From Synechococcales cyanobacterium (GTDB lineage Bacteria > Cyanobacteriota > Cyanobacteriia > CAKZMO01), in the NCBI GenBank assembly GCA_035285585.1, contig JAYKGU010000107.1:2864-66863 (forward strand): a stretch of 64,000 nucleotides of DNA, written 5' to 3'. The translations under genes and the position numbers were made by a program. The notes beneath the pieces were generated by a model, which worked only from the letters and a program-made list of their open reading frames with translations, did not search any database and was not told the DNA's origin. Each line of letters begins with the position of its first letter. The stretch's first letter is position 1. Of this stretch, positions 1-64,000 are shown one piece after another.

Positions 1-261
1 CAGGGGGGCATCAGCAACGGTGAAGCAATTCTGATTCGGGTGGCGTTTAAGCCCACCGCCACGATTCGCAAAGAGCAGCGCACGGTGACGCGGGACGGGG
101 AGGAAACCCAGTTGGCCGCTAAGGGTCGCCACGACCCCTGCGTGCTGCCACGGGCAGTGCCGATGGTGGAAGCAATGATGGCCCTGGTGCTCTGTGACCA
201 TCTGCTGCGTCACCACGGACAGTGTCGAGTTTTGCCTGAGGATCGTGAATTAACTCTTTAG
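1..261 (+). CDS. aroC: Chorismate synthase, 3' part (runs off the left edge)
   Basis: Frame 1 reads [22 protein letters not shown]...[18 protein letters not shown]; GGISNG, FKPT and RHDPC are AroC signatures. Confidence 0.95.
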
Positions 262-278
262 CAGAGAGGACAAACGAA

Positions 279-863
279 ATGGTATTGACGGCTTCAACCA
301 TGATGGACTTGGGTACCCAGGCCCCCGACTTTAGTCTGCCGGACGTGGTGTCGGGGCAGACCATTTCTCTGGCGACATTTGCCGACCAAAAGGCCCTGCT
401 GGTGATGTTCATCTGCCGCCACTGCCCCTTTGTTAAACACATTCGGGTAGAGCTGGTGCGGCTGGGACAGGACTATGGCGATCGCCCCATCGGCATTGTG
501 GCCATCAGCGCCAACGACGCCAACCACTACCCCGACGACGCCCCCGATCGCCTTAAAGAAATGGCGGAGGAGCTGAATCTGGCATTTCCTGTCTGCTACG
601 ACGATTCCCAGGAAGTGGCCAAAGCCTACACCGCCGCCTGCACTCCAGATTTCTTTCTATTTAATGGCGATCGCACCCTGGTCTACCGGGGACAGTTGGA
701 CGACAGCCGCCCCAGCAATGACCGTCCCGTCACGGGGGCCGACCTGCGGGCCGCCATGGATGCCGTCCTGGCCGATCAGCCCGTGCCGTCTGACCAAAAG
801 CCCAGCATCGGCTGCAACATTAAGTGGAAGCCAGGGAACGAACCCAGCTACTTCGGGGCATAG
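279..863 (+). CDS. Thioredoxin-fold AhpC/TSA (redoxin) family protein
   Basis: APDFSLPD, CRHCPFV (CxxC), SAND...YPDD, AACTPDFF, SIGCNIKW; GAGGA RBS upstream. Confidence 0.9.
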   Translation: MVLTASTMMDLGTQAPDFSLPDVVSGQTISLATFADQKALLVMFICRHCPFVKHIRVELVRLGQDYGDRPIGIVAISANDANHYPDDAPDRLKEMAEELNLAFPVCYDDSQEVAKAYTAACTPDFFLFNGDRTLVYRGQLDDSRPSNDRPVTGADLRAAMDAVLADQPVPSDQKPSIGCNIKWKPGNEPSYFGA

Positions 864-1254
864 GGCAAAATTCGGGAGTGCTTCCTGATTGGCCCGCACC
901 CTCAGGTCAGGCTAAAGGACTGTCCCTGGCAGAAGGAAAAAACGAGTTGTTAAGTAATCTAAAATTTTCTAAATTTATCTGAACGAATTACTCTGATTGT
1001 ATTGTTTTGTTAAACGGGCGGAAAGCCTTTCCCATCCAGCACTCAACGGCTATATAGCCTGCTGACGGCGGTTGAAGCACCCAGGAAACGCTAAGGTGTG
1101 CAAACTTAACTCGCGAATATTGTAGTGAGCGGGCACAATAATAGGATGTTGCCTCCCATCGCACTGGCGGTTCAGTTCCGACAGATTCGGCCCGACTTCA
1201 GAAAAGCTTCAATCGCGAGGAAGGTTTTCATCAACCGGTTGATTGAGGATTTGC

Positions 1255-3444
1255 ATGCCAGCCAAAGCGTCTCACCCCCTCTGCCTCAGCCTTGAGCAAG
1301 CCATCGATCGGCGACCGCTAACCGTGTCTGCCAGTGCGCCGCTGACGGAGGCGATCGCCATGGCGGGCAAAGCCCAGAGTAGCTGTCCGCTACCCAGTTT
1401 GGACGGTTCGGCTCAGGGGCTGCTTACCAGTCAGGCCCGCGCCCATACCCTGCTGGTGGAAGAGGCCGGGCAGTTGGTGGGGGTGCTAGATCAGCCCTAT
1501 CTCCTGCGGATCATCGCCTCAGCCCAAGCTCGCGCCGATACGATTGTGCGGCAGGTGATGCGGCCACCAGCGGCCACCTGGGTTGACCGGGGTGAAAACG
1601 ACCTCTTTGAGGCGATCGCCCTGATGCAGCAGCAGCACATTCACTCCCTGCCTGTTTTGAATGACCTGGGGCGGCAGGTGGGCATCATCACCCCCGCCAG
1701 TCTGCGCCATCTGCTGCCGCTGGACGAGTTGCTGAAATGCTCTCCCCTGGCCAGTTTGAAGGGAAAGCCTGTGATCTGGGGGCAGGCGACGACCAGCGTT
1801 GCCGCCCTGGCCCAGCAGATGGTGGAACAGAAAGTTGCTGCTGCCGCGATCGCCATGACGGCGGACAATGGCCAGGCTCCCGTAGGCTTGGTGCTGGCCC
1901 AGGACATTATCCAACTCTCCCAAATGGGGGTCGATTTAACCCAAATTCAGGCCCAGCAGATTATGGGGGAGGTGCTGCGGTTCCCTTCGTCAGAAACGAT
2001 TTTGGTGGCTCACTGGACGATGCAGCAGCACCACTGCCCCTACGCCCTGGTGTTTAATGGCGAAAGCGATCCAGTGCTGATTTCCCTGACCAGTTTTGTT
2101 CAAGATCTGGCGGTGGAAGATATGCAGTCAAGCATCCACCAGCTTCAGGCATCGATTCAATCCTTTGCTACCGAGGGCGATCGCCCCCTGTCCCAGGAGT
2201 CTCAAAGCCTGACGGCCAAGCTACTGGATAACCCCACCGAGTTTTTGGAGCAGATTGAATCCATTCGGCTGCTGTCAGCGATCGCGCTGCACATTCGGGA
2301 ATCCCTCAATCTACAGGAAATTTTACAGACAGCAGTGGACGATGTACGCACCTCCCTGCACACCGACCGCGTCCTCATCTACCAGTTCAACCCCGACATG
2401 AGCGGTACCGTGGCGGTGGAATCGGTGGCCGAGGGCTGGCGGCCCGCCCTCAGCAGCACCCTGAAGGATACCTGCTTTGCCCAAAACTACGCCCACGCCT
2501 ATCGGGAAGGGCGCATCCAGGTGACGGAAGACATCTACACCGCTGGGCTGACCCAGTGCCACATTGACATCCTGGCGCTGTTTGACGTGCGGGCCAGCCT
2601 GATCGTGCCCGTGCTCCAGGGCGACCACCTGTGGGGGCTGCTCTGTGCCTATCACTGTGCGGGGCCGCGCCACTGGCGATCGTTTGAGATTGACCTGCTG
2701 CAGCAGTTGGCCACCCACATGGCGATCGCCATTCAGCAGTCAGAACTTTATGAGCAGCTCCAGATGGAGCTAACGGAGCGGCGGCGGGCGGAGGAGCAGA
2801 TCAAAGCTTCCCTCAAAGAAAAAGAAGTGTTGCTTAAGGAGGTTCACCACCGGGTTAAAAATAATCTGCAGGTTATTTCCAGCGTGCTGCGGCTCCAGTC
2901 AGATTTCATTAAAGACGACAAGGTGCTGGCCCTGTTTCGCGATAGCCAGCATCGGATTCGCTCGATGGCGCTTATCCACGAAAAGCTCTACCAGTCCACC
3001 GACCTGCTGCGTATTAATTTCGCTGAGTATGTGCGCGATTTAACCGATCCCCTGTTTCAATCCTACGGGGCGATCGCCCAAAACATCACCCGACAGATTC
3101 GAGCTGATAATATTTGGTTTAATATCGATACGGCTATCCCTTGCGGTTTAATTATCAATGAGCTAGTTTCGAATTCCCTCAAGCATGCCTTTAAAGATCA
3201 CCGGGAGCATAACCAGATAGGCATTAATATTTTCCCATTACCCGATGGTCAGTTCTCGCTGGTTGTCAGTGACAATGGAAGTGGCTTTCCCGCTGATATC
3301 GACTTCCGCAATACTGAATCCCTCGGTTTGGAGCTAGTCTGTATTTTTACCGAGCAGTTGGGGGGCGATATCGAGTTAAGCCGCGACCATGGCACCACGT
3401 TCACGATTATTTTTGCGGAGATCGAGCCGACAGGAAGGGTTTGA
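1255..3444 (+). CDS. CBS-domain + cyanobacteriochrome GAF + HisKA_2-type sensor histidine kinase
   Basis: N-terminal CBS-like repeats (HSLPVLNDLGRQVGIIT); GAF with DTCF and QCH; EKEVLLKEVHHRVKNNLQ H-box; NELVSNSLKHAF, DNGSG, SLGL. Confidence 0.9.
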   Translation: MPAKASHPLCLSLEQAIDRRPLTVSASAPLTEAIAMAGKAQSSCPLPSLDGSAQGLLTSQARAHTLLVEEAGQLVGVLDQPYLLRIIASAQARADTIVRQVMRPPAATWVDRGENDLFEAIALMQQQHIHSLPVLNDLGRQVGIITPASLRHLLPLDELLKCSPLASLKGKPVIWGQATTSVAALAQQMVEQKVAAAAIAMTADNGQAPVGLVLAQDIIQLSQMGVDLTQIQAQQIMGEVLRFPSSETILVAHWTMQQHHCPYALVFNGESDPVLISLTSFVQDLAVEDMQSSIHQLQASIQSFATEGDRPLSQESQSLTAKLLDNPTEFLEQIESIRLLSAIALHIRESLNLQEILQTAVDDVRTSLHTDRVLIYQFNPDMSGTVAVESVAEGWRPALSSTLKDTCFAQNYAHAYREGRIQVTEDIYTAGLTQCHIDILALFDVRASLIVPVLQGDHLWGLLCAYHCAGPRHWRSFEIDLLQQLATHMAIAIQQSELYEQLQMELTERRRAEEQIKASLKEKEVLLKEVHHRVKNNLQVISSVLRLQSDFIKDDKVLALFRDSQHRIRSMALIHEKLYQSTDLLRINFAEYVRDLTDPLFQSYGAIAQNITRQIRADNIWFNIDTAIPCGLIINELVSNSLKHAFKDHREHNQIGINIFPLPDGQFSLVVSDNGSGFPADIDFRNTESLGLELVCIFTEQLGGDIELSRDHGTTFTIIFAEIEPTGRV

Positions 3445-4589
3445 AACTGATGGCTGGCAAGAAAATTTTAGTCGTTGAAGATGAACGCGTCGTAGCCAGG
3501 GACATTGAAAAGCGACTGAAAAAATTGGGCTACGCGATCGCCGCATCGGTTTCGACGGGGCAGGACGCGATTGTTGCAGCGGCAGAGCACCACCCAGATT
3601 TGATTCTGATGGATATCCGGTTGAAGGGCGACATGGATGGGGTGGAGGCTGCCGAGCAGATTCGCAGTCAGCAGGATATTCCCATTATTTACCTGACGGC
3701 CTATGCCGATGAAACCACCCTGCAGCGGGCCAAAATTACCGAACCGTTCGGCTACATCATCAAGCCCTTTGACGAAAAGGACCTGCATGTGGCGATCGAA
3801 GTAGCCCTCCGTCGCCGCCTTGCAGAGTTAGCCGTGCAGGTGGCCCTGGAGAAGGAGAAGGAGCTGAGCGAACTCAAGTCGCGCTTCTGGTCGATGGTGG
3901 CCCACGAGTTTCGCAACCCCATGTCGGTGATTCTGTCCTACGCCCAAATTTTAGAAACCCACGGCCATGAGCTGCCCGACAGCCAAAAGCAGGAGTATTT
4001 ACGTACCATTCAACGCGACATCCGAGCCATGGATCGACTGCTCTCCGATGTCCTGGCTATCAGTCGGGTGGAGGGCGACCACCTGAGCTTTAAGCCAGAA
4101 GTAATAGATTTGGCCCTGTTCTGTCAGGATCTGGTGCAGGAGATGCAGTTTAGCTGGGGTCGGAGCCACCAGATTATTTTCAACGCCCAAAATGAGTGCG
4201 ACAATCCCTGCTTTGATGCCAATTTGCTCTGGCACATCCTCAGCAATCTGCTGGCGAATGCCATGAAATACTCCCCGGATGGCAGCACTATCTACTTCAA
4301 TCTCACCTACCACGATGAGGTGGCCATTATTCAAATCAGGGACTTTGGCATTGGCATCCCTCTAGAAGCTCAGGAATCTATGTTTGACCCCTTTTATCGG
4401 GCCGACAACGTAGGCGACATCAGCGGCACGGGCTTGGGGCTGACCATGGTGAAAAAGTGCCTGGATCTCCATGGAGGCAGCATCTCAGTCAGCAGCCAGC
4501 TAGCCGTAGGCACCACGTTTACCGTCTCCATTGCGGCGAGCGATCGCTGCAGTCTGGTTAACAGCCAATCCAAAAACTTCCCATCCTGA
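3441..4589 (+). CDS. Hybrid receiver-histidine kinase
   Basis: ILVVEDE..DLILMDI..KPF receiver; AHEFRNP H-box; NAMKYS, DFGIGI, GTGLGL; overlaps the upstream stop (start could be the ATG at 3450). Confidence 0.9.
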   Translation: MKLMAGKKILVVEDERVVARDIEKRLKKLGYAIAASVSTGQDAIVAAAEHHPDLILMDIRLKGDMDGVEAAEQIRSQQDIPIIYLTAYADETTLQRAKITEPFGYIIKPFDEKDLHVAIEVALRRRLAELAVQVALEKEKELSELKSRFWSMVAHEFRNPMSVILSYAQILETHGHELPDSQKQEYLRTIQRDIRAMDRLLSDVLAISRVEGDHLSFKPEVIDLALFCQDLVQEMQFSWGRSHQIIFNAQNECDNPCFDANLLWHILSNLLANAMKYSPDGSTIYFNLTYHDEVAIIQIRDFGIGIPLEAQESMFDPFYRADNVGDISGTGLGLTMVKKCLDLHGGSISVSSQLAVGTTFTVSIAASDRCSLVNSQSKNFPS

Positions 4590-4640
4590 GTCTTAAAAAG
4601 ATTACTTTTTTGGGATATGCCCCCGGCGAGGGGCACACCT

Positions 4641-4922
4641 GGGTGTCAACTGAGGTGATTCGGGGAAAAAATTAACCCCCGGTTAGGTTGGCAGAAACAA
4701 ATGGTCATTTGCTCCTACGTCGTCGGGTAGGATTGTTTTCGGAAATCACCTCCTACCTTAAGGCAGGACAGCGGGGTGCGGCGCTCCCCCAGTTTTCTAA
4801 GATATAGCGCTACGCGTGCGCGTTAGGACGTTCAAGAAGTGTGGAACCCCCGCGTTGCGGGGGTTCCACACTCAAACCTTAGCCCGTAGGGCTATACATG
4901 AATTTAATTGTGCTGACCTGCT
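4641..4922. mobile_element. Nested mosaic of short dispersed repeats/MITE-like elements
   Basis: GGGTGTCAACT end (family A), GAGGTGATT...AATCACCTC element (family B), TATAGCGCTACG...CGTAGGGCTATA element with an internal hairpin, and CATGAATTTAATTGTGCTGACCT end (family C); A, B and C match copies elsewhere in the window. Confidence 0.7.
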
Positions 4923-5010
4923 CGATTCAGGCTGGGAGATGATAAGCGATCGCAAAGACAGACCTTAAAAAATTCAATCATAGATCTTTTGAATCTTTTT
5001 AGATTTGGAG

Positions 5011-5042
5011 TATGCTACAGGTAATGATAGACATTTATCGAT
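5011..5042 (+). promoter_or_regulatory. Putative ndhF3 promoter (-10 TATGCT) with an NdhR/CcmR-like operator
   Basis: TATGCT at 5011-5016; ATAG-ACATTTAT-CGAT at 5027-5042 is one mismatch from the ATAG-N8-CTAT LysR box; ndhF3 operons are NdhR-repressed in model cyanobacteria. Confidence 0.4.
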
Positions 5043-5133
5043 AATTTCCTCCCAGCTATAGACTCAAGTCAATACCAAAGCAGGGGCGGGGGTTTCTTGC
5101 TGCTGAATGGTTGCCGGTTTGTAGGACATCCAT

Positions 5134-6993
5134 ATGATTCACGTTTTTGCTCAAAGTGCCTGGCTAATTCCGTGCTATCCGCTGGTGGGCATGGTTCTGT
5201 CAATCTTCTGGTTTCCGTCGCTGGCCCGACGCACGGGGCCACGTCCATCGGGCTATATCAATCTAATCATGACGGCGATCGCCTTTGTGCACGCCGCTTT
5301 TGCCTTTGCTGGGGTCTGGCACCAACCAGCCCAATTCATTGACCTACCCTGGCTACAGGTCGCTGGTTTAGACCTCACCCTGCCGCTGCAGGTTTCCGCC
5401 GTGACCCTTGGTGCCATTCTTTTGGTCACTGGAATTAACCTGATGGCTCAACTCTATGCCGTCGGCTACCTGGAGATGGACTGGGGATGGGCGCGGTTTT
5501 ACGCACTGCTGGCGCTATTTGAGGCGGGTATGTGTGGGCTGGCGCTCTGCAACTCGCTGTTCTTCAGCTACATGATTCTGGAAGTTCTCACCCTGGGTAC
5601 CTACTTGCTGATTGGCTTCTGGTTCAACCAGTCGCTGGTGGTCACCGGGGCGCGGGACGCCTTCCTCACCAAGCGGGTGGGGGATCTATTTCTGCTGATG
5701 GGGGTGCTGGCGATCTATCCCCTGGCCGGTACCTGGGACTTTGATGGGCTGGCCCAGTGGGCACAAACGGCGACCGTCAATCCCACCCTGATCACCCTGG
5801 TGGGGCTGGCGTTGATTGCAGGGCCGATGGGCAAATGCGCCCAGTTTCCCCTGCACCTCTGGCTGGACGAAGCCATGGAGGGGCCATACCCCAGTACGGT
5901 GCTGCGAAATTCCGTAGTGGTGGCCACGGGGGCCTGGGTGCTAATCAAGCTGGAGCCGGTGCTGGCTCTTTCGCCCACGGTTTTGACGACAATGATTGCC
6001 ATTGGGTCGATTACGGCCCTGGGGGGTACGTTGATTGCGATCGCCCAAGTTGACGTCAAGCGGGCGCTGTCTTACCTCACTAGCGCTTACATGGGGGTGG
6101 TGTTCATTGCGGTGGGAGCGCAGCAGGTTGATGCCGCGTTCCTGGTACTGCTCACCCACGCCCTGGCAGTGTCGGCCATGCTCATGAGTACGGGTTCCAT
6201 TGTGCTGAACAGCATCAGCCAGGATTTGACCAAGCTGGGGGGGCTGTGGAGCCGCCGCCCCGTGTCAGGTCTGGCCTTTTTATCGGGGGCCTGTGGGCTG
6301 ATTGCGCTGCCGCCCCTGGGGGGATTTTGGGCCATGCTCAAGCTGATGGATGGGGTGTGGGCCACGCGCCCTGTTATTGCCGGTCTGCTGCTGGCGGTGA
6401 ATGCGTTGGCGGCCTTTGGCGTAACCCGCATCTTTTGTTTGATCTTTGGCAATCGCCCCCAGCAAATGTCGGAGCGATCGCCCGAAAACCTCTGGCCGGT
6501 GACGCTGCCCATGGTAATCCTGGCATCCATGACCCTGCACCTGCCGCTGATTCTACAAAGCCTTTCCCTCCTGCCCTCCTGGGCTATGCTCAACAAAGAT
6601 GTGGCGCTACTGCTCATCTGGTCCAGCATCTTTGGATGCAGCCTCAGTGCCATCGCCTACCTGGGGCCAATGGCCAAGCCCATCCGCCTGCCCTGGAAGC
6701 CAATTCAAGACTTGCTCGCCTATGATTTCTACACGCCCCGGATTTACCGTTCCAGCATCGTGGGCGGGGTGGATATCCTATCGCGCATTGTGGACTGGGG
6801 CGATCGCTACCTGGTAGATGGCCTGGTCAATCTGGTGGGCGTTGCTTCCATCTTTGGTGGCGAAACATTGAAGTATGGCAATACGGGCAAGACCCAGTTC
6901 TATGTACTGACCATTGCCGTGGGACTGGTGGTGATTGCAATTCTGACGACCTGGTCGATTCTGGCCAATCTTTCTATCGTCATCGGCGGTTAA
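5134..6993 (+). CDS. ndhF3: NAD(P)H-quinone oxidoreductase subunit F3 (high-affinity CO2 uptake)
   Basis: GYLEMDWGWARFY, KCAQFPLHLWLDEAMEGP, WSRRPVSG; first gene of the F3-D3-cupA-cupS operon. Confidence 0.93.
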   Translation: MIHVFAQSAWLIPCYPLVGMVLSIFWFPSLARRTGPRPSGYINLIMTAIAFVHAAFAFAGVWHQPAQFIDLPWLQVAGLDLTLPLQVSAVTLGAILLVTGINLMAQLYAVGYLEMDWGWARFYALLALFEAGMCGLALCNSLFFSYMILEVLTLGTYLLIGFWFNQSLVVTGARDAFLTKRVGDLFLLMGVLAIYPLAGTWDFDGLAQWAQTATVNPTLITLVGLALIAGPMGKCAQFPLHLWLDEAMEGPYPSTVLRNSVVVATGAWVLIKLEPVLALSPTVLTTMIAIGSITALGGTLIAIAQVDVKRALSYLTSAYMGVVFIAVGAQQVDAAFLVLLTHALAVSAMLMSTGSIVLNSISQDLTKLGGLWSRRPVSGLAFLSGACGLIALPPLGGFWAMLKLMDGVWATRPVIAGLLLAVNALAAFGVTRIFCLIFGNRPQQMSERSPENLWPVTLPMVILASMTLHLPLILQSLSLLPSWAMLNKDVALLLIWSSIFGCSLSAIAYLGPMAKPIRLPWKPIQDLLAYDFYTPRIYRSSIVGGVDILSRIVDWGDRYLVDGLVNLVGVASIFGGETLKYGNTGKTQFYVLTIAVGLVVIAILTTWSILANLSIVIGG

Positions 6994-7014
6994 GCCCCTG
7001 CCTGTCCCAACTGT

Positions 7015-7056
7015 GATTGCAAAGGGAGATTGCAAAGGGAGATTGCAAAGGCAATC
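7015..7056. repeat. 13-bp tandem repeat GATTGCAAAGGGA x3, last copy forming a hairpin
   Basis: gattgcaaaggga gattgcaaaggga gattgcaaaggcaatc between ndhF3 and ndhD3. Confidence 0.8.
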
Positions 7057-7107
7057 GGCTTTCACCCCTATCGAGAAACTGTCATTTATTCAAATCAAAC
7101 CCAACCC

Positions 7108-8622
7108 ATGCTGAGCATATTGATTTGGCTGCCCATAATTGGCGCATTGATCATTGGCTTTCTGCCCCAGTCCTTATCAACTAAGCAGGTGCGCCGGTCA
7201 GCCCTGTGGCTATCGGGCGGGCTACTTCTGTGGACCCTGTGGCTGGCGAGCCGCTTTGATTTGACCAATCCCGGTCTGCAAATGCAGGAGTATCTCCCCT
7301 GGATTGAATCCCTGGGGTTAAACTATCGCCTGGGAATTGATGGCCTTGCCCTGGTACTGCTGCTGCTCAATGCTTTGCTCACCTGGATTGCCGTATTTAG
7401 CAGCCGCGAGGATACGGCCCGCCCCCGACTGTTCTATGCCCTGGTTCTACTGGTCAGCGGCGGCGTGGCGGGGGCGTTTATGGCCCAGAACCTCCTCCTG
7501 TTCTTCCTGTTTTATGAGCTGGAGCTGGTGCCTTTCTACCTGCTAATTTCCATTTGGGGCGGCACCCAGCGCGGCTATGCGGCGGTCAAGTTCTTGATTT
7601 ATACAGCAGTGTCGGGGGCGCTGATTCTGGCGGCCTTCCTGGGGCTGGTATGGCTGACCGGCTCATCGACCTTCGCCTACAGTGCCCTGATGGGTCACCC
7701 TCTGCCCATTGAGGTCCAGTTCTTGCTACTGGGTGCTTTGCTGGTGGGCTTTGGCATCAAGATTCCCCTGGTGCCGTTTCACACCTGGTTGCCGGATACC
7801 TATGTGGCGGCGTCGGCTCCGGTGGCGCTGCTGCTGGGCGGCGTACTGGCAAAGCTGGGGGCTTATGGAATCTTTCGCTTTGGTATGGGCCTGTTTCCCG
7901 ATGCCTGGGCGGCCCTGGCTCCCTGGCTGGCCACCTGGGCGGCGGTGAGCGTACTCTATGGGGCCATGGCGGCGATCGCCCAAAAGGATATCAAGCGCAT
8001 GGTGGCCTATAGTTCCGTGGGACACATGGGCTACATCCTGCTGGCGGGAGCCTCGATGACGGCCCTTAGCTTTGTTGGAGCAGTCTCCCAAATGGCGGCC
8101 CACGGCCTGATTTTGGCAATTCTATTTCATCTCGTGGGACTGGTGGAGCTAAAGGTTGGTACCCGTGACTTGAATGTCCTCAACGGTTTGCTCAACCCGA
8201 TTCGCGGCTTGCCGACGATCAGCGCTCTGCTGGTTTTGGGAGGCATGGCCAGTGCGGGAATTCCAGGTCTGGCGGGCTTTGTGGCGGAATTTCTGATCTT
8301 TCAGGGCAGCTATGCGGTGTTTCCCATTCAAACCCTCCTGTGCGTGGTGGGTACGGGCTTGACGGCAGTGTACTTTGTCATTCTGCTGAACCGCACCTGC
8401 TTTGGCAAGCTGGACAATGCGATCGCCTATTTCCCCAAGGTCGAATGGAGCGAACGCACGCCCGCTCTGGTTCTGGCGTGGTTGATCTTTTTCCTGGGCA
8501 TTCAGCCCACCTGGCTGGTGCGCTGGAGTGAGGCCACGGCCACTAATTTGATCGCCTCTATTTCAACAGAAACGGTGGCGACAACCGTGGTTGAATCTCA
8601 AGAAATAGCACCAAACCCGTAG
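7108..8622 (+). CDS. ndhD3: NAD(P)H-quinone oxidoreductase subunit D3
   Basis: MLSILIWLP start; FFLFYELELVPFY, KIPLVPFHTWLPD, DIKRMVAYSSVGHMG, NRTCFGKL. Confidence 0.93.
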   Translation: MLSILIWLPIIGALIIGFLPQSLSTKQVRRSALWLSGGLLLWTLWLASRFDLTNPGLQMQEYLPWIESLGLNYRLGIDGLALVLLLLNALLTWIAVFSSREDTARPRLFYALVLLVSGGVAGAFMAQNLLLFFLFYELELVPFYLLISIWGGTQRGYAAVKFLIYTAVSGALILAAFLGLVWLTGSSTFAYSALMGHPLPIEVQFLLLGALLVGFGIKIPLVPFHTWLPDTYVAASAPVALLLGGVLAKLGAYGIFRFGMGLFPDAWAALAPWLATWAAVSVLYGAMAAIAQKDIKRMVAYSSVGHMGYILLAGASMTALSFVGAVSQMAAHGLILAILFHLVGLVELKVGTRDLNVLNGLLNPIRGLPTISALLVLGGMASAGIPGLAGFVAEFLIFQGSYAVFPIQTLLCVVGTGLTAVYFVILLNRTCFGKLDNAIAYFPKVEWSERTPALVLAWLIFFLGIQPTWLVRWSEATATNLIASISTETVATTVVESQEIAPNP

Positions 8623-8673
8623 GGGCAAAGCATTTCGCCCCTAAGCATAACCAATGTTTTTCTGATTAATGCC

Positions 8674-9987
8674 ATGACTGCAACCACCCTTCCCCAAACT
8701 CCAACTTCAAAAATTCCCCCTTCACAACATCCCTTTGCCGAGGTGATTCATCGGCTGGAAGCGGGCGGTTCCATGCTGCCCGATACACCTGAAAACCTCA
8801 TGCAAATCATCGGCATCTACAAAGCCTATGCGGTGCCGATGGACTTTTACTGGCGCGATTTGCTCTACATTGCGGAGCAAGTATTCCTCGATCCGTTTCC
8901 TTTCTTCAAATACTTCATTCCCAAAGAGTATCTGGATCGCCACAACCACTATGCAGGGGATGATGCCGACCTGCGTATCTGGCGGGGAGAGGCCACGGCT
9001 CACCCGGAACTGCTGGCTTTTATGGAAAAAGGGGAGGTCAATCGCCAGCTACCCAAGCTCTTTCACCATCTGTGGCACGATCGCGTCAATATGGAGTTTG
9101 CGGAAGCCTGTATGCGGGCCATGCTCTGGCATCGGCACATGTACGCGCCGGTAAACCAGTTTGATGCCTACCTGGATTCGGAGGAATATAAGGCAAATTG
9201 CGATCGCGCCATCCGGGCCTATTTCCGGAAAAACCCGGTGATGCTAGGACTATACAAAGTCTTTCCGGAAATGTTCATTGAGAAGGTGAGGGAACTGTCC
9301 TACTACTCCAACCTGGGGCTGTTTTGGGAAGTGATGGCTCCGGTGTTTTTTGAAATGTCGGACATTTACGATGAAGGGGGGTTCAAAGGGGTGCCCGATG
9401 CCATGAATTTTCTGGTGAACGGGATTTTTGCGATCGCCGGTCGCCCCATCTACCACCACCTCTATGTGGATGGAGAGTGCTATGAAATCATTCCCAAATC
9501 CAAGGGCTTTACCTGGCTCTATGAAGCAGCTCTGCCCTATGTGGAGGCAGTGTTTTATCGGACGGCTCCTTTCCGGGGCACCAAGTCCTACAATGCCCAG
9601 GCGGGGCAGGTTCCAGAGGATCAAAAAGACTTTCACTACGGTATTCTCTATGCCGATGTCTTCCCTGTAGGTACCGCTGGCATTCCCCCCACGCTGCTGA
9701 TGCAGGATATGCTCCACTTCCTCCCCCCCTACCTGCAGGACTACTACAAACATCACGCCCGTGGAAACGACGATGTGCTGATTCAATTGGGAATTACCTT
9801 TCAGCGCTCGATGTACAACGTCACTTCGGCGGTGATTCAGGCTTTGCGCACGGCTTTGCTGTATCCCCTGGATGACCCCAATCCCAAACACCTGATGGCC
9901 AACCGCAAGTTTTTTGAAGCCCAGATGGATCGCTTCCTCCGTCCCGAAGCTCGTCTGCGGGATATTCAAAGTCAGAACTATCGCTAA
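8674..9987 (+). CDS. cupA: CO2 hydration protein CupA (ChpY)
   Basis: IHRLEAGGSMLPDTPENLMQIIGIYKAYAVPMDFYW, HLWHDRVNMEFAEACM, FRGTKSYNAQAGQVP. Confidence 0.95.
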   Translation: MTATTLPQTPTSKIPPSQHPFAEVIHRLEAGGSMLPDTPENLMQIIGIYKAYAVPMDFYWRDLLYIAEQVFLDPFPFFKYFIPKEYLDRHNHYAGDDADLRIWRGEATAHPELLAFMEKGEVNRQLPKLFHHLWHDRVNMEFAEACMRAMLWHRHMYAPVNQFDAYLDSEEYKANCDRAIRAYFRKNPVMLGLYKVFPEMFIEKVRELSYYSNLGLFWEVMAPVFFEMSDIYDEGGFKGVPDAMNFLVNGIFAIAGRPIYHHLYVDGECYEIIPKSKGFTWLYEAALPYVEAVFYRTAPFRGTKSYNAQAGQVPEDQKDFHYGILYADVFPVGTAGIPPTLLMQDMLHFLPPYLQDYYKHHARGNDDVLIQLGITFQRSMYNVTSAVIQALRTALLYPLDDPNPKHLMANRKFFEAQMDRFLRPEARLRDIQSQNYR

Positions 9988-10020
9988 AGTTGCTGGAACC
10001 ACTCCGCTAGAGGAATTCAA

Positions 10021-10422
10021 ATGCCAGACATTGTTGATATTGCCGTTAGTACAGAAGGCTTTTCCACCCTTGTGGCTGCCGTCAAAGCCGCTGATTTGGT
10101 GGACGTCCTTAAAAGTGATGGCCCCTTTACGGTGTTTGCGCCCACCGATGATGCCTTTGCCAAGCTACCGCCCGGTACCATTCAAACCCTGGTGCAAAAC
10201 CCACCCCAGTTGGCCCGTATCCTCACGTATCATGTCGTTCCTGGCAAGTTGATGAGGTCCGATCTGGTGGGCAAGGATCACCTGGTATCGGTGGAAGGCT
10301 CAACCATTCGCCTCGACCTGTCGGATAACTTTGAGGTGAAGAATGCCACCGTGGTCATGCCCGACGTTGAAGCAGACAACGGCGTCATTCACGTCATTGA
10401 CAACGTTATTTTGATGGGTTGA
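10021..10422 (+). CDS. cupS: Fasciclin-domain protein CupS
   Basis: [30 protein letters not shown]; position after cupA; GAGGA RBS. Confidence 0.9.
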
Positions 10423-10467
10423 CTGGATCTGGTAGGGTGGGCACCTGCCCACCTTTCATGCCTCTTT

Positions 10468-11205
10468 TCACAGAATCAAGCTCCCCAGCCCCAGCACCGT
10501 CAAGGTAATTGTCATATTGTCGATTTCCTGAACTGGAAGGGCCTCCACTACCGTAGCGGCGATCGCCACCACTGCTACTCCCCTAACCGTGTGTCCCAAA
10601 GTCAGAGCCGGTTGAAACATCCCCAAACTATTAAACAGCCACACATAGCCAAAGCCAAGTAGGAAACTACCCAGCAGCATGGCCGCTGATCCCGCCCAGC
10701 TTTTGTCGGGGTTCAAAGGTAACTTGTGTTTGCCCCATCGCCGCCCGACGATGTCCGCCAGCCCATCACCACCACACATCATCATCAGCGCCAGAAGGCC
10801 AATGGGGCTGTGTCGCCAAAAGGCCAACGTGCAGACGATGAACACCAGGCCATAGTAGAGCGGCCCTCGCAAAAGTTCGTGGCGATCGCCACTCCGCGTG
10901 GTAGATTTGACCAGCTCTGGGTAATCAACCCAACCCATGCCCACAACGAAAAAGCCCAGGGTGAGAACAAACGGCACCAGGACAGCCAACCAGCGGGCCG
11001 CAGGGACGGCAGGAAATAGGGGCCAGCACAGCACAAACAGAGGCCCCGTGCCGATGTGAACCACTTTGCGGCTGAGGGTTTGCGCCAGAATGCCCCGTTG
11101 GGTGAGTTGATTGACCATACTCAACCAGCTCAAGGCAACGACAAAGGTGATAATGGTGGCCAGGGGGAGGGCCACTGCGGGGCTAAGCAAGGTCATCTCC
11201 AGCAT
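10468..11205 (-). CDS. Phytol/polyprenol kinase-like membrane protein (VTE5/cytidylyltransferase family)
   Basis: SRKVVHIGTG, ELLRGPLYYG, GGDGLADIVGRRWG, KSWAGS, IDNMT. Confidence 0.85.
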   Translation of the reverse strand: MLEMTLLSPAVALPLATIITFVVALSWLSMVNQLTQRGILAQTLSRKVVHIGTGPLFVLCWPLFPAVPAARWLAVLVPFVLTLGFFVVGMGWVDYPELVKSTTRSGDRHELLRGPLYYGLVFIVCTLAFWRHSPIGLLALMMMCGGDGLADIVGRRWGKHKLPLNPDKSWAGSAAMLLGSFLLGFGYVWLFNSLGMFQPALTLGHTVRGVAVVAIAATVVEALPVQEIDNMTITLTVLGLGSLIL

Positions 11206-11437
11206 GGGTAAAGCCACAGCAATGATCTTGCATCCCAAAATAAGTAGCTAAGGAGATTTTTGAGAATAATCCGACCGGACGACGTAGGGGCAAATGACCT
11301 TAGCCCTTATCAAGGATGTCAAGGCCATCATAGCTCTTTGTGGTGGCGTTGCCGCATCTGGGCGTGATTTCGGTTGGGACAAATGGCCATTCGTCCCGAC
11401 GGTGGGTATTGACGGACTGGCCAGAAAGCTTAATTAA

Positions 11438-12106
11438 TTAGCTTTGCAGCGTGTAGCCGTAGCGGGAAAAATCCTCGAAATAAAGGTCGTTGACAATACG
11501 CAGGAGGTCGGAGGTGAAATAGTCGCTGAGATGAGCCGTGCCCGTCTGGTTGTGCTTTTGGGACAGATCGAGGTGCAGATCCTGGGAAAGATAATTCAGG
11601 TCTTCAGAAGCCTCCATTTTCAGGATGGCGGTAAATTTGATTTGTCCAAGCCGTAGACCCCGATGGCAGATGAACCGAACTTGATACTGGGGCGAGAGAT
11701 GGCCATCAAGGCGATAGACGGAGGGCAGGATTTGAACGAACTGGTCGAAACGAACGTGCAGCAGTTTGTCTTTGATCTCGTCCGCAGGGGTTTCGCGGGT
11801 GATATTGAGGAATGGGAAGAAGATCCGCTGGCTGTGCTGCCACTTGCTGTAGGGTAGGGGCGCAGCCGCTTTCAGGGGATTGGTTTGAAACTTGTTTTTA
11901 TAAAAGGAAATAAGCCGATGATAGGGATTGCGGACAATCAAATAGTGGCTCGCCGCACAAAGACCCAGCCTGCGAGCATAGGTAATTTTCATCAGTTCTC
12001 GTCCCGGACAGAGCCTTAACCCGGTCTGGTTGGTCATGGTAGAGTACATCACCTTATAGTTGGTGGTAATTAAGTAGTTAGCAGTGGTGCTAATGAAGTG
12101 CGGCAT
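11438..12106 (-). CDS. Sulfotransferase family 2 protein
   Basis: NYKVMYST (5'-PSB-like), IVRNPYHRLISFY (3'-PB), DGHLSPQ, C-terminal YFEDFSRYGY. Confidence 0.75.
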   Translation of the reverse strand: MPHFISTTANYLITTNYKVMYSTMTNQTGLRLCPGRELMKITYARRLGLCAASHYLIVRNPYHRLISFYKNKFQTNPLKAAAPLPYSKWQHSQRIFFPFLNITRETPADEIKDKLLHVRFDQFVQILPSVYRLDGHLSPQYQVRFICHRGLRLGQIKFTAILKMEASEDLNYLSQDLHLDLSQKHNQTGTAHLSDYFTSDLLRIVNDLYFEDFSRYGYTLQS

Positions 12107-12310
12107 CGGTTATTAGTTAGCAATGTTCAAATAGTTGCAAATAACAGTCCTTTAAAGCGACTTTCAAAAAAAACATATCAACCCGTAGGAGCAAAGCATT
12201 TCGTAAAAAGCTTTGAGCCTCCTCCTGAATTACTGCCGAAATGCTGCGCCCCTACAAAACGTTGCATAAATTCCGTGAGGTCCTTTGTCAGGAATCTTTG
12301 TCAGAAATCG

Positions 12311-13039
12311 CTAAGTGGCCGGAGGAATAGGTTGGGCAGTCGGCTCAAGCAACCAGATACCATAGCCATTTGGCACTTTGGTAACAGCAGTTTGCAAATC
12401 TCGGCGGGCTAATCGTTTAACAACGTGGGCAGTGTCTTTGATATTTGGCACAACATCCAGGAGGCTGTAGTAGTTGTTTTGAACGGCAATGGCCTGTCGC
12501 GGCTGACTTTTGCCCGGTAGGGCGATCCAGCAGGGGCGGTATTGCTGGGGAGAGGTGAGAACCTGGTAGGGGGCGGTTGGGTGGGTGGATGGGGAAGTGG
12601 GTGACTGGGTGGATGGGTGGGTGGGGAGATGGGTGGGTGGGGAGGTGGGTGGGTGGGCGGAGCGACGGATGTACCGATGGGTGGTCGGGTGGGTGGGTTG
12701 GGCCTCTTGCTCTTGTACCCAGATGGCGTATCCTTTGGGAATTTGGGTAATAGCGACAACTTCGTTGCGATCGCCCAATTTCTCGGCAATTTTCAAAGCA
12801 GTTGTCTGGTCTGGCTCGACGCGAAAGAGGCTGTAATAGTTGGACTGGTAGCTAATCGCAGCAACAGGCTGCTCCAGGTCGGGCAAATAGATGTGACAGC
12901 AGCGATAGGTGTGGCGGGATGCTATCCAGTGAGCCTTCGCCGCTGGCTGCTGCATCGGGGATCCAGGGGTAAGCATAGGACCGAAAGACAGGAAATCTGG
13001 GACAGGTACTGGGCTGAAGCTTGATTGGGGGCGAACCAA
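12311..13039 (-). CDS. Hypothetical protein with two homologous ~70-aa domains and a repeat-encoded Pro/His/Thr linker
   Basis: YRCCHI..NYYSLF..GYAIWVQE versus YRPCWI..NYYSLL..GYGIWLLE; start uncertain. Confidence 0.7.
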   Translation of the reverse strand: MVRPQSSFSPVPVPDFLSFGPMLTPGSPMQQPAAKAHWIASRHTYRCCHIYLPDLEQPVAAISYQSNYYSLFRVEPDQTTALKIAEKLGDRNEVVAITQIPKGYAIWVQEQEAQPTHPTTHRYIRRSAHPPTSPPTHLPTHPSTQSPTSPSTHPTAPYQVLTSPQQYRPCWIALPGKSQPRQAIAVQNNYYSLLDVVPNIKDTAHVVKRLARRDLQTAVTKVPNGYGIWLLEPTAQPIPPAT

Positions 13040-13246
13040 ATTGACCGAAGATTTAGTTGAAGCTAGGCCAAAAAATCCGGCAGATGTCCCTCAAACCTGT
13101 GCTAGTTGATGTTTCTATTCAATCCCATTCTCGCTAAAAAAAATCCCAGATGCAATCCGTCAAAGCACGAGAGTTGTTCACCCCTTTGCCAAGAGCGATT
13201 CCTGAGATAGGGTCGGTGCTGACAGGGCGTTTGCAGGGGCGATCGC

Positions 13247-15445
13247 TCACTCCACTCCGATTTGATCCACCTCCACCGAATCTATGAAACTCTGAGTGTG
13301 CAGCGTATCCAGGGTCAGGGGCGGGTCAATGCGTAGATCGGTGGGTGGGTGAGCAGCAGGCATGGGAATATCGGCTCCGTTGATAACGGCTCCCAAAAGC
13401 GTCACGTCTTCGTCATCCGGATCCATAAACTGCTCGGCAACTTCGGCCAGCATCCCTTCTTCGGTGTAGCCCGGTCGGGTCACCAGCACCATGCCGTCGG
13501 TGTACGGCTCCAGCAGCAGGGCATCATTGCAGCGGCTCAGGGCGGGGGTGTCGATCACCACCAGGTCAAAGCGGTGGCGGGCGTCGTCCAGCACTTTGCG
13601 GAGTTCGGTAGACTCCAGGATGGCGGCGGCCTGTTTTTGCTGGCCGGGGCTGGGCAAAATGTAGAGATTCTCAATCTGGGGCACTAGGCGAATGGAGTCG
13701 TTGGGCTGCCCGTAATACTGCAAGGGTTCCAGGCTGTTTTCGGGGTTGGGGATGACCTCGAGCTGGTGGGAGTGGGAGGGCGATCGCAAATCAGCTTCCA
13801 CGATCAAGGTGCGCTTACCGGCACGGGCGGAGGCGATCGCCAGATTATAGGCGCTGAAGGATTTGCCCTCGCGGCTGATGGTGCTGGTCATCAAGATCAC
13901 TTTGGGGGGCTGGCTCCCACCGATGCGCCGCAGGTTTGACCGGAAGCGCTCCACCGCTTCCAGATACGGGGAGTCGAGGTCGCGAATTAAAGGAATGGTG
14001 TCGGGGTCGAGGGGGGTGGGCAGGGCGGGCAGCAGACCCAGAACGGGAATTTCCTGCTGGCGCAGGGCGTTTTGCAGGTCGGGCAGGGTGTGGAAGGTGG
14101 CGTCGAGGCTGTCCAGCAGCACGATCAGGCCACCGCCTACCAGCAGCCCCACCACGCCGCCCGCAATTAGAATCACCAGCGGATTGTTGGCTTCCACATC
14201 GCCCGTGGTGGTTTGGGGCGGTTGGGCGATCGCCAGGCTGCCCACCGTTTCTTTCTCGGCCAGGGTGACGTCTTCTAAGCGGGCCTGAATTTCGTTAAAG
14301 AAAGCTCCCTTCAGCTCAACTTCGCGGGTGAGGCGGGCCTGCTCCAACTGCTTATTGGGCAATGTTTCATATTCGGCCCGTAGCTCCTGCTCCAGCCGGG
14401 TTTGAGCGGCCAGAAGCTGCTGCTGGGTTTCTCGCTCGGCCTGCAGCCCCACCAGCAAATTGGCCAACTGCTGCCGGGCCGGGTCCAGGCTGCTATCCTG
14501 ACGAATGCGCTCTGTGTCCTGGAGGGGGGCCGCCACCTGGTTGCCGCCAATCACTTCCTGCACCCGCTGCTGCAGCAGTTCTTCAAAGGCCCGCTGCTGG
14601 TTCAACAGCTCCGCCATTTGGGGATGTTCGGGGCGGAGGCGCTGCTGCAGGACGGAGATTTGAGTTTCGTTCTGATAGATCTGGGTCCTCAGGCTGGCAA
14701 TGATTGGGTCGGCACTGAGGGCCGATGAGGCATAGGCCTGGTCGGGGGTTAGCCCCAACCGCTGCTGCAGGCTTTGGATCTGGGCATCTAGCCCGGTGAG
14801 CCGGAGTCGAAGCGCCCGCTGTTCGTTTTGGCTGGCCGTAATGCCGCCCACCAGGCTGCCGTCGCGGGCGGCCTGCAGCACTGGCCCCTCCTGACGAATG
14901 TAGGCCTCCAGCCGCCGCTCGGCCTGCCGCAAGTCTTGCTCGACCCGGGGCAGCAGTTCGTTCAAATTTTCGGTAATGCGGGTGAGCTGAATGGTGTTAA
15001 AAATTCGGCTCTTTTCCACCATCGCCTCTAGCAGCAGGGCATTGATTTGGTTAGCCCGGTCGGCGTTGGTGTCCTGATACTCGACGGTGACCTGGAGCAC
15101 CACTTCGGCGTTAACATCAACGTCGGTGCTGCGGCGCAGTTTTTCGGGGCTGACACGAACCTCCTGGGCTTCGAGCTGCTGCGACACGAAGGCCAGCACC
15201 TCGTCGGACAGGAGGTTGGCTTCGGTAAGGGCCTGCCCCTGCTGCTGGATGCTGGTGACGGTTGCCGAAAAGGTTAGAGGCGGCTCGACGTACACCAAAA
15301 CGCCCTGGGAGACATAAACGGCAGGGGGAGCGGGCTGGAGGGCGGCCACACCGGATAGCCCCAGAACGGTCATGAATCCGGCCAGCCCAGCCCATTTGTG
15401 GCGCTGGCCAGCAATCAGATAGCGTTTTAAAAGTGGAGGGGTCAT
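13247..15445 (-). CDS. wzc: Wzc/GumC-type polysaccharide co-polymerase with BY-kinase domain
   Basis: Two TM segments flanking a coiled coil; Walker A STISREGKS, EADLR, VIDTP. Confidence 0.85.
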   Translation of the reverse strand: MTPPLLKRYLIAGQRHKWAGLAGFMTVLGLSGVAALQPAPPAVYVSQGVLVYVEPPLTFSATVTSIQQQGQALTEANLLSDEVLAFVSQQLEAQEVRVSPEKLRRSTDVDVNAEVVLQVTVEYQDTNADRANQINALLLEAMVEKSRIFNTIQLTRITENLNELLPRVEQDLRQAERRLEAYIRQEGPVLQAARDGSLVGGITASQNEQRALRLRLTGLDAQIQSLQQRLGLTPDQAYASSALSADPIIASLRTQIYQNETQISVLQQRLRPEHPQMAELLNQQRAFEELLQQRVQEVIGGNQVAAPLQDTERIRQDSSLDPARQQLANLLVGLQAERETQQQLLAAQTRLEQELRAEYETLPNKQLEQARLTREVELKGAFFNEIQARLEDVTLAEKETVGSLAIAQPPQTTTGDVEANNPLVILIAGGVVGLLVGGGLIVLLDSLDATFHTLPDLQNALRQQEIPVLGLLPALPTPLDPDTIPLIRDLDSPYLEAVERFRSNLRRIGGSQPPKVILMTSTISREGKSFSAYNLAIASARAGKRTLIVEADLRSPSHSHQLEVIPNPENSLEPLQYYGQPNDSIRLVPQIENLYILPSPGQQKQAAAILESTELRKVLDDARHRFDLVVIDTPALSRCNDALLLEPYTDGMVLVTRPGYTEEGMLAEVAEQFMDPDDEDVTLLGAVINGADIPMPAAHPPTDLRIDPPLTLDTLHTQSFIDSVEVDQIGVE

Positions 15446-15524
15446 TTTAGGGAAATCGCGTTAAGGGGGTGATGGCAATCGGTGGGAAGAGGCACGCCTT
15501 CTTCCCTACTTCACTATTCCCGTC

Positions 15525-16814
15525 TCAATTGTCCGAATCATCTTCGGAACTGTCGGGACGAAACAGGGTTTCCACACTGCTGCGAATGGTGTCGAAGAAG
15601 AGGACAAATCCGAGGACGTCGCGGAAGGGCTGGGTAAAGGTATTCAGGGTGAAGGTGATGCGGGCGATGAGGCTGCGGCCAATGACGATGACATCGTTGT
15701 CTTCGAGTACCACGTTTTGAGAGGTATCTCCCATGAAAGCGTCCTTCGCATCCAGCTCCAGCTTGATGGCGCGCCCCGTGGCTGGATCATAACGAATCAG
15801 GGCGATGTGGCGCAGGTCTGAGGAAGCTTGCTCAGGACTGATAACGGTGATGGCATCCAGGAAATCGCTGCCGCTGGGCAGGGTGAGGTTGCCGATACGG
15901 GTGGGATAGCTGAGCACCCGGATGTTCATGGTAGGCTGCCCCAGGGTGGAGCGGGCCACCAGGGTGCGATCGTATGCCTCAATTTCCTCTGCCGTCAGGG
16001 TAGGGACAATGATGACATCGCCATCGGCCAGACGAGTGGTGGGCAGGGATTGCCCCTCCGCCAGGGGAGAAAATAGGTCGACGCTTTCCTCAATCACATC
16101 GACAACCGCTCCGGTGCGATCGCGCAATACCCGCCGCACCTGCACCGATTTGAGGTTGGCCAGACGGGTCGTGCCGCCTGCGGTGATCAGGGCAGCGGGC
16201 AGGTTGGCCAACTGCAGAGGGTAGAGACCTGGACGCACCACTTCCCCCAGGATGGTGACCTGTACCGGACGCTGCACCACCAGGGTGAGGTCAATGACGG
16301 GATTGACATAGAAGCGATTGAGCTGGGCATGGATGAGTTCCTGGGCCTGGTCAAGGGTGAGTCCCTGCAAGGGCACAATGCCCGCCAGGGGAACGAGAAT
16401 ATTGCCCTGGAGGTCGAGGGTGGCCTGGAAGTTGGCCTCTGGGAACCCCTGGACGTTGACGAAAATGGAGTCACCGGGGCCGAGGCGGTAGCGGTCAAAC
16501 TCTGCGTCGAGCGAGTTGGCTGGATCGACCGCCGGAGCAAAAGGGGATGGCATGCGATCGCGCAGTTGCTGCTGGGCATCGTAGAGCTGATCAAGGGGTG
16601 ACAGTTCTGGGGCCGGTGAAGCGGCGGGTGGCGGGATGACGTCAATCGTTTGCGCTACCTCGGTGGCAGCGGACGGCAGGGTGGCAGCGGGCGGAGCGGT
16701 GGCGCGGGCCGCCAGTCCCCAGAGCAGGCTGCTGGCCAGGGCGGTGCTCAGGGAATAGAGGCTGAGTAGGGACCAGGCTTTGAGGGGCTGGAGGGTTTGA
16801 CAGTAAAGGATCAT
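15525..16814 (-). CDS. wza: Wza-type polysaccharide export protein (Poly_export + SLBB)
   Basis: YRLGPGDSIFV, VTILGEVVRPG, LADGDVIIVP. Confidence 0.85.
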   Translation of the reverse strand: MILYCQTLQPLKAWSLLSLYSLSTALASSLLWGLAARATAPPAATLPSAATEVAQTIDVIPPPAASPAPELSPLDQLYDAQQQLRDRMPSPFAPAVDPANSLDAEFDRYRLGPGDSIFVNVQGFPEANFQATLDLQGNILVPLAGIVPLQGLTLDQAQELIHAQLNRFYVNPVIDLTLVVQRPVQVTILGEVVRPGLYPLQLANLPAALITAGGTTRLANLKSVQVRRVLRDRTGAVVDVIEESVDLFSPLAEGQSLPTTRLADGDVIIVPTLTAEEIEAYDRTLVARSTLGQPTMNIRVLSYPTRIGNLTLPSGSDFLDAITVISPEQASSDLRHIALIRYDPATGRAIKLELDAKDAFMGDTSQNVVLEDNDVIVIGRSLIARITFTLNTFTQPFRDVLGFVLFFDTIRSSVETLFRPDSSEDDSDN

Positions 16815-17587
16815 CAGGGTTCACCGGAGGTTGCAACGGGGGTGAAAGCTTGCTCGACCAGACTGGCCTGGACGGTTTGCCCCAGGGTGGCGGCCAAGGA
16901 GCGGGATTGCTCAATGTCCCCCAGTGGCTCAATGGGAATCAGCAGACTGACGGCCACCCACGGCTGACGCTGGCGATCGCGCCATTGGATGGCCTGGTCT
17001 GCCAGAAACCAGTCCAGGGTTGAGGCACTACCCCCCGTTTTCCAGGCATACCACTGGACGACAGCGAAGGTCTGGTCTAGATTCCAACCCCGCAGATAGC
17101 GGGCGATAACGGAATGGCTGGAGGTAGCAGTCGGGGAAGATGCAAACCCTGAAAATTCAATGCGGCGGAGACGATCGGTCGTCCAGTCGTAGGCCCCGTT
17201 GATATCAACCCATTCCACCTGGGGCTGGTCGGCGTGGTCAGCCTGGGGGCGCAGGAACAGGTACACCGGGCGCTGGGGACTGATGCGATCGCTATCGGGT
17301 AAGGAGCCGTCAGAGGGGGCGATCGCCTGAACCGACCACTGGTGGCCGCCAATTTCGGTGGTCTTTTGCTCCAGGGTTTGCCAGTCGGGCAGATCGAGTC
17401 CCGTATCTCGTAGTGCGCGGATTTGAGACAGGATGGCGGTTTGGGGCGGCTGTTCCCAGGCCCAGGCTCCTGTGATGTAGTTGGGGGTGATGATGATGGC
17501 GGCGATCGCCAACAGCCCCACCGGCAGCAGTCGCCGTACCAGGCTGGAGCGACTTAAGGAGGCGAGAACGGTCTGGATAGCTTCCAT
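16814..17587 (-). CDS. Cyanoexosortase B system-associated protein
   Basis: Directly follows the exosortase; PNYITGAWAW, IGGHQWSVQ, PQVEWVDING, QTFAVVQWYAW, WVAVSLLIPIEPLG. Confidence 0.8.
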   Translation of the reverse strand: MEAIQTVLASLSRSSLVRRLLPVGLLAIAAIIITPNYITGAWAWEQPPQTAILSQIRALRDTGLDLPDWQTLEQKTTEIGGHQWSVQAIAPSDGSLPDSDRISPQRPVYLFLRPQADHADQPQVEWVDINGAYDWTTDRLRRIEFSGFASSPTATSSHSVIARYLRGWNLDQTFAVVQWYAWKTGGSASTLDWFLADQAIQWRDRQRQPWVAVSLLIPIEPLGDIEQSRSLAATLGQTVQASLVEQAFTPVATSGEP

Positions 17588-17589
17588 GT

Positions 17590-18510
17590 TTAGCACTCCT
17601 GCTCCTGGGAGGGGGACGGCAGTGACGAGCTAGGATCGCCAGGGAACCAGCGATCGATAGCATTGAGCAGCAGCACCAGGGAACCGAGCAGCCCTGCCGA
17701 GTAAAGGTCGCCCCCCCAGCTTTCATGGAGCCAGTCAAACGCCTGGGTGTTCCCCGTGCCGTGAAAGAGGGTGAGAAAGGTGTTGCGGAGGATGTTGGCG
17801 CTGACGCTCAGCAGCACGATGCCGACGCCAAAGGTGATAACCTTAGTCCGGGCTTTCCAGGTCCCCGTCCAGATCAATAGCATCAGCCCTACATAGAGGC
17901 TGGTGAACAGCATCTTGAGGCCCGCACAGTGGGGAGCAACTTCGACGATGCGATCGTTTACAAACAAATAAATTTGCTCGACCTGCACATCCAGCCCGAT
18001 TTGAAAGAGAATAAATCCGGCCACACCCGCAATAAACCGCTGCAGCGGCAGAGTGTAGGGCGCAATCAGATAGGGCATTTGGGTGGGGGTGGCCAGCCAG
18101 ACCAGCAGTAGGGGAAAGCCCATTTGTGTCAGGCCCGCCCGACCTTTGAACCAGAGGCAAAGCCCCGTTAAAACTATGGGCAGGGAGAAGTTGATGGCGT
18201 CGGGAACGCCGCTCAAGTAGAGAGCCAGCCCGAAGATCAGGAGCAGCCCTCCGGAAAGCGAGCCAGCGAGGGAGGGGGAAGGAAGTTGCGGCCAGCGATC
18301 GCGTCTCTGCCAGAGCAGGTAAGCAGCAAAGGGTAGGCCAATCACCCCGTGGCTAAAGTACTCGTGTTCCAGGCTAATGGACTTGTTGAGCCAGCCGTCA
18401 TACCAGTGCAGCAGCAGCGGCCCATAGAGCACCAGGAGGAGGCCCCATAGAGCCATTTCCGGTGCTCTACGGGAATGCACAAGCTTGGAGGAGGTAACCT
18501 TTAGCGACAT
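17590..18510 (-). CDS. crtB: Cyanoexosortase B (the symbol crtB here is the exosortase, not phytoene synthase)
   Basis: WYDGWLNKSISLEHEYFSHG; catalytic VEVAPHCAGL (Cys), ANILR (Arg), WLHESWGG (His). Confidence 0.88.
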   Translation of the reverse strand: MSLKVTSSKLVHSRRAPEMALWGLLLVLYGPLLLHWYDGWLNKSISLEHEYFSHGVIGLPFAAYLLWQRRDRWPQLPSPSLAGSLSGGLLLIFGLALYLSGVPDAINFSLPIVLTGLCLWFKGRAGLTQMGFPLLLVWLATPTQMPYLIAPYTLPLQRFIAGVAGFILFQIGLDVQVEQIYLFVNDRIVEVAPHCAGLKMLFTSLYVGLMLLIWTGTWKARTKVITFGVGIVLLSVSANILRNTFLTLFHGTGNTQAFDWLHESWGGDLYSAGLLGSLVLLLNAIDRWFPGDPSSSLPSPSQEQEC

Positions 18511-18514
18511 GGGC

Positions 18515-19726
18515 TTACCCTGCTACCAACACGCTAATGCTAGAGGGATCGATGGGATCAATCACGGTCGGATCAATGATAGCCGTCGGATTGACCAGGT
18601 CGCGTAGGGCGCTCACGACCCGGAGGATCTGGGCGTTAGTCATACCGGGATAGATGGGTAGGGAGAGGACTTCGTGGCAGAGCATTTCAGCATTGGGAAA
18701 ATCGCCGCAGATGTGGCCGAGGTGGCGAAAGGCGGGCTGCAGATGGCAGGGAATGGGGTAATGGATACCGGTTTGGATGCCGTGGTTAGCTAGTTCGGTC
18801 TGGAGCCGCCCCCGATCGAGCCGACAGCGATCCTGTACGCGAATGACATAAAGGTGATAGACATGGCCGCTGCCACTTTCATTCGTGATGGGGATAATGC
18901 CATCGTGCCGCAGTGGCTTCAGCAGGGCATCGTAGCACTGGGCAATGCGGTGGCGATCGCGGTTCCAGCTGGGCAAATAGGGCAGCTTGGCAGACAGGAT
19001 GGCCGCCTGGAGGGTGTCTAACCGGCTGTTGGTGCCCAGATCGGTGTGGTAGTACTTGCGGGGTGCGCCGTAGTTACGAAGGGAGCAGGTTGCCTTAGCG
19101 ATCATTTCGTCGCCTGTGACGAGCATGCCTCCGTCACCAAAGCCCCCCAGGTTTTTGCTGGGATAAAAGCTGAAGGCAGCCGCTACGCCGACGGATCCGG
19201 CCCGATGCCCCTCCCGCTCGGCCAGGTGGGCCTGGGCGGCATCTTCGAAAATCATCAGGTCGTAGGTGCGGGCCAGGTCGCGCAAAGCATGGGGATCGAC
19301 CATCTGGCCATAGAGATGCACGGGCACAACGGCACGGGTGCGGGGCGTGATCGCTTTTTCAACGGCAATTAAATCAATCAGGGCGGTGTTGGGGTCGCAG
19401 TCGACCAGGATGGGGGTGGCTCCCGTGCGTAGCACGCCCAATAGGGTGGCGATGAAAGTATTGGCCGGTAGCATCACCTCGTCTCCCCGCCCGATGCCTG
19501 CTGCCTGCAATCCCAGGGCGATCGCATCGGTGCCACAGCCAACGCCAACACCAAACCGAGTGCCACAGGCACTGGCAAAGGCCTGTTCAAAATCGCGAAC
19601 CGCTTGCCCCAAGATGAAATCGCCCCGCTGGATAACGGCCCAAACGGCCTGCTTCAACTCATCTTCAATGGGCCGATTTTGGATGCTTAAGTCGACAAAA
19701 GGAATGGGTGAGAGGGTCGTGGTCAT
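18515..19726 (-). CDS. DegT/DnrJ/EryC1/StrS nucleotide-sugar aminotransferase
   Basis: IPFVDL, VPVHLYGQ, EDAAQAH, FSFYPSKNLG (PLP Lys), NSRLDTLQAA, TGIHYP, LSLPIYP. Confidence 0.92.
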   Translation of the reverse strand: MTTTLSPIPFVDLSIQNRPIEDELKQAVWAVIQRGDFILGQAVRDFEQAFASACGTRFGVGVGCGTDAIALGLQAAGIGRGDEVMLPANTFIATLLGVLRTGATPILVDCDPNTALIDLIAVEKAITPRTRAVVPVHLYGQMVDPHALRDLARTYDLMIFEDAAQAHLAEREGHRAGSVGVAAAFSFYPSKNLGGFGDGGMLVTGDEMIAKATCSLRNYGAPRKYYHTDLGTNSRLDTLQAAILSAKLPYLPSWNRDRHRIAQCYDALLKPLRHDGIIPITNESGSGHVYHLYVIRVQDRCRLDRGRLQTELANHGIQTGIHYPIPCHLQPAFRHLGHICGDFPNAEMLCHEVLSLPIYPGMTNAQILRVVSALRDLVNPTAIIDPTVIDPIDPSSISVLVAG

Positions 19727-19821
19727 AGTTAAGACACCAGGAGTGAGAACGGCGGAACGGGAATTCCGAACGGATGTTCTAAATCGTGATTCCAGAGGAA
19801 TATTTGAGAGAAAAATATTCC

Positions 19822-19926
19822 TAAGTAGAACTGCAGTGAAAAACGAAGGTTAGAAAACCGGGGGTGCTTCCCGGTGGGGCGCTCCCCCGGTTTTCTGACA
19901 TGAATTTAACCGTGCTGACCTACTTA
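19822..19926. mobile_element. MITE-like element family C (ends TAAGTAG...CTACTTA)
   Basis: Inverted-orientation copy at 24417-24506; partial copies near 4793-4922 and 52005-52028. Confidence 0.7.
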
Positions 19927-20185
19927 AATGACGTTCCAAATGAGTGATGCACCTATCCCTATTTACGGCTGCGAGCTTGCACTCGGTCAGGGGATTGGGA
20001 TGAAGTCTTCGTAAAATTCGCAGGTAGGCTTAGAATTCCCAGGATCTGGGGTAGGGGAAACACTGGCGTATTATCCCTGGAATGACCCAATAGGGGCGAT
20101 CGCCCCCATCCGTAAAAAATCCCGATGGCGATCGCGCCACCGGGAAAAGGGGGTTACAAATTTTGGGGTCAGAAGGTGGATCAGC

Positions 20186-20265
20186 GATTCCCGCTTTGAG
20201 TGAGACAAAGTTAGCAGGACAGCGGGGCGCGCCGTACTCCACGGTTTCGCCTCAAGTTGATACCC
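20186..20265. mobile_element. Short dispersed repeat family A (degenerate)
   Basis: ttcccgctttgagtgagacaaagttag...ctcaagttgataccc resembles 24942-25024 and 55895-55976. Confidence 0.65.
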
Positions 20266-20279
20266 AAGAAATCTCCCTA

Positions 20280-20378
20280 GGAGATTTTTGAGAATGATCC
20301 TACCGGACGACGTAGGGGCAAATGGCCATTTGCCCTACCAACCGTTCAACCGAGGGTAAATTTTTTCCAGAAATCTCC
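20280..20378. mobile_element. MITE-like element family B (TIR GGAGATTT...AAATCTCC)
   Basis: Internal GTAGGGGCAAATGGCCATTTGCCCTAC hairpin; copies at 52029-52128, 4652-4751 and partial at ~11252; abuts the moeB stop codon. Confidence 0.75.
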
Positions 20379-21551
20379 TTAGTACTCGGGAACGGAAGCG
20401 TCAATTTCCCGGCTCCAGGCCTGAATTCCGCCTTTCACATTGGTGCCCTCAATGCCCGCCTCTTTGAGAATGGAGAGGGCACGGGCCGATCGCCCACCCA
20501 TTTTGCAGTGGGCAATCAGCCGATGGCCGTTGGTCAATTGCTTCACCTTCTCGATGCCTTCGCCGCTTTCGATTTCGGGGAGGGGCACCAGCACCGCACC
20601 GGGAATTTGGGCGATGTCGTACTCGTTGGGATTACGCACGTCCAGGAGCACAAAGTTGTCTGTGCCGCTATCCAGCAACTGCTTAAGTTCCTGGACGGTC
20701 ATCTCGGAAAGGGCGGACTGCTGGGCATCCTCCGCCGCTTTAGCCTGGGGAATGCCGCAGAACTGCTCGTAGTCGATCAGGGTTTCGATGACGGGACGGA
20801 TGGGGTTGGGCCGCAGCTTCAGCTCCCGGAACTTCATGTTCAGCGCGTCGAACAGCAGCAGCCGACCATTGAGCGTAGTGCCCTGACCGATGATAATCTT
20901 AATCGTTTCGGTGGCCTGGATCGTGCCGATGATGCCAGGGAGAACGCCGAGGACGCCGCCCTCAGCGCAGGAGGGAACCAGTCCGGGCGGTGGCGGTTCG
21001 GGGTAGAGGTCGCGGTAGTTGGGGCCGTCCTGGTAGTTGAAAACGGTGGCCTGCCCTTCGAACCGGAAGATGGAGCCGTAGACGTTGGGCTTGTTGAGCA
21101 AGACGCAGGCATCGTTGACCAGATAGCGGGTGGGGAAGTTGTCGGTGCCATCCACCACGATGTCGTAGTCTTTGAGGATGTCCAGCGCGTTTTCGGAACT
21201 CAGGCGGATTTCAAAGAGATCAACCTGGCAGAGGGGGTTGATTTCTTGAATGCGATTTTTGGCGGAGTGAATTTTGGGCTTACCCACCCAGGAGGTGCCG
21301 TGGATAATTTGGCGCTGTAGATTGGAGCGATCGACCACGTCAAAGTCAACAATGCCGATGCGCCCCACCCCGGCGGCAGCCAGGTAGAGCAAAAGGGGAG
21401 ATCCCAGGCCGCCCGTGCCGATGCAGAGCACGCTGGCTGCTTTCAGGCGCTTCTGCCCATCTAGCCCAACCTCTGGAAGGATCAGATGCCGGGAAAAGCG
21501 CTCGTATTCTTCACGGGAAAGCTGGATGTCATCCAGGTTTGGATTCAACAT
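20379..21551 (-). CDS. moeB: Adenylyltransferase/sulfurtransferase MoeB-rhodanese (MoeZ/MoeBR)
   Basis: SRHLILPEVG, GTGGLGS, SNLQRQ, DGTDNFPTRY, C-terminal rhodanese HCKMGGRS. Confidence 0.93.
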   Translation of the reverse strand: MLNPNLDDIQLSREEYERFSRHLILPEVGLDGQKRLKAASVLCIGTGGLGSPLLLYLAAAGVGRIGIVDFDVVDRSNLQRQIIHGTSWVGKPKIHSAKNRIQEINPLCQVDLFEIRLSSENALDILKDYDIVVDGTDNFPTRYLVNDACVLLNKPNVYGSIFRFEGQATVFNYQDGPNYRDLYPEPPPPGLVPSCAEGGVLGVLPGIIGTIQATETIKIIIGQGTTLNGRLLLFDALNMKFRELKLRPNPIRPVIETLIDYEQFCGIPQAKAAEDAQQSALSEMTVQELKQLLDSGTDNFVLLDVRNPNEYDIAQIPGAVLVPLPEIESGEGIEKVKQLTNGHRLIAHCKMGGRSARALSILKEAGIEGTNVKGGIQAWSREIDASVPEY

Positions 21552-21575
21552 GGTGGCGGTGGTAAAGCGAGTGAG

Positions 21576-22118
21576 TCAGATAGGGGCGGAGGGGGCGAGC
21601 AAGCGAAACCCTTCCGGTTGAAACTGATGATGTTCATCAAGAGTCCAGCATAGGACATCTTGGGCAGAACCGTGGCGTACGGCAACAATGATATAAGAAT
21701 ACTCACTCCAGACGCAGGCGCGATCGCACTCTGAGGGAATCGCCAAGTGGTCGGGGTGGGAGTGGTAGACGCCGATAATATTGAGCTGGCGATCGCGCCC
21801 CCATCGCTGGGCCGTTAGCATTTCTTTGGGATCAATCCAGTAGCGATCGGCTTTGCTGTGGGGTGAGGCTTCGGTGGTCGGCGTCAGACTTTGGAGGGTA
21901 GCGGCAGCTTCCTCATTCCAGGCGTTAGTGCTTTCCCAAATCTCAACGACCGTTTTCCCTGGGCTGAACCGGGGGGAAGGGGGCTGGCTCGCCTGGGTGG
22001 AGATGGTATCGCCGGTCGGCATCCGGCCCAGCAGCAATCCGCAGCACTCTTGAGGATAGGTGCGTTCCGCATGGGCGGCAATCTGCCGGAGGTGATGGGG
22101 GTGAAGGTTCAGAACCAC
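21576..22118 (-). CDS. JAB/Mov34 (M67) metallopeptidase, Mec-like
   Basis: YPQECCGLLLG and JAMM motif GVYHSHPDHLAIPSECD. Confidence 0.9.
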   Translation of the reverse strand: MVLNLHPHHLRQIAAHAERTYPQECCGLLLGRMPTGDTISTQASQPPSPRFSPGKTVVEIWESTNAWNEEAAATLQSLTPTTEASPHSKADRYWIDPKEMLTAQRWGRDRQLNIIGVYHSHPDHLAIPSECDRACVWSEYSYIIVAVRHGSAQDVLCWTLDEHHQFQPEGFRLLAPSAPI

Positions 22119-22144
22119 AATTGAAATAAAAATTTCAGGTTAAA

Positions 22145-22879
22145 TCACCGGTTCAGGTGGCGGGTGCCCAGATACAGTTCCCCGACTTTAGGATCATTGA
22201 GCAGGGAGGGGCCGGGGCCTTCGAAGCGATCGCGCCCCGTATCCAGCACGTATCCCCGGTCGGCAATGGCCAGGGCACGACGGGCATTTTGCTCCACCAG
22301 CACAATGGCGGTGCCAGCCTCGTGGATGCGCTGAATCTGCTCCAGGGTGCTGTTGACCAGCACAGGAGACAGGGCCGCCGAGGGTTCGTCCAGCAGCAGC
22401 AAATCAGGCTTGAGCATGAGGGCACGGCCCATGGCCAGCATCTGCCGCTCTCCACCAGAGAGGGTACCAGCCGCCTGTCGCCGCCGCTCTGCCAGAACGG
22501 GAAACATGTCGAAAATCTGCTGCTTCAGGGGCTTCAGGGGGGAGGATTCAATGAATGCCCCCATCTCCAGATTCTCTTCAACGCTGAGGGAGGAAAAAAC
22601 ATTGGCGATCTGGGGAACGTAGCACATCCCCCGCTGCACAATCTGGTTGGGACGCAGACCGGCAATGCTTTCCCCTTTGAACTGAATATCGCCCTGGTGG
22701 GGCGTGAGCAAACCAAAAATAGCTTTGGCCAGGGTTGACTTGCCTGCGCCGTTGGGGCCAATCACCGCCACCAGTTCCCCAGGGTAGACGGCGAAGTTAA
22801 TACCCTGGAGAATGTCAAGGCCAGGAACGTAACCGGCATAAACCTGGTGAACGTGCAGCAGCGGCTCGGCGGTGGTCAT
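22145..22879 (-). CDS. Branched-chain/neutral amino acid ABC transporter ATPase (LivF/NatE-like)
   Basis: GPNGAGKST, LSGGERQMLAMGRAL, LLLLDEPS, LVEQNA. Confidence 0.9.
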   Translation of the reverse strand: MTTAEPLLHVHQVYAGYVPGLDILQGINFAVYPGELVAVIGPNGAGKSTLAKAIFGLLTPHQGDIQFKGESIAGLRPNQIVQRGMCYVPQIANVFSSLSVEENLEMGAFIESSPLKPLKQQIFDMFPVLAERRRQAAGTLSGGERQMLAMGRALMLKPDLLLLDEPSAALSPVLVNSTLEQIQRIHEAGTAIVLVEQNARRALAIADRGYVLDTGRDRFEGPGPSLLNDPKVGELYLGTRHLNR

Positions 22880-22890
22880 CGGTTGGGGTA

Positions 22891-23115
22891 CTAGGGCGTT
22901 TTTTGTAGGTCTGGGCGTTCTTCGGGAACGATCGCCCCTTCTACTGGGCAAACCTGGAGACAGATGCCGCAGTCAATGCAGGTGGCAAAATCGATCCAGT
23001 ACCAGTCGGTTCCTTTCGCGTTTTTGCCGAGGCCTTCATGGATACAGGCAACCGGGCAGGCGTCCACGCAGTCGGCAACGCCTTCGCAGGTATTCGTGAC
23101 AATGGTGTGGGGCAC
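22891..23115 (-). CDS. Bacterial-type dicluster (probably 7Fe) ferredoxin
   Basis: CEGVADCVDACPVACI and CIDCGICLQVCP; GTG start. Confidence 0.9.
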   Translation of the reverse strand: MPHTIVTNTCEGVADCVDACPVACIHEGLGKNAKGTDWYWIDFATCIDCGICLQVCPVEGAIVPEERPDLQKTP

Positions 23116-23177
23116 GGGTCTGACTCTGAAATTTCTTGACGACAGGCAAAGTTGAAGAAACGTTAAGCGTTCCCCCT

Positions 23178-24278
23178 CTAGACTAGCAGGTTCGACTTCC
23201 CTAAGGCGTTCAGCAGAGACTCGCCCATGGCTTTGCAGCCCAGCAGGTTCATACCGGGGGACATGATATCGCCTGTGCGATCGCCCTGATTCAGCACCGC
23301 TTCTACGGCAGCCTCAATGCGATCGGCAGCTTCTGGCTCGTCCAGACCATAGCGCAGCATCATGGCCGCACTGAGCACCTGGGCGATGGGGTTGGCCTTG
23401 TCCTGGCCCGCAATGTCAGGGGCCGAACCGTGAACCGGCTCAAACACCCCCGGCCCATCTGCCCCCAGGCTAGCCGAGGGCAGCATTCCAATACTGCCCG
23501 TAAGCATGGCGGCGGCGTCCGAGAGAATATCGCCAAACAGGTTGCCCGTAACGATGGTGTCAAACTGCTTGGGGTAGCGCACCAACTGCATGGCGGCATT
23601 GTCTACATAGAGGTGGGACAGCTCCACATCGGGGTAATCCGCGGCGAGGTGGGTGATGCGATCGCGCCAGAGCTGAGACACATCCAGCACATTGGCTTTA
23701 TCAACGGAGCAGAGCTGGCGGCGGCGCTTTTGGGCGGTTTCAAAGGCCACCCGGCCAATGCGGTCAATTTCAGTAGCGGTGTAGGCCATTGTGTTGACCC
23801 CCCGCTGTTCGCCGGTTTCAGTGGTGAAAATGCCTTTGGGCTGGCCAAAGTAAATGCCCCCTGTGAGTTCTCGCACCACCATGATGTCGACCCCTTCTAC
23901 GATCTCGCGCTTGAGGGTGGAGGCGTCGATGAGCTGGGGCAGAATTTTGGCAGGACGGAGGTTGGCAAAGAGCTGGAGGCCCGCCCGCAGACCCAGCAGC
24001 CCCCGCTCAGGCCGCAGGTGGTTGGGCAAACTGTCCCACTTGGGGCCACCGATGGCCGCCAGCAAGACAGCATCACTGGCGCGGCACTGGGCCAGGGTTT
24101 CGTCGGGGAGGGGATCACCCGTGGCGTCGATGGCCGAGCCGCCGATGGGGGCCGTTGGAAACTCGAACTGGAGGTCGAGCTGCCGCCCAACTTCCTGAAG
24201 GATGTCGACAGCCACCGCCATAATTTCGGGGCCAATGCCGTCACCGGGTAAAAGCGTAATGCGATAGGGCTTCGCCAT
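23178..24278 (-). CDS. leuB: 3-isopropylmalate dehydrogenase
   Basis: [54 protein letters not shown]. Confidence 0.97.
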
Positions 24279-24416
24279 GCGGGTCTATGAAATGAACGGT
24301 TGAGATCAGGGACGGAGGAAATAAAGGAGGCTGGAAGCCCATTACCCCTCCAGGGTTGTGTATTGTATCTCAAAACGCGACCCCGCTGGCGGTTGGGGGG
24401 GCGATCGCCCGTCGTC

Positions 24417-24506
24417 TAAGTAGGTCAGCACAATGAAATTCTTGTTAGAAACACTGGGGGAGCGCCCCGGTTTTCTAACCTTCGTTTTTCAATGCAGTTC
24501 TACTTA
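24417..24506. mobile_element. MITE-like element family C
   Basis: taagtaggtcagcac...gcagttctactta, reverse complement of 19822-19926. Confidence 0.7.
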
Positions 24507-24535
24507 CTATTTATTTTGTGAGTAGAAATTAAACT

Positions 24536-24871
24536 CTATAATCGATCCAGGGGAGATTCTTTCTGCATGAATTCGATGCGCGGCAGGAGCGGATCCCGTA
24601 CCATGCCCACCCCGGCAAACCCCCAGCGCTGCATCAGCCCAGAAAGCTGAGTACCAGTGGCCGACTCGACCGCAAACTGATGGGCCAGGTCGCGGCCATG
24701 GGTATTGAGATAGCTCAGGGCATCAGCGTGGTCTGTAAACAGCAGCAAAAACGCGGAATTTTGGGCTGGAGGAGGGTGATCTGGGCTGGTAGGTGTCGGC
24801 GGATGGGGATGGGCGACAAGATGACGGCCATCCTGGCGCGACCGAATCAGGTAGTAAATTTGGGAGAGCAT
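24536..24871 (-). CDS. Conserved cyanobacterial hypothetical protein
   Basis: MLSQIYYLIRSRQDG..FLLLF..ALSYLNTH..RWGFAGVGMVRDPLLPRIEF; coherent ATG-started ORF. Confidence 0.75.
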   Translation of the reverse strand: MLSQIYYLIRSRQDGRHLVAHPHPPTPTSPDHPPPAQNSAFLLLFTDHADALSYLNTHGRDLAHQFAVESATGTQLSGLMQRWGFAGVGMVRDPLLPRIEFMQKESPLDRL

Positions 24872-24941
24872 GACTGTGCCAAAAAACCGACCGGGAAAAC
24901 CCGTTCACCTATCTTAGACGAATCATTTGTACCCAACGGCC

Positions 24942-25024
24942 GGGTTCCCGCTTTAAGTGGGACAAAATTAACGGGACAGTGGGGCGCAGTGCGCCCCACT
25001 GTCCCACCTTAAGTTGACACCCCC
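24942..25024. mobile_element. Short dispersed repeat family A
   Basis: gggttcccgctttaagtgggacaaaattaacgggacagtggggcgc..gcgccccactgtcccaccttaagttgacaccc, nearly identical to 55895-55976. Confidence 0.8.
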
Positions 25025-25200
25025 CAACGGCCCTTCAAGACGCTTTAAGGAGAATAGGACTGACGCACTGCGTGCGGCGTCCTGGAGTTCTGGGTAGTTT
25101 TGTGAGCGCGCAGCACCCATCAAGATCACCAAACTGCGCAAGTCCGAAAAGAGTTTAATTGATTTTGCTGAAATAACTCGTGCTGATTGTATCAATCTGA

Positions 25201-27275
<2,075 letters not shown>

Positions 27276-27286
27276 TACGGTTTTGT

Positions 27287-27643
27287 CTAGCTGCCTAACT
27301 TGAATGCTTCAACGAATAACCCGTAGATCAGGCCCAGCTTGGTAGCATTTAGCATCTCCAGGATCAGCGGGCGTCGTCCCGTCACCTTACCTCGGCTGGG
27401 TTCCTGAAATCGTCCGCTATAGATTAACCAGCTACTCAACTCGATGAAAGACAGCAGAAGCAACGCAACCAGGACGTCCCAGTCGGCATTTTGCCCGGTA
27501 ACGGTAGCTATCACCGTGGCAGCAAAGTTGCCAAACAACAGACTAATGATAATCAGCGAGATGCGCCGCCAGGGGTTATTGAGCCACAGGTTAAGCCACT
27601 GCAAGGTCGCATCGAGCAGGCTGTTTAGTCGAGTATTTTGCAT
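27287..27643 (-). CDS. ycf20: DUF565/Ycf20 family membrane protein
   Basis: MQNTRL, NPWRRISL..LLFGNF, C-terminal KLGLIYGLFVEAFKLGS. Confidence 0.9.
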   Translation of the reverse strand: MQNTRLNSLLDATLQWLNLWLNNPWRRISLIIISLLFGNFAATVIATVTGQNADWDVLVALLLLSFIELSSWLIYSGRFQEPSRGKVTGRRPLILEMLNATKLGLIYGLFVEAFKLGS

Positions 27644-27906
27644 GGTTCGTCCTGCTGCATTGATTTTTTCCTTTTCAGGAGGTTTGGTTGCAAGGGCTGC
27701 TGATCTGTCATCCAGCTTGCTATGGGCCGATGAAAGCTCCGGGGCGGCCTTAAAACCTGCCAGCCAAAGTATCTTATTTTAGCCAATTCATCTAGCCAAT
27801 TCACCCATATCCACATGTTTTGGGGCGATCGCCATACGCATCGCCTCCACACTTCTAGCCAAACACAGCCGCACTTGAGCAGCGTGGTGCAAACCAGGGG
27901 GAACCA

Positions 27907-28620
27907 TTGTCAGACAAAGATTTACAGCACAAGCCCAGCTCCCAACTTGGTAGCGTTGGATCCAACCCAGTTTTTTGGGGCATTCTAGGCGGTTTTTTAG
28001 GGCTTGGAGTGCTGCTCCTGCTCCTGTTTCAGTCGCTGGAAGTGGTGGTTCAGCCCCCCTCCCCCACCTCAGAGGACACCGTTTCTCTACCGCCACCGGT
28101 GGAGCCAGTCACCCCACCCCGCGACTCGGCTGAAACGCCCACCACTTCCCCTGAACCTGACACCAACTCGTCGGAGACGGCACCACCCATCGCTGCTAAC
28201 CCCGACGCCACAGAGACGAGCGTTCCCGCGAATGACCAGCGGGGCACCCTGCGGGTTAGCAATCAGACCCTGCATCCCATTCGGGTGGCGTTGCTGCCCC
28301 AGTTGGGGATGGCTACTGACGAAAATGGCACCGGGGCGATCGCCTCAGACCTGGTTGGGCTGCCTTTGCCCGATGCCTATCGGGAGCCGGTTCACTGGGA
28401 CTTTGCTCCCAATGAAGGGGAGGTAAGCGGTCTCATTCTCTCCCTGCCAGACGGAGGGCTGGAGGTGCAAACGGGGGACATCATCGCCGCCTTTGCCGAA
28501 GACGGATCCCGCCGCTATTGGGGGCCTTACGTGGTGGGGGTGACGCCCCTACCTACCTGGAATGGAGAAACGGCGGAGTGGGAGCTACCGTTGCGATCGC
28601 CCCAGCCCGACTCTCCCTAA
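27907..28620 (+). CDS. Membrane-anchored hypothetical protein
   Basis: N-terminal TM, Pro/Thr/Ser linker, then GTLRVSNQT..P.HWDFAP.EG..AFAEDGSRRYWGPYVVG domain. Confidence 0.7.
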   Translation: MSDKDLQHKPSSQLGSVGSNPVFWGILGGFLGLGVLLLLLFQSLEVVVQPPSPTSEDTVSLPPPVEPVTPPRDSAETPTTSPEPDTNSSETAPPIAANPDATETSVPANDQRGTLRVSNQTLHPIRVALLPQLGMATDENGTGAIASDLVGLPLPDAYREPVHWDFAPNEGEVSGLILSLPDGGLEVQTGDIIAAFAEDGSRRYWGPYVVGVTPLPTWNGETAEWELPLRSPQPDSP

Positions 28621-28811
28621 GGGACATGAAGTTAATAGAGCGCAATTCTTGGTTAGGGGCATGGCAATGCCCTGACGGGGGGATGATTGATTAGGTTATT
28701 TAATCTATGACCCTAACCGGGCGATTTGAAATCCTGGGGTTTGCGGGTAAAGTGGTGGATTGAAAAGCTGCCCTGTCTATTCAGGGCCATCCGCCACCAG
28801 AGCCAATCGCC

Positions 28812-30608
28812 ATGATCCCGAATTTGCCCTCTCCACCGTCCATGCGCCCACGGGGGCTACTGCCGTTCCTGCAAAAACAGTCCCGCTGGGCCTGGATTGC
28901 CTGGATTGCCTGGGTGGGGCTGGTGGGGGCGATCGCCTTTCTCTGGCACCTGGGCAGCGTGGGACTGGTGGACGAAACCGAGCCGCTATTTGCTGAGGCA
29001 GCCCGCCAGATGACCGTCACGGGCGACTGGATCACCCCGTACTTCAATGGCGCGACCCGGTTCGACAAGCCGCCGCTCATTTACTGGCTGATGGCGATCG
29101 CCTACCACACCATCGGCGTTAACGCATGGGCTGCCCGCCTGCCCTCCGCCCTGTCGGCGATCGCCCTCACCGCCCTGGTGGGCTATACGCTCCAGCGGTT
29201 CGGTCATGCCCGATGGGAGTTGCCGTCTGCCGAAAATAACCTGCTCCAGCGCTGGGGGGCGGCCTGGATTGGCAGTGGGGCGATCGCCCTCAACCTGCAG
29301 ATGATCGTCTGGGGGCGCACCGGCGTGTCCGATATGCTGCTGACTGCCTGCATCGGCATTGCCCTTTTGACGTTCTTCTGCGGCTATGCCCAACCTGACC
29401 TCCCCAGGCGGCAGGCCCGCTGGTATCTGGCCTTTTACCTCTTCTGTGCCCTGGCTGTCCTGGCGAAAGGCCCGGTGGGAATTGTGGTTCCAGGGGTAAT
29501 CGTGGTCGGGTTCACGGCCTGGGTCGGTACCCTGGGCACCCTTCTGCGGGAGATGCGGGTTCTCCAGGGGAGCCTGCTGTTTTTGGGGATCACGCTCCCG
29601 TGGTATCTGCTGGTGATCCAGGCCAACGGACAAGCCTACATCGACAGCTTTTTTGGCTACCACAACGTCGAGCGATTTACCAGCGTCGTCAACAACCATG
29701 CGGGGCCGTGGTACTTCTATTTTCCGGTGGTGTTGATGGGATTTCTGCCCTGGTCGGTGTATCTGCCCGTGGCGATCGCCCGTTTACAGGCATGGCGTTG
29801 GTCTCGATGGCAACGGCAACCGCGCGATCGCCAACTGGGACTATTTGCCACCATCTGGTTCCTGGTGATCTTCGGCTTCTTCACCGTCGCCGCCACCAAG
29901 CTGCCCAGCTACACGCTGCCCCTGCTGCCAGCGGCGGCCATTCTGGTGGCCCTGCTGTGGAGCGACCAGATGGTCTCGCCCCAGGCCGACCGAGGGTTGC
30001 AGATTAGCCACGGCTTTAACCTTCTGTTTCTGGCGATCCTGGCAGGCGGGGTGGCCCACAGCGCCAACTGGATTGGCAACGATCCCGCCATGCCCAACTT
30101 TCCCCAGGTAATGCGGGAATCGGGGGTACTCGTCTACGGGGGATGGGCCTGGGCGATCGCGGCCCTGCTGGGTCTGGCGCTCCTGATCCGGCGGCGGGGC
30201 CAGTGGCTGTGGAGCACCAACCTGGTGGGCTTTGTGGCGTTTCTGCTGCTGACTTTCATTCCCGCCATGGGCCTGATGGATAGCCAGCGACAGGCTCCCC
30301 TGCGGCAGCTTGCGGCGGTGATTACCGAAGTGCAACAGCCCAACGAACCCCTGGTGATGGTGGGGTTCCAGAAACCCAGCCTGGTGTTTTACGCCCAGCG
30401 TCCGGTGACCTACATTTATAGCCCAAACGAGGCGATCGCCCACCTGCGAAATTTACCCCCAGCAGCAATCCCTTCCCGTGAAGCCCTGATAGTAGGCCAT
30501 GAGGATGATCTGGCCGATTTAAAGGTGCGGCCCCAGCGGATTGAGGCGATCGCCGCTGCGCCTCCCTATGCTCTAGTGCGGGTGCGGTTAGGCGCGAGAA
30601 AGCAGTAA
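28812..30608 (+). CDS. ArnT/PMT-like glycosyltransferase (GT-C)
   Basis: GLVDETEPLFAEAARQM, RFDKPPLIYW, LAKGPVG, HNVERF, ATKLPSY. Confidence 0.9.
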   Translation: MIPNLPSPPSMRPRGLLPFLQKQSRWAWIAWIAWVGLVGAIAFLWHLGSVGLVDETEPLFAEAARQMTVTGDWITPYFNGATRFDKPPLIYWLMAIAYHTIGVNAWAARLPSALSAIALTALVGYTLQRFGHARWELPSAENNLLQRWGAAWIGSGAIALNLQMIVWGRTGVSDMLLTACIGIALLTFFCGYAQPDLPRRQARWYLAFYLFCALAVLAKGPVGIVVPGVIVVGFTAWVGTLGTLLREMRVLQGSLLFLGITLPWYLLVIQANGQAYIDSFFGYHNVERFTSVVNNHAGPWYFYFPVVLMGFLPWSVYLPVAIARLQAWRWSRWQRQPRDRQLGLFATIWFLVIFGFFTVAATKLPSYTLPLLPAAAILVALLWSDQMVSPQADRGLQISHGFNLLFLAILAGGVAHSANWIGNDPAMPNFPQVMRESGVLVYGGWAWAIAALLGLALLIRRRGQWLWSTNLVGFVAFLLLTFIPAMGLMDSQRQAPLRQLAAVITEVQQPNEPLVMVGFQKPSLVFYAQRPVTYIYSPNEAIAHLRNLPPAAIPSREALIVGHEDDLADLKVRPQRIEAIAAAPPYALVRVRLGARKQ

Positions 30609-30655
30609 GTTTTGGGTTTTGAATTGAGTTGCTTATGGAAAACTGGACTCGATAG

Positions 30656-30728
30656 GAATCCAGAATTCAGAATCCAGGAGTCAGAATTCAATAGGAATCC
30701 GGCTTCTGGTTCCTGACTCCTGAATACT
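30656..30728. repeat. Inverted heptamer arrays (CAGAATT/CAGGAGT versus ACTCCTG) between convergent genes
   Basis: cagaattcagaatccaggagtcagaatt...ttctggttcctgactcctgaat; same units as at 47317-47382, 55989-56040 and 57276-57346. Confidence 0.7.
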
Positions 30729-30752
30729 ATCCCTGGTGGGGACGGCGCTTGT

Positions 30753-31039
30753 TCAAAGCTTGTTCCAAAACTCGTCCAGGTTGATGGCTTCGACTTCGCT
30801 CTGAATGTTCTGAAAATAGTCGCTCCCGGTAATTTGGGCCACCTCCAGCGCTCGCTTCTTGTGGTCAACTCCCGCCGGAGCTGATTCGCCAAATCGGTCA
30901 CCGCCTTTTGCCCGTTGCGAAACGACAGGTAGCCGATCAATCCAACAACGCTGATGACCTGGGGCGTAAACACCAGGATGAGAATCAGCCGCAAAGGCAC
31001 CTGCCTCAGCCCACGTCGCCCACCTACCCATGTCGCCAT
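30753..31039 (-). pseudogene. Internally deleted Cache/HAMP-type signalling gene (N- and C-terminal remnants out of frame)
   Basis: Frame A: PLRLILILVF..VGLIGYLSFRNGQKAVTDLANQL; frame B: VDHKKRALEVAQITGSDYFQNIQ..DEFW-stop. Confidence 0.7.
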
Positions 31040-31090
31040 CCCCCTTAACCGATCCTCCTATCGAGCGACTCGATCTACCTCATTCAGCTT

Positions 31091-31127
31091 TTAATTTATC
31101 CCTCAAATATTAATTTATCCCTCAAAT
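31091..31127. repeat. 19-bp tandem duplication
   Basis: ttaatttatccctcaaata ttaatttatccctcaaat. Confidence 0.8.
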
Positions 31128-31167
31128 CCTGATATAGCTACCCATCTACCCACCTCCCCGCCTCCCT

Positions 31168-32214
31168 TCACCACTCATCCACCGACCGATCCCCATCCAA
31201 CCAGGCCGTCAGGTCGTGCTCCGCTGGGGCGCAGTTGAAGATGTGCAGCCCAAAGTCGCGGGACAGGTCTTCACAAACCTTAATCCCCCGGACGCTGTTG
31301 CCCTTCGCGTCCAGCAGGGGCGAGAACGTCCCGATCCCCAACTTTCCTGGCACCAGAGCGGTAATGCCGCCGCCCACGCCGCTCTTAGCGGGCATGCCCA
31401 CCCGGTAGGCCCATTCCCCGGAGTAGTCGTACATGCCGCAGGTCATCATTACGCTGATTACGTCCTGGACATAGTGCGCATCCAACGCCCGTTCCCCCGT
31501 GACGGGGTTGATCCCCTGGTTAGCCAGGGTGGCCGCCATCATCGCCAGGTCGCGGGCGGTCACCAGGATAGAGCACTGCTGAAAGTAGAGGTCGAGGGTT
31601 TCATCGATGCGATCGCTCACCATGCCAAAATTCAGCATCAGGTAGGCGATGGCGCGATTGCGGAAGCCAGTGGCCTTTTCCGACAGCGAGACGGGCATAT
31701 CAACGGTGTGGCTGCGTCCGGTGTAGCGGCGAAACATATCGAGCATGCGCTTGAGTCGCTCGGTGTTGCCGTTGCCCTCCACCAGGTCGGTGGTGGCGAT
31801 CGCCCCCGCATTGACCATGGGGTTATAGGGCCGATTGGTGGCCTCATCCAGCACGATGGAGTTAAACGCCTCCCCGGTTGGCTCGACCCCCACCTTAGTA
31901 TTGACATATTCTCGCCCGTGGTCTTCCAGGGCCAGCCCGTAGACAAAGGCTTTGGAGATGGATTGGATGGTGAACGGCTGGTCGCAGTCTCCCACCTCAA
32001 ACACGCGTCCGTCCATCGTGGTCACGCAAATGCCAAACCATTCAGACCTGGCCAGGGTCAGTTCGGGAATGTAGTCGGCGACAGCTCCCTCATTCAGGGA
32101 CTGGTAGGTTTCGTGCAGGTCAGACAAATAGCGGCGAAACGGCGACGCCACCGCCTGAATCGAACTCGCCAGGGAGGCCAAATCCTTTCTTTCAGTGTGT
32201 TCAGCCATAGACAA
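31168..32214 (-). CDS. glsA: Glutaminase A
   Basis: [18 protein letters not shown] (SxxK), [38 protein letters not shown]. Confidence 0.95.
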
Positions 32215-32232
32215 ATACTCCTCATGGGGGCG

Positions 32233-33000
32233 CTAGTCGATCATCAACTGCTGCGCCACCCGGTTAAACTCCTGGGTAATGGGGCTGTCGGGGGTGGCAA
32301 CGCAAAAAACTCCCTCGCTGCCCAGCTTCAGAATCTCTTCAGACAGGGGGAAAATACCGGCAACGGGCACACCATAGGCGTCTTCCACCTTTTCCCGCAG
32401 GGCGTCGAAGTTGAGGCTGGGCAGGGCTTTATTGATGGCAATCAGCATGTTGCGCACCTTGAGCTGGCGGGCCACGTCAATGGTGACGGCGGTGCCCTGG
32501 TAATCCTGCTTGTCGGGGCGGAGGATGAGAATGAGGACGTGGGAAATGGCGATCGTCAAAAAGGTTTCCCTCGACAGCCCCGGATGGGTGTCGATAAACA
32601 AAAAGTCGAGCTGGAGTTCTTTAACCAGCCGCCGAAAGCCATCGTTCAGCAGCTTGACGTCATACCCATGCTGCAGAATGCGGGCGATGTGATCGGCGTT
32701 GAAGCTGGAGGGCACGAGAAATACCCGTCCTGGTTCCGGCAGGTTTAAATTGGCGCTTACATCATAGGCTGCCGCTTCGATGCTGCTCTCGCCCCAGAGA
32801 TAGCTATTGAGGGTTTTGTCGATCGCCTCTGGTTCCAGACAAAAAAGGTTGTGGATGCCGGGGGAGGGAATGTCCGTATCCACCACCCCTACCCGTTTAC
32901 CTTGCTTGGCGACCACCGTTGCCAGATTAGCAGTGAAGTTGGATTTGCCAGTTCCTCCCCGATAGGAGTGAACAGAGACGACTCTAGGCATAGACACCAT
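32233..33000 (-). CDS. MinD/ParA family ATPase (not canonical MinD)
   Basis: SVHSYRGGTGKS deviant Walker A, VDTDIPSPG, IDTHPGL, RPDKQDYQGT; no minC/minE adjacent. Confidence 0.85.
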   Translation of the reverse strand: MVSMPRVVSVHSYRGGTGKSNFTANLATVVAKQGKRVGVVDTDIPSPGIHNLFCLEPEAIDKTLNSYLWGESSIEAAAYDVSANLNLPEPGRVFLVPSSFNADHIARILQHGYDVKLLNDGFRRLVKELQLDFLFIDTHPGLSRETFLTIAISHVLILILRPDKQDYQGTAVTIDVARQLKVRNMLIAINKALPSLNFDALREKVEDAYGVPVAGIFPLSEEILKLGSEGVFCVATPDSPITQEFNRVAQQLMID

Positions 33001-33160
33001 ACCGTATCAGGATAGTTGCGGATGATTGACCGCTAGATGAGGGGAAAATGCGGCTAACGCAGAGTTATGTTAAGCTGCATCCGATGAAAATTTTGTGTCC
33101 GACGAGGCAGCAGTTGATCACCAATTAGGTTCAACCCCCAGGGGAGCAACAAGGAACACT

Positions 33161-33889
33161 ATGACAATCGCGATCGCCACTCTCCTTGCGATGTTTCTGG
33201 CCGCTTTCGTACAGAGCGTGGCCGGGTTTGGCTTTGCCCTGGTGGCCATGCCGATCCTGGCAAACACCACCAGTCTGACGGTGGTAACGCCCCTGGTGGC
33301 GATCACGGGAATGCTGACCAATACCCTGCTGTGGGCCTACTATCGCCACGGCTTTCACGTGAAGATTGTGATGCGGCTGTTGGTGGCATCGCTGCTGGGG
33401 ATTCCCGTGGGCCTGGTGGTCGTGGACTATTTGCCGGAGGGGTTGACCCTGATGGGATTGGGGGCGATCGTGGCTACCTATGCCCTCTATTCGCTGGTGA
33501 GTCCTGTCCTGCCGCCCCTGAAAGGGCCGGGGTGGGCCTATGGCTTTGGCTTTACGGCGGGGCTGCTGGCGGGTAGCTACAATATTCCCGGCCCACCTGT
33601 GGTGTTCTACTGCACCAGCCGGGGCTGGACCCCCGATGAGTTTAAGAGCAATTTGACGGGCTTTTTCTGGCTAACGGCGATCGCCGTCATTCTGGGCCAC
33701 GCCCTGGGGCATCGTTTAACCGCAGCGGTGGGGACTAACTTTTTGCTGGCGATACCTGCGGTGCTGCTGGGGATGGGGTTGGGAATTGCCCTGGCCCACC
33801 GCATCGATGCCCAGCTATTTCGCCGCATTATTCTCACGCTGCTGGTCGGCGCAGGGCTGCAGCTCATTTCTATCGGGCTGAGCCGTTAG
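33161..33889 (+). CDS. TauE/SafE family exporter
   Basis: QSVAGFGFAL, GSYNIPGPP; ~8 TM helices; AAGGA RBS. Confidence 0.85.
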   Translation: MTIAIATLLAMFLAAFVQSVAGFGFALVAMPILANTTSLTVVTPLVAITGMLTNTLLWAYYRHGFHVKIVMRLLVASLLGIPVGLVVVDYLPEGLTLMGLGAIVATYALYSLVSPVLPPLKGPGWAYGFGFTAGLLAGSYNIPGPPVVFYCTSRGWTPDEFKSNLTGFFWLTAIAVILGHALGHRLTAAVGTNFLLAIPAVLLGMGLGIALAHRIDAQLFRRIILTLLVGAGLQLISIGLSR

Positions 33890-34632
33890 GAGAGGGTACC
33901 CACCCGCATCCAGATCTGCCAGCGCACCTCAATGTCATGCCCCTGCCAGGCTTCCATGATTTGCTGGGTGAAGGACGAAACCAACTCCTCCCCCTGATCC
34001 GCCATCAGTTGCTGCGTGGCCGACCAGGTTGTGAGGTAGCCGATCAGGTCGTGCTCCGTCCAGCGCGTGCGGATGACGAAGCTGGGCGCGTTCACTTCCT
34101 GGAAAGGAAACGGGAGCGTCTGATATTGATCGCGAATGGCGCTGACCTCTGGTGCCCAGTAGGGTTCCACCAGCACTTTGAAGGCTTGAATCAGGCTGTG
34201 GAGGGTTTCAGAAATATCGGGCAGCTCAAACTCGCCGTAGCACCAGGCGGCGATCGCCCCCCCCGGCTTCACCACCCGCCGCACCTCCCGGTAGAACAGA
34301 TCCAGGTTAAACCAGTGGAGGGCCATGCCCACCGTCACCAGTTCCACCAGGCCATCCGCCAGGGGCACCTGTTCGGCGGGGGCGATCGCGTAGGTAATTT
34401 GGGGATGCTGAAAGGCGTGGGCAATCTGGTTGGCGCTGGCGTCGGTGGCGTAGATGGTTTCAAAGTAGGGCAGCAGCCCCAGGGCCACCTGTCCGTTTCC
34501 GGTGGCACAGTCCCAGGCAGCGTGGCGATCGCGACTCAGACTGGCCAGATAGGCAAACAGCTCTGGCGGATATTGGGGACGATAGGCTGCATACGCCTGC
34601 GCCTGGCTGGAAAAGTAATCTTTGAAATTCAT
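33886..34632 (-). CDS. Class I SAM-dependent methyltransferase
   Basis: YAAYRPQYP, WDCATGNGQ, ATDASANQI, ALHWF, VKPGG. Confidence 0.9.
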   Translation of the reverse strand: MNFKDYFSSQAQAYAAYRPQYPPELFAYLASLSRDRHAAWDCATGNGQVALGLLPYFETIYATDASANQIAHAFQHPQITYAIAPAEQVPLADGLVELVTVGMALHWFNLDLFYREVRRVVKPGGAIAAWCYGEFELPDISETLHSLIQAFKVLVEPYWAPEVSAIRDQYQTLPFPFQEVNAPSFVIRTRWTEHDLIGYLTTWSATQQLMADQGEELVSSFTQQIMEAWQGHDIEVRWQIWMRVGTLS

Positions 34633-34687
34633 GGGGGCAATTGATCCGGCGAAAGGATGGAGGAACGAGCATTCCTACCATCTTGGC

Positions 34688-36184
34688 TCAAAAATCAAAG
34701 TAGATGTAGGGCAGCGTCTCCGACGGGGCCAACAGCCAGGCCAGGTAGAGCAGCACGGGTACCAAAAGTACCTTGAGATGCCAGTTAAACTGCAGCTTCA
34801 TCCCCCGCCGCACCGCGTAGATCAGCCCCATGCCCCCCACAATTCCCCACAGGAGCCAGGCGAGGTGGGCGCGATCGATCTGCAGAGTTTCCAGATAGAT
34901 CTTTTGGGCAAACTGCACATCGCCAGAGTGACCCCAGAGGTGGCGCAGCACCAGCCCAAAGTCGCGGGGGTCGGGCAGGCGAAAGAAAATCCAGGAGAAA
35001 AAGACGGTGAGCTGGGTCAGCCCCCAGGCAAAGATAACGCCCGCTACGCTGTGCCAGGATTTGGCCAGAGCTGGGATTTTCTGGCTGAAGAACTCCATGA
35101 GCCGATGCACCGCTAAACCGACGCCATGAATCGCCCCCCAGATGAGGAACCCCAGCCCCGCCCCATGCCAGAATCCCGCCACCAGCATGACGATGATCAG
35201 ATTCAGGCAGGTGCGGGCCAGTCCTTTGCGCGACCCGCCCAGGGGAAAGTACAGGTAGTTGCGCAGCCAGTCTCCCAGGGTCATGTGCCACCGTCGCCAG
35301 AAGTCGGCCAGGTTGGTGGCAAAGTAGGGGAAGTTAAAGTTTTGGGGCAGCTCAAACCCCAGCAGGGTGGCGCTACCCCGCGCTACGTCCACATAGCCGC
35401 TGAAGTCCAGGTAAAGCTGCAGCCCGTAGGCGAAGGTGGCCAGCCACAGGTCGCCGCTGCCCGCCCGCTCCAGGTTGTCGAAGCTGAGGTTGACCAGGGT
35501 AGCCAGGTGATCCGCCAGCATGAGTTTCTTCACGGCTCCGCAGGCAATCAGCCAGAGGCCATCGACGACCTGATCGAAGCGGGGCGATCGCATCGCCTGC
35601 AACTGACTGTCCAAATGGTGAAACCGGGTGATCGGCCCCGACAGCAGCTTGGGAAAAAACAGCTTGTAGGTGGAAAACTCCAGCAGGCTGGGAGTAGCGG
35701 GCGCGCCCCGATACACGTCAACCAGATAGGCAATGCATTCAAATACAAAGTAGCTCAGCCCGAGGGGCACCAGCAGCCGCGCCCCGATCCAGTCGGCACT
35801 GGTTTGGGCAATGGGCAAATTCAGCAGGGTGCCCGTGGAGGAGAGTAAAAACGGCAGGTACCTGAAGCCCACCAGCAGCAAGATGTTGAGAATAACCCCC
35901 ACCCACAGGAGGTGCAGCCGCCGCCGGTTCCAATCCTGCTGGGCAAACTGCCACTGCTCATCGGGGATGCGCCAGTCGAGGGGGGAGCCGATGGCCAAAC
36001 CCATGTAAAAGGTCACCAGGGCCATGAGAATCAGCAGGGGCACGTACTGAATTTGCAGCGAAGCGTAAAACACCAGGCTGGCCACCAGCAGGATAAACAG
36101 CCGCAGCGATCGCTCTTCCTGTGTCCAGTAGATGCCCAGGATGCTGAGCAAAAAAATGCCGTAGGTAATTGACAGGAGGGTCAT
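34688..36184 (-). CDS. MBOAT family O-acyltransferase (AlgI/DltB-like)
   Basis: PLGLSYFVF, FFPKLLSGPI, YLDFSGY, FWRRWHMTL, GFWHGA, C-terminal YIYFDF. Confidence 0.92.
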   Translation of the reverse strand: MTLLSITYGIFLLSILGIYWTQEERSLRLFILLVASLVFYASLQIQYVPLLILMALVTFYMGLAIGSPLDWRIPDEQWQFAQQDWNRRRLHLLWVGVILNILLLVGFRYLPFLLSSTGTLLNLPIAQTSADWIGARLLVPLGLSYFVFECIAYLVDVYRGAPATPSLLEFSTYKLFFPKLLSGPITRFHHLDSQLQAMRSPRFDQVVDGLWLIACGAVKKLMLADHLATLVNLSFDNLERAGSGDLWLATFAYGLQLYLDFSGYVDVARGSATLLGFELPQNFNFPYFATNLADFWRRWHMTLGDWLRNYLYFPLGGSRKGLARTCLNLIIVMLVAGFWHGAGLGFLIWGAIHGVGLAVHRLMEFFSQKIPALAKSWHSVAGVIFAWGLTQLTVFFSWIFFRLPDPRDFGLVLRHLWGHSGDVQFAQKIYLETLQIDRAHLAWLLWGIVGGMGLIYAVRRGMKLQFNWHLKVLLVPVLLYLAWLLAPSETLPYIYFDF

Positions 36185-36380
36185 GGCGGGGACGCATGGG
36201 GTCAGGTCACATCAATTAAACCTTAAATCAGCCCGTTCCAACATTCTGATACCCTCGGCTAAGGGGCGAATGGGCCGAGAGATTGTTTTAATTTACCCGA
36301 TGGTGCGTTGGGCTTGCGCCCCAACACGCCCTACAGTGTGATGTGTATAGCTAGTTACTGATTGCGATCGCCCTCAACCT

Positions 36381-37562
36381 ATGGCCGCTCCCGATTCAAC
36401 TGACTGGAACCGTCACCACATCCTCTCTCTGGCGGATTTCGCGCCCCAGGAGTACGACATCATTTTGCAAACCGCCAACAGCTTCCGGGAAGTGCTGTCG
36501 CGCCCCATGAAAAAGGTGCCCGCCCTCCAGGGGCAGGTGGTGACCAATTTATTCTTCGAGCCATCCACCCGCACCCGCAGCAGCTTCGAGCTGGCCGCCA
36601 AGCGCCTGTCTGCCGACACGCTCAACTTCGCCCCTGGAACCTCCTCCCTCACCAAAGGAGAAACCATCCTCGACACCGCCAAAACCTACCTGGCCATGGG
36701 CACCAATCTTATGGTGATTCGCCACCGGGAGGCGGGCGTTCCCCAGGCGATCGCCCAGGAAATGGACCGCCTGCAAACCAACGTCCGCGTCCTCAATGCC
36801 GGAGATGGCCAGCACGAACATCCCTCCCAGGCGTTGCTGGATCTGTTCACCCTCTGCACCCTGCTCGACCCCGAACAGCCCCGCAGCGAGCTACTCAAGG
36901 GCAAAAAAGTGGCGATCGTGGGCGACATTCTCCACTCCCGCGTGGCCCGCTCCAACATCTGGAGCCTCACCACCAGCGGCGCAGAAGTTCACCTGGCCGC
37001 CCCGCCGACGCTGCTGCCGAGGGAGTTTGGGGCGTTTTGCGAAAGAGAGAAGAGAGAAGATGAAAGGCAGAAGGCAGAAGGCAGAAGGCAGAGGACAGAA
37101 GGCAGAAGGCAGAAGGCAGAAGGCAACGAAATCCAAAATCCAAAATCCAAAATCCAAAACTCCCCCATCCACCCATCCACCCATCCACCCACTCCTGACT
37201 CCTGGCTCCTGACTCCTGACTCCTTTCCCCCTGCCCCCGCCCTCTTCCTCCATCACACCCTCGCCCCCGCCCTCCAGGACGCCGATTTCGTGATGACCCT
37301 GCGGCTGCAGCACGAGCGCATGACCCAGCACCTGCTGCCCAGCCTGCGGGAATATCATCAGCAGTTTGGCATTACGCGCGATCGCCTCCAGCTCTGTAAG
37401 CCCACTGTCAAAGTCCTCCACCCCGGCCCTACCAATCGCGGTGTGGAAATTACCTCCGACGTGATGGACGACCCCGCCCTCAGCCTGATTTCCCAACAGG
37501 TGACCAGCGGCGTCGCCATTCGCATGGCGTTACTATACTTAATGGGCACCGGAGGAGAGTAG
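36381..37562 (+). CDS. pyrB: Aspartate carbamoyltransferase catalytic subunit with a ~60-aa repeat-derived insertion
   Basis: [62 protein letters not shown]. Confidence 0.95.
37064..37224 (+). repeat. Compound short tandem repeat (STRR-like) array inside pyrB
   Basis: (AAGGCAG)~9, (AAATCCA)~4, (CCCATCCA)~3, (ACTCCTG)~5. Confidence 0.9.
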
Positions 37563-37565
37563 TTG

Positions 37566-37910
37566 ATGTGGAAGAAGCTGCGAGGAGGCGTACTGGTGAG
37601 CGTAGGCTATATGCTGTCGCCCCTGTCCTGGTGGAACGACTTGTTTTTTAATTTCCCCATCGCCTATGCCGTGGGTGTGGGCGCGAGTCTAATCAACCCT
37701 GACTGGTTTCTGGCGGCAACGGCGATCGGCTACTGGCTCTCCAACGTGATTGGCATCCTCATGATGCAGTTTGGTGCCACCGATGTGGTATTTGGCGATC
37801 GCCCCCGCAACCTCAAAAAGGATGTGCTCATTGGTTTGGGTACTTCTACTCTATACACCTTTGGGGTGGGGGCGCTGGTTTACTTTCACGTCCTGGAAAT
37901 CCCTATTTAG
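37566..37910 (+). CDS. Small hypothetical membrane protein
   Basis: GYMLSPLSWWNDLFFNFPIAY, GYWLSNVIGILMM; GGAG RBS; follows pyrB. Confidence 0.75.
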   Translation: MWKKLRGGVLVSVGYMLSPLSWWNDLFFNFPIAYAVGVGASLINPDWFLAATAIGYWLSNVIGILMMQFGATDVVFGDRPRNLKKDVLIGLGTSTLYTFGVGALVYFHVLEIPI

Positions 37911-37929
37911 CCCCCACCAAATGTGTCGT

Positions 37930-38310
37930 TCAAACCAGCATTTGAAAAAGTTCTTCCCACAGGAAATCAGGGCTTTGGCCTTCGCGACATGCTTGATACA
38001 GCCCGTCTCCTCCCCTCACCTGGGAAGCTTTTTCGCTTAATGGCTCAATATAGCCGAGGTCGCGAATGGTATGGGGAACTTGCTGCGATGCCAGTTGCCG
38101 CTCCCGTCTGGATGGCTGCCGCTGGCAGTGGTCCTTCATCAAGCGGTTATAGGTGCGGTAGGGGATGTAGTGCAGGGGGTTGTAACCGGCAAACCGCAGG
38201 ATTAGCACACAGGCCCAGGAATATTTCCCTTCAAGAATAGCCTCAACGACTTGGGTAAATTGTTCGGGGGTCATCGCTTTACCAAGTTCGCGATCGCAGT
38301 TCGAATTCAT
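37930..38310 (-). CDS. HetP-family protein with a double-glycine motif
   Basis: MTPEQFTQVVEAILEGKYSWACVLILRFAGYNPLHYIPYRTYNRL (HetP domain); IRDLGYIE..VRGG. Confidence 0.88.
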   Translation of the reverse strand: MNSNCDRELGKAMTPEQFTQVVEAILEGKYSWACVLILRFAGYNPLHYIPYRTYNRLMKDHCQRQPSRRERQLASQQVPHTIRDLGYIEPLSEKASQVRGGDGLYQACREGQSPDFLWEELFQMLV

Positions 38311-38454
38311 GTGTCCATATCTCCAATTAGGGGGGTGCAAACGGGAGGGTGGAAAATCTAGCAAAATTACACTTAATCCATATCTGTTCAATCAGTGGCC
38401 ATCCATTATGGAAGCGATCGCTGGGGCTTTCCCCACCCGAGGATGGCCAGACAC

Positions 38455-39858
38455 TTAAAGATTAATTCCTCCTGCCTGAAGCTGGCGAATGGGGTCAAGC
38501 AGCAAATCGAGAATGCGCTGTTTCCGCACCACAATTTCGGCGTGGGCAGTTTGCCCAGCCTGTAGTTCAACAGGTTGATTTTCGTGCATTACATAGTCGC
38601 GCTCCAGGGCAATATCTACTTCATAAACCGCTCCCAGTTGCTCATTGGCCTTGGCATTGGGCGAGATGGACAAAACCTTGCCCGTGACAATGCCATAGTC
38701 TTGATAGGGAAAGGCATCCAGCTTGATGTTGACGGTCATGCCGGTTTCAATCAGACCCGCCTCTCGGCTGGGTAGCGCTGCCGACAATACCAAAGGCGCA
38801 TCATCGGGGGCGATTTCTGCAATGGTTTGCCCTGCCTGGATCACTTCCCCCGTGTTTTCGACCCCCAGGGCAAGCACCAGACCGTCGCAGGGGGCATATA
38901 CAAACATTTGATCCAGTTTTGTCCGGGCTGCCTTGAGCAAGGCTTTTGTTTCTTCGATATGGGCTTGAATACCGATGGCCTCCCGCTCAAGCTGCTGTAA
39001 TTGTTGCTGTAGCTCGATCTGGCTCCGTTGTCCCTCAGCTTGCTGCCGCGTCAGTTGGGCCTGGAGGCGATCGCTCTCCGCCTGGGACTTTTCCAGATTG
39101 CCCGAATTCTGGGTAATGGCTTGCTGCCGCTCCCGAATAGACTGTTCTACCTCAAAGAGCTGATCTTGGGCGATCGCCCCGGCATCTACCAGGGGCTGAA
39201 GTCTTTGCAGTCGGTTCTGATAAGCCTCAGTTTCTGTATCCAGATGGGTCAGCATTTCCTGAAGGGTTTGGATATCTACTGCAGTTTCGGTGATGGCCAT
39301 CTGCTGGGCATTGACATCGGCGGTGGCGATCGCCTGCCGCACTTCTCCCTCCATGCGGGTTCGCTCAATCAGGGCCTGCATCTGCAGAAGCTGGGCGTGC
39401 TGGGAGGTCAAACTTTGTTCCAGCCGCTCAATCTCGGTTTGCTCCAGGCGGGTATCCAGAGTGGCGATAATTTGCCCGGTTTTGACCGCCTCTCCTTCTT
39501 CCACGAGAATCTGGGCCACTTCTCCCTGGATCATAGGCTGCACCTTGTAAACCTGTCCTTCTGGCACCAGTTGCCCCTGGGCGTGGCTCACCTCCTGGAT
39601 ATGCCCGAACCAGGCCCATCCCCCAAAAATGCAGCCAAACACAAAGCCGCCCAGGAGAAGTCGCTTGGAGAAGGTTGCTGGAGGCTGATCGAGAGTGGCT
39701 TGCAGTCCATCGCTCCAAAGCGGCTCGGCAGCGGATTTGGTAGCTAATTGCACTGACGCGGAGGGCGTAATTGGGAAAGATTGATGTACTAAGGCAGAGT
39801 GTTGCGTCGAAGGGTGTTGGAGGGACGTTTTCCCATTGGTTGGCTGTCGTGAAGTCAT
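38455..39858 (-). CDS. HlyD family type I secretion membrane-fusion protein
   Basis: LDQPPA, TM, QGQLVPEG, coiled coil, KLDAFPYQDYG, GQTAHAEIVVRKQRILD. Confidence 0.92.
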   Translation of the reverse strand: MTSRQPTNGKTSLQHPSTQHSALVHQSFPITPSASVQLATKSAAEPLWSDGLQATLDQPPATFSKRLLLGGFVFGCIFGGWAWFGHIQEVSHAQGQLVPEGQVYKVQPMIQGEVAQILVEEGEAVKTGQIIATLDTRLEQTEIERLEQSLTSQHAQLLQMQALIERTRMEGEVRQAIATADVNAQQMAITETAVDIQTLQEMLTHLDTETEAYQNRLQRLQPLVDAGAIAQDQLFEVEQSIRERQQAITQNSGNLEKSQAESDRLQAQLTRQQAEGQRSQIELQQQLQQLEREAIGIQAHIEETKALLKAARTKLDQMFVYAPCDGLVLALGVENTGEVIQAGQTIAEIAPDDAPLVLSAALPSREAGLIETGMTVNIKLDAFPYQDYGIVTGKVLSISPNAKANEQLGAVYEVDIALERDYVMHENQPVELQAGQTAHAEIVVRKQRILDLLLDPIRQLQAGGINL

Positions 39859-40422
39859 AGTCAATCCCAGCAAAGGTCGATAACTTTACAAGAGCAGCTT
39901 TACAATCACAGCTTTATCAATTACCTGCATCTGACCGTTGAGCGCGTGGGCAATTTTAATTACATTTTCTTGAGGTGCGCTCCCAGCGGGGGAGGTACCC
40001 CCAAGAAAGTAATTTTTTTAACCAGTCAAACAATCAGCAGCAATATTGGCAATACTTGGGTGATCAGTAGTGGACGGAAATCATCAGTTAAATTAACCCA
40101 CGTTTGCCAGACTGGCCTGGCGATGGTATTTGGGCCAGAAAACCCGAAGAACCAGTGGACAAGCGTTGTTCTATCGCGGAGTTGTTCTGGGGGGTCACTG
40201 ATGACCAGGTAAGTAACCTCCGTGGAAATACTACGGGGAAGGCCGGAGCGGGATCTGCCAAACTGGCAGTTTCGTAATATTTGTCAGTACTTGTTTGACC
40301 GAGCGATACCTTTGTTTACCTAACTTAAAAGAAGGGGCGATCGCCACAACTATCCCAAAACCCGGTTCCACCAACAAGTTGGCGGCTTCTCCGTCCGTAC
40401 CGACTGCCTGGCAAGCACCGGA

Positions 40423-43400
40423 CTAAAGATCAAGCTGTTGCTGCACCAGGTGGTAGTACAGGCCCCGACCGGCCATTAGCTCATCGTGGTTGCCCTTCTC
40501 CACCAGCACCCCCTGATCCAGCACCAGAATTTGATCGGCGTGGCGTACGGTGGACAGACGGTGGGCAATGATAAAGGTGGTGCGATCGCGGCTGATATGG
40601 GCCAAATTCTTTTGAAAACGGCGTTCTGACTCGGTATCCAGGGAACTGGTGGCTTCATCCAGAATGAGAATGCGAGGATTCCCCAGCAGCGCTCGGGCGA
40701 TGGCGATGCGCTGACGCTGCCCCCCCGACAGGGTAGATCCCCGCTCGCCCACGGCAGTGTGATAGCCCAGCGGCAGAGATTGGATGAATGGGTGAGCCTC
40801 CGCTACCTTCGCCGCTTCCACCGCATCTTCTAAGGAGAACTCTGAGCGGTAGAGCAGGATATTGTCGAGGATGGTGCCTGAGAACAAGAAACATTCCTGG
40901 GGAACAACGCCCAGTTGCGATCGCAAAGATGGCGGAGAGCTGTGGCGAATATCGTGGCCGTCAACCAGAACCCGGCCTTCATCGGGATGATACAGCCCTT
41001 CCAGAAGCTTTACCAGCGTGCTTTTCCCGGATCCACTCCGCCCCACTACCGCCGTGGTCTGGCCAGCCTTAACTTCAAAAGAAATGTTTTGTAATGTGTT
41101 GCGTTCTGCCTCGCTACTGTACCGAAATGTAATGTTTTCAAACGAAACCTGTCCCTGAATAGGTGGCATAACCATCATCTGCTGGCCAGGCGTTTCCTCT
41201 GGTCGGGTTTCAAACACATCATTGAGCCGCTCCACGGAAATTAACACTTCCTGGAGTTCGTCCCACAGCCCCGCCAGGGCAATAACCGGGCTGATGACAT
41301 ACCCAATCATCATATTGAAGGCCACAAACTGGCCGATGGTTAGCTCTCCCTGAATCACCAGGCCAGCCCCATACCAGAGCAGCAGCGTGCTTCCCAGGGT
41401 GTTGACCATGCCGTTAGCCGCCTGCAGGCCAATGCCAAACTTCTGTCCCCGAAACCGCATATTCAACTGCCGCGTCAGGGTTTCCTCCCACCGCCAGCGC
41501 AGCTCCCGTTCCGCCGCCGCCGATTTAATGGTATGAATGCCCGTCATCATTTCCACCAGCGCCGAATTTTGGTCCGCCGCTTCCTTGAAGATCTGTCGAG
41601 AAATCTTCCTCAAGAAAGGCGTTGACCCCAGGGTGAGCAGCATGATGGGGGGGATTAATCCCAACACCAACAGCGTCAAGCGCCAGTTGTAGTACAGCAT
41701 CAACCCCAGGTAGACAAATCCGGTGACGAAGTTAAGCCACGCCAGCACCACCTGGCCAATGAGGAAATGTTGAATCTTTTGGTTTTCCTGCACACGGGTG
41801 ATGATGTCACCGACGCGGCGCGACTCAAAAAACTGTAGCGGCAGCGCTACAGCGTGGCGGATAAACCCACTAATCAGGGTTAAATCTAACCGGTTGGCAA
41901 AATAGCCCAGCAAGTACTGGCGCACCGACGTCATGGCGATGCTCCAGATGCCAAACAAAATCAACCCCACGGCAAAAACATTCAGGGTTTCCAGACTTTT
42001 TTGCACCACCACCTGATCCAGAATGATTTGGGTAAACAGCGGGGTGACCAGCCCAAAAACTTGGATGAGTAAGGACACGGCAATCACCTGCAGCGCCAGG
42101 GAGCGATAGGGCAGCAGGGCACCCAGATATCGCCCCAGGCTGGCCTGGTTGACCTTCGTGTCATACAGATTTTCGGTGGGATCCAGCAAGAGTGCATATC
42201 CCGTCCAGTGGGAGAGGAAGGCTTGCCGGGAAAGCAACTGGCGGCCCAGGGCAGGATCGGCGATCGCCACCTGGTCGTGGCTGACCCGATACACGACCAC
42301 ATAGTGATTGCCCTGCCAGTGGGCAATCCAGGGGTTGGCCTGCTCGGCCATGCGCCCCAGGCTGGCCCGCACGGGACGGGCGTGGTAGCCCAGGCCCTCC
42401 GCCGCCTTCGCCAAACTCCGCAGGGATGCGCCCGATCGCCCCACATTGGCTTGCTCCCGCAGAAAGTTGAGGGGAAACCGCTTACCCCAATATTGGGAAA
42501 TCATGGCCAGACAGGCCGCCCCACAGTCGGAGGAGCTTTGTTGCTCAACCCAGGGGTATTGGTGCAGCCAGTCGAGGAACTTACGGTTGAGGGGTTTGGG
42601 GAATGTGGGTGCTGCCGCCGTCGGCTGGGTGATATTGGCCGGGGGCTGTACCACCAGCGGGGCGGGTGGTTTGTCAGGACGGAGATCGGTGGGCGGAAGG
42701 GTCGGGAGGGCCAGAGTTCCAGCAGGTTGGGAGGATGCCGACGGGCTAGCCTCCATCCCCGCTTTCCCTTCGCCCATTGCCAGCTCCCAATATTCGTCAG
42801 GGAGCTGGTACGCCATCACGTCGGTTTGGGCAAAGATGGGAGCCGGATAGTCAGCGCGATCGCCCCAACTATCGCCAACCTGTAGCGGCGGCACCAGCCC
42901 GTGGCCGTTTTCTGGCTGGCCCTGCACAATTCCCTGGCGCAGCCACCAGCGCCCACCCAGTTGACGGGCGTGGTCAGTGAGGTCTGTATGGGCAGGAATG
43001 AATTGCTCTGTAACGTAGGGGATCCACTGCTGAATCTGATGGCTGGATTGGCTGGCCAGATCTGTCAAACTTTTGAAGAAGACCAGCCGCTCCTGATGGC
43101 GGGCCTGGGTTTGCAGGTGGGCACTCAGGGCCGGGTATTGGTCTAGTAAAACTGTCAGAACCGCTTGGGGAATGAGGAGCAGACGAACCTCACTGGCCGC
43201 GATCGCCCGATAGGGAAGGCTGGTCGCGGCCAATAGGAAATCTGCCCCGAAGGTATCATCGGCCTGGAGCAACTGGGCCGTGACATCCCGCTGCCGCAGC
43301 CGACTGGGGCATAGAAGCCGCACCTGTCCTTGCACGATGAAGTACAGGGCTACCTCAGGAGGGCAGGGGGAGATGGGATGACCAAGGGGATAGTCTCTCA

Positions 43401-43548
43401 TCTGGATCCCAGGGGGGAGGTTTGCTGGAGAGCCAGACTGGTCCGGGTGTACCAAACTCATCAGCCGAGCAAGCGCCTGAGAAGCCTGGGTAACACCGGG
43501 GCCGCCAGAAAGGGGGGGCTTTTTTCTGACCCCGAGACTTGAATACAT
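40423..43548 (-). CDS. HetC-like peptidase-containing ABC exporter (cNMP-like domains + C39 + TMD + NBD)
   Basis: QQSSSDCGAACL (C39 Cys), HYVVVY, IADP; GRSGSGKST, LSGGQRQR, LDEATS; start uncertain. Confidence 0.9.
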   Translation of the reverse strand: MYSSLGVRKKPPLSGGPGVTQASQALARLMSLVHPDQSGSPANLPPGIQMRDYPLGHPISPCPPEVALYFIVQGQVRLLCPSRLRQRDVTAQLLQADDTFGADFLLAATSLPYRAIAASEVRLLLIPQAVLTVLLDQYPALSAHLQTQARHQERLVFFKSLTDLASQSSHQIQQWIPYVTEQFIPAHTDLTDHARQLGGRWWLRQGIVQGQPENGHGLVPPLQVGDSWGDRADYPAPIFAQTDVMAYQLPDEYWELAMGEGKAGMEASPSASSQPAGTLALPTLPPTDLRPDKPPAPLVVQPPANITQPTAAAPTFPKPLNRKFLDWLHQYPWVEQQSSSDCGAACLAMISQYWGKRFPLNFLREQANVGRSGASLRSLAKAAEGLGYHARPVRASLGRMAEQANPWIAHWQGNHYVVVYRVSHDQVAIADPALGRQLLSRQAFLSHWTGYALLLDPTENLYDTKVNQASLGRYLGALLPYRSLALQVIAVSLLIQVFGLVTPLFTQIILDQVVVQKSLETLNVFAVGLILFGIWSIAMTSVRQYLLGYFANRLDLTLISGFIRHAVALPLQFFESRRVGDIITRVQENQKIQHFLIGQVVLAWLNFVTGFVYLGLMLYYNWRLTLLVLGLIPPIMLLTLGSTPFLRKISRQIFKEAADQNSALVEMMTGIHTIKSAAAERELRWRWEETLTRQLNMRFRGQKFGIGLQAANGMVNTLGSTLLLWYGAGLVIQGELTIGQFVAFNMMIGYVISPVIALAGLWDELQEVLISVERLNDVFETRPEETPGQQMMVMPPIQGQVSFENITFRYSSEAERNTLQNISFEVKAGQTTAVVGRSGSGKSTLVKLLEGLYHPDEGRVLVDGHDIRHSSPPSLRSQLGVVPQECFLFSGTILDNILLYRSEFSLEDAVEAAKVAEAHPFIQSLPLGYHTAVGERGSTLSGGQRQRIAIARALLGNPRILILDEATSSLDTESERRFQKNLAHISRDRTTFIIAHRLSTVRHADQILVLDQGVLVEKGNHDELMAGRGLYYHLVQQQLDL

Positions 43549-44640
43549 AATGAGCCTCGAAAAGCAAGGGTTACATGGACTCAAACCTAACCTTTGACAG
43601 GGGAACTGTCCGTTCAAACAGGGGTAAGGAACCAGAGACGATGGACTGACCGCATTTATCGTGCCAAATGGTACGACAGAAGTCAGAGAAAAAGTTAAAA
43701 AAATTTGAAAAACAATTTTGGAAACTGCGGCAACTGAATACTGTGGTTGAAAAACGATTTTGTGGCCATCAATGGCAGCAGCTTCGTGGCGTTGTGGCCT
43801 TGAGGGGGGAGGACGATCGCCAATTTGCTCACAGAGATGAATGGCTTAATGTCCTGTATCTGCCTTTTTCAGGTGCGGCACTTACCTTATATTTAAGTAC
43901 CTTCTATTGCTTTATATCTTGCAAAGTGCCTGCAACCTTGAGCCGGTTGCTATATCGCAAGAATAAAGGCCACACTTTAAGAGCTTATGATATTTACTCA
44001 AACATTTCATTAACAAACCATAATTTCCTCCTAACCCGATCGCAATCTACATCGAGCCTGGGTTGCGAAAAGCAATCACCCCAGCCAGGTTTTTCAAGAG
44101 GCTTTACAGGCATAAACCGCACTGGCCGCAAGCTATTTACCCTACTTTAGTAGGTGCGTCGTTGACGGATGTTGGAACGATCTAAATCGTAAATTTGGCG
44201 ATCGCCTGTGACTCTGTGCGAATCACCTTTGCCGCAGGGTTCGACTAGATTGACCAGATGCCAATGCGGGGGATGTAGCTCACGAAACGCATCGGCTTAA
44301 TGCGTTTTCTCCATATTTTTGATCTTAATGAGAAAAATCTTAAATCATGAACTGTAGGAAAATCTATGTGCTTCATAGAATCTTTATGGAAAAAACAGCG
44401 GATTTACCAGGATTTGACAGTGAAATTACGGATCCCTAAATGGTGTAAGTTACGCATTAAGCTGCTCCTACCGTACGGACAAAGCTGGTGGAGGTACGGG
44501 TATCAAGCTGGCTTTAGCATGGGCAAGCTGCAAGGGAGCGCTGCCCAGTCTTCTCAACCGCTTTACCAGGGGTTGCGTTGCCAGACAGAACAGGTTTCTG
44601 CTTCAAGTGGGAAAAATTAACGGGAGAGCATTGTTGCAGA

Positions 44641-44716
44641 GAGTATCAACTTAAGGCGGGAAAGTGGGACGCGCCCCACTTTCCCGCTAATCTTGTCTCG
44701 CTTTAAGCGGGAACCC
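44641..44716. mobile_element. Short dispersed repeat family A (reverse orientation)
   Basis: gagtatcaacttaaggcgggaaagtgggac..ccactttcccgctaatcttgtctcgctttaagcgggaaccc. Confidence 0.75.
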
Positions 44717-45048
44717 GTTGCAGATTCATGGATTTTTTATCCTCAGCGATCGCACTTTCACAGAAGTTTGATAAAACTCCCCTGGGCATGGACTAGTATT
44801 ATTACGGAAATATCCTGTATCTAAACGCACTTTTTAGCGATCGCAGCTTGAATGATGGGTGTCGGTGACCGAACTGCCAGGTGGGCTGCATAAAGTATCA
44901 ACTACAACTCGTCAATGAAAGTATGGCCTTTGCCCCCTGACTACAGCATTCGGGCAAAGCTAAGTTGCCTTGCGGCTTTGCAATACATCAAACTTGCCCA
45001 TCAAACTATTTAGAAAACCTTTAAATTGAACGACAGGAGTGTCCTTTG

Positions 45049-45882
45049 ATGATGTCCTTTCCGCCCTCCTTGAAGCAGGCCCTGTGGGTGTCTGCTTGTG
45101 CTTTATCGGCGACGCTGCCCGCTGCTCCTGCCCAGGCGATCGCCTTTTCTGAATCCCAGAGCGAAATTTTCTTTGTAAACTTTAGTCACGCTCCCTTTTC
45201 TACTGCCACTTCAACTGATACCAATACCTTCACCTTTACCGATAACGACCTGGCGATCGCCAACGCTGAAGCCAACGCCATTTTCCCCGACGCCAGCGTT
45301 GTCGGTAGCTTGCCCATCATCGCCGCTAATCGTCTTTTTAATGAAGCCTTTGCCCCCGGTGGCACATCCCTGGCTACCGCCTCCAGTGAAGCATCGGTTG
45401 TGGGGGATTTTTGGGTAGACGTTGCCTCCGAACCAACGGTCTTCTCCTTTGACTTTATTGGATTCCTGGACGTTTTTGGGGTCGTCGATTCATCCCCCAC
45501 CGAGCAGGCCAGCGCATCCGCAACTATCTTTTGGGGGATCTTCGATCAAACAGAAGAACTGCCGGTTTTACTCGATATCTTTGATCTGAAGGCGGGGCTG
45601 GAAACCTTCAGCGATCGCGACTTTCTCTCTTTGCAAACAACCGAAAACATCGACCTGCTACCCGACTTAACGGCCCTTGATACCGACTTCGGCGGCACTG
45701 CTGAAAGCGCCCGTGTGAATTTTGCGGGTAGCTACCAGCGCACCTTCACCACCTCCCGCTCTCTCCGCCTGGTGGAGTTTAAGCAGGGGCAGGCGACGGC
45801 CAGTGTGCCAGAACCATCCCTGATGCTGGCAATGGGGATAGGGGGTGTGGCGCTGCTGCGATCGCGGCGGCGGACAAAGTAA
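45049..45882 (+). CDS. PEP-CTERM sorting-domain surface protein
   Basis: Signal peptide ending APAQA; acidic Ser/Thr-rich body; VPEPS + TM + RSRRRTK; AGGAG RBS. Confidence 0.92.
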   Translation: MMSFPPSLKQALWVSACALSATLPAAPAQAIAFSESQSEIFFVNFSHAPFSTATSTDTNTFTFTDNDLAIANAEANAIFPDASVVGSLPIIAANRLFNEAFAPGGTSLATASSEASVVGDFWVDVASEPTVFSFDFIGFLDVFGVVDSSPTEQASASATIFWGIFDQTEELPVLLDIFDLKAGLETFSDRDFLSLQTTENIDLLPDLTALDTDFGGTAESARVNFAGSYQRTFTTSRSLRLVEFKQGQATASVPEPSLMLAMGIGGVALLRSRRRTK

Positions 45883-45894
45883 GCCGGTATTCTC

Positions 45895-45924
45895 TTGACA
45901 CGGAGAGAAGCCGTCTGTTATGAA
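45895..45924 (+). promoter_or_regulatory. Putative sigma70-type promoter for the aroF leader
   Basis: Perfect TTGACA at 45895-45900, 18-nt spacer, TG-n-TATGAA at 45916-45924. Confidence 0.55.
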
Positions 45925-46026
45925 GGTGGAGAGGCCGTATCGGCTTTTCCACTTTCGGTTAGTTCCTCAAGGCGCGCATCCCGTGCGTTTCGTTATTGCC
46001 CCTAACTATTGCCAGAGCGTTTCAGT

Positions 46027-46077
46027 ATGCGACGATTTTTCTTTTGGTTTTGGTTTATCCCGGTTCACCAGAGGTGA
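46027..46077 (+). CDS. Putative attenuator leader peptide 1, MRRFFFWFWFIPVHQR
   Basis: ATG CGA CGA TTT TTC TTT TGG TTT TGG TTT ATC CCG GTT CAC CAG AGG TGA; seven consecutive Phe/Trp codons. Confidence 0.75.
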   Translation: MRRFFFWFWFIPVHQR

Positions 46078-46105
46078 CGGCTATTTGCCATACCCCTTCT
46101 GAGTG

Positions 46106-46134
46106 AACCGCAGGCTGCCAAACCTGCGGTTTTT
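46106..46134 (+). terminator. Intrinsic terminator of attenuator 1
   Basis: AACCGCAGG-ctgccaaa-CCTGCGGTT-TTT; 5' arm can pair alternatively with 46061-46074. Confidence 0.8.
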
Positions 46135-46204
46135 AATTATCTAGCCTGTTGAATTCGCGTCTGGCGATCGCCCCTGACCCTTTTTTCAAACGACAAAACA
46201 AGCC

Positions 46205-46276
46205 ATGCCTGCATCGCTTATCTGCCCATCCTTTTTTAGCTTCTTCTTTTTTTGGCCCCTGACCAGTTCTGGGTAA
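46205..46276 (+). CDS. Putative attenuator leader peptide 2, MPASLICPSFFSFFFFWPLTSSG
   Basis: Codons TTT TTT AGC TTC TTC TTT TTT TGG at 46232-46255 (6 Phe + 1 Trp). Confidence 0.72.
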   Translation: MPASLICPSFFSFFFFWPLTSSG

Positions 46277-46300
46277 GAAGATGCTGCCATGCCATCGACG

Positions 46301-46332
46301 AACCCGGAGCTGAACCCAGTTCCGGGTTTTTT
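46301..46332 (+). terminator. Intrinsic terminator of attenuator 2
   Basis: AACCCGGAGCTG-aacc-CAGTTCCGGGTT-TTTT; 5' arm can pair alternatively with CAGTTCTGGGT (46264-46274). Confidence 0.8.
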
Positions 46333-46416
46333 AATGACTGCGCCGCTGTGTTCGACCTCCGTCCCATCTCAGTTCGTCAATTTCTAGCAAACTCAACCCA
46401 CACAAGGAGATTTCCC

Positions 46417-47271
46417 ATGCAGAATGCTAAACTCACCGCCCAGGCCCAGGCTGACCACCGCACGGTTATCCACCTATCCGATCGAGTCACGGTGGGTGGC
46501 ACCGACCTGCTGATAGTCGGTGGCCCTTGCTCAGTGGAAAGTCAGGAACAAATGGTTACCGTTGCCGAACGTCTGGCCGGGTCGGTCCATGCCCTGCGCG
46601 GTGGCGTCTTCAAGCCCCGCACGTCACCATACTCTTTCCAGGGACTGGGCCAGGCAGGGCTAGAAATTTTAGACGCGGTGCGCCGCCGCTACCATGTGCC
46701 GGTGATTACGGAGGTGATGGCGATTGCCCAAATCGAGGCGATCGCTCACCATGCAGACGTGCTGCAAATCGGTAGCCGCAACATGCAAAACTTTGACCTG
46801 CTGAAGGCGGTAGGCGCAATTCAAAAGCCCGTGGTGCTCAAGCGGGGGCTGGCCGCTACCCTGGAGGAATTCGTGATGGCCGCCGAATACATCCTCAGCC
46901 ATGGCAATCCCAACGTCATCCTTTGTGAACGGGGCATCCGCAGCTTTGATTCCTTCACTCGCAACGTGCTAGATCTGGGAGCGGTGGTGGCCCTTAAACA
47001 AATCACTCACCTGCCGGTGATCGTTGACCCCAGCCATGCGGTGGGTAAGCGAGAGCTGGTACCCGATCTGGCGCGGGCCGCAATCGCCTGTGGTGCAGAT
47101 GGCCTCATGATCGAATGTCACCCCGTTCCCGAAGCGTCCGTCTCCGATGCCCGTCAGGCCCTATCCCTGGAGGACATGGTTGCCCTGGTGCAGAGCCTGC
47201 GTCCCATTGCAGCAGCGGTAGGGCGATCGCTGCCCATCCTTCAGGGATTCGAAGTTGCCTGTCGAAGTTAG
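46417..47271 (+). CDS. aroF: DAHP synthase type I-beta, short form (284 aa)
   Basis: [45 protein letters not shown]; AAGGAG RBS at 46404-46409 supports the ATG at 46417. Confidence 0.93.
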
Positions 47272-47280
47272 GTAGGTCGG

Positions 47281-47418
47281 AGGTATCAATTTAAGGGGGG
47301 AAGCTTTGCCAAGAATAGAATTCAGGAGTCAGAATTCAGAAGGGAAGTGACTTCTGGCTCCTGACTCCTGAATTCTGGCTCCCTTCCAACCCGGATCTCC
47401 CGGCTTAAGTAGATACCC
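47281..47418. mobile_element. MITE-like element with GGTATCAA.TTAAG terminal inverted repeats and internal heptamer arrays
   Basis: aggtatcaatttaag...cttaagtagataccc; inverted-orientation copy at 57241-57378. Confidence 0.75.
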
Positions 47419-47438
47419 GCAGGTCGGCACTGTTAACG

Positions 47439-48308
47439 CTAATCTTGCCCCGCTTTGAGTGAGAACCCTCCGCGCTGTACCCGAAGGGCTAGTGTCGGGA
47501 GGATGTCAATCCACTGCTTCAGCCTTCTGAATGGGCAGGTTCTCGATGGTTTTTCTTCTGGAGGAGGGGATAACTCTGTAAGTGGGCTACTGGCTGTAAT
47601 GGCCTTGGTAGTTGAAGCCAGTGGGGACTCATTAGCCGATGGCACGATAGCTTTGTCTTTGAGTTCCGCTTCGGCCATGGCGATCGCTGCCTCAGCCGCA
47701 GGTAAAGCCCGTGCTGCATTGGCCATACTCATTCGATTGATGTAAGCTCGCAGGTACCTTAAACGGAGTTCTGCACTATCGGTCATGCGGCTTAAAAATG
47801 GCAGGTCAGATTCTGCCATAAATCGAATCGCCAGCATTGGAATGGGGCTGCGTAGGGGGCGAAATATTGGATTATGTAACCCAGGACTGTTACTACGCCC
47901 ATGAAATTCACCAATCATCAGCCCTTGATCCACAAATAAAGGCTTCAAATTCTGCTGTACAACATCGATTAAATCGCCTGCATTCTGGGTTTCCACATCG
48001 GGGAAAATTAGCAGGATGGATTTATAGACTGACAGCGGCCCGGTTTTGGGTTCCAATTCTAAAAATGTATGACAATACGTTGCTACTAGAGCAGTGAGTT
48101 CGTCAACAGAGCCTCCGTTTGCAGGCACAGCACTAAAATAAACCGTGTTTTGCTGTAGCGCCCGTGGGACGAACGGACAAACTGGACCAGGCCGGCCTAA
48201 TTCAGGATGGGGATTTCCAAGAAAATCACGAACCCATTTTTCTGTTTCATAAAGGCAAGGATGATAAGAAGAACTTTGCTTTAGATCAGCCGATGTCAAG
48301 AGTTGCAT
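47439..48308 (-). CDS. DUF6875-like protein (possible heme-dependent hydroxylase)
   Basis: WVRDFLGNPHPELGRPGPVCPFV, GLMIGEFH, GLHNPIFRPLRSPIPMLAIRFM; family recognised from memory. Confidence 0.65.
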   Translation of the reverse strand: MQLLTSADLKQSSSYHPCLYETEKWVRDFLGNPHPELGRPGPVCPFVPRALQQNTVYFSAVPANGGSVDELTALVATYCHTFLELEPKTGPLSVYKSILLIFPDVETQNAGDLIDVVQQNLKPLFVDQGLMIGEFHGRSNSPGLHNPIFRPLRSPIPMLAIRFMAESDLPFLSRMTDSAELRLRYLRAYINRMSMANAARALPAAEAAIAMAEAELKDKAIVPSANESPLASTTKAITASSPLTELSPPPEEKPSRTCPFRRLKQWIDILPTLALRVQRGGFSLKAGQD

Positions 48309-49280
48309 ACTTCTAAACTTCCTACCCTTCCTAAGGGAGATTTTTGTTTAACTGCTAGATTTCAACTGGATTTCAAAAAAAGCAAACAGGTCTACCAGAG
48401 CCTGAGAACAAGTCTTAAGGCTATGGAGATATCAGGAAATTTTCTATCCGAAGAAATTTCTGGACAGAGAGCCTCAAGCAGCATTGGCCAACTTTTCGGA
48501 TCAAGGGAGCCGTGCTTGCTGGTCTCAGATCCATAAACTTTGCAATTTCTGTCAAAACCGGCATTAACGGCGCTAGTACGTTCAGGGGTAATGCTGGCAC
48601 CCTACACACTCACCCCAACAGGACTTAATCGTTTTAATGGTTTTGTGCTTGTTCAACGCCCACAAAACCATCAGAACTCTTGGACGCCGCACGTAGTGCG
48701 TAAGTCCTACTCAAATGACATGCGAGTCTCTAAAGCACGTGGATAAATCCTGAGATGAAGGTGCTGAAGAACTGAATCGCTGTAACCGTAACTGGGGTAT
48801 TTACGACCTCAGCAATTATTCAAGTTAGCCGGGGGAGGGTTGCCAAAACCGTATAACTACTGGCTTGTTATACCGCCTTTGCGTTTACTATGTTTGGTAC
48901 ACGCTAATTATGGGTAATTACCTTGCGTATCGAACAGAGTAGAGGGGCCGCCTTTAAACAATCTTCGTAGTCTGGTAAAGATTAAAACGGCTAATCCCGT
49001 TTATTCATTACCAGGAATTACTGAGATGAATACGATCGTAGTGCTGGTCAGTCGTTTCAAACAAGTAACGGTAAGTAGCATGTAAATTATAGATTTGTGT
49101 TCTTGATCATTCTCTAAGTGTCTGGCTATAAATGAAGCAGGTGGGGTGCCTACTCCACGGTAGATTCGTTTATTTGCGGCCACCTATTTATTTGGAGAAA
49201 GTGAAGCTAACTGCAATCAGATTCTCGACCTTTATTTTCCTCTGTTTATAGCTATTTTTACAATATCTCCTCATAATTTT

Positions 49281-51983
49281 ATGGCTGTGTTTGAGTGGCC
49301 TGATCAATTTTCCCCTACTCCGTCAACCAATACCCCAGAGAGCGGTTCAAGCCGATTCCCGATCCCTTTTTCCGGGGAAGGTGGCACCCATGCTGCTGCT
49401 CAATCTTTGCAGGGGCCAGTTGGCTGTATTCACCAGTGCTTTGAAGCCCAGGTGCGGCAGCATCCCAATGCGGCAGCGCTCCTTTTTGAAGATCAGGTCA
49501 TCACTTATGAGACATTAAACCGGCGGGCCAACCAGCTTGCCTGGTATTTAAAGGAGCAGGGTATTGGCCCAGGCAGTTTGGTTGGCATTTGTGTGGAGCG
49601 ATCGCCCTCCATGATTGTGGGTTTGCTGGGTATTTTGAAGGCGGGGGGTGGCTACGTTCCCCTTGACCCAGAAACACCGCCTGAGCGGCTCAATTTTGTG
49701 CTAGACGAAACGGAAGTTGCCGTGGTGCTAACGCAGTTTTCCCTTCAAAAGCGCTTTACCAGCCGGGTGAAACACATTGTCTGCCTGGATCAGAATTGGG
49801 CGAATACCCAGACTTACTCCACTGAAAATCTAGATTTACTGATTAATCCAGAGTCAGTAATGTATGTGATTTATACCTCTGGATCAACGGGCAAGCCCAA
49901 AGGAGTCATGATTCCCCACCGTGGTATTCATAACCAGCTCCAGTGGCGGCAGGTAACGTTTCCATTAGCAAGTAGCGATCGCGTTCTCCAAAATATCTCC
50001 TTCACGTTTGATCCCTCCGTCTGGCAGATTTTCTGGCCCCTGACCTGCGGCGCACAACTCGTGTTGCCAAAGCCAGGCGGACAGAAAGATGTCGCTTACT
50101 TAATGGACTTAATTGCGGCTTTTCAAGTTTCTGTCATTGCATTAGTGCCGTCTTTCCTTGATGTCCTGCTGCGGCAACCAGGCTTAGACCGCCTCAGTGC
50201 AATCAAACACATTTTTTGTGGCGGTGAAGCCCTGCCTGGAGAATTGCAGACTTTCTTTTTTCAACAGTGGTCTCAGTTGCCATCGCCACCCCCGCAGCTT
50301 CACAACGTGTATGGCCCGACCGAAGCGTCTATTGATGCCTCCTTTTGGACCTGTCAGCGCGATCGCATCGAACCCATTGCCCCCATCGGCAAACCGATCC
50401 TCAATGCGTCACTCCATGTGCTGGATGAGATGCTGCAACCCGTCCCAGAGGGCACAGTAGGCGAACTTTACATTGGCGGTGCCGGGCTGGCTTTAGGCTA
50501 TTTAAATCGCCCTGAACTGACAGCAGAACGCTTTATTCCGCATTCTATTGCTGGTGCTCCGTCCCAGCGCTTATACCGGACAGGCGATCTGGCTCGCTGG
50601 CTCCCCGATGGCTTGCTGGCTTTCGTCGGGCGGGTAGATCACCAGGTCAAGATTCGAGGGTTTCGCATTGAGTTGGGAGATATTGAAGCCGCCCTCAGAC
50701 AACATCCATGGGTGACCAACGTGGCGGTCATTGCTCGGGATAGCGGCTCAGACAAGCAGCTTGTTGCCTGCCTAACGGTTGGTGGGGCCGCTGATGGAAC
50801 TGTCCTTTCACCCGCCTCCCTCTCTTCAAAAATGCGAACATTTTTGCAGGACAAACTGCCAGAATATATGGTGCCCGCAGCGTATGTCCTGTTGGATCAA
50901 CTTCCTTTGAATGCCAATGGCAAAATTGATCGACGGGCCTTACAGGATCTCGACCTTTCCCTGGCGAATCCTTCCGCTAAAACCTTGCCCCGTAACTTGA
51001 TCGAAGCCTGCCTGACTGAGATTTGGTCAAGCGTTTTGGGGGTTGAGGTGGGTGTGGATGATCATTTCTTTGATTTGGGCGGGCACTCCCTGTTAGCGAT
51101 TGAGATTTGCCGCTTGATGGAGGCTGCTCTGAATAAACCCATCAAACCGGCCCTGCTCTTCACAGCACCGACAATTGCCTCACTCTCGGAGCGACTTCAG
51201 CGGGGCGACACCGCCGTGGTGCCCTCCCTCACCATATCTCGACCTGCAGGGGATAAGGTTCCCTTCTTCTTTGTGAATTCCCAGGGGTTGCTTCGTAAGC
51301 TGTTACCTCATATCGAGGCCAATCAGCCGGTATACGGCCTGAATATTTTGGGCCTGATCGAGCGGTATCAAGACAACTTAAGTGAGGTGACGTTAGGGGC
51401 GATCGCCGCTGATATGATGCAAGACATCTTAGCCATCCAACCTGATGGGCCTTACCAGCTCATTGCCTATTGCGGAGACAGCCGCCTGACCCTGGAAATT
51501 GCCCAGCAAATGAAACGGCAAGGCCACGATATTAACCTCTTGTTCATCGATGCCATCTGGGATGAGCAAAAGCCCGACTTAAAGTCGTACTGGCAGAATA
51601 TGCGCCGCTTGGGACTGAGCTACCTGTGGACTAAGCTAGCTCGACTCATCAAAGGTCAGCACCGCAAAGCTTTAAAATACTACGCAAACGTGCAGCGACG
51701 GTATCAAGCCTATGAAACGGCTCACCCGACTCGGCGCGATCGGAATGTCGCATTTCTTAAAAAATTTGCCCAATTGTCGTGGACGTATCAAGGGGAACCC
51801 TATCCCGATAAAATAGTCTTGTTGCTATCAAGCGAGTGGCTGGCTTTAAATACCCCAGCCCTGGCTCAACTGGCTTGCGGTGGGTTAGAAATTCATGAAG
51901 TCAAGGGTTATCACCACACCCTGTTTGAAGATGGATATGTTCAAGAGTTAGCGCAGAAAATTACTAATTATTTGCAATCTTAG
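49281..51983 (+). CDS. Stand-alone NRPS-like A-T-TE enzyme
   Basis: YVIYTSGSTGKPKG, FDPS, NVYGPTE, GELYIGG, YRTGD, GRVDHQVKIRGFRIELG, NGKIDR; PCP FFDLGGHSL; C-terminal TE-like domain; no C domain. Confidence 0.92.
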   Translation: MAVFEWPDQFSPTPSTNTPESGSSRFPIPFSGEGGTHAAAQSLQGPVGCIHQCFEAQVRQHPNAAALLFEDQVITYETLNRRANQLAWYLKEQGIGPGSLVGICVERSPSMIVGLLGILKAGGGYVPLDPETPPERLNFVLDETEVAVVLTQFSLQKRFTSRVKHIVCLDQNWANTQTYSTENLDLLINPESVMYVIYTSGSTGKPKGVMIPHRGIHNQLQWRQVTFPLASSDRVLQNISFTFDPSVWQIFWPLTCGAQLVLPKPGGQKDVAYLMDLIAAFQVSVIALVPSFLDVLLRQPGLDRLSAIKHIFCGGEALPGELQTFFFQQWSQLPSPPPQLHNVYGPTEASIDASFWTCQRDRIEPIAPIGKPILNASLHVLDEMLQPVPEGTVGELYIGGAGLALGYLNRPELTAERFIPHSIAGAPSQRLYRTGDLARWLPDGLLAFVGRVDHQVKIRGFRIELGDIEAALRQHPWVTNVAVIARDSGSDKQLVACLTVGGAADGTVLSPASLSSKMRTFLQDKLPEYMVPAAYVLLDQLPLNANGKIDRRALQDLDLSLANPSAKTLPRNLIEACLTEIWSSVLGVEVGVDDHFFDLGGHSLLAIEICRLMEAALNKPIKPALLFTAPTIASLSERLQRGDTAVVPSLTISRPAGDKVPFFFVNSQGLLRKLLPHIEANQPVYGLNILGLIERYQDNLSEVTLGAIAADMMQDILAIQPDGPYQLIAYCGDSRLTLEIAQQMKRQGHDINLLFIDAIWDEQKPDLKSYWQNMRRLGLSYLWTKLARLIKGQHRKALKYYANVQRRYQAYETAHPTRRDRNVAFLKKFAQLSWTYQGEPYPDKIVLLLSSEWLALNTPALAQLACGGLEIHEVKGYHHTLFEDGYVQELAQKITNYLQS

Positions 51984-52028
51984 GGTTCCCGCTAAACCTT
52001 TCCCAATTTAATCGTGCCGACCCACTTA

Positions 52029-52128
52029 GGAGACTTCCAGGAAAAAATTTACCCTTGGTTAAACCCTTGGTAGGGGCAAATGACCATTTGCCCCACGTCG
52101 TCCGGTAAGACCTGTATCAAAAATCTCC
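52029..52128. mobile_element. MITE-like element family B with TTA target duplication
   Basis: TTA|GGAGACTT...AAATCTCC|TTA; the right TTA is the stop codon of the gene at 52129. Confidence 0.75.
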
Positions 52129-53484
52129 TTAGTGATCAACATTGCTGCACGGAGATAGTTCGGTCCTTGGGCTACTGCTGTGATCGCAGTTGCAAATTTC
52201 CGCCGCAACTGTGCCCTGGAACTCCACCAGCAAATCTTCCAAACTGCGCGTCAGGGTGCGGACAGCCCCCTCTTCTTCCAGATTACTCGCCAGTCGGGCC
52301 AAGTTAATGCCTTCTACGACAATGGTTTCGGATGGATAGTTTTGCAGAACTTCGAGGATAGAGAGTCGGTTGTCATCTAGTGCCGAGAGGATCAGGGCTG
52401 AGCGGAGGGCCTGGATATCTGCACTACCAGAGGGGGTATGGACAACACGGCTGGCTTGAAACAGCAGGTATTCCCCCAGCAGGTTATTTAGGTTCGTGTC
52501 GAGGAAGTCTGTATCTACGGCGAATTCAGACGTGAGGATGCGCCGTACGTCATCCCGATCCAGGTTAGCAACATCAAGATAAAAGCTCCAGCCCGGTGAG
52601 GTGGCCCCAGTGGCGGCAAAATTCGTCAAGCCATTAATTGTAAAGGACGGACGCAGCGGGCCGATATGGACGATGACACGGCGGGCAATGCGGGGTACTG
52701 GGGCGGAGGCGTGGTTAGAACTCTGGCCAATCGTTACGGACACCGGGTGGTCTGGGATGGGAATTGGGATGAATTCCGTTGAATGGGCAGATGAGTAGAC
52801 GTTTTTTGCAGAAACTGGGTCTGCTTCGCCTGCCACTGGCGGTTCGGGGGCGGTGAACGCTGCCTCCAGGCCACAGTCACAGACAAGTTCCGGCAGAAGG
52901 GCTTCCACGAAGCGGAGAACGACGGCAATCCGCTGCACATAGAGGTCAACATCTTCGCGCACCCGACTGAGCTGGGCCAGATCGACCCGAATCAGGTTGT
53001 CGGGATAATACTGCACCAGTTCCAGAATGGTGATGGTGCGATCGCCCCGATAGGCATCAGCCAGAGCCTGCAGCATTGGGCCACGGCTATCCCGCCGCAG
53101 GGGGTCGCCCAGCAGTTTGGAGAACTGGATGGCAATGAATTCAACATCAATGGGGCCTAGCGGTATCCCCGTGTCGGGGATTTCTTCGGCGAAAACTGCC
53201 TGCACTTCGCTAGCGGTCAGGGGAATGGTTTGCAGAAACGGGGCGATCGCCGGGCTGAGATCCCCCGTATTCACAAACGCCTCTAGATCGGCATAGGGCA
53301 CTGTGGTGCGCTGCTCGTGATAGGTCAGCAAGACGGAGTCTGCGGCCTGGGCAGATGTCCCCATCCCAGCAATCCCAAAGCACATCCCGAAGACAGTTCC
53401 CCAGCCCATTGGACTCAGGTAGATCCCCGGTCTGCCTGCCTGGGAGGAACGCCTGGGTGCGGAGCGACCGGAAAAACGAACCAT
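52129..53484 (-). CDS. Secreted protein with two DUF1400-like domains
   Basis: Signal ending AQAA; two repeats (DLEAFVNTG..ITILELVQYYP; LTNFAATG..ALRSALILSALDDNRLSILEVLQNYPS); each followed by a CxC motif. Confidence 0.7.
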   Translation of the reverse strand: MVRFSGRSAPRRSSQAGRPGIYLSPMGWGTVFGMCFGIAGMGTSAQAADSVLLTYHEQRTTVPYADLEAFVNTGDLSPAIAPFLQTIPLTASEVQAVFAEEIPDTGIPLGPIDVEFIAIQFSKLLGDPLRRDSRGPMLQALADAYRGDRTITILELVQYYPDNLIRVDLAQLSRVREDVDLYVQRIAVVLRFVEALLPELVCDCGLEAAFTAPEPPVAGEADPVSAKNVYSSAHSTEFIPIPIPDHPVSVTIGQSSNHASAPVPRIARRVIVHIGPLRPSFTINGLTNFAATGATSPGWSFYLDVANLDRDDVRRILTSEFAVDTDFLDTNLNNLLGEYLLFQASRVVHTPSGSADIQALRSALILSALDDNRLSILEVLQNYPSETIVVEGINLARLASNLEEEGAVRTLTRSLEDLLVEFQGTVAAEICNCDHSSSPRTELSPCSNVDH

Positions 53485-53919
53485 CGAAACAGTCCCCCAT
53501 CCATTAACTGAGCTGAAGCCAGTGAACTAGCGCGTTTCCCATGCTGGTGGAGTGTAAAGGTTGATGGCTCACCGCACCACCAGCCCTCAAATCCGTACCC
53601 TACGCGATGGGGAAATTGCCATAAAGCCACCCTTCAAATATTAGGACTTTCTGGACAAGGTTCTACCGTTTGTCGGGGTCATATGTTGTTTATCTGTTGT
53701 TTATCCGCAGATGGCGCAGATAGCCGCAGATGGCCGGTGCCCCACCCATCCTCCATCCCCCCGCTGGCTAAATCCGCTTGACCCCCGTATCTCCGTCACT
53801 CATGATAACGATGAGACCGACTCGTCTCCCTGAAAATCGCAACTTGTCCAATGACGCAGCGATGTGGGTTGCGGTATTAGTTGTGACCCTGTTGCGACCC
53901 TGCTGCGATCTCCGTTCCT

Positions 53920-54537
53920 ATGCGCCTATCTGATTTCATCTCGCCTGACACCCCCGCCGGAACTGCCCTGTTTCTCAGATGGAAAAACTTCCATGTTTTT
54001 TGCATCTCTAAGCGGGAGCTGGCCAATTCTCCGCAGCGGGTGCGGTTTTCTGGGGTGGGGGGAAAGCGGCGGAACTGCGATGAGCCGTTTGCCGACTGTG
54101 CCCTGCGGGAGGCCCAGGAGGAAATGGGGGCGGTTGTGGCGAGTCTGGAGAGTGCGGAACAGTCTTACTTCCTGGCGGCGGATGGAACGCTGCGGGCGAT
54201 CGCCCTAACTGACGACGGGATTCGGCCCCGGCTGATTTTGGAAAAGCGGCGGCACTCCTCCTATGGTAGTATGGCCTACTCCCAGCGATCTTACTACCTG
54301 GTGGCGTTTGAGGCCCGACTGGTGGCCCAGCCCCAGCCCCAGCGGGAAATTGCTGCCCTGCTCTACCTCACGGATGCCCACCTGGGACAATTTCGCGGTA
54401 CGGGCTATCCCCAGATGGGAGAACTAATGGCAGCGGGGGCATGGGTGGACTGTCAGCCTGACAGTGAGGTGCCCCTGTCTGCCGAGCTGGTGCCCCACGG
54501 CACCGTGCAGTTTTTGCTGATCCAGCTACGCCTGTAG
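53920..54537 (+). CDS. NUDIX hydrolase-like protein
   Basis: GGKRRNCDEPFADCALREAQEEMG Nudix box; co-oriented with guaD. Confidence 0.7.
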   Translation: MRLSDFISPDTPAGTALFLRWKNFHVFCISKRELANSPQRVRFSGVGGKRRNCDEPFADCALREAQEEMGAVVASLESAEQSYFLAADGTLRAIALTDDGIRPRLILEKRRHSSYGSMAYSQRSYYLVAFEARLVAQPQPQREIAALLYLTDAHLGQFRGTGYPQMGELMAAGAWVDCQPDSEVPLSAELVPHGTVQFLLIQLRL

Positions 54538-54538
54538 T

Positions 54539-54576
54539 GTCCCTGTTCGTGATGTCCCTGTTCGTGATGTCCCTGC
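54539..54576. repeat. 15-bp tandem repeat x2.5
   Basis: gtccctgttcgtgat gtccctgttcgtgat gtccctgc. Confidence 0.8.
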
Positions 54577-54592
54577 TATAGTTACCCTTGCC

Positions 54593-55924
54593 ATGCTGAA
54601 AGCGATTCGTGGTGCCTTTGTTGATTTTGTCGATGACCCGTTTTATGCCCCAGAGGTTGACAGTGTCCGCTACCTTCCCGATGGGCTGCTGGTGTTGCGG
54701 GAAGGACACATTCACGCCTTTGGCCTCTATGCAGAGTTGGGCGATCGCTACGCCGACGTACCCACTATTCACCACCCCAACCGGCTGGTGCTGCCTGGAT
54801 TTATCGATACCCACATCCACTATCCGCAGACGGAAATGATTGCTGCCTATGGCCATCAGCTTCTGGAGTGGCTGCATCAGTACACGTTTCCCACGGAGAC
54901 TAAGTTTCGCGATCGCGCCTATGCCCAGCAGGTGGCCAGCCTGTTCCTGGACGAGCTGTTGCGCAATGGAACTACCACAGCCCTGGTGTTTGCGGCGGTT
55001 TACCCCGAGTCGGTGGAGGCGTTTTTTACAGAGGCGGCCCGGCGGCGGCTGCGCATGATTACGGGCAAGGTGATGATGGATCGCCACGCCCCAGAGTTGC
55101 TCTGCGACACGGCAGCGTCTTCCTACGCAGATAGCAAACGGTTAATTGAAACCTGGCATAACCGAGATCGGCTGCGGTATGCGGTGACTCCCCGCTTTGC
55201 CGTCACCTCTACGGAGGAGCAACTGCGGCTGGCGGGCCAGTTGCTGGAGGAGTTTCCCGATGTTTACCTGCACACCCACCTTTCAGAAAACGTGGACGAG
55301 GTGGCCCAGGTGCAGGCGGTGTTTCCCCACTGCCACGGCTATCTGGATGTTTATGACCGGGCAGGACTGGTGGGCGATCGCTCCATTTTTGCCCATGGGG
55401 TGCAGCTCACGGATGCGGAGTTTAAGCGGCTGGCGGCGGCCCGGTCAGCGATCGCCTTTTGCCCCACTTCCAACCTGTTTCTGGGCAGCGGCCTGTTTCG
55501 CATCGAGCAGGCCAAGTCAGCGGCGCACCCCGTCAAGCTGGGGCTGGGCACCGACATCGGGGCCGGGACGAGCTTTTCGTTACTGCAAACCGCCAACGAA
55601 GCCTACAAAGTGGCCCAACTCCGGCGGCGCAACCTGTCGCCTTTCCAGGCCCTGTTTCTGGCGACTTTGGGCGGCGCACGGGCGCTCAACCTGGAGGATA
55701 AAATTGGCAGCTTTGAGGTGGGCAAGGAAGCCGACTTCATTGTGCTCAACCCCCAGGCAACCCCAATACTGGCCTTTCGCAACGGCAAGGAACTACCTCA
55801 GTCGCTGGCAGAGTTGGGCGATCGCGCTTTCTCGCTCATAATCATGGGGGGCGATCGCGTGGTCGAAGCCACCTATATTCTGGGAGAGCCGGTCGGGTTC
55901 CCGCTTAAAGCGGGACAAAATTAA
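54593..55924 (+). CDS. guaD: Guanine deaminase
   Basis: PGFIDTHIHYPQ, LLEWLHQYTFPTE, AVTPRFA, HTHLSEN, CPTSNLFLGSG, GTDIGAG. Confidence 0.95.
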   Translation: MLKAIRGAFVDFVDDPFYAPEVDSVRYLPDGLLVLREGHIHAFGLYAELGDRYADVPTIHHPNRLVLPGFIDTHIHYPQTEMIAAYGHQLLEWLHQYTFPTETKFRDRAYAQQVASLFLDELLRNGTTTALVFAAVYPESVEAFFTEAARRRLRMITGKVMMDRHAPELLCDTAASSYADSKRLIETWHNRDRLRYAVTPRFAVTSTEEQLRLAGQLLEEFPDVYLHTHLSENVDEVAQVQAVFPHCHGYLDVYDRAGLVGDRSIFAHGVQLTDAEFKRLAAARSAIAFCPTSNLFLGSGLFRIEQAKSAAHPVKLGLGTDIGAGTSFSLLQTANEAYKVAQLRRRNLSPFQALFLATLGGARALNLEDKIGSFEVGKEADFIVLNPQATPILAFRNGKELPQSLAELGDRAFSLIIMGGDRVVEATYILGEPVGFPLKAGQN

Positions 55925-56077
55925 CGGGACAGTGGGGCGCACAGCGCCCCACTGTCCCGCCTTAAGTTGATACCCCCGGTCTACCATCAGGAGCCAGAAG
56001 TCAGCTCCCTTCTGAATTCTGACTCCTGGATTCTGGCTCCCTATCCCACCAGGATTTCTCGGCTTAAATGAATACTC
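55895..56077. mobile_element. Family A repeat overlapping the guaD 3' end plus a half copy of the heptamer-containing MITE
   Basis: gggttcccgcttaaagcgggacaaaattaa...cttaagttgatacccc followed by caggagccagaagtc...cggcttaaatgaatactc. Confidence 0.75.
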
Positions 56078-56085
56078 CCATAATC

Positions 56086-57195
56086 CTAAATGGTCACAGG
56101 GGACTCCACATAAACCGTTGGCTCCGGTGACCGAAAGGTAATCCCAAAGGACTCCAGCTTCTTTGAAAGGTTCTCGTTGGCCAGCTCCAGCAGGCGCTTA
56201 CGGAGCTGAATCGAGTTTTCGTTTGACCCTAGAATGAAAAAGGTGATGCGGGCACGGTTGGCCTTGCCGCCATCGTCCGTGATGAACGCAATGTTGGTGC
56301 TGCCGGGGTCGATGCCAAATACTGAGTCGGTGGTTTCGCTAATCACCTGCTGCACCAAAGCCCGCTCCTCGCTGTCCAGCCGCTGATCAAAGTCCAGGTA
56401 GAGCAGCACCATCACTTTCTTGGCGCGGGTAATGTTTTCCAACTCCATGCTGATCAGGTTGGAGTTGGGCACGATGAACAAAGTGTTTTTGGCGGAGGCA
56501 CGGATTTTTGTTGACCGCAGGCCAATGGACTCCACCCGACCAAGCTGCCCATTGGAAAGGCGAATGTAGTCACCGGGAACAAAGGGGCGATCAAGGTAGA
56601 GGACAATGGTACTCAGCAACTGCTCCAGAATCTTTTGGGCAGCAAAGGCGACGGCTAAACCGCCGATTCCCAAACTGGCCAGCAGCCCCACAAAGTCGTT
56701 AAAGAAAGTCAGGGCCGCAATAAAGCCGATGAGCACATTCACAATGGTTTCCACCACCAGCAGCATTTCGTCTACCTGAAAGCCAAACCGCTTCAGCAAA
56801 TCAATGCCATAGATGCGAATAAACTGGCGAAACAGGCGGGAAACTAACCAGGCAATGCTCACAATCACGCCCAGCTTCACCAGCGGTTCAATAAAGCCAT
56901 AAAAGGTCTGATACTCCTCCGTTCGCAGCCAGCTCAGAGACCAGTAGACGAGAATCAGCGTTCCAGCGGTACGAAAGGCTCCCTTGATCGGGGCTACTAA
57001 ATTGTCAAAGACTTCCGAAAATTGGTGGGGAAGAAAGCGCAGGGCGATCGCCCGAAAGAGGCTGGGGGTATAGCGTCCAATCAACCATGCCCCAATAACA
57101 AAGATCATGAAAATTGCGGGACGGGGGATATCCAGGGAATTGATCCGCAGGAAATCCTCAACCGTTTGAGTAATGGTTTGACCAGTGACATTCAT
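56086..57195 (-). CDS. MscS family mechanosensitive channel
   Basis: ASLGIGGLAVAFAAQK, DRPFVPGDYI, GRVESIGLRSTKIR, VPNS. Confidence 0.9.
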   Translation of the reverse strand: MNVTGQTITQTVEDFLRINSLDIPRPAIFMIFVIGAWLIGRYTPSLFRAIALRFLPHQFSEVFDNLVAPIKGAFRTAGTLILVYWSLSWLRTEEYQTFYGFIEPLVKLGVIVSIAWLVSRLFRQFIRIYGIDLLKRFGFQVDEMLLVVETIVNVLIGFIAALTFFNDFVGLLASLGIGGLAVAFAAQKILEQLLSTIVLYLDRPFVPGDYIRLSNGQLGRVESIGLRSTKIRASAKNTLFIVPNSNLISMELENITRAKKVMVLLYLDFDQRLDSEERALVQQVISETTDSVFGIDPGSTNIAFITDDGGKANRARITFFILGSNENSIQLRKRLLELANENLSKKLESFGITFRSPEPTVYVESPVTI

Positions 57196-57240
57196 GGTGA
57201 AAGCAGGGATGAAAGGCTGGAATCCAGGGTGTTCAGATGG

Positions 57241-57378
57241 GGGTATCAACTTAAGGTGGGAAATCCTGGTTGGACAGGAGCCAGAATCCAGGAGTCAGAA
57301 TTCTGGAGAGAGCTGACTTCTGGCTCCTAACTCCTGAATTCTATTCTTGGGAAAGCGTCCCGCCTTACGCTGATACCC
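57241..57378. mobile_element. MITE-like element (copy of 47281-47418) between the two mscS genes
   Basis: gggtatcaacttaagg...ccttacgctgataccc with CAGGAGT/ACTCCTG heptamers. Confidence 0.75.
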
Positions 57379-57379
57379 T

Positions 57380-58591
57380 TCAGATAGTAATGGGAGAATC
57401 GACGTAAATGGTCGGTTCTTCGATATCAAAGGCGATACCGTATTCGGTCAACTGCTGGGTAATTTGCTGGTTGGCAAAGTCGAGCACCTGCCGCCGCAGC
57501 TCCATGGAAACCTCCCCTGACCCCAGGATGAAAAACGTCACCTGCACCTGGGTGCGATCCAGCCCCGGCATTTTGCGAAAGGCCACGTCCGTACTGCGGG
57601 GGTCGATGCCAAAGATGTCGTTGGTACTTTCTAAAATCACCTGGCGAATCAGGGCGCGTTCCTCTTCGGGAATCTGCCGATACAGGTTGAGGTAGATGAT
57701 GGCCATCACCTTTTTCGCCCCTGTAAAGTTCTCGATATTAATCTGCGTGAGGGAGCTGTTGGGCACCACCATCAGAGTACCTTTGCCGGAGGTGCGAATT
57801 TTGGTAGAGCGCAGGCCAATGGACTCCACCCGGCCAAAGGTGCCATCCGGCAGGCCGATGTAGTCATCCACAATAAAGGGGCGATCGAGATAGAGCACGA
57901 TGCCTCCCAAAAGCTGCTCCAGGGTTTTCTGCGCGGCAAAGGCCACCGCCAGACCGCCAATGCCCAGACTGGCGACCAGGCCAAACACGTTGATCTGATG
58001 GGTCTGGGCAAAGATAATGACCGCCAGCACCACGATCACCGCATTGGCGGAAAACTTTGCCAGAATCAAAATTTCGCTGTTGAGCCTGCGCCCTTCTTTG
58101 ACCACCGCATCCAGCAGATAGAGGTCAAAAAACCGCTTGAACAGGTTGGACGCCAGCCAGCTCACGGTAATGGTTAGGGCGAGGCTGACGGGAATTTCCA
58201 GTGCCGGATACCAGGGCGATCGCGGCAGCAAAGACACCACCAGATCCAGCACCAGCAGGGCGATCGCTCCCACCGCTAACCCCCGATAGGGCTGCAAAGA
58301 CTCCTGGAGCAACTGCCAGGTCGTCCTGGTGGGGGGACGAGAGTGGCCGTTGCGGGTGACCAGGGTGCGGATGGTTGGGGTAGTGGAAGGATGGGTGGAC
58401 GGGTGAGGGGATACCTGGGGTTGGGGCGATCGCCCTTCTGCCTGAACCCATTTCAAAATACCGCCGAGGAGGGCAGGGATAAAACGGTTTAGAAGGAGGG
58501 TGGCGATCGCCGTCAGGCCAACGATGATGGTAATTTGCAAGGATGGACTGAGGGTAACTTCGGGGAGGGTTGGGGTTGGGAAAGTGGTCAT
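57380..58591 (-). CDS. MscS family mechanosensitive channel (tandem paralogue)
   Basis: ASLGIGGLAVAFAAQK, DRPFIVDDYI, GRVESIGLRSTKIR, EPTIYVDSPITI. Confidence 0.9.
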   Translation of the reverse strand: MTTFPTPTLPEVTLSPSLQITIIVGLTAIATLLLNRFIPALLGGILKWVQAEGRSPQPQVSPHPSTHPSTTPTIRTLVTRNGHSRPPTRTTWQLLQESLQPYRGLAVGAIALLVLDLVVSLLPRSPWYPALEIPVSLALTITVSWLASNLFKRFFDLYLLDAVVKEGRRLNSEILILAKFSANAVIVVLAVIIFAQTHQINVFGLVASLGIGGLAVAFAAQKTLEQLLGGIVLYLDRPFIVDDYIGLPDGTFGRVESIGLRSTKIRTSGKGTLMVVPNSSLTQINIENFTGAKKVMAIIYLNLYRQIPEEERALIRQVILESTNDIFGIDPRSTDVAFRKMPGLDRTQVQVTFFILGSGEVSMELRRQVLDFANQQITQQLTEYGIAFDIEEPTIYVDSPITI

Positions 58592-59125
58592 GGTCGGCGG
58601 ATCAGCACTGAAACGAACACGAAAGGTGAATCTAACTAACGGTGGATGTCTTTTCTTTCTTATCGTAGATTCACCCTTTCGCGCCTCTATCGCTCTGGGG
58701 AAATATTAGTCGCGCCCTGGCGATCGCCCCCGCCGAAGCAATGCGTCTTCTACGTTTCTACATCAGCATCAGCACACATCCGCCAACCGCTAGGAGAAAC
58801 AGCAGCAAAATACGCTGAACTCCCACCGTACATCGAACAACCAGGGCGATCGCCAAAAACCACTCTAAACCAGACATATTGAACTCTAATCCACTGATAG
58901 TTGATTTGTACTATTCAGAAGATTAGGCCGCCATCGGGACAGGTTTATTTTTTGCCATGAAATCCCCAATCTGAGTCGCTGCCATTGGGGCCATCCCCGG
59001 TCGGGGAGCGGACATCATAAACGGACATCATAGGAAAAGACATTCCATCGGCACGTACTAAAACTGAGGAGGGCGTGTAAACTGTTAAACTGTATTACTA
59101 ATGAGTAAGTTTTGCATAGGCTGAG

Positions 59126-59518
59126 TTGACGAAAGAGCTGTTGAACGAGCAAGCAACACCAAGCGCTGATATGATCATCCAGGGTTTAGCCCTGGGCATA
59201 TTGGTGATTTTGTTTGCTATTCTGGTCTTCCTGGTGGGCGTGTATCAGTTCCGATACGCCGACCCCTACATCCGTGACGTGCTCGCCATCCAGGGCGATC
59301 CGGTTCAAGGCCATGCTATTTTCCAGATGAACTGTGCCAGTTGCCATGGGCTGTATGCCGATGGCCGGGTGGGGCCAAGCCTGCACGACATCTCTAGCCG
59401 TAAGTCGCGGGTAGCCCTCATTCGTCAGGTCACAAGCGGCAAAACGCCCCCCATGCCCCAGTTTCAGCCCAGTCCTAGCGAGATGGCTGACTTGCTGGAA
59501 TATTTGCAAACTTTGTAA
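59126..59518 (+). CDS. cytM: Cytochrome cM
   Basis: TM, DPYIRDVL, FQMNCASCHG, VGPSL, QVTSGKTPPMPQF; start uncertain. Confidence 0.88.
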   Translation: MTKELLNEQATPSADMIIQGLALGILVILFAILVFLVGVYQFRYADPYIRDVLAIQGDPVQGHAIFQMNCASCHGLYADGRVGPSLHDISSRKSRVALIRQVTSGKTPPMPQFQPSPSEMADLLEYLQTL

Positions 59519-60171
59519 GCGCTGGCAAACTCCCACTCAAAGTGGGACAGGATTAGCGACGAATTGAGAGGATGTCTGAGAAGTCTGTCCTTGAGTAGCA
59601 AAGCTCACTGGAGTCCATAAACTGCCCATAAACTGAGCATCGAGCTGTTGGGGTGCCCCCCGACGATGGCTTTGTTTACTTTGGCTACCTGCCCAATTAC
59701 AGAAACTTCAGAATTTCTTTGTAATTAAGCCCACCGCAACGCTGGGCAGGTATTTTCCATGAATTTGTATTTCCCGATTTTTTCCCCATGATTCAGTAAT
59801 ATCGGGATGCACGGAACTGAACACATTTCCTGGCATTTCGACCACAGTAGATTCTCTAAAAGAAATATCGTAGTATATTTTAGAACCTGGGACATCTACG
59901 TAGTGCAAGTGATGTATTGCAGCGATCGCCAATGGTGTCTTCCGTATGTATACCGAAGGAATTGCTGACAAATGGCTGAACTTCACATTGGGAGCGATCG
60001 CCCCCAGGCATTGAGTCAGCCCCAAACGGTCATGGGCTTGCTTGTGGTTGCTCCAGGCACTGTGCCGTCCAGTTTATTTCTTGAAATCGTCTACTTAACA
60101 GGAGCTGAGCGACTGTGCATCCTATCACGAATACTTCAACTCTACCGTCAAGCTATCCTTTCTGTAGTCCC

Positions 60172-63100
60172 ATGAATCAAACAAATTTGCACTCGCCCGC
60201 TGGAGGCCGTGCCCTACATTATTCATACCCGCCCAATGCAACAACTCTTGTTGTTTTTGATACTAAAGTTAACGACTATCTCTCTTTGACTGCCGGGGTT
60301 CGCGCGGATGCCGCTGTTCTCATCCTCCATCCCGACCAGGACGGTGTGCAGCAGATCACCCAGGCTCTCCAGGCATCACCCTCTGTTCAAAGACTTCATA
60401 TTGTCGCCCACGGCGCACCCGGTTCGGTTGAGTTGGGCGATCGCCCCCTCAGCCTCACAACCCTGAAGGATTACCTCTGGGAACTACAGCACTGGTTTAC
60501 AGACCGCTCCACACCAGATCGTTGTTCCATCTCACTCTATGGCTGTCAGGTTGGCGCTGGGGATGCGGGCGCGGAATTTTTGCAAGCCCTGCACCAGATT
60601 ACAGGTGCCAGTATTGCCGCTTCGACGACGCTGGTCGGAAATGCCGCCCTGGGGGGTAATTGGGAACTGGACGCCACGGTAGGGACGCCAGAAAAGGGGT
60701 TGGCGATCGCCCCCGATACCCGCGACGCTTACACTGGAGTGCTCGTGAGCCTCACCTTTGAAAATCCAGTTCTTGAATCTGGCCCTGGTACAGGCCTGCA
60801 GGTAGGGGCTGTCTATCGCTACACCGGGGTCGCTACCGATCCAGATACTGGAGCAGTGCTGGATGCCCTGATAACGATTGAAGCGTTTAATGGTGGCGCA
60901 ACGGTTGCCAATATCGATGCGACCCCCCTGCCTGACTTTACAAGTGCTTTTCAGCCTTCGATTCGAGGCAATGGTCCCGAGTCCAGTGTGGATTTCCTGA
61001 TCGAATTTGTTGTATCAGGCACCAACACCCCCGTCATTGCTCCTGATTTCCCGGCAATTGTGCTGGACTTAGATGGCAGCGGTGGCAGTGCCACCAACAC
61101 CGGACGGGAGTTTGCTGAGCTAAGCTCAGTTGCTGCCGTAACCACCCTCCAGGACAGCCTCGTGACTGTCGAGCCTTCCCTCGCCTTTGGCGCATCGGGA
61201 CGGCGGTTCCTCGGCGCTGAGCAGAACTTCGATTTTGGGAACAATGAAGATGGCATTGATGCCAGATTGGCGGTGGCGATTGGTTACACGGGGGTTTCGT
61301 CTTTTAGACTGCGAGCAGGCGTCCTGGATGCTGAGACGGCTCCTAATAATATGGGCAACCGCCTGTTTGCAATTTCTTTTGACGAGTCGCTGCTGCCTCA
61401 AATTACTCCCCCCGTTATCGTCCCGGTCAATGCTCCTCCTGCTCCGGACGACGATGCCGCCACCACTAGCGTTAATGTGCCGGTCACGATTCCCATCCTG
61501 GTAGGAGACTCCGACCCAGAAGACGGGGCACTCACCGTCACCAACATTACCTTGCTCAATGGCGTTACCGCTACGGTCGGTACCCCTGTGAGTCTGCCAT
61601 CGGGGGCAACGGTTACCCTCAACGCCAACGGCACGGTTACCTATGTCCCCCCCGCTGGCTTTGTCGGCACCGAAGCATTTCCCTATACGGTAACCGACAG
61701 CGGTGGGATCAATCGCTCGGCAACGGTCACCGTTACCGTTCAAGATGGCCCGCCGGTCAATACTCCCCCCGTAGCAACCAACGATACCGCCTCTTATCTC
61801 CCGAATACGCCCGTTACCCTCGACCTGCTGGCAAACGATACGGATAACGAAGACCCCAATAACGTTCCAGCTGGGGGGATCACTGCCATCAATGGCACTC
61901 CCATTGCCGTTGGTCAGTCCGTTACCTTGCCCTCTGGCAGTGTGGTGCTGCTCAACGCCGATGGCACGGTGACCTACACCCCTGCTCCAGGGCAGACGGG
62001 GGTTGAGGAGTTTTCTTACACCATTACTGACAGCGGTGAAGCAACCGATACGGCGATCGCCACCCTTACCCCTGGAGATGATGGTGGCCCCTTCCCCCCC
62101 ACTGCCACCAACGATACCGCCGGTACGTCCCCGGATACCCCCGTCACCCTTAACCTTTTGGGCAACGACACCGACCCCGAAGACGGCATTCCAGGGGGCG
62201 GCATTACCCAGATCAACGGTGTCGATATTGTTCCAGGAACGCCAGCAACGCTGCCTTCTGGTGGCATAGTACTGCTTAATAACGATGGTACCGTCACCTA
62301 TACGCCTCCCGCAGGCTTTCTGGGGGTCGAGACGTTCACTTATACGGTGGCGGATAGCGACGGGTTAACCAGCACCGCTAACGTGAGTGTCACCGTCTCA
62401 GCCACCGACACCGACGGAGATGGTATTCCCGATGCCATTGACATTGACGACGACAACGATGGCATTCCCGACACCGTTGAAGAAATGGGCAGCCCCGACC
62501 TGGATACCGACGGGGACGGCATTCCCGATCGCCTCGATTTGGATAGCGACAACGACGGCATTCTCGATGTTGAGGAAGCCGGTCACGATGTGGGCGACCC
62601 GGATGGTGACGGGCGGCTGGATGGCCCTTATGGCCCCAATGGTCTTGCCGATATTGTAGAAACTGCTCCCGAAAGCGACCTGATCAACTACATTGTGGTC
62701 GACACTGACGGTGATGGCGTGCGCGACTTCCAGGACCTGGATAGCGACAACGACGGCATCACAGATGTGGTAGAAGGGAGTGCCACTGGTCAGAACCCCG
62801 ACCCCGATGGCGATGGCATCATCGGCACAGGCACGCCCGTGGACACCGATGGCGACGGCATCGCCGACGATGTAGATCCCGACAATGGCGGTACCCCCTC
62901 TCCCGTCCCCGATACCGATGGCGACGGCAAGAAAGACTACCGGGATATCGATACCGACAATGACGGCATTTTTGACCTGATAGAGCAGGGCGGCGGCTAC
63001 CCAGACACCAATGGGGATGGCGTCGTAGATGGCGTGGACACCGATGGCGACGGCATTCTAGATCCGGTTGATGAAGCTGAAGGAAGCTTTGGCAGCGCAC

Positions 63101-63861
63101 CCTTGTCCATTCCCTTCCCCCCCGATACTGATGGCAGCGGCATTCCAGATTGGCGCGAATTGCCCATCAATACTACGGGAACTCCTGGGCCGGATGTCAT
63201 TGTTGGCGGTGCGGGCGACAATGTCCTCAATGGCTTCAGCGACCCGGATATCCTTACGGGTGGAAACGGCAACGATCGCATCAATGGCGGTAGTGATTCG
63301 GATGTGCTCACCGGTGGCGCAGGCGATGACCTGATCAATGGGGGGAGCGGCAGGGACCGCATGGACGGCGGCAGCGGCAACGACGCCATGAACGGTGGCA
63401 GCGGCAACGACATCATGCTGGGCCGCAGCGGTAATGACATCATGAGCGGTGGCCGAGGTCGCGACCTGATGCGCGGTGGCAGCGGACGGGACGAGATGAG
63501 CGGTGATGCTGGACGAGATGCCCTTTTCGGCGAAGGCGGGCGGGACATCATCGACGGCGGGCGTGGTGGTGACACGATCGTCGGTGGCTTCGGAGCTGAT
63601 CAGCTAATGGGTGGTCAGGGGCGCGATCGCTTCGTCTATGAAAGCATCCGCGACTTTGGCGACACCATCCTGGACTTCGAAATCGTCAAAGACATCCTGG
63701 TCTTCAACATCAACGGCATTGACTCCCTGGACGATCTGGTGCTTCGCCAACAGGGGAGCAACACCCTGGTACAGGCCCGCACCGGAGGGGGACTACGGGA
63801 AGTGGCAACCCTGATTGCCGTGGAAGCCGACACGCTGGACGCTGCGAACTTCAGTTTCTAA
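60172..63861 (+). CDS. Large secreted adhesin: DUF4347 + Ig/cadherin-like repeats + DxDxDG Ca-binding repeats + RTX repeats
   Basis: LHIVAHGAPG, LYGCQVG, GGNWELD (DUF4347); three PxAxxD..VTYxP..FxYTV repeats; DTDGDGIPD..DSDNDG repeats; GGxGxD nonapeptides. Confidence 0.88.
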   Translation: MNQTNLHSPAGGRALHYSYPPNATTLVVFDTKVNDYLSLTAGVRADAAVLILHPDQDGVQQITQALQASPSVQRLHIVAHGAPGSVELGDRPLSLTTLKDYLWELQHWFTDRSTPDRCSISLYGCQVGAGDAGAEFLQALHQITGASIAASTTLVGNAALGGNWELDATVGTPEKGLAIAPDTRDAYTGVLVSLTFENPVLESGPGTGLQVGAVYRYTGVATDPDTGAVLDALITIEAFNGGATVANIDATPLPDFTSAFQPSIRGNGPESSVDFLIEFVVSGTNTPVIAPDFPAIVLDLDGSGGSATNTGREFAELSSVAAVTTLQDSLVTVEPSLAFGASGRRFLGAEQNFDFGNNEDGIDARLAVAIGYTGVSSFRLRAGVLDAETAPNNMGNRLFAISFDESLLPQITPPVIVPVNAPPAPDDDAATTSVNVPVTIPILVGDSDPEDGALTVTNITLLNGVTATVGTPVSLPSGATVTLNANGTVTYVPPAGFVGTEAFPYTVTDSGGINRSATVTVTVQDGPPVNTPPVATNDTASYLPNTPVTLDLLANDTDNEDPNNVPAGGITAINGTPIAVGQSVTLPSGSVVLLNADGTVTYTPAPGQTGVEEFSYTITDSGEATDTAIATLTPGDDGGPFPPTATNDTAGTSPDTPVTLNLLGNDTDPEDGIPGGGITQINGVDIVPGTPATLPSGGIVLLNNDGTVTYTPPAGFLGVETFTYTVADSDGLTSTANVSVTVSATDTDGDGIPDAIDIDDDNDGIPDTVEEMGSPDLDTDGDGIPDRLDLDSDNDGILDVEEAGHDVGDPDGDGRLDGPYGPNGLADIVETAPESDLINYIVVDTDGDGVRDFQDLDSDNDGITDVVEGSATGQNPDPDGDGIIGTGTPVDTDGDGIADDVDPDNGGTPSPVPDTDGDGKKDYRDIDTDNDGIFDLIEQGGGYPDTNGDGVVDGVDTDGDGILDPVDEAEGSFGSAPLSIPFPPDTDGSGIPDWRELPINTTGTPGPDVIVGGAGDNVLNGFSDPDILTGGNGNDRINGGSDSDVLTGGAGDDLINGGSGRDRMDGGSGNDAMNGGSGNDIMLGRSGNDIMSGGRGRDLMRGGSGRDEMSGDAGRDALFGEGGRDIIDGGRGGDTIVGGFGADQLMGGQGRDRFVYESIRDFGDTILDFEIVKDILVFNINGIDSLDDLVLRQQGSNTLVQARTGGGLREVATLIAVEADTLDAANFSF

Positions 63862-63930
63862 AGCGCCTCTAGTGGGTCATTTACTTCACTCTTCGGATCG
63901 TGAATTAAATAACCTGCAATTATCCGGCCT

Positions 63931-63958
63931 GTAGGGGCAGGGAATTCCCTGCCCCTAC
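63931..63958. repeat. GTAG-type REP-like palindrome
   Basis: GTAGGGGCAGGGAATTCCCTGCCCCTAC is a perfect 28-bp palindrome; related GTAGGG..CCCTAC sequences at ~8620, ~10432, 12185-12254 and ~36300. Confidence 0.7.
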
Positions 63959-64000
63959 CCCAGGAATTTCACATTAAACTCACGTCCCTTAGCCTTTGCC

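Follow-up and report, generated by a model that had tools for sequence, protein, structure and literature searches.

Ribosome-mediated attenuation of the E. coli trpL/pheL type is summarized in a review (PMC11802643). The same review, after Neshat et al. (2014), describes the aroR leader peptide, found before aroF in Corynebacterium glutamicum, as another instance of ribosome-mediated attenuation. In Acholeplasma a candidate upstream open reading frame (uORF) with Phe codons, uORFC-13-1, precedes aroF and is proposed in the account of Brewer et al. (2021; PMC8632094) to attenuate. Tandem attenuators are reported for the mgtCBR leader of Salmonella (Lee and Groisman 2012; PMC3641672), and an attenuator database compiled by Merino and Yanofsky is mentioned in PMC1173090. 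No description of a cyanobacterial leader-peptide attenuator was found in the literature searched, although survey supplements could hold predictions; an earlier interpretation of the locus made from its letters (the sequence-only reading) knew of no account of tandem ribosome-mediated attenuation of aroF in cyanobacteria.

The locus lies in a 64,000-nucleotide stretch of DNA from a Synechococcales cyanobacterium (contig JAYKGU010000107.1), here called the window. The core of the sequence-only reading was that two putative leader-peptide attenuators stand in series in this leader, and comparison with related genomes supports it. The explanation which we prefer, and regard as highly probable, is serial ribosome-mediated transcription attenuation by two complete units located before a monocistronic, core-only DAHP synthase gene.

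The aroF leader and its gene

The features of the leader and gene are as follows:

45895..45924, + strand: promoter; −35 TTGACA at 45895-45900, 18-nt spacer, extended −10 TG-T-TATGAA at 45916-45924
45925..45956, + strand: stem-loop where the leader is predicted to begin; overlapped by a spurious mir-965 match (45919-45959) below threshold
46027..46077, + strand: uORF1 (leader peptide 1), MRRFFFWFWFIPVHQR, stop TGA; from the sequence and the ORF list
46061..46110, + strand: antiterminator 1; 5′ arm 46061-46074 pairs with 3′ arm 46096-46110
46105..46134, + strand: intrinsic terminator 1; 10-bp stem 46105-46132, 8-nt loop, T5 at 46130-46134
46205..46276, + strand: uORF2 (leader peptide 2), MPASLICPSFFSFFFFWPLTSSG, stop TAA; from the sequence and the ORF list
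46264..46312, + strand: antiterminator 2; 5′ arm 46264-46274 pairs with 3′ arm 46302-46312
46300..46332, + strand: intrinsic terminator 2; 13 pairs 46300-46312/46317-46329, 4-nt loop, T6 at 46327-46332
46404..46409, + strand: Shine-Dalgarno AAGGAG of aroF; from the sequence
46417..47271, + strand: aroF-type gene for a 284-aa type I-beta DAHP synthase, catalytic core only; from Pfam, NCBIfam and PDB alignment

The control codons of uORF1 (46036-46056) are five Phe and two Trp, making seven consecutive aromatic codons, and those of uORF2 (46232-46255) are six Phe and one Trp, with seven of eight positions aromatic. The final codons of uORF1 form the 5′ arm of antiterminator 1, which ends one base short of the stop codon; its 3′ arm overlaps the 5′ arm of terminator 1, and a small apical hairpin sits between the two arms. 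In unit 2 the 5′ arm consists of the final uORF2 codons plus the first base of the stop, and the 3′ arm is the 5′ arm of terminator 2. The two units are unrelated in their arm sequences; in both, the stop codon falls exactly at the antiterminator arm. Antiterminators 1 and 2 fold with −25.2 kcal/mol (z −5.5) and −24.6 kcal/mol (z −4.8), respectively, terminator 1 folded alone with −16.6 kcal/mol (z −4.3) and terminator 2 with −22.4 kcal/mol (z −6.1). Of these elements the sequence-only reading had proposed the uORFs, terminators, antiterminators and promoter: the two uORFs are confirmed by the sequence and the ORF list, the terminators by their stems, T-runs and fold energies, both antiterminators fold as drawn, and the TTGACA/extended −10 promoter is present. 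Terminator 2 is absent from the list returned by a simple terminator scanner.

A search of 45700-46600 against Rfam 15 (cmscan, E ≤ 10) gave six matches, all far under the gathering scores and to unrelated families, one being the mir-965 match (20.7 bits versus a gathering score of 43). Within the leader neither T-box nor the Rfam leader families matched, the best E-value being 0.22 to a miRNA model. Conservation of the stem-loop at 45925-45956 was not seen in the relatives aligned (loci L001-L018); possibly it is a 5′ stabilizer, or else the terminator of the upstream gene.

The identity of the downstream gene as a DAHP synthase stands, since the family cut-offs are passed, though its start is the ATG at 46417 rather than 46418. 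The product matches Pfam PF00793 (7.5e-78; 261.6 bits, cut-off 25.5), NCBIfam NF006421 (390.8 bits, cut-off 335) and TIGR01361 (350.5 bits, cut-off 267.75); the KDO8P synthase models scored under their own cut-offs. It covers residues 73-334 of 1rzm and no more, and matches the 262-aa chain 1zco end to end, so that the N-terminal extension of approximately 70 residues (1rzm 1-72) is absent from the 284-aa enzyme. The genome possesses a second paralog of 353 aa (L144:1220-2281) that aligns with 1rzm 1-335; these N-terminal residues are common to the long paralog and 1rzm, and the short form is without them. No consistent operon partner for aroF was seen among 68 loci with full flanks, where the first downstream ORF of at least 90 aa lies on the minus strand in 31 and on the plus strand in 30, and is absent in seven.

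Distribution, promoter and helix covariation

Both units were found upstream of the orthologous DAHP synthase gene in 78 of 80 named cyanobacterial loci; the two misses (L127 and L138) are cut at contig ends and have no upstream sequence, giving 78/78 where such sequence exists. Named carriers include Nostoc, N. punctiforme, Trichodesmium erythraeum IMS101, Calothrix and Fischerella, as well as Microcoleus, Coleofasciculus, Oculatella, Elainellaceae and Leptolyngbyaceae. In T. erythraeum IMS101 (NC_008312.1, minus strand; converted from locus L134) unit 1 falls at about 7,001,635-7,001,740 and unit 2 at about 7,001,476-7,001,579. The sequence-only reading had suggested collecting the upstream regions of short-form aroF homologues, and in this collection both units are conserved in 78/78. 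Related genomes occur among the counted loci, which are not independent samples. In an even sample of the class, unit 1 is present in 54 of 151 genomes (36 of 80 genera) and unit 2 in 48 of 151 (34 of 80 genera); a comparison of the two match tables assigns both units to 47 genomes, unit 1 alone to seven and unit 2 alone to one. The DAHP synthase gene lies directly downstream in all 29 loci fetched from this sample (L035-L063). That the two-unit pattern is more than chance is settled, at the level of sequence comparison, by its conservation in other genomes, and because this extends across many filamentous cyanobacteria the units look like real amino-acid-sensing attenuators.

Loci L001-L030 were also screened with a uORF filter (threshold five aromatic residues in eight). 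Among the orthologous loci L001-L018, 16 of 18 possess both aromatic uORFs, L010 and L018 having one each; the same filter found an aromatic uORF in none of the 11 long-paralog loci (L019, L021-L030), L020 having been left out of that set as truncated. The uORF1 of L010 and L072 is weaker (MARPAPRFYGWFIKVHLE) and is missed by the filter yet recovered by the covariance model, which finds unit 1 in the genome of L010 (G018). In L001-L018 a hairpin with a T-run lies 46-56 nt past each uORF stop, with the exception of unit 1 of L008, where the T-run was placed at +69 by the script. As to a possible common origin of the two units, model R1 matches unit-2 positions weakly in three loci (E 0.001-0.005).

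A whole-genome search found each unit once in the 6.67-Mb source genome and no other copy. The same genome was scanned for attenuator-like ORFs, defined with arbitrary thresholds as short, ATG-only ORFs rich in one residue, with a hairpin and T-run 25-80 nt further on. Among the 111 candidates, only the two aroF units displayed a dense aromatic run by eye. Seven other candidates were inspected. Stop-to-stop frames of 534 nt or longer overlap six of them, and the remaining one (C88) is followed within 500 nt by no ORF of 100 aa or longer. A second convincing leader-peptide attenuator was not found in the source genome by this loose scan and the inspection of these seven.

A promoter layout of the form TTGACn / TGnTAnnn aligns by eye in most of L001-L018. 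Under a strict pattern (TTGRY-N14-17-TGnTAnnnT, within 330 nt upstream of unit 1) it was found in 67 of 76 loci. The genus of the window is missed by this pattern, the last base of its −10 being A in place of the T of the family motif. The spacers between the units gave no match in any of 76 loci, and the same pattern found none before aroF. With a conserved promoter ahead of unit 1 and no second one in the spacer, the two are predicted to be read in series, and this part of the sequence-only reading holds with one conserved predicted promoter for both.

The four helices, two terminators and two antiterminators, are paired in 90-96% of alignment cells and each shows compensatory changes, versus at most 61% paired in register-shifted controls. 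For antiterminator 1 the values are 94.1% paired (at most 51% when slid; three pairs with a compensatory change) in alignment A1, and 94.5% (at most 53%; five pairs, 31 compensatory cells) in A3, which has 79 distinct rows. Antiterminator 2 is 90.0% paired (at most 60%; three pairs, 16 cells) in A2 and 91.9% (at most 49%; four pairs, 23 cells) in A4; A3 and A4 are alignments of the covariance-model matches in the 80 named loci. The corresponding figures are 95.9% (at most 58%; four pairs, 10 cells) for terminator 1 in A1 and 94.7% (at most 61%; three pairs, 13 cells) for terminator 2 in A2. RNAalifold independently predicts both terminators. Covarying stems, which the sequence-only reading had named as a check, are therefore present in both units for terminators and antiterminators alike.

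Two further small helices come from RNAalifold, a GUUCAC/GUGAAU hairpin of 6 bp where uORF1 ends and, in unit 2, a UUGG/CCGG helix of 4 bp. Neither contains compensatory changes, and in the window both are weak (four pairs; mostly G-U). Apart from these small invariant helices, RNAalifold gave no well-supported 1:2 helix over the control codons. The earlier likening to trpL/pheL geometry holds for an antiterminator arm masked by a ribosome on the stop codon, but extends less clearly to that helix.

Coding signature and folding with a ribosome footprint

uORF1 starts with ATG in 76 of 78 loci, keeps its in-frame stop at one model position in 74 and is 18 codons long in 61, with 65 distinct peptides. 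For uORF2 the start is ATG in 70, GTG in four and TTG in four of 78 loci, the stop holds its model position in 75 of 78, the length is 20 codons in 41 of 78, and the distinct peptides number 71. Phe, Tyr and Trp are all present in uORF1 in 76/78 loci and in uORF2 in 77/78, at a family median of six and eight aromatic residues per peptide, respectively (genome background: F 3.6%, Y 2.5%, W 1.4%). Synonymous TTT and TTC number 226 and 24 in unit 1 and 249 and 63 in unit 2, and TAT and TAC 95 and 67 in unit 1 and 107 and 92 in unit 2; the unit-1 codon counts include three weak cross-hit rows and lack three rows lost to the start-finding heuristic. The last aromatic codon lies 21 nt from the stop in 56 of 73 loci (unit 1) and 72 of 78 (unit 2). 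Start, stop and aromatic run are thus kept across the 78 loci, as would be expected had the sequence-only reading been right about aromatic codons in homologues. Its suggestion that Tyr is not sensed fits only the genus of the window, which alone is without Tyr in both peptides; elsewhere all three residues occur.

The peptides share C-terminal motifs (VH.. and ..SG), and their N-terminal parts are without conservation. Together with the conserved lengths, these motifs would suit the proposal that the uORFs encode functional small aromatic peptides with terminators of their own and that aroF regulation is unrelated. We regard this as very improbable. The RNA arms are built from the codons of the conserved C-terminal residues, and the uORF2 residue preceding Gly varies (S/T/P) with compensatory changes that preserve the pairing; the variable N-termini speak against such peptides too. 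Moreover, the units are found before the aroF-type gene only, and with the pattern used there is no promoter between them or before aroF.

SD-like motifs precede uORF1 in 3 of 76 loci and uORF2 in 8 of 78, so that initiation would have to be SD-independent. Their scarcity lends something to a second proposal: that the switches are real but are set by a protein, uncharged tRNA or small ligand bound to the arms or the U-rich part, as with TRAP, T-boxes or riboswitches, so that the reading frames would be incidental. Invariant leader stretches (GGTTCAC, G-TGA and CCGGG) could be binding sites, and the extra local helices proposed by RNAalifold point the same way. This too appears improbable, if somewhat less so than functional peptides. 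No Rfam family matched, the T-box included, and an incidental frame would neither retain its start, in-frame stop and F/Y/W codons, with synonymous variation, while the peptides diversify into 65 and 71 distinct forms, nor in both units put its stop precisely on the antiterminator arm when the arm sequences are unrelated. Control by a translating ribosome is the reading which we retain.

Folding was carried out with a ribosome footprint of −15/+12 or +9, which is approximate. At equilibrium, the terminator of unit 1 is in the minimum-energy fold in 71 of 73 loci when the ribosome occupies the stop, and in 16-25 of 72-73 (and 20 of 60) when it is stalled early in the run. The terminator of unit 2 is in this fold in 76 of 78 loci without a ribosome and in 53-76 of 72-78 with a stalled one; in the window it is there in all states. 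Because the equilibrium terminator persists in nearly every state, unit 2 can switch only kinetically.

The strength of both hairpins and the equilibrium dominance of the unit-2 terminator raise a third proposal, in which the hairpins are constitutive terminators or insulators against read-through from upstream, or else mRNA-stability elements, with no regulated switching. The upstream neighbor, a PEP-CTERM gene ending at 45882, is indeed on the same strand. However, it is not the conserved part, as the units follow aroF across genomes, and the antiterminator arms covary, which an insulator does not need. With the conserved promoter placed before both units, aroF would also be silenced by constitutive double termination. 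We consider this proposal highly unlikely, and continue with regulated attenuation.

As equilibrium folding fails as a test of the unit-2 switch, transcripts cut at the terminator loop were folded as well; these nascent snapshots embody a kinetic assumption, and an early stall here places the ribosome on an aromatic codon at least two codons short of the end of the run. With the ribosome early in the run, the antiterminator (at least six pairs) forms in 56-71 of 60-73 loci for unit 1 and 69-74 of 72-78 for unit 2. In both units the 5′ arm is within the footprint of a ribosome on the stop codon, and the counts with the ribosome there, 0/73 (unit 1) and 0/78 (unit 2), are zero by construction, the arm being masked; in these models they show geometry, not behavior. 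Snapshots of the window behave like those of the family. A ribosome on the last aromatic codon of unit 1 already masks the arm (at least six pairs in 14 of 73), and one on the second-last masks it partly (60 of 73); not every unit-1 control codon is therefore well placed. Footprint-constrained folding, which the sequence-only reading had also recommended, upholds the switch at equilibrium for unit 1, but for unit 2 in nascent-transcript folds only. The untranslated leader adopts the antiterminator in the snapshots, and as there is no well-supported 1:2 helix it is predicted to read through and not to terminate.

Proposed mechanism and comparison with known systems

In the mechanism which we propose, one promoter would drive a leader of approximately 490 nt containing two complete attenuators in series. 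Each would consist of a uORF with an aromatic run at a near-constant 21 nt between the last aromatic codon and the stop, whose final codons would serve as the antiterminator 5′ arm and find their partner in the terminator 5′ arm approximately 50 nt past the stop. With ample charged Phe-, Tyr- and Trp-tRNAs the ribosome would reach the stop and cover the antiterminator arm; the terminator would then form and RNA polymerase stop. If one of the aromatic aminoacyl-tRNAs ran short, the ribosome would stall in the run and leave the arm free to capture the terminator 5′ arm while it emerges, and the polymerase would read on. Since both terminators must be passed, read-through would be the product of two probabilities, and a low basal level and steeper response would therefore be expected. 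Anatomy, conservation, covariation, geometry and the single promoter are what the analysis shows; we infer that the uORFs are translated, that this is coupled to transcription, that termination takes place in vivo, and that the leader responds to aromatic amino acids; attenuation may also substitute for the allosteric domain missing from the short enzyme.

A broader reading, to which we would give an even chance, holds that this is the first recognized family of classical leader-peptide attenuators in Cyanobacteria, present in about one third of the sampled genomes, in which a duplicated unit acts as a two-stage multiplicative filter for three aromatics, replaces the missing allosteric domain of the core-only paralog, and reads through by default when untranslated. 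The existence of such a family would mean that ribosomes in Cyanobacteria, which are not known to have Rho, keep close enough to RNA polymerase to set the choice of terminator. A leader that works as proposed would offer a testable handle on transcription-translation coupling in this phylum and would account for the control of a DAHP synthase paralog that has no regulatory domain and stands at the start of the shikimate pathway. As a natural example of two similar attenuators in tandem it would be unusually clean, and cyanobacterial engineering could take from it a compact, native sensor for the supply of aromatic amino acids. Experiments are feasible, as the carriers include the tractable or well-studied Nostoc punctiforme and Trichodesmium erythraeum IMS101.

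At the level of the enzyme, the catalytic barrel can be aligned with that of the Thermotoga maritima-type DAHP synthase (1rzm/3pg9), the core-only 1zco and 1vs1, and the truncated 3pg8. By comparison with 1rzm, the window enzyme is without the first 72 or so residues, whereas the long paralog aligns from residue 1. In enzymes of the 1rzm type the N-terminal residues confer feedback inhibition by Tyr and Phe, and core-only forms are not known to be regulated.

The tandem arrangement is matched by mgtCBR, described as having a long leader with two short ORFs, each of which is expected to control a choice between stem-loops and whether transcription enters the coding region (PMC3641672). The aroF units differ from it in possessing a canonical hairpin-plus-U-tract terminator each. 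The two mgtCBR leader ORFs read different signals, whereas both aroF uORFs carry the same kind of aromatic run. Compared by description, uORFC-13-1 is alike in placing a uORF with Phe codons just upstream of an intrinsic terminator before aroF, and differs in being a single unit with at least one Phe that is reported from Acholeplasma and environmental sequences only (PMC8632094). C. glutamicum aroR, as the review describes it, likewise attenuates a DAHP synthase gene through a leader peptide that mixes aromatic codons (Phe-Tyr-Phe), but has one unit only, lacks a Trp codon and belongs to an actinobacterium (PMC11802643). With trpL/pheL the cyanobacterial units share a uORF containing a run of codons for the end products of the pathway, an intrinsic terminator before the structural gene, a mutually exclusive antiterminator whose 5′ arm can be masked by a ribosome at the stop codon, and stalling at the control codons that would favor read-through. 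They differ in matching none of the Rfam leader families, in belonging to another phylum, in having three amino acids per peptide, and in having two complete units in series.

The leader of aroF and its two units

The sequence-only reading had placed tandem Phe/Trp leader-peptide attenuators upstream of the DAHP synthase gene (aroF), at 45895-46419. The uORFs, terminators and antiterminators are present as it drew them, each unit comprising a uORF with its own antiterminator and intrinsic terminator.

Features of the aroF locus in the window
45046-45882, + strand: gene for a PEP-CTERM sorting-domain protein, upstream neighbour of aroF
46027-46077, + strand: uORF1, encoding MRRFFFWFWFIPVHQR
46105-46132, + strand: stem of terminator 1, with T5 to 46134 (-16.6 kcal/mol, z -4.3)
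46205-46276, + strand: uORF2, encoding MPASLICPSFFSFFFFWPLTSSG
46300-46329, + strand: terminator 2, with T6 to 46332 (-22.4 kcal/mol, z -6.1)
46417, + strand: ATG of aroF, preceded by AAGGAG; 284-aa type I-beta DAHP synthase, above curated NCBIfam cut-offs
47439-48308, - strand: gene for a DUF6875 protein, downstream neighbour of aroF

A G+C-rich hairpin and T-run lie approximately 50 nt 3′ of the stop codon of both uORFs. The antiterminators fold at -25.2 kcal/mol (z -5.5; unit 1) and -24.6 kcal/mol (z -4.8; unit 2), values equalled by 0 of 200 shuffles in each case. Since its neighbours are the PEP-CTERM gene and the opposite-strand DUF6875 gene, aroF stands alone at this locus; its downstream neighbour varies among carriers of the units. 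A strong stem-loop (45925-45956) lies just 3′ of the predicted -10, where the leader probably begins; it was not seen in the upstream regions of relatives, and a sub-threshold mir-965 match to it is spurious. Elsewhere in the window, a 1064-aa ORF (40423-43617, - strand) yields a translation with the ABC-transporter motifs GSGKST and LSGGQ.

The short, core-only enzyme encoded by aroF matches PDB 1rzm over residues 73-334 and the 262-aa chain 1zco along its whole length. It is one of two DAHP synthase paralogs in the genome (6.67 Mb, 318 contigs). The second (G000:C263; L144:1220-2281) is a protein of 353 aa with an N-terminal extension (NF009933, 694 bits); it is 52% identical to the short form over the core and aligns to 1rzm from residue 1. 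In Thermotoga, this N-terminal domain is what makes the enzyme subject to feedback inhibition by Tyr/Phe; core-only DAHP synthases are not known to be regulated. The covariance models of both units have no match at the 353-aa paralog. We infer that the attenuators would supply control which the short paralog, having no allosteric domain, does not itself possess.

Conservation across cyanobacteria

The nearest named relative is an Elainellaceae MAG (92% protein identity). Among 41 related genomes the short-form ortholog occurs at 18 loci (67-100% identity); at the first threshold (5 aromatic residues in 8), both aromatic uORFs precede it at 16 of these and one uORF each at the other two. None precedes the long paralog at 11 loci of other genomes, one incomplete locus being left out. 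For nearly every uORF the hairpin and T-run lie 46-56 nt 3′ of the stop, the exception being unit 1 of locus L008 (+69). A covariance model built for each unit gives a single match in the window's own genome and none elsewhere in it at a meaningful score. Across 151 genomes sampled evenly from the class, unit 1 was found in 54 (36/80 genera) and unit 2 in 48 (34/80 genera). In 47 genomes both occur, on a single contig and in one orientation; seven, all of family f21, have unit 1 only and one (G133) unit 2 only. DAHP synthase is directly 3′ of the units at all 29 class-sample loci fetched. Each unit is present at 78 of the 80 named loci encoding the ortholog, and in the two loci without units the contig ends 48 and 103 nt from the locus start. 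Among the carriers are many Nostoc, N. punctiforme NIES-2108, Trichodesmium erythraeum IMS101, Calothrix, Fischerella, Scytonema, Mastigocoleus, Microcoleus, Coleofasciculus, Oculatella, Phormidesmis, Leptolyngbyaceae and Elainellaceae. In one family (f21), unit 1 alone is found in seven of eight sampled genomes (G036, G059, G079, G096, G111, G138, G150); in this unit-1-only form, shared by L018/L057, approximately 78 nt separate the T-run of unit 1 from the gene.

uORF1 begins with ATG at 76 of 78 loci; in 74 its in-frame stop falls on one fixed model position, and in 61 its length is 18 codons. uORF2 begins with ATG in 70, GTG in four and TTG in four, with its stop at the same model position in 75. 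The 78 loci yield 65 distinct uORF1 and 71 distinct uORF2 peptides, in which the aromatic run is kept and the N-terminal parts vary; both synonymous codons for Phe and for Tyr are in use family-wide. The spacing between the last aromatic codon and the stop is 21 nt in 56/73 (unit 1) and 72/78 (unit 2) loci. Such conservation gives strong, indirect support to both uORFs being read as frames. Shine-Dalgarno-like motifs precede the starts in only 3/76 (unit 1) and 8/78 (unit 2) loci, which counts against efficient translation. At the C terminus, the residues that are conserved (VH.. in uORF1, ..SG in uORF2) are encoded by the codons that form the antiterminator arms, and in unit 2 the pair is retained even though the residue before Gly varies, which points to selection on the RNA rather than on the peptide. 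The two units are spaced alike (run and stop 21 nt apart, stop and T-run approximately 50 nt), and at three loci weak matches of the unit-1 model fall on unit-2 positions (E 0.001-0.005; L091:1002-1106, L077:1016-1121, L075:870-965), hinting that the tandem arose by duplication.

Phe, Tyr and Trp all occur in 76/78 uORF1 and 77/78 uORF2 peptides, typical Nostoc examples being MLNTNSYFYFWFRVVHRE and MTYFSSWFYGFYFWPRVSSG. The proposal that Tyr is not sensed therefore fits the window's genus but not the family: among the 78 named loci, Tyr is absent from both peptides only in that genus (this genome and L002/L064), which may point to a shift in leader sensing specific to that lineage. In most lineages all three aromatic amino acids are putatively sensed. 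In Phormidesmis priestleyi (L130) Tyr is absent from uORF1 only.

For each unit, helix pairs were counted on a MAFFT alignment of 17 sequences. Because related sequences are not independent, the case for structure was built on controls in which the same arms are counted out of register and on compensatory pairs, not on shuffle counts.

Pairing of the four helices (helix; cells paired; best register-shifted control; compensatory changes)
Antiterminator 1; 94.1%; 51%; 3 pairs
Terminator 1; 95.9%; 58%; 4 pairs
Antiterminator 2; 90.0%; 60%; 3 pairs (16 cells)
Terminator 2; 94.7%; 61%; 3 pairs (13 cells)

The antiterminators were re-counted on alignments of what the models matched at the 80 named loci, in which only the terminator had guided the fit: antiterminator 1 is 94.5% paired (compensatory changes in 5 pairs, 31 cells) and antiterminator 2 91.9% (4 pairs, 23 cells), figures which the weak stray rows included (three and one, respectively) could only depress. 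RNAalifold, run blind, recovered both terminators plus two small local helices, invariant across the alignment. One of these (GUUCAC/GUGAAU; 46063-46068 with 46074-46079) spans the uORF1 stop, with only four pairs possible in the window; G-TGA is invariant in 17/17 sequences, and the uORF1 stop is TGA in 73/76. Invariant and without covariation, it may act as a pause hairpin or as an anti-antiterminator. With aromatic uORFs conserved upstream of homologues and compensatory changes in all four helices, the core reading of tandem leader-peptide attenuators is supported, with amendments.

Predicted switching and series arrangement

Mechanistically, a ribosome reaching the uORF stop would mask the antiterminator arm, and one stalled on the aromatic run would leave the antiterminator free to form. 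With the footprint taken as -15 to +12, the 5′ arm of the antiterminator is hidden, in both units, under a ribosome whose A site is on the stop codon. To approximate the point at which the choice of fold is made, transcripts truncated at the terminator loop were folded. In the window, the antiterminator forms without a ribosome or with one on the aromatic codons, the final codon or two of the unit-1 run excepted, and is gone with the ribosome on the stop. Across the family, at least six antiterminator pairs form without a ribosome in 70/73 (unit 1) and 63/78 (unit 2) loci, in most loci with a stalled ribosome, and in 0/73 and 0/78 with the ribosome on the stop, as the geometry dictates. Folds of the truncated transcripts show the predicted switch in both units; equilibrium folds show it in unit 1 but not in unit 2, whose terminator remains in the minimum-energy fold. 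Unit 2 would consequently have to act kinetically, as attenuators usually do. Median energies of antiterminator segment versus terminator are -30.2 and -19.2 kcal/mol in unit 1, and -20.2 and -18.2 kcal/mol in unit 2.

The TTGACA/extended -10 of the window belongs to a conserved element upstream of unit 1. A strict pattern (TTGRY, 14-17 nt, TGnTAnnnT) occurs there in 67/76 loci, usually at one fixed distance, and in 0/76 inter-unit spacers; because its last base is A, the -10 of the window (TATGAA) does not satisfy this pattern, but by eye it aligns with the motif. Between the end of unit 1 and the unit-2 model lie 37-160 nt (median 43.5 nt), so that in most lineages a second promoter could hardly fit. 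Because one promoter precedes both terminators, read-through is the product of two probabilities, and the tandem would give the steeper response originally suggested; it would not be termed an AND gate for two different signals, as the runs in the two units are alike in kind.

Comparison with known attenuators

No Rfam 15 family matches the leader, and searches of article main texts, largely from outside subscription journals, brought up no description of the element; an earlier mention elsewhere is possible. As of 2016, reliable attenuation data were reported to be lacking for cyanobacteria (PMC4833913). The cyanobacterial RNA element is conserved and apparently undescribed, and consists of two similar putative leader-peptide attenuators placed in series. 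Mechanisms of this kind are classical, as in trpL and pheL. The likeness drawn earlier to their geometry holds for the terminator/antiterminator switch, but no trpL-like 1:2 helix is supported in either unit (the RNAalifold helices being invariant), so that read-through is predicted for an untranslated leader, contrary to trpL. According to the review PMC11802643, an aromatic leader peptide attenuates the DAHP synthase gene in Corynebacterium glutamicum (aroR-aroF), and PMC8632094 proposes the same for an Acholeplasma uORF motif. Two uORF-governed attenuators within one leader are described for Salmonella mgtCBR (PMC3641672).
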